This document shows, one piece after another, positions 1 through 10,154 of a DNA stretch of 10,154 nucleotides. Source of the DNA: a virus (lineage: Duplodnaviria; Heunggongvirae; Uroviricota; Caudoviricetes); the IMG/VR virus record IMGVR_UViG_2654587726_000009; one strand, written 5' to 3'. Made by a program: the position numbers and the translations under genes. Every line of letters begins with the position of its first letter. Positions within the stretch are counted from its first letter, which is position 1. Under the pieces are notes generated by a model. The model was given only the letters and a program-made list of their open reading frames with translations, was not told the origin of the DNA and made no database searches.

Positions 1-482
1 CCTGCCGAAGATGAGGCCGTAAACGGCAGGGCCGGAACGGCATTAATGGCATCTTTGATACTGCCGGCAATCGTCGTGACGTTATCGCCGTTGGTCACCG
101 GTGCCTGCACGCGGGTACGTCCCACATAAACATTCACCGTGCCGGTTTCGGTTGCCGCCCCGGTCACCGTCAGCGTAACCGTTGCCGCCGCGCCTGTGGC
201 TTCCGGAACGGCAATCACATACAGCTCGCCAAACGGGTCAGTCTGGCGATAAGCCTCGACCATACGCGCCAGCTGACTTCCCGCACCACAAATCTGGCGT
301 GCATAGTCTGCCGACGGCATCAGTACCAGACTGTTGGCAACAATCTCTGCACCGTTATTGGCATGACCAATCAGCAGCGATGCTCCGCTGTCCTGTGCAG
401 TATTCGCCGCCGAGTTATCCATTTCCGCATAAAACAACGGAACCAGCGTATTCGACGGAATGGTGTTAAAGCTTATCGTCAT
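1..482 (-). CDS. Major tail protein, possibly tail-sheath-like; N-terminal 160 codons only, gene continues past window start
   Basis: Manual translation of the minus strand from ATG at 482..480 gives MTISFNTIPSNTLVPLFYAEMDNSAANTAQDSGASLLIGHANNGAEIV... and stays open to position 3 with no stop in frame. SD-like AAAGGTG sits 7 nt upstream. Position directly after neck/tail-completion genes suggests the major tail gene. Not in the ORF track because it is truncated by the window edge. Sheath versus tube identity is a guess. Confidence 0.5.
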   Translation of the reverse strand, partial: MTISFNTIPSNTLVPLFYAEMDNSAANTAQDSGASLLIGHANNGAEIVANSLVLMPSADYARQICGAGSQLARMVEAYRQTDPFGELYVIAVPEATGAAATVTLTVTGAATETGTVNVYVGRTRVQAPVTNGDNVTTIAGSIKDAINAVPALPFTASSSA

Positions 483-636
483 CGGTATTCACCTTTTTAT
501 TCACGCGCCGGATATCACCCGCGGCTTCACGGCGCAGCCAGTAGTTGTTCTCGTCAACATTTCGCCCTTCGGCGGGCAAAAGGTCGCCGCGGGCAGGGTC
601 AGGAACTGACCGCCCTTTAACAGGTTTCACAAACAT
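466..636 (-). CDS. Small hypothetical protein, 56 aa, between tail-completion gene and major tail gene
   Basis: Found by manual translation (below the ORF-track size cutoff): ATG at 636..634 preceded by GAGGA that overlaps the upstream stop, reading MFVKPVKGRSVPDPARGDLLPAEGRNVDENNYWLRREAAGDIRRVNKKVNTDDKL to stop TAA at 468..466. It fills an otherwise 160-bp gap in a tightly packed operon and overlaps the next gene start by 17 nt. No homology recognised. Confidence 0.35.
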   Translation of the reverse strand: MFVKPVKGRSVPDPARGDLLPAEGRNVDENNYWLRREAAGDIRRVNKKVNTDDDKL

Positions 637-644
637 GAGGATCC

Positions 645-1205
645 TCAGGAAGGAAGGGTTATTTCGGTGTGATGTTCGATATCGCCGTCAGGCCCGTTAC
701 CGGGCTCGAGATAATCAACATCAATCGCCAGCGTTTGCAGTTCATCCAGACTGTTCAGATCATCCTGCTGGCGGGTATCGTCTTCAGTCAGCTCGCTGAT
801 GACCGAAAAATCGAACTGATAAATCAGCTCATGACGATTCAGATCCAGCAGCGTGCCGCCGTCATAGGTAATCGGGTTACCGCACGCCTCCGGGTTCCAG
901 CCCAGCAGAGCCTTAAAGAGCATCTGCCGGACATCGTCCACCACATCATACGAGGCAAACTGACCGCGCTCATCACGCCCGTTACTCAGTATGACAACCA
1001 CGGAGAAACCCTCTTTCAGCTCCTGCCAGTAGTCGGTCTGGCTTTTGTTTTCTCCCGGAGAATCATCACCCGGTACAACATACGCCGCCGGGAGTCTCAG
1101 CTTTCCGACCTCCGGCAGATTTTTGAACTGGGCCGCGCCTGCAACCCGGTTTTCAAAATACGGACAGCGGGCACGCAGCGCAGCAATAACAGGCGTCAGT
1201 TTCAT
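645..1205 (-). CDS. Tail completion / tail terminator-like virion protein (resembles DUF3168 or Mu gp37-type proteins)
   Basis: 186-aa ORF whose ATG (1205..1203) overlaps the upstream stop (TGA 1204..1202) as ATGA. N-terminal pattern MKLTPVIAALRARCPYFENRVAGAAQF...LPAAYVVPGDD resembles tail-completion proteins as I recall them; position between neck protein and major tail gene fits. Family assignment is tentative. Confidence 0.5.
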   Translation of the reverse strand: MKLTPVIAALRARCPYFENRVAGAAQFKNLPEVGKLRLPAAYVVPGDDSPGENKSQTDYWQELKEGFSVVVILSNGRDERGQFASYDVVDDVRQMLFKALLGWNPEACGNPITYDGGTLLDLNRHELIYQFDFSVISELTEDDTRQQDDLNSLDELQTLAIDVDYLEPGNGPDGDIEHHTEITLPS

Positions 1206-1708
1206 CTGTGTCGTCGCTCCGGCCTCAGTGATTTACGCAATTCCCGCGCCAGAAAATAGCGTGTCCAGCTGCGGTTCTTTTCAAGAGTTTCCACCATGAA
1301 GTTATTACGTGGAGCCAGTCGCCAGCCGCTGCCACCGGATGCGCCACGATGATGACTACGACGACGTTTTGCTCCTCCCCGGACACCAAAAAACAGAAAC
1401 GCCGGATAGAAGTCACCAGAGATCATCCGGTTCCCCTTCCCGTTGCGCTGGTTAGGGGCAATGCGTGTCATAAAACCGGCTCGCTTTTTACTGGCTCTCG
1501 GCACCATATAACCAATCGAACGAGCCAGGCGTCCGGTCTGATAACCGGGGTTTTCACCCGGTGCCGACCGCGCACGGCGCATCACCAGCCGACGGGCATC
1601 ACGCATATGACGCTGCCCAATCGTGACAAACGCCCGCCGGACACGGGCACGGTTAAAGCGCATCTCCGCGGGCTGCTGAACATCAACGTGAAAAAAGGGA
1701 GTCGCCAT
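1202..1708 (-). CDS. HK97 gp10-family neck / tail-component protein
   Basis: 168-aa Arg-rich ORF containing TGRLARSIGYMV, resembling the TGxLxxSi motif I associate with the HK97 gp10 family. SD GGAGG sits 6 nt upstream of ATG 1708..1706. Overlapping small minus ORFs in other frames are rejected. Confidence 0.6.
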   Translation of the reverse strand: MATPFFHVDVQQPAEMRFNRARVRRAFVTIGQRHMRDARRLVMRRARSAPGENPGYQTGRLARSIGYMVPRASKKRAGFMTRIAPNQRNGKGNRMISGDFYPAFLFFGVRGGAKRRRSHHRGASGGSGWRLAPRNNFMVETLEKNRSWTRYFLARELRKSLRPERRHR

Positions 1709-2093
1709 TGCTGCCTCCGTGACTCTGCCTAAATTCGCCCAGCTCCGTACACTCCAGCAGCAGAAAGCGCCGCGCCCCGTTCAGATCACGCTGACGTTTC
1801 ACCCGGTACACACTGTCACCACAGACCACCTCATAATCAGCGGTGATCCCCCGGCGGTAACGAATGGTGATGTAATGGGTGATGGCGTCCCCGGTCTGCG
1901 CGGTTTCCTGCCAGGTGGTGGCACTGGTCTGGATAACCTTCGCCCATGTCCGGAACGTAACCGGGTATTGAGGCTCCACGCCAAAGTTATCCGCGGGCAT
2001 ATCCACCCGCTGGCGGATCAGGACGCGTTTATTCAGTTCACCGGGGTCCGGCAGAATGTAGGTTGCGCTGGTCTGCGCCTGACGAATTTTCAT
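1683..2093 (-). CDS. Head closure / head-tail adaptor protein
   Basis: 136-aa ORF; ATG 2093..2091 overlaps the upstream stop TGA (2092..2090) as ATGA. Size, position after the gp6-like connector and the segment LIRQRVDMPADNFGVEPQYPVTFRTWAKV are consistent with head-tail joining family proteins. The 3' end overlaps the next gene by 26 nt. Confidence 0.55.
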   Translation of the reverse strand: MKIRQAQTSATYILPDPGELNKRVLIRQRVDMPADNFGVEPQYPVTFRTWAKVIQTSATTWQETAQTGDAITHYITIRYRRGITADYEVVCGDSVYRVKRQRDLNGARRFLLLECTELGEFRQSHGGSNGDSLFSR

Positions 2094-2413
2094 TGCGGAA
2101 AGTACCTGTACGGGCCGACAAGCCAGCCAAAACTCTGCGGCATGTCGAGTTTCTCCACTTCCGTAACCGACGAGCGGTTTTCGTAAAAATGGCTGATAAG
2201 CATCAGCATCCCCAGACGAATATCATCCGACAGGTGCAGCCCGTCCGGATCGCTGTCCGGAATGGTTTCATCCGGTGCATAGAGCTTCCGGTTCAGATAC
2301 GTTTCCGTCCGCTTTTGTGCCGCACAGGCCAGCAGTTGCAGATGGCGGTCATCAGCATCGTAATCCTCATCCAGCCGGAGTTGGGCTTTAATCTCTTCCA
2401 TTGTCAGAAGCAT
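2090..2413 (-). CDS. gp6-like head-tail connector (DNA packaging / head completion) protein
   Basis: 107-aa acidic ORF (MLLTMEEIKAQLRLDEDYDADDRHLQLLACAAQ...) in the position and size expected for the HK97 gp6-type connector. SD AGAGGG sits upstream of ATG 2413..2411. Confidence 0.6.
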   Translation of the reverse strand: MLLTMEEIKAQLRLDEDYDADDRHLQLLACAAQKRTETYLNRKLYAPDETIPDSDPDGLHLSDDIRLGMLMLISHFYENRSSVTEVEKLDMPQSFGWLVGPYRYFPQ

Positions 2414-2415
2414 AC

Positions 2416-2616
2416 TCAGCCCTCTTTACTGGTCGTGGCTTTTTTCTCTTTTGTCGCTTTACTGCTTTTTGCACTGGTTCCGCGCTCTGCTAACCCGGCC
2501 TGAAGTGCAATCTCCTGCACCCGGGCAGGAAGCGCCCCGTCGTCATACTCACCGGCCCGAATGACCTCAACACGCATACCGTCCGGTGACCATTTCAGAT
2601 CTTGTTTCAGGATCAT
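2416..2616 (-). CDS. Hypothetical protein, 66 aa, Lys/Ser/Thr-rich C-terminal tail
   Basis: ORF MILKQDLKWSPDGMRVEVIRAGEYDDGALPARVQEIALQAGLAERGTSAKSSKATKEKKATTSKEG. ATG 2616..2614 lies just downstream of the post-capsid hairpin; its stop (2418..2416) is 2 nt from the gp6-like start. No homology recognised. Confidence 0.4.
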   Translation of the reverse strand: MILKQDLKWSPDGMRVEVIRAGEYDDGALPARVQEIALQAGLAERGTSAKSSKATKEKKATTSKEG

Positions 2617-2638
2617 GATTCTTCACCCGTCAGAACAG

Positions 2639-2658
2639 GGGGCGCGGTTCCGCGCCCC
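2639..2658 (-). promoter_or_regulatory. GC-rich RNA stem-loop immediately after the major capsid stop codon (possible attenuator or transcript stabiliser)
   Basis: Plus strand GGGGCGCGG TT CCGCGCCCC is a perfect 9-bp inverted repeat read directly from the sequence, 7 nt downstream of the capsid TAA (2668..2666). It is not followed by a U-tract on the transcribed strand (next bases UUCUGACGGG), so it is not a classic intrinsic terminator. Confidence 0.45.
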
Positions 2659-2665
2659 TGAGTGA

Positions 2666-3871
2666 TTACGCCACTGCAATCTTCAGCAGTTTGATGGCCT
2701 GCGAATCGACCAGCATCCCGCCGGTGCGCTTGGTGGTATAAAAACCGACAAACGGTTTATTGGTGTACGGGTCACGCAGAATGCGGGGGCCGATACGGTC
2801 AACGATGGTGTAACCCCGTTTGAAGTTACCAAATGCAATGGCTTTCGCATCAGCGGCGATATCCGGCATCTGTTCGTTTTCAGCGATACCGTAACCCGCC
2901 AGAGAGGACGGCTGCCCCAGCTCCAGCCCCGGACGCCACAGATAGTTACCCTCGATGTCTTTAAGCAGACGGATGGCAAACAGGCTATTGTTGTTCATCA
3001 TGAACTTCGCGCCAGTGCGGTGTGCCTTACGCAGCGTGTAAATCAGTTTGATAATGGCGTCTGCGGTCACCGCAGTCGCGTCGCCGGATACAATATGCTG
3101 AAGTTTGCCGAACGCCCGGACCTTATCGGTTTCATCCGTGGATTCATACGCCAGGAACCCTTTCGGCTTCTTGGTACCATCGCCGGTGGTAAAGGCAATT
3201 TCTTCCTGTTCGGCAAATTCGGTTGCCAGCTCGCTGTTGATCCATGCTTCCACGTTGAAAAAGGCATCATCCAGCATTTTCTGGGTGGCCTGCGGGTTAC
3301 CGTAGATTTCCCCCATGAAAGGTTCAATCAGGCCCAGTTTTGAGGTGGCAGTCTGGGAGCGCGCGTCAGTCTCGCCAACCCATCCGGAAGCCGTGCCGCC
3401 CAGATTCACCAGTTTTTTGTAGTCGGAACCACCAACGGTGATCACCGTGGCTTCCTGGCGCATCACCACTTCATCTTTCAGCAGGGTGAGAATGTTGCGA
3501 TCCAGTGCTTCCGGCACGGCATAGCCGCCGTCTTCATCGGTGCCCACCTGCAATGCCTTGCGCTCCAGATCGCGCAGACCATCTTCACGGCCTTTACGCA
3601 GGAAGCCCACAAACGCTTCTTTATGCTCGGTGGCCAGTTTATTTTGCGCACCACCTGCCGGACGTTTCAGCTCAAGCAGCTCTTTTTCAAGATCGCTTTT
3701 GAGGTTTTCCAGCTCGCTGAGTTTCCCGTTCAGGGTTTCCACCTGCCCGGCAAGTTTGCCTTTTTCCTGCTCAATCGCATCCACGCGCTTGTCGTTCTTT
3801 GCTTTGAAGTCGTCAAACTTCTGCTGCAGCTCCTGCGCGACCTGTTCGACATCTTTAATATCAACCGCCAT
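2666..3871 (-). CDS. Major capsid protein, HK97 family, with N-terminal coiled-coil delta (scaffolding) domain
   Basis: 401-aa ORF with strong SD AGGAGA 7 nt upstream of ATG 3871. The first ~100 aa are coiled-coil-like (KLAGQVETLNGKLSELENLKSDLEKELLELKR), followed by a capsid-like body; it sits directly after the prohead protease as in HK97 gp4/gp5. Confidence 0.9.
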   Translation of the reverse strand: MAVDIKDVEQVAQELQQKFDDFKAKNDKRVDAIEQEKGKLAGQVETLNGKLSELENLKSDLEKELLELKRPAGGAQNKLATEHKEAFVGFLRKGREDGLRDLERKALQVGTDEDGGYAVPEALDRNILTLLKDEVVMRQEATVITVGGSDYKKLVNLGGTASGWVGETDARSQTATSKLGLIEPFMGEIYGNPQATQKMLDDAFFNVEAWINSELATEFAEQEEIAFTTGDGTKKPKGFLAYESTDETDKVRAFGKLQHIVSGDATAVTADAIIKLIYTLRKAHRTGAKFMMNNNSLFAIRLLKDIEGNYLWRPGLELGQPSSLAGYGIAENEQMPDIAADAKAIAFGNFKRGYTIVDRIGPRILRDPYTNKPFVGFYTTKRTGGMLVDSQAIKLLKIAVA

Positions 3872-3885
3872 CGTATTTCTCCTGA

Positions 3886-4536
3886 TTAGAAGTTCAGATT
3901 TTTCAGTGCATTCAGTGCAGAGCCCACATCCTCAGCGTCGCGCAGGGACAGTGCGCCATAGCCCCCGGCCATGAATGCTTTGGCCTGGGTACGGGAGAGT
4001 CCGACATCACGCAGGACTCTTTCGATTTTTTTCTGTTCGGGGATTTCCCCGCGGGCCAGTGCGTTCTTGACGTCGCTGATCCGCGCCTCGTCGTTAGACG
4101 GGAACGTCACCAGGCTGACTTCCCAGAGGTCGATTTCTTTCAGCAGAAAGGCTTCTTTGCTCCGGTCGTATTCCCAGTCTTTCAGGACGTACCCAATAGA
4201 AAGGCCGGTTAACGAACCGGCCTTCATGTGTGCATGTGCGCGTTTTGCGAGGGGATCATCATCAATAAGCAACCGTCCCCTGACGTAAAGCCCGACATCG
4301 TCTTCCTTCATTTCAGTGTAAACACCGATGGGTTCATCCATGCGGTGCTGCCAGAGCAGCGCAGGTAACGCTTTTCTGTCACTCCACGCCCGCAGGGAAG
4401 CAGCAAATGCCCCGGACATCACCACATCATCGTGGCTGTCCTTTACACCAAAGACGGAGCCATACCCTTCAAACTCACCGGAGTCACTGACAGATTTCAG
4501 ACTCAGCGGTACATCAAGACGTTGTTTCGTCTGCAT
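3886..4536 (-). CDS. Prohead maturation protease, HK97 family (S78 peptidase)
   Basis: The ORF is open from 4572 (228 aa), but the ATG at 4536..4534 is preceded by a good SD (AAGGA, 8-nt spacer), whereas ATG 4572 has none, so I call the 216-aa form. It contains a DSHDD segment and a GLSIGY segment consistent with the catalytic His and Ser of HK97-type proteases. The start lies inside the 3' end of the portal gene. Confidence 0.85.
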   Translation of the reverse strand: MQTKQRLDVPLSLKSVSDSGEFEGYGSVFGVKDSHDDVVMSGAFAASLRAWSDRKALPALLWQHRMDEPIGVYTEMKEDDVGLYVRGRLLIDDDPLAKRAHAHMKAGSLTGLSIGYVLKDWEYDRSKEAFLLKEIDLWEVSLVTFPSNDEARISDVKNALARGEIPEQKKIERVLRDVGLSRTQAKAFMAGGYGALSLRDAEDVGSALNALKNLNF

Positions 4537-5755
4537 TGGCGTTATCCTTCTGCTTACCGGCTTTACTGCCATCGGAGGGTTCCGTGGTCATGTTCATCGG
4601 TGTGAGATAGACATCACCACCGGGACGCGGATTCATATCTTCCAGGTCGCGGCAGTCATTGGGAGAGTAAATTCCCCAGTTAATCCCGGTGGCGTAGGCT
4701 TCAAAACGGGACTTCATATCCCCGCGCAGTAACGCCCCGGCGTTAAATTTGGCGTAATAAACGCCCTGCTTACTTTTTCGTACCAGTCCGGTGTTGATCC
4801 GCTGTTCGATGCGGGTCAGATACGGCACCAGTGAATAGTTGATAAATCCCAGCCCCAGCTCTTCGATATTGTTGAAGGTGGCGCGATCGGTGTTCTGCAC
4901 CATGTGCAACGGCACCCGGAACAGACGACAGATTTCTTCAAGCTGAAACTTGCGGGTTTCCAGGAACTGGCTGTCCTCGGCGTTCAGCGCCATCGACTTC
5001 CAGTCCAGCCCCATCTCAAGGATCATCGGGCGGTGAGCATTGCCAAGCCCGGTGTGACGCTCCTCAAAATCTTTCTTCAGGCGCTCATAAGCCTGATCCG
5101 ACAGCGTCTGCTCTGTACGCAACACACCCGACGTCACCGCACCATTGCTGAACAGTCTGGCCCCGTGCTCTTCGGTCGCTGCCGCCAGCGATATTGCCTC
5201 GCGGGCATAGGCGATGGGATTCAGCCCCACCAGACCGTCCAGCGTCAGCGTGCGCACATGCCAGATATCCTCCTGGCTCAGTACATCCGTGGAACCATCC
5301 GGGAATGTGACCTGATAGACCGGCTCCCAGCGACTGTTAAGCTTCGGTACCACACAGCCGGGATCGACGGGCAGCAGTTCAGCCACTTCGCCAAATGCTT
5401 TCACTTTGTAGGCGTAAAAGTTTCCCCGCAGGCACAGACAGGTGACCACCAGCTCCCAGAACTCCTGCGGCGTCATATAGCCATTGGGATGCGTGGAGAT
5501 CAGCTTATGCAGACGTTCGCCGGTGGCTCTCTGTTTCAGGCTGCCGTTCAGGTGATACAGATTGCAGGGCAACATCCCGACCGACTCTGCCAGCACTCTG
5601 ACGCAGGAAAAAACCGCCGTCAGTCGCATGGCCCGCTGACTGCTGATCTGCTTTCCGGTATAGGTGTCGTAAGACAACCCGATGGCATCCGCCAGCTCTG
5701 CTGGCGTGGTCACCGGCGCGTCACTTTTTCGTTGAAATAATCCCGAAAAGAACAC
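4514..5755 (-). CDS. Portal protein, HK97 family
   Basis: 413-aa ORF between terminase and protease. It starts at GTG 5755..5753 with a strong SD GGAGGT 5 nt upstream; the first in-frame ATG is 42 codons in and would truncate the protein. Stop is TGA 4516..4514. Confidence 0.9.
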   Translation of the reverse strand: MFFSGLFQRKSDAPVTTPAELADAIGLSYDTYTGKQISSQRAMRLTAVFSCVRVLAESVGMLPCNLYHLNGSLKQRATGERLHKLISTHPNGYMTPQEFWELVVTCLCLRGNFYAYKVKAFGEVAELLPVDPGCVVPKLNSRWEPVYQVTFPDGSTDVLSQEDIWHVRTLTLDGLVGLNPIAYAREAISLAAATEEHGARLFSNGAVTSGVLRTEQTLSDQAYERLKKDFEERHTGLGNAHRPMILEMGLDWKSMALNAEDSQFLETRKFQLEEICRLFRVPLHMVQNTDRATFNNIEELGLGFINYSLVPYLTRIEQRINTGLVRKSKQGVYYAKFNAGALLRGDMKSRFEAYATGINWGIYSPNDCRDLEDMNPRPGGDVYLTPMNMTTEPSDGSKAGKQKDNANADETTS

Positions 5756-5937
5756 TATTTACCTCCGCCGACAGACGGCTGTGTACGGTCGAGATATCGC
5801 GCCACCAGCCACGACCAGAACAGGCACAGCACCCCGGCAACAACAAAACCCGCCGGGGGATAAATCAGCCAGGCACCATACGCCAGCAAAAGCGCACCCA
5901 GCACGCCCACCAGTGGCGCGAGAATTATCAGAAACAT
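5755..5937 (-). CDS. Small predicted membrane protein, 60 aa, two hydrophobic helices
   Basis: [63 protein letters not shown]. It has its own SD (GAGGT, 5-nt spacer) 11 nt after the TerL stop, and its stop TAG shares a base with the portal GTG start. Its last codons (GGC GGA GGT AAA) encode the portal SD. No homology recognised. Confidence 0.45.
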
Positions 5938-5948
5938 AATGACCTCGG

Positions 5949-7706
5949 TTAAAGCGAACGGATGCCCACGCTGACCAGATGTTCAGACAGATCCAGCTCC
6001 GGTTCACCACCATTGACCAGCATCCGGCTCATTGCTGTAAACATCGCAACAGGGCCGTCGATTTTGGCTTCCAGCGTGGATTTATTCGGGAAGATATTGT
6101 CGTTTTTGTCCGGTTTTACCGTAACGTTAGACATCATCCAGTTCATGACCGGATGATTGCTGTGATGGAAACGCCCGGCATAGACCAGTGATTCCGTTTC
6201 CTTCATGGCCTCTGACAGATTACGAACCGTCTGCGGAACCTCCACCAGCGGTATCCCTTCTTCAGCCAGTGCCAGGCTGAACTGCATCGCGCTCCACGGG
6301 TCAAATCCCAGTTCCCTGAGGTTTTCACCACCAATCCATTCCAGTAAGTCACTTTTTATCTGAGCATGATCGATAACATCACCATCCGTCAGAATCAGCT
6401 TATCCATCTCCGCCCACTTCCGGTAAAGTTCTGCCTGCTGCCGCGAGCATCGTTCCAGCCGTCCTTCCGGAAGCCAGAATTTAAAATCGGCATGAACATG
6501 CCCGTTATCCGTTCGCCAGAGTTTTGCCGCCGCACAGATATCAATCTTATGAGCAAGGTCAACGCCGACCCACATGGGATACGTTTTCAGCTCATGTCGT
6601 GGGGCAATGTATTCGCACTTCTCCCACTTAATCATGTCCATCCAGGCAGACTCTGCTGTTACCCACACATTCATGTGTTTGGTAAAAAAATTCACCCGCG
6701 CAGAGACCTGTTCTTTCGCTTTTTTCGCCAGGCGACGCAGATCATCCCAGCGTTTACAGATGCCCAGGCCGGGATTCGCTTTCTGCCAGACCGTTTCATC
6801 AAACGGATCATCTCCCTCATCGAGGGTGTAAATAATCGCAAAGTAGGAGTCGTCTTTTACAGCGCCCTCCACATCGCTGTTATAGCCACGCAATACCTTG
6901 ATGGCGTAATCACGCTGCTCGTAACAAATCCCTTCCTTGTTAAACCCTGCCGTGGTGATACCAAATAACAGGGACTGCAGGCGAGCACCGGTTGCCGTTT
7001 CCAGAACGTCCCACACGTCGCGGGTTTTATGTGCATGCAGCTCATCAATAATGGCGCAGTGGATGTTCAGACCATCCAGGTTGTTTGCATCCGAAGAAAG
7101 CGGTTCAAATTTTGATGCGCTCTGCTCCTGGTAAATCGCCAGCTTGTTGAAATCAAACAACCGCCCGAGTGTCGACCGGGCTTTTCTGACCATATTTTTG
7201 GCGTCTTCAAACACAATTCTGGCCTGGTCACGCGTGGTGGCGGCTGAATACACCTCAGCACCGCCTTCACCATCTGCCCCCGTCATATACAGGCCGATAC
7301 CCGATGACAGAGTTGATTTTGCGTTTTTACGGGCGACTTCGTTGTACGCCGTCCGGAACCGGCGCACCATCACCGGACGTCCGCTGCCATCGCTGCGCAT
7401 GACAACTTCCCCGGTCTCTTCATTCACCAGCGGAATGACAAAACCAAAAATATTAATGAGGATAAATACATGCCAGTCCATCAGTTCAATGGGCTGGCCT
7501 GCCAGCGCCCCTTTTACATGAGGCACAAATTTGTAGAAATTCAGGATGTGCTGCGCACGGGGTTCACTGAAATAAATCCCCCGCTCTTCGCCGTACTTCA
7601 GATCATCAAGAAAACGCTGGCAGGCCAGGCGGACAAATTCGCCAGCAACAATTTCTCCTGCAACAACACGTTCGGCGTAGCGGATCCCGTCAGCCACTTT
7701 TGCCAT
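5949..7706 (-). CDS. Terminase large subunit (ATPase plus nuclease)
   Basis: 585-aa ORF immediately after the small terminase; the two genes share TGATG (stop/start overlap). Contains a P-loop-like segment ARKNAKSTL, a Walker B-like AIIDELH, and a C-terminal region with acidic residues ([10 protein letters not shown]) consistent with a terminase nuclease domain. Confidence 0.9.
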
Positions 7707-8188
7707 CAGTCTCTCGCTTTTAAAAGCTCCGCCAGCGGATCAACATCATCCGGTCCGGCGATATTTACTTTAGCCCGGCTTGCCGGTGACATACCAAACT
7801 CTGCAAGCATTGCCCGGATCCGCTTCCAGGCATCCGCTTTCATTGCCGCCGCGGGGTGCGCCTTAATCAGTACATCACCGCTCTGCGTTTCCGTGCGGTA
7901 GGTATACCCCTCAACATCGAGTGTTTCGCAGTGATGCCGATATTCGGTGTAGGCTTCCACCAGCAACTCGAGCGCACGCGCATCAAGCTGAGAAATGATC
8001 CCTTCCGCATTCAGCTCTTCCGCCATTCGCCTGAACCAGTACTTCCCCTGAGCCCCTAAATGCTGCGGAATTTTAGGAAGACCTTTTTCATCCTTTTTAG
8101 CGGTTTTTTTGTGGTCTTTAACGGGGCGCTTTGAGGGGTTGCCTCGAATCAAATGCAGGCGTGGCGGGGTTTTCGGAGGTCCTGACAT
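7706..8188 (-). CDS. Terminase small subunit, P27 family
   Basis: 160-aa basic ORF (MSGPPKTPPRLHLIRGNPSKRPVKDHKK...) directly upstream of and overlapping the large terminase, downstream of the HNH gene and the cos-like non-coding segment. Resembles P27/HK97 gp1-type small terminases as I recall them. Confidence 0.8.
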   Translation of the reverse strand: MSGPPKTPPRLHLIRGNPSKRPVKDHKKTAKKDEKGLPKIPQHLGAQGKYWFRRMAEELNAEGIISQLDARALELLVEAYTEYRHHCETLDVEGYTYRTETQSGDVLIKAHPAAAMKADAWKRIRAMLAEFGMSPASRAKVNIAGPDDVDPLAELLKARD

Positions 8189-8336
8189 AATCGGTCTTAC
8201 CTATCAATCGTTTGTTCACATTTCCAAAAAAAAGTTTTCGAACCTGCGGCGATGTGAGGAAGGGTCAGGCGGCGGTACTGAGCAGTCAGGGTTGCAGAGA
8301 TTTGCCCCGCCCCTCCCCTGCAGCTGAGAACGATTA
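8189..8336. other. Non-coding segment between HNH and TerS; probable cos / packaging-initiation region
   Basis: The only intergenic gap longer than 50 bp in the window (148 bp). On the phage strand it contains a G-rich tract (GGGGAGGGGCGGGGC), a direct CCTGAC repeat about 24 bp apart, and an oligo-T/A tract (CTTTTTTTTGG). In HK97-like phages cos lies between the HNH gene and the small terminase gene. The exact cosN position is not determinable here. Confidence 0.35.
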
Positions 8337-8687
8337 TCAGTTGATGCGTTCGCGCGCAGTTTTTGCTTTATGGCAGGGCCAGCACAGACTCTGCAGGTTA
8401 CTGTCTGCATCCGTGCCACCATGAGCTTTCGGAATGATGTGGTCCACAGTTCTGGCTTCAACGGCTCTCCCATTGCGCAGGCAGTTCTGACACAGATGAT
8501 TATCACGCTTCAGTATGCGCGCACGTATGGCATCCCATTTCGAGCCATAGCCACGCTGGTGGCGACTCAGTCCGCGCTGATGCTGTACCCATCCTTCGCC
8601 ACGATGTTTATCGCAGTAACCAGAACTGTCTGTGGTTGTACCTGCGCATCCACGCTTACGGCAGGCTCGTGGGATTCGTGATGGCAT
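8337..8687 (-). CDS. HNH endonuclease (terminase-associated, HK97 gp74-like)
   Basis: 116-aa ORF with paired Cys motifs (CQNC ... CWPCH) and DHIIPKAHGGTDADSNLQSLCWPCH, a classic HNH/zinc-finger nuclease signature. SD GAGGT precedes ATG 8687..8685. Location just upstream of cos and TerS matches the HK97-type packaging arrangement. Confidence 0.85.
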   Translation of the reverse strand: MPSRIPRACRKRGCAGTTTDSSGYCDKHRGEGWVQHQRGLSRHQRGYGSKWDAIRARILKRDNHLCQNCLRNGRAVEARTVDHIIPKAHGGTDADSNLQSLCWPCHKAKTARERIN

Positions 8688-8694
8688 AAATACC

Positions 8695-8895
8695 TCATAC
8701 CCTGTTCAGTTTAATGACAGGCTGATTCTCGATATGTTCTGCTGTCAGTCTGAAAGTCACAGTGACTGTTGGTGGCTCGCCTCCGCGTGACTCTGTCCTG
8801 GCGGAAAGCTGTCCTTCCAGTAACTCACCATTAACTGCAATCCCATACCCTGCGAAATGTTTACCACGATAAAGTTTTGCCAGTTGGTAATTCAT
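8695..8895 (-). CDS. Small hypothetical protein B (about 66 aa), paralogue of adjacent ORF A
   Basis: The ORF track begins this frame at 8928, but that codon is GTG with no SD. The in-frame ATG at 8895..8893 has a strong SD (AGGAGGA, 9-nt spacer), giving MNYQLAKLYRGKHFAGYGIAVNGELLEGQLSARTESRGGEPPTVTVTFRLTAEHIENQPVIKLNRV. Shares an AKL[FY]xG[RK]...LxEG...S..TE pattern with ORF A. Confidence 0.5.
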   Translation of the reverse strand: MNYQLAKLYRGKHFAGYGIAVNGELLEGQLSARTESRGGEPPTVTVTFRLTAEHIENQPVIKLNRV

Positions 8896-8924
8896 TTGCC
8901 TGCATCCTCCTGCGACAACCCAAT

Positions 8925-9131
8925 TCACCCATGAAGCAATGTGGCCGATACAATCCCGGCATCACACTCAACGGTTATATCTTCATCCGTGGCATCCACT
9001 TCATATATTCGTGAATAACATTCCGTGCATTTACCACTGAATGTACCTTCAGCCAGAACACGACCACGCTGTAAAATCTGGAACGGGATTCTTCCATTAA
9101 AGAGCTTTGCGGTTACCAGTAATTTCTTCAC
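8925..9131 (-). CDS. Small hypothetical protein A (about 68 aa), paralogue of adjacent ORF B
   Basis: The frame is open from 9149, but that codon is TTG and the protein has no ATG at all. An in-frame GTG at 9131..9129 is preceded by a strong SD (AGGAGA, 4-5 nt spacer), giving (M)KKLLVTAKLFNGRIPFQILQRGRVLAEGTFSGKCTECYSRIYEVDATDEDITVECDAGIVSATLLHG. Start assignment is tentative. Confidence 0.45.
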   Translation of the reverse strand: MKKLLVTAKLFNGRIPFQILQRGRVLAEGTFSGKCTECYSRIYEVDATDEDITVECDAGIVSATLLHG

Positions 9132-9154
9132 ACATTCTCCTGACAACAAAAAGG

Positions 9155-9619
9155 CTACTTAATGCACTGGGTGCGGATATATTCCTGTGCCCCTTCCAGT
9201 TGCTTCTGCATCGTCATCAACCGTTCTCTGAGGGTGAAATAATCCCGTTCAGCGGTGTCTGCCAGTCGGGGGGAGGCTGCATTATCCACGCCGGAGGCGG
9301 TGGTGGCTTCACGCACTGACTGACAGACTGCTTTGATGTGCAACCGACGACGACCAGCGGCAACATCATCACGCAGAACATCATTTTCAGCTTTCGCATC
9401 AGCTAACTCCTTCGTGTATTTTGCATCGAGCGCAGCAACATCACGCTGACGCATCTGCATGTCAGTAATGGTGGCGGTCGCCTTCTCCAGTTCACTGGCC
9501 TTGTTATCGCGCTGTTCTTTGTAGGCGATTGCATTATCACGGTAATGATTAACAGCCCATGACAGGCAGACGATGATGCAGATAACCAGAGCGGAGATAA
9601 TCGCGGTGACTCTGCTCAT
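9155..9619 (-). CDS. Rz: Rz inner-membrane spanin (i-spanin)
   Basis: 154-aa ORF starting [31 protein letters not shown]..., very close to lambda Rz as I recall it: N-terminal TM helix then a coiled-coil periplasmic domain. ATG overlaps the R stop (ATGA at 9616-9619). Confidence 0.9.
9217..9399 (-). CDS. Rz1: Rz1 outer-membrane lipoprotein spanin (o-spanin), nested within Rz in an alternate frame
   Basis: 60-aa [63 protein letters not shown] with lipobox LVVVGC and a proline-rich mature region, wholly embedded in Rz; nearly identical to lambda Rz1 as recalled. Confidence 0.85.
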
Positions 9620-10092
9620 ACCTCAATCTCTCTGACCGTTCCGCCAGCTTCTTTGAATTTTGCAATCAGGCTGTCAACCTTATGCTCGAACTGACCGTAA
9701 CCAGCCCCCGGCAGTGAAGCCCAGATATTGCTGCAACGGTCGATAGCCTGACGAATATCACCGCGATCAATCATCGGTAAAGCGCCACGCTCTTTAATCT
9801 GCTGTAGTGCAACAGCGTCCTGGCTTTTCGGAGAGAAGTCTTTCAGCCCAAGCTGCTTGCGGTAGGCATCCCACCAACGGGAAAGAAGCTGGTAGCGTCC
9901 GGCTGCTGTTGATTTGAGTTTTGGGTTTAGCGTGACAAGTTTGCGAGGATGATCGGAGTAATCAGTAAACAGTTCACCACCAACAATAACATCATAACCG
10001 TGGTTACGTGTCGGTTGTCGCCCGTTATCCGTTCCTTCTGACCAAGCCACCATATCAAGGAAAGCTTTACGCTGGGAATTTAGTACCTGCAT
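9616..10092 (-). CDS. R: Endolysin, lambda R-type lytic transglycosylase
   Basis: 158-aa ORF ...[80 protein letters not shown]..., near-identical to lambda R as I recall it, including the catalytic Glu in AWSEGTD. SD AAGGAG precedes the ATG. Confidence 0.92.
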
Positions 10093-10095
10093 AAA

Positions 10096-10154
10096 TTACT
10101 CCTTAGAGCCACCAAACTTATTACCGATTACTCTCATTGCAGCCCCACGAATAG
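10096..10154 (-). CDS. Holin, C-terminal fragment only (gene begins beyond window end)
   Basis: Minus-strand frame open from the window edge to TAA at 10098..10096, reading ...IRGAAMRVIGNKFGGSKE, ending 3 nt before the R start. Assignment rests on position (holin precedes endolysin in lambdoid lysis cassettes), not on recognised sequence. Confidence 0.4.
   Translation of the reverse strand, partial: IRGAAMRVIGNKFGGSKE

Follow-up and report, generated by a model that had tools for sequence, protein, structure and literature searches.

Results

ymfR occupies the slot between the large terminase and portal genes

The window analysed here is a 10,154-nt stretch of viral DNA in which the genes for the large terminase subunit (TerL) and the portal protein are separated by a 60-codon open reading frame (ORF) on the minus strand, running from an ATG at 5937-5935 to a TAG at 5757-5755. 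TerL ends 11 nt upstream of this ORF. The three genes are as follows.

5949..7706, minus strand: TerL, 585 aa, ending in ...VGIRSL (PF03354 and PF20441)
5755..5937, minus strand: the ymfR ORF (YmfR / Sb3 / PHROG 502), identified by ORF calling, PHROG 502, the RefSeq name and its coding signature
4514..5755, minus strand: portal protein, 413 aa, with a GTG start at 5755-5753 (PF04860, E 5e-108)

The 60-aa product ([60 protein letters not shown]) matched the phrog_502 profile over residues 1-55 of 60 with an E value of 1.6e-27, and PHROG 502 is annotated as 'membrane protein', not as a connector protein. The product is 90-100% identical to the RefSeq 'protein YmfR' and to Sb3 of ST64B. The gene is named ymfR in E. 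coli RefSeq records, while its product is called 'membrane protein' or Sb3 in phage records; several records mislabel it 'head-tail joining protein W', and in PY54, SfIV and Burkholderia vB_RY5 it is left unannotated. The family comprises 165 close homologues and, at E<=1e-3, 406 representative protein clusters (50% identity), nearly all of 45-90 aa. Searches of Pfam, NCBIfam, PADLOC and PDB sequences with YmfR gave no significant match, and the weak matches to DUF1206 and DUF2244 (E>=0.002) were of a generic transmembrane-hairpin kind. When the AlphaFold2 (AF2) model of YmfR was compared with viral structures using Foldseek, only uncharacterised small proteins were returned, none at E<=0.001; a helical hairpin has too little complexity to be recognised by such a comparison. 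Literature searches on ymfR, b1150, phrog_502 and sb3 returned essentially gene-list entries with nothing on function, and phrase searches describing a membrane protein encoded in the terminase-portal gap were equally silent on function. Taken together, these results show that the ORF is ymfR, a genuine conserved late gene of the ST64B/e14/SfI-type HK97-like head module, and it is not a new gene but an already catalogued prophage gene.

The original prediction regarded a membrane protein gene at this position as unexpected and proposed a synteny comparison of TerL-portal junctions. In that comparison, the order TerL, small ORF, portal and S78 protease was found at 15 genome loci and at 80 diverse IMG/VR loci, and the slot was kept even where portal identity fell to about 29-34%. 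Occupancy of the slot is thus conserved and has long been annotated, which removes the element of surprise. In many relatives ymfR also overlaps the TerL stop codon upstream. Of 5,426 complete genomes of E. coli, 1,947 had at least a partial match to a 701-nt query spanning the TerL-ymfR-portal junction. Among 12 sampled isolates with HK97-type portals, 6 had no such ORF (Providencia PSTRCR_117lys, Aeromonas AsXd-1, Moraxella Mcat21, Burkholderia vB_PR5, Pseudomonas CF127a and Streptococcus Javan639), which shows that HK97-type assembly does not in general depend on the gene; in HK97-type phages without the ORF, the portal gene is expressed directly after TerL. We conclude that, in a large clade of HK97-type head modules of Proteobacteria, ymfR has a conserved place in this slot and has been annotated there for a long time.

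We also compared the inheritance of YmfR with that of its two neighbours. The window portal protein is 99% identical to the portal proteins of ST64B and SfII, and between the window and ST64B the identity is 36% for TerL, 90% for YmfR and 99% for the portal protein. In 16 pairs of loci with a portal identity of at least 80% and a TerL identity of at most 70%, the median YmfR identity was 83%. Across the whole family, YmfR identity was only weakly correlated with that of either the portal protein (Spearman 0.15) or TerL (0.23). The weakness of both correlations is due to saturation, which short hydrophobic sequences reach at about 50% identity; the recent TerL swaps are the one subset that is informative for this comparison. 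Extra DNA was found between TerL and the small ORF at 8 loci or more, and between the small ORF and portal at one (L104). These comparisons indicate that YmfR stays with the portal protein when TerL lineages are swapped, and this tight linkage could reflect the overlapping start and stop codons alone, not a shared function.

YmfR is predicted to form a hairpin in the inner membrane

The best 19-residue Kyte-Doolittle window of YmfR scored 2.72 and its second helix about 1.9, which places its hydrophobicity at about the 99th percentile among all the open frames in the window that are 40 aa or longer. AF2 modelled a helical hairpin (residues 2-25 and 27-52, pLDDT 74) with a disordered tail, and pLDDT fell below 50 at residues 57-60. 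Both hydropathy and the AF2 model bear out the original description of a two-helix membrane microprotein between TerL and portal. The predicted parts of the protein are as follows.

5863..5934, minus strand: transmembrane helix 1 (residues 2-25), from hydropathy and the AF2 helix 2-25, with the small residues G11, G14 and G21
5851..5862, minus strand: tight periplasmic turn Y26-P-P-A29, from alignments
5794..5850, minus strand: transmembrane helix 2 (residues 30-48), from alignment, hydropathy and AF2
5758..5793, minus strand: cytoplasmic C-terminal tail (residues 49-60), from alignment, K/R counts and AF2

In the alignment, G11, G14, G21 and W23 were invariant, and conservation across the family was highest in the motif of the turn region ([12 protein letters not shown]). 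The window protein has the core motif of the family, G..G......YGAWL[IV]Y.PAG[FY]I..G, carried on a hairpin of two helices and about 60 aa in all. One face of helix 2 carries G30, A34/G35, C38 and S42, so that both helices have faces rich in Gly, Ala and Ser. The tail is variable in sequence, with the terminal GG alone invariant, and these two residues are conserved because their codons carry the nucleotides of the portal Shine-Dalgarno (SD) sequence. The conserved part of YmfR is thus predicted to lie entirely within the membrane. A K or R was present in the turn in 6% of 264 family members and after helix 2 in 97%, which places the C-terminus in the cytoplasm according to the positive-inside rule. 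From these data we infer that YmfR is an inner-membrane hairpin with both ends in the cytoplasm and the YPPA turn at the periplasmic face.

Tandem-duplicated forms with four helices were found in five family members (P0157, P0178, P0188, P0216 and P0265). P0178 contains two PHROG 502 units, and its gene has a 1-nt overlap with a PF04860 portal gene. Scans of IMG/VR and metagenomes for the context of the tandem forms returned single-hairpin relatives only, again in the TerL-portal slot. The existence of four-helix versions in the ymfR slot suggests that the hairpin works as an oligomer, probably a dimer or higher form, in the membrane.

The portal ribosome-binding site lies within the last codons of ymfR

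The prediction named two ribosome-binding sites, one belonging to the ORF itself and one for portal within its final codons, and both were located.

5943..5946, minus strand: ymfR SD sequence GAGG, 5 nt before the ATG, read from the sequence and kept in an alignment of seven diverged loci
5762..5766, minus strand: portal SD sequence GGAGG in ymfR codons 57-59 (GGC GGA GGT), read from the sequence
5753..5757, minus strand: TAGTG, the one-base overlap of the ymfR stop and the portal GTG, read from the sequence as a putative termination-reinitiation junction

Compared to a control median of -2.4 kcal/mol, the predicted pairing with the anti-SD sequence was -6.6 kcal/mol for the ymfR site and -10.8 kcal/mol for the portal site, which lies 6 nt before the portal GTG. 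Across the family, pairing of the portal SD in the last ymfR codons had a median of -5.9 versus -2.4 for controls (p 9e-18). The portal start was overlapped in 56 of 60 unique ymfR junctions (TAATG or TGATG in 51, ATGA in 5). Most ymfR relatives have an ordinary ATG at the portal start, and the homologues place it at exactly this overlapping position (TAATG/TGATG), which supports the GTG start in the window; the portal start is truncated in some database records. Folding of the RNA at the ymfR-portal junction gave a z-score of -0.07, and an RNA structure at this point was rejected. Of all features of ymfR loci, the overlap of stop and start codons and the SD within the ORF are the most widely shared, and with this arrangement ribosomes that finish YmfR could reinitiate on the portal gene. 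Judged from the junctions, the translation of portal is very probably coupled to that of ymfR.

The ymfR reading frame is under purifying selection

The prediction would have been undermined if related phages had conserved the nucleotides without a synonymous-site pattern in the reading frame. Instead, purifying selection was found in the ymfR frame only (pN/pS 0.23-0.36, p<=4.5e-4, five comparisons), while the other two frames across ymfR had pN/pS ratios of about 1 or higher. In the core of YmfR, dN/dS was 0.1-0.3 at a dS of about 1, and pN was 0.15-0.18 compared to 0.12 for the portal gene, so that the portal protein is only slightly more constrained than the predicted transmembrane core. 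Constraint on the core across 406 clusters, with a tail that is free except for the SD-encoding GG, indicates that the peptide itself matters.

ymfR has no transcription signals of its own above chance

Scans for transcription signals found 2 promoter-like sites compared to 2.5 expected by chance and 5 terminator-like sites compared to 4.5, and no promoter-like or terminator-like site brackets the gene. A 9-of-12 promoter match just upstream of ymfR (5952-5924) was rejected, as it would fire inside the ORF and the number of such sites is at chance. An RNA structure or intrinsic terminator inside ymfR, the latter annotated in the SfII gene, was likewise rejected (fold z -0.15 in the window). 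The GC and GC3 contents of ymfR (0.59/0.64) are close to those of portal (0.56/0.68) and capsid (0.54/0.63). With no such signals of its own, ymfR is presumably transcribed as part of a long late message that carries the lysis genes, HNH, TerS, TerL, ymfR, portal, protease and capsid.

Discussion

The explanation that we favour, and hold as a whole to be reasonably probable, is that ymfR encodes a late membrane hairpin, translationally coupled to portal, that may act as an accessory in portal and prohead assembly. The 60-aa helical hairpin would be inserted in the inner membrane and would act there as a dimer or higher oligomer, and ribosomes finishing YmfR would reinitiate at the portal gene, thereby tying portal synthesis to YmfR synthesis. 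The specific role of YmfR as a membrane-embedded late accessory that serves portal and prohead assembly is much more tentative, and we propose it with considerable doubt. In T4, initiation of the portal on the inner membrane requires the viral factor gp40 (PMC9958956), and YmfR could similarly bring the synthesis or nucleation of portal to the inner membrane. YmfR would be helpful, not essential, to HK97-type assembly, since about half of the sampled HK97-type phages do not have the gene. The cytoplasmic tail, the sole part of YmfR able to reach the soluble portal protein, is not conserved, which argues against a specific YmfR-portal contact. The broadest form of the proposal, in which YmfR hairpins are a widespread, unrecognised head-assembly factor that is co-translationally inserted and tethers portal synthesis and prohead nucleation to the membrane, seems to us rather unlikely.

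A different function for the hairpin would be in lysis, where an oligomer in the membrane could alter permeability or holin triggering and so time lysis with head assembly. Class II holins and pinholins have two transmembrane helices in an N-in/C-in topology, which is also the arrangement predicted for YmfR, and both the Gly/Ala/Ser-rich faces of its helices and the self-association implied by the tandem forms would fit such a protein. In a leak/export screen, an ASKA clone of ymfR passed the first round by its release of D-alanine but failed in the second, and the authors of the screen noted that release may reflect damage by overexpression of a membrane protein (PMC10299036). In addition, ymfR lies outside the lysis cassette: the lysozyme (9616-10092) and Rz (9155-9619) genes of the window are 3 kb upstream of it, and in the nearest phage the holin is a different gene, S, which lies with lysozyme and Rz upstream of TerS. 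No holin profile matched significantly (the best was Phage_holin_3_6, E 0.09, in 2 of 29 members), and typical holin tails differ from the C-terminal tail of YmfR, which is short and variable and carries little charge. A holin-like or lysis-timing function is thus, in our judgement, quite improbable.

The original prediction also raised the possibility that ymfR is a moron. On this view it would encode a membrane protein for interaction with the host, in superinfection exclusion, in defence or in anti-defence, with no part in head assembly. Moron is the category given to the family in PHROG ('moron, auxiliary metabolic gene and host takeover'), and the patchy distribution of ymfR among HK97-type modules is consistent with it. 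A conserved part that lies within the membrane would be expected of a protein targeting a host membrane component, and in the decayed prophage e14 ymfR is intact while TerL and portal are pseudogenes. However, the promoter and terminator signals at chance level, the portal-like base composition and the constancy of the slot across deeply diverged portals all speak against independent cargo, and the overlaps with both TerL and portal in many relatives make expression from a repressed prophage hardly possible. Moreover, YmfR matched no PADLOC defence model (best E 0.03). The moron reading has therefore lost most of its ground, and we rate it as low as the lysis function.

The same prediction offered a translated leader whose only role is to deliver ribosomes to the weak GTG start of portal, the peptide itself being functionless. 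Part of this idea stands, as coupling to portal is very probable, and the near-universal overlap, the embedded SD and a tail whose sole conserved residues are explained by SD nucleotides are what a cis-acting leader would leave. However, purifying selection on the amino acids of the core, nearly as strong as on portal, largely refutes a mere leader, as do the specific turn motif kept across 406 clusters, the ordinary portal ATG in most relatives and the HK97-type phages in which portal directly follows TerL. A functionless peptide is thus very unlikely.

A homologue of lambda gpW, as the product name in ON470580, ON470584, ON470603 and PQ793804 implies, has position only in its favour (the gene order in lambda is A (TerL), W, B (portal)) and is refuted by the hydrophobic two-helix hairpin, by a family profile that matches no sequence at E<=1 in a PDB that includes gpW, and by the PHROG 502 label of membrane protein rather than connector.

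An accessory role in head assembly is thus the reading that we tentatively retain for a gene that is common, present in E. coli K-12 and conserved where tailed-phage genomes are most stereotyped. What is added here is that ymfR appears to be part of the head module and not cargo, and that it is very probably coupled to portal almost everywhere it occurs. A 'hypothetical membrane protein' thereby becomes a precise question, namely whether YmfR acts in portal/prohead assembly or in lysis timing in HK97-type phages. If YmfR did tether portal synthesis to the membrane, membrane-initiated assembly of the T4 type (gp40/gp20) would extend to a different and much larger group of phages.

Among known proteins, YmfR of the E. 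coli K-12 prophage e14 (b1150) has the family, length, hairpin and TerL/portal slot seen in the window, and Sb3 of Salmonella phage ST64B, SfII_03 and the 'membrane protein' of SfI and phiP27 are further counterparts; all are 90-100% identical to the window protein. Compared to ST64B and e14, the YmfR of the window differs in nothing material, whereas its TerL lineage does (36% identical). Lambda gpW is a soluble head-completion protein of similar size in the same position between TerL and portal, which is the source of the misannotation. Pinholins of the phage 21 S21 type resemble YmfR in being small, two-helix proteins with small-residue faces that are likely oligomers; unlike class II holins, YmfR has no strongly charged C-terminal domain. 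A superinfection exclusion protein such as HK97 gp15 or P22 SieA would be expressed in the lysogen and block incoming phage DNA; ymfR has no evident promoter and is embedded in the late operon. As for T4, gene 40 is presumably not adjacent to gene 20, and HK97-type phages without YmfR exist. The portal role of YmfR is deduced from linkage, and its likeness to gp40 is a functional analogy only: both are phage-encoded, membrane-associated, non-structural late factors that are, or in the case of YmfR would be, connected with the portal (PMC9958956).

ymfR is part of the TerL-portal junction

All genes in the window lie on the minus strand in a single orientation, and the features that surround ymfR are as follows:
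9616-10092, minus strand, lysozyme
9155-9619, minus strand, Rz-like spanin
8337-8687, minus strand, HNH endonuclease (PF01844, E 2e-16), directly upstream of TerS
7706-8188, minus strand, TerS
5949-7706, minus strand, TerL
5946-5943, minus strand, GAGG upstream of the ymfR ATG
5755-5937, minus strand, 60-codon ORF (ymfR), ATG at 5937 and TAG at 5757-5755
5766-5762, minus strand, GGAGG in ymfR codons 57-59
4514-5755, minus strand, portal, GTG start
3886-4572, minus strand, S78 prohead protease
2666-3871, minus strand, HK97-type major capsid protein

The ymfR ATG is 11 nt past the TerL stop, and the portal GTG starts on the G of the ymfR TAG (TAGTG). Every element observed in the original prediction was confirmed, namely the ORF with its own Shine-Dalgarno (SD) sequence, the two hydrophobic segments and the portal SD in the last codons. 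The same prediction regarded the gene as out of place, which was wrong: the ORF is between TerL and portal in 15/15 reference-genome loci, and the synteny comparison of 80 diverse IMG/VR contigs, retrieved by motif alone, showed the order TerL, small ORF, portal and S78 protease throughout. One of the 15 loci, on an Alcaligenaceae contig, keeps this slot at 30% (TerL) and 34% (portal) identity to the window. Elsewhere in the window, the adjacency of the HNH gene (8337-8687) and TerS matches the known HK97-type cos packaging arrangement and is therefore ordinary, and a 66-aa ORF (2416-2616) lies immediately 3′ of the major capsid gene, with a counterpart labelled hypothetical protein in ON470580.

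An exhaustive profile search (E<=1e-3, clustering at 50% identity) recovered 406 YmfR-family clusters, nearly all of 45-90 aa, with the family-wide motif G..G......YGAWL[IV]Y.PAG[FY]I..G; named members include Marinobacter and Neptuniibacter in addition to Enterobacterales. Among 60 unique junctions, the ORF and the portal gene overlap by 1 nt (TGATG, TAATG or TAGTG) in 51 and by ATGA in 5, and the remaining 4 have gaps of 2-15 nt; the TerL stop is also overlapped by the ORF in many relatives. The predicted anti-SD pairing of the last codons has a family median of -5.9 kcal/mol, compared to -2.4 at control positions (p 9e-18), and reaches -10.8 kcal/mol in the window. The proposed translational coupling to portal holds up, with the SD in the last codons and 56/60 junctions overlapping. 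We regard it as shown that ymfR, a conserved late gene encoding an inner-membrane hairpin, forms an integral part of the TerL-portal junction and that its 3′ end carries the translation-initiation signals of portal, whose translation probably depends in part on ribosomes terminating at ymfR.

The idea that ymfR is a moron is not supported. Promoter-like and terminator-like sites occurred at chance frequency and none brackets ymfR, fold z-scores were near zero for the terminator annotated in the SfII gene and for the junction region, and the GC and GC3 of ymfR match those of the portal gene. In the nearest sequenced phage, the gene belongs to a single lambdoid late unit in the order Q, tRNAs, holin S, lysozyme, Rz, HNH, TerS, TerL, ymfR and portal.

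ymfR is under purifying selection in its own frame

The window was compared with five diverged loci (Mangrovibacter, Scandinavium, Klebsiella and two Citrobacter genomes). Over a 48-codon core, pS was 0.49-0.66 and pN 0.15-0.18, giving pN/pS ratios of 0.23-0.36 in the ymfR frame (Fisher p 4.5e-4 to 2.4e-8 in the five comparisons) and 0.93-3.6 in the remaining two frames of the same alignment; pairwise dN/dS of ymfR was 0.1-0.3. Since portal pN in these genomes was 0.12, the hairpin is constrained almost like the portal protein. Nucleotide conservation lacking a synonymous pattern, which the original prediction had named as grounds for refutation, was looked for, and the result favours a real gene and not a mere ribosome shuttle. 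This refutes the reading of ymfR as a leader that only delivers ribosomes to portal, and coupling as its sole role is very improbable.

Conservation is concentrated in the helices and the turn, with P8, G11, G14, G21, W23, Y26, G30, G35, C38, W41 and S42 invariant. Residues 49-57 are not conserved; the closing GG is invariant, and at the nucleotide level it is the portal SD sequence. The conserved information is all intramembrane and the cytoplasmic tail is variable. In Shigella flexneri SFBU0723 (CP182557.1; locus L094, 3994-4216), a second prophage copy has a frameshifted ymfR, whose reading frame breaks at roughly residue 27, beside an intact portal gene (98.8%); this looks like decay in the prophage.

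YmfR is predicted to form a membrane hairpin

The 60-aa product has two hydrophobic stretches, and its top 19-residue hydropathy (2.72) is at about the 99th percentile of the window's open frames. AlphaFold2 (mean pLDDT 74) models residues 2-25 and 27-52 as the two helices of a hairpin and leaves the tail disordered. Lysine or arginine occurs in the turn in 6% of 264 family members and past helix 2 in 97%, and distant members have basic N-terminal extensions; by the positive-inside rule, the hairpin would be N-in/C-in, with the YPPA turn as the sole periplasmic part. Five family representatives are four-helix tandem duplications. P0178, which contains two PHROG 502 units and overlaps a PF04860 portal gene by 1 nt, is one of these and therefore represents a fused dimer at the orthologous position; the tandem forms suggest that the single hairpin acts as a dimer or higher oligomer. 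Another, P0188 (locus L196, JGI 3300036819 contig, 1500-1808), has a different context, with a 320-aa protein without Pfam or PHROG match upstream, and a 100-aa ORF and then S78 protease downstream. Since no recognisable portal gene is adjacent to P0188, this contig may hold a reduced or satellite-like capsid module.

ymfR travels with portal

Compared with ST64B/e14, the window's TerL is 36%, portal 99% and YmfR 90% identical. Similarity sets in some 18 nt ahead of the TerL stop, and 4514-5967, which takes in ymfR and portal, is 94-99% identical. A mosaic joint thus lies between the TerL 3′ end (5949-6200) and 4514-5967. Both TerL lineages have the same final residues, ...GIRSL, which may represent either a recombination site that the lineages share or a tail for portal docking. 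In a Klebsiella michiganensis prophage, TerL belongs to the window's lineage (91%), with portal at 82% and YmfR at 63%. In 16 IMG/VR locus pairs with swapped TerL (portal >=80%, TerL <=70% identity), median YmfR identity was 83%, compared to 84% when both neighbours are similar. Where extra DNA separates TerL and portal, at least 8 loci keep the small ORF next to portal and a single one (L104) keeps it next to TerL. These results show that ymfR travels with the portal gene. Phages with the window's TerL lineage usually pair it with a different portal (29% identical) and have a distant hairpin ORF of their own, as in E. coli vB_EcoS-733R4 (L190, 1371-1511; VKQLITDMTGLIGFGLLTAGVYLYAGLPASLMLSGCLLLLYALVVSMRRKHAS, family E 7e-7). 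Both lineages that gave rise to the mosaic therefore have the slot filled.

Twelve isolates were sampled through portal homology, and the slot holds a hairpin ORF in six: Yersinia PY54 (E 1.6e-19; L184, 2283-2492) and Burkholderia vB_RY5 (E 6e-6; L180, 1518-1705), both unannotated, Ralstonia YO138_1 (E 1e-6), vB_EcoS-733R4, Klebsiella Kp4875-4 (E 6e-5) and, as a weak match, Vibrio K265 (E 0.005). The slot has no hairpin ORF in Providencia PSTRCR_117lys and Aeromonas AsXd-1 (both Hendrixvirinae), Moraxella Mcat21, Burkholderia vB_PR5, Pseudomonas CF127a and Streptococcus Javan639. ymfR is thus an ancient component of proteobacterial HK97-type modules, yet dispensable for HK97-type assembly.

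Annotation and possible function of YmfR

The ORF is a member of a gene family already catalogued. An E. coli JP538 prophage is 100% identical over 701 nt spanning it, and 1,947 of 5,426 complete E. coli genomes match parts of this query. RefSeq names the ORF "ymfR: protein YmfR" where a genome has the e14-type copy, and the records nearest the window list it as "hypothetical protein"; phage records use Sb3 (ST64B), SfII_03 or "(putative integral) membrane protein" (SfI, phiP27, 118970_sal3). The product matched PHROG 502 ("membrane protein", E 1.6e-27) and nothing significantly in Pfam, NCBIfam, PADLOC or PDB, and the searchable literature has ymfR in gene lists only, with no function on record. 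In SfIV records, the tblastn match overlaps no annotated feature. E. coli-type ymfR-portal DNA in OR844959.1 ('Enterococcus phage Efm 3-10', 1764 bp; 95% identity to the window) and JAEWTL010000102.1 ('Bacillota bacterium' MAG, L086; YmfR 92% identical) looks like contamination or mis-binning and not true Gram-positive hosts. A homologue in ON470580.1 (L185, 6764-6946), where the portal CDS begins 180 nt past the overlapping GTG and is probably truncated, is labelled 'head-tail joining protein W', as in ON470584, ON470603 and PQ793804; there is next to no chance that this label is correct, and it apparently derives from position, by analogy with lambda A-W-B.

YmfR is of interest as a conserved membrane hairpin, coupled to portal, in a very common head module. 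We consider it unlikely that YmfR is holin-like or sets lysis timing, and a host-directed membrane function (exclusion, defence or anti-defence) seems equally doubtful. The ASKA ymfR clone released D-alanine in round one of a screen and not in round two, and the authors ascribed some first-round positives to membrane damage by overexpression (PMC10299036), which makes it a weak clue to mechanism. Tentatively, we favour an accessory role for YmfR at the membrane, in the assembly of portal or prohead. The variability of the tail and the HK97-type phages that lack YmfR weaken this assembly role, and it is favoured because the linkage to portal is strict and ancient and because there is a precedent in T4, in which the membrane-bound gp20 portal initiator requires the viral factor gp40 (PMC9958956).

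Follow-up and report, generated by a model that had tools for sequence, protein, structure and literature searches.

Positions 8189–8687 of the window (the whole 10,154-nt stretch of viral DNA analyzed here) very probably comprise the HNH accessory nuclease gene and the three-part cos site of an HK97/phiP27-like cos-packaging prophage. The HNH gene adjoins the terminase genes, 148 nt upstream of the small terminase gene (TerS). An HK97-type portal, an S78 prohead protease, and an HK97-fold capsid are encoded downstream of the terminase, and the segment between HNH and TerS aligns without gaps to the genome ends of HK97, Pm34, SfI, and phiP27. HNH-assisted cos packaging modules with such a gene layout are already documented (PMC3592412, PMC9410871, PMC11331095), and the cos sites of phiP27, SfV, and SfI have long been mapped or annotated; the module in the window is ordinary and belongs to a type of prophage that is common in E. 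coli. A modest lead is a G-rich box (G-box) at a fixed offset that is common to HK97-, phiP27-, and window-type cos sites and of which we found no description in the literature examined.

Gene order and the terminase subunits

The genes of the window form a minus-strand chain, and all sensible long open reading frames (ORFs) lie on that strand. From its upper end the chain carries an endolysin (9616–10092, −) and Rz (9155–9619, −) with an embedded Rz1 lipoprotein (9217–9399), called from Pfam, PHROG, and NCBIfam, followed by two small ORFs with no assigned function (8925–9149 and 8695–8928, −). The HNH endonuclease gene (8337–8687, −; 116 aa; Pfam HNH PF01844, 1.9e-16) comes next and is separated by a non-coding gap of 148 nt (8189–8336) from TerS (7706–8188, −; 160 aa). 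The gene for the large terminase (TerL; 5949–7706, −; 585 aa) and a small membrane protein gene (5755–5937, −) precede a head module spanning 2666–5755 (−), made up of the portal (4514–5755, −; PF04860, 5e-108), the S78 prohead protease (3886–4572, −; PF04586, 1e-31), and the HK97-fold major capsid protein (2666–3871, −; PF05065, 2e-78). The gap is the widest intergenic space of the chain, the runner-up being ~49 nt at 2617–2665. A first-pass annotation had described an HNH gene upstream of a sizeable non-coding segment and the terminase genes, and had read the arrangement as an HK97-style packaging unit. Both the described order, here on the minus strand, and the succession HNH–cos–TerS/TerL–portal–protease–HK97-fold capsid support that reading.

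The small terminase belongs to the P27 family, as had been proposed. Its matches to PF05119 (Terminase_4; 2.3e-25) and TIGR01558 (sm_term_P27; 4.7e-32) exceed the curated cut-offs (89.3 bits versus 24.7 and 110.4 bits versus 45.6, respectively), and PHROG 83 is matched at 2.5e-55. Identity to the TerS of phiP27 and SfV is 19–24%. Compared with HK97 gp1, a protein with no Pfam family, the window TerS gave no match in BLASTP or in hhalign with a profile of 15 P27-type TerS, and a fold search with an AF2 model gave no informative match; phmmer and hmmsearch searches of PDB sequences with TerS likewise found nothing. Assignment to the gp1 type was rejected for want of detectable sequence or fold homology. 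The label "HK97-style" is thus apt for the HNH protein, TerL, the head genes, and the cos core, and does not extend to TerS. In P27-type TerS proteins the Ser-Arg pair (S137-R138) with which a disordered C-terminal segment begins is invariant, as is a basic N-terminal arm (GNPSKR); their resemblance to Ser127-Arg128 and the N-terminal arginines of HK97 is only a lead. TerL is of the gp2 type, with 29% identity to HK97 gp2 over 455 aa (BLASTP, E 7e-41) and matches of both proteins to PF03354 and PF20441.

Alignment of the gap to phage genome ends

A megablast search of phage records returned ~10 E. coli phages that are 92–98% identical across HNH, the gap, and TerS. The phiP27 match runs from the HNH gene into an annotated "cos-site" and ends at window position 8268, and a more sensitive search returned phage records whose ends fall inside the segment homologous to the gap. 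The packaging module itself recurs in E. coli, with 309 of 5426 complete genomes carrying it.

For comparison, record ends were joined and all sequences were set in the TerS-sense orientation (cuts are marked ^). The HK97 record stops right after ...AAATGAC CGCCGCCAAA, the last ten bases of which form the aligned 10-mer. The linear record of Proteus phage Pm34 opens at GGAC^CGCCCCCTTA, i.e., ...CCTAGGAC^CGCCCCCTTACC..., a precise break in a sequence that runs unbroken through Proteus prophages. The SfI record ends with ...CCGGAC TGCCCGCCCC at the aligned position, and in phiP27 the "cos-site" is annotated at CGCCCGCCCC (21806–21815). Run-off sequencing of SfI virion DNA did not cover the 10-nt TGCCCGCCCC, which the prophage sequence contains (PMC3636060); a gap, and not an overlap, is what 3′-protruding ends should leave. 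The aligned position of the window reads ...CTCAGTAC CGCCGCCTGA CCCTTCC.... The alignment of 8189–8336 to the genome ends of HK97-like and P27-like phages, which had been suggested as a check, was therefore positive: the HK97, Pm34, SfI, and phiP27 ends coincide, ungapped, with this one position. For Pm34 the evidence is the opening of the record, and the literature examined gives no method for its ends.

From this alignment we infer a cosN core GTAC^CGCCGCCTGA at 8265–8278 (−). A 10-nt 3′ overhang, 5′-CGCCGCCTGA-3′, is predicted on the gene-sense strand at 8265–8274, with nicks predicted at 8274/8275 on the window plus strand and at 8265/8264 on the gene-sense (minus) strand. These positions are set by alignment because the end data come only from relatives not above 90% identity. 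HK97 is described as having 10-nt 3′ overhangs (PMC9410871, PMC11331095), and the published numbering of its TerS site (T16, G:C at 21, A:T 24–29; PMC11331095) is consistent with +1 being the base at which the GenBank record starts. With genome ends of this prophage lineage predictable to the base, prophage and virome assemblies can be oriented more readily, and the design of cos-based transduction or packaging vectors is aided.

A gap that is indeed cos, with nick bases, overhang length, or polarity different from those predicted from the four references, is the alternative that survives best, and it is unlikely. Divergence of the overhang sequence speaks for it (two of ten positions differ from HK97 and five of ten from phiP27), as do an SfV record that begins 7 nt left of the 10-mer and the inconsistent HK97 overhang lengths within one paper, whose figure legend has "10-nt 3′" where its discussion has "12-nt 3′" (PMC9410871). 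Against this stand the coincidence of four independent references in an ungapped alignment and the behavior of 80 IMG/VR viral contigs sampled for carrying the conserved block to the right of the core. The length from AC^ to that block is a constant 10 nt in 79/79 contigs with enough left flank, even in those with hybrid overhangs. The predicted nick did not coincide with a contig end in any of these 80 loci.

The predicted core has no two-fold symmetry, and hence no symmetric site was visible by eye to the first-pass annotation; its remark to that effect holds for symmetry, although cosN can nonetheless be located by alignment. A symmetric cosN was also rejected by repeat finding, which gave only short inverted repeats of chance size, none centered on the predicted nicks. 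The asymmetry is compatible with TerL and the HNH protein each cutting one strand, a published suggestion (PMC11331095). In the mechanism we propose, the probable site at which concatemers are cut is GTAC^CGCCGCCTGA (8265–8278), and TerL (nuclease and ATPase), stimulated by the HNH protein, would make the staggered cut. The HNH end of the mature genome would then expose 5′-CGCCGCCTGA on the gene-sense strand, and the TerS end its complement.

Conserved elements flanking the core

Conservation was assessed in a MAFFT alignment and in an ungapped, nick-anchored stack of 34 non-redundant sequences, and the patterns agree. In addition, a genome scan with the window TerS as the query and one genome per bacterial species returned 24 loci (TerS identity 58–74%), among them Citrobacter, Enterobacter, Leclercia, Proteus, Morganella, Providencia, Serratia, Pantoea, and Klebsiella. 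Mean pairwise identities were calculated within the window TerS clade and for the clade against phages of other TerS types (phiP27, SfV, SfII, HK97, and F1055). The G-box (−44 to −26) scores 0.74 within the clade and 0.78 against the other types, and the stretch from −4 to overhang position 7 scores 0.92 and 0.76, with values of 0.46 and 0.38 for the spacer between them (−25 to −5). To the right, within-clade versus between-type identities are 0.70 and 0.12 for overhang positions 8–10, 0.75 and 0.36 for +1 to +8, and 0.85 (28 loci) and 0.42 for the block at +9 to +39. Conservation of the G-box and core thus extends across every TerS type, with AC^CGCCGCC kept and overhang positions 8–10 varying. 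Genome loci and phages alike keep the G-box, core, and right-hand block at constant spacing with a scrambled spacer sequence (8279–8298, −24 to −5, −), the length of which is unchanged in 27 of 28 aligned sequences.

The G-box, GGGGAGGGGCGGGGCAAATC, occupies 8299–8318 (−44 to −25, −) in the nick-anchored stack and consists of the G-rich tract GGGGAGGGGCGGGG (coding strand, 8305–8318) plus CAAATC. It has high information content at a fixed offset, and HK97 carries GGGGGGGGGATCAAATC at that same offset. Its place at −44 to −25 from the bottom-strand nick is held across HK97 gp1-, phiP27/SfV-, and window-type TerS. Further left, an imperfect, Fur-box-like palindrome, TGATAATCGTTCTCA, is a conserved motif that overlaps the HNH stop codon (8325–8339, −65 to −51, −). 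A TGATAATNATTCTCA-like motif (≤3 mismatches) was found in 15 of 29 relatives, including phiP27, SfV, and mEp235. It sits at −61 to −68 (−74 in the relative L025), with a second copy near −116 in longer intergenic variants.

Because the G-box lies on the last-packaged side, at a fixed distance from the nick and independent of TerS type, it is probably a cosQ-like element, a candidate for termination or nuclease positioning. We propose that the left-hand region as a whole (the palindrome at the HNH stop and the G-box), common to phages with unrelated TerS, would be packaged last and probably acts in one of these two steps, like lambda cosQ. A bolder and distinctly tentative reading, on balance doubtful, takes GGGGAGGGGCGGG-N-CAAATC as an undescribed universal cosQ-like signal of HNH-dependent cos phages that is read by HNH/TerL and not by TerS. 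If true, the G-box, with the palindrome, would set where the asymmetric cut falls as packaging finishes, and recombination of HNH and the left cos half as one unit would be explained. The G-box and overhang strings were not found in a phage context in the top-ranked literature matches, a scope that did not take in PMC127862 and Kala et al. 2014 (PMC4000778).

On the right, a block specific to TerS type, CACATCGCCGCAGGTTCGAAAACTTTTTTTT, extends over 8226–8256 (+9 to +39, −). It contains the oligo-A/T tract GAAAACTTTTTTTT (8226–8239), nearly invariant among phages with the window TerS type, and a near-invariant CGCAGGTT at 8241–8248; across the window clade the near-invariant sequence is CGCAGGTT(A/C)GAAAACTTTTTT at +17 to +38. 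The block is probably the TerS recognition site (cosB-like). This assignment is by analogy with HK97 and by co-variation with TerS type, since the P27-type TerS has no detectable similarity to gp1. In HK97 the TerS nonamer threads DNA and reads, within +15 to +29, a single G:C pair with an adjoining A-tract; TerS binding is lost when the tract is interrupted (PMC11331095). By this analogy, P27-type TerS probably binds and bends the DNA of the co-varying block. The resulting HK97/P27-type cos map, in which the G-box is universal, the core asymmetric, and the right-hand block TerS-specific, is testable, and it complements the HK97 TerS–DNA structure, which addressed the right-hand side only.

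The first-pass annotation had put forward a G-rich tract, an oligo-T/A tract, and a CCTGAC direct repeat as possible terminase-binding and DNA-bending elements. The G-rich tract is present and conserved at its fixed offset in the 34 non-redundant relatives, and the oligo-T/A tract is present and conserved among phages with the window TerS type. The CCTGAC repeat, with copies at 8264–8269 and 8285–8290 (minus strand), is present as well, but it did not hold up as an element. The window contains nine copies, against 4.9 ± 2.2 expected, and the first of the two, within the spacer, is a private G-to-A change. Phage 606R7 has CCTGGC there, as do the eight commonest sequence variants of 39 window-lineage viral contigs. 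At chance frequency and not conserved, the repeat was rejected as a cos element. The IHF-site search that had also been suggested gave one exact match (TATCAATCGTTTG) to the core consensus WATCAANNNNTTR in the gap, at 8202–8214 on the plus strand. This match is the only one in the window (0.26 expected for the whole of it) and recurs in 606R7; it is not kept outside the window lineage and is a candidate only.

The HNH protein, mosaicism, and related packaging systems

The HNH protein matches PHROG 144 (1.2e-41) and aligns end to end, its N-terminal Cys/His ribbon included, with the terminase-adjacent HNH nickase of Geobacillus virus E2 (PDB 5H0M, E 2.4e-15). The N-terminus is zinc-ribbon-like (CxxxxC...CxxxH; CRKRGC...CDKH), and the catalytic domain has the HNH/CxxC...CxxH pattern (CQNC...CWPCH). 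Identity is 91% to phiP27 L34, 75% to SfV orf53, and 37% over 70 aa to HK97 gp74, with the gp74 match limited to the catalytic half. The classification of Xu and Gupta separates a zinc-ribbon group from a ribbon-less group with gp74 (PMC3592412). The window protein falls among the zinc-ribbon HNH nicking endonucleases found beside cos and terminase (Xu and Gupta group 1; GVE2 HNHE), and is not simply a gp74 ortholog.

GenBank records, ON470580 among them, name this HNH protein a "homing endonuclease", HNH domains are frequent in homing enzymes, and the protein has weak HNH-domain matches to defence and restriction families. Nonetheless, a selfish homing enzyme with no packaging role and only incidental adjacency to cos is very improbable. 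Such an element should come and go sporadically, and the synteny is near-universal: 23 of the 24 genome loci have an HNH homolog upstream (with ~150–430 nt between the end of its match and the TerS ATG), and an HNH gene lies ≤900 nt upstream in 72 of the 80 viral contigs. The full-length match is to the terminase-associated class of 5H0M, and related HNH proteins are needed for packaging. HK97 gp74 stimulates cos cleavage by HK97 TerL (PMC9410871, PMC11331095), and the Skunavirus HNH (HrdP) is required for completing packaging, not for starting it. A defence-system reading of the HNH gene and its two small neighboring ORFs was also rejected, as the HNH matches are weak and generic and the small ORFs gave none.

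The accessory nuclease and cos are inherited in a mosaic fashion. Relative to phiP27, the HNH protein is 91% identical, TerS 19%, and TerL 38%. The overhang is exactly CGCCGCCTGA in 27 of the 80 viral contigs, and in eight contigs a hybrid overhang, CGCCCGCCAA, joins a left flank like that of phiP27 to a right flank like that of the window. Therefore a recombination joint lies inside the cohesive end, and it separates "HNH + left cos" from "right cos + terminase". The record of phage Evi has a scrambled HNH/TerS junction without cos, probably an assembly artefact.

Headful (pac) packaging, in which the conserved intergenic blocks would be regulatory or translational signals of the late operon, is scarcely credible: part of the conserved sequence is plainly the ribosome-binding region beside the TerS start (TAGGAG...ATG), but TerL is in the Pfam families of the cos phage HK97, the gap is homologous to mapped cos sites, and Rfam, promoter, and terminator scans of 8189–8336 found nothing relevant.

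HK97 shares with the window the order HNH (gp74)–cos–TerS (gp1)–TerL (gp2)–portal–protease–capsid, the core GAC^CGCCGCC and G-box at identical offsets, and an A/T tract right of the nick. It differs in a TerS unrelated by search and in a gp74 without the N-terminal zinc ribbon. The conserved right block of the window is also 8–9 bp further from the nick than that of HK97, and overhang positions 8 and 9 differ, with TGA in the window as compared with AAA in HK97. PhiP27 and the Shigella phages SfI, SfII, SfIV, and SfV resemble the window in their HNH (75–91% identical) and G-box (95%), in having cos between HNH and a Terminase_4 TerS, and in a 10-nt overhang at the aligned position. Their TerS (19–24%) and TerL (36–38%) are far less similar, the overhang is C/TGCCCGCCCC versus CGCCGCCTGA, and the right side is unrelated, with DNA homology ending inside the overhang.

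Lambda leaves 5′ overhangs of 12 nt, uses a Nu1-type TerS, and lacks an HNH protein; on the Nu1-sense strand its cosN reads GGGCGGCGACCT and is served by the Nu1/gpA terminase. The 7-mer GGCGGCG is common to the window and lambda cosN, in opposite orientation relative to the terminase genes. With a P27-type TerS, an HK97-type TerL, and only this inverted 7-mer in common, a lambda-type cos was rejected, and the earlier judgment that a partial resemblance to lambda cosN is unconvincing is borne out. The two sites share the three-part cosQ-cosN-cosB logic, with a termination element conserved across packaging specificities, and we regard their elements as analogous, with no evidence of homology. 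In lambda, too, conservation of the cohesive end is confined to its left part, and the binding region specific to TerS is on the terminase side (PMC4669245). The Geobacillus virus E2 nickase and Skunavirus HrdP are, like the window HNH, terminase-adjacent proteins; they come from Gram-positive, distant hosts and phages, and their cos sites are unrelated as far as tested.

The TerS clade of the window includes mEp235, Proteus phage Pm34, vB_EcoM-606R7, and phi467 (TerS 62–99% identical), which share the right-hand block CACATCGCCGCAGGTT(A/C)GAAAACTTTTTT; the Pm34 record opens exactly at the predicted nick. In 24 of 28 clade members a GGG(N1-4)CCC palindrome, usually GGGG(N2)CCCC, lies between the A/T tract and the TerS start, whereas the window and 606R7 are without it. 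Some relatives carry an extra small gene, or palindromic motifs that occupy 50–60 nt in total, between HNH and the G-box.

Hybrid cohesive ends and anomalous records at cos

Among the 79 IMG/VR loci analyzed, a hybrid cohesive-end sequence (CGCCCGCCAA) was observed in eight. In each of these loci, the left flank is phiP27-like (GTCCGGGAC) and the right flank, on the TerS side, is window-like (CCCTTCCTC...). This pairing of flanks around CGCCCGCCAA indicates natural recombination within the 10-nt overhang (8265-8274 in the window).

Two phage records are anomalous at cos. The start of the Fraca record (LR597645) consists of a TerL-internal fragment joined to the right side of cos at +1 to +4 from the predicted nick. 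The right-hand block (8226-8256 in the window) is present in duplicate. The Evi record (LR597642) contains a truncated HNH gene fused to an inverted TerS fragment, without a cos. Both structures look like assembly artefacts arising at physical genome ends.

Variation on either side of the conserved cos elements

Between the HNH stop codon and the G-box (8299-8318), longer intergenic variants (loci L026, L028, and L038, mEp235, and HK97) carry one to two additional copies of a Fur-box-like palindrome (AATGATAATCATTATC), spaced ~51 nt apart, and a GTTGCAtttGCAAC-type palindrome lies between the copies. The window retains a single AATGATAATCATTATC-type palindrome at 8325-8339, overlapping the HNH stop codon.

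On the other side, window positions 8189-8225 were compared with loci L021-L044. A GGG(N1-4)CCC palindrome, usually GGGG(N2)CCCC, lies between the A/T tract (8226-8239) and the TerS ribosome-binding site in 24 of 28 phages with the TerS type of the window. The window and its close relative 606R7 have unrelated sequence in its place, including a match to the IHF core, and their TerS Shine-Dalgarno is weaker (TAGGTAAG versus TAGGAG).

Accessory and lysis genes, all on the minus strand

Two small ORFs lie between Rz and the HNH gene (8925-9149, 74 aa; 8695-8928, 77 aa). Phage vB_EcoM-606R7 is otherwise 98% identical to the window and lacks both, with Rz followed directly by the HNH gene; given this absence, the pair looks like a moron-type insertion. 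Their matches are PHROG 2571 and 10235, families without assigned function, and neither ORF had a match in Pfam, NCBIfam, or PADLOC. Stx2-converting phages have, downstream of Rz, a segment with 80% identity to ~200 nt (roughly 8963-9160) at the Rz-proximal end of the stretch used as query. A further small gene, encoding a 60-aa membrane protein (5755-5937; PHROG 502, category "moron/auxiliary"), is situated between TerL and portal, a position matched in phiP27 by P27p37.

The endolysin position is occupied by a 158-aa protein (9616-10092) that matches PHROG 90 (endolysin, 4e-64) and no Pfam or NCBIfam model at E < 0.01, whereas 606R7 encodes a different, 177-aa "lysozyme R" there. The Rz1 o-spanin ORF (9217-9399) is embedded within Rz in another frame, which is the typical arrangement, and its product has an LVVVGC lipobox and a proline-rich C-terminal part.
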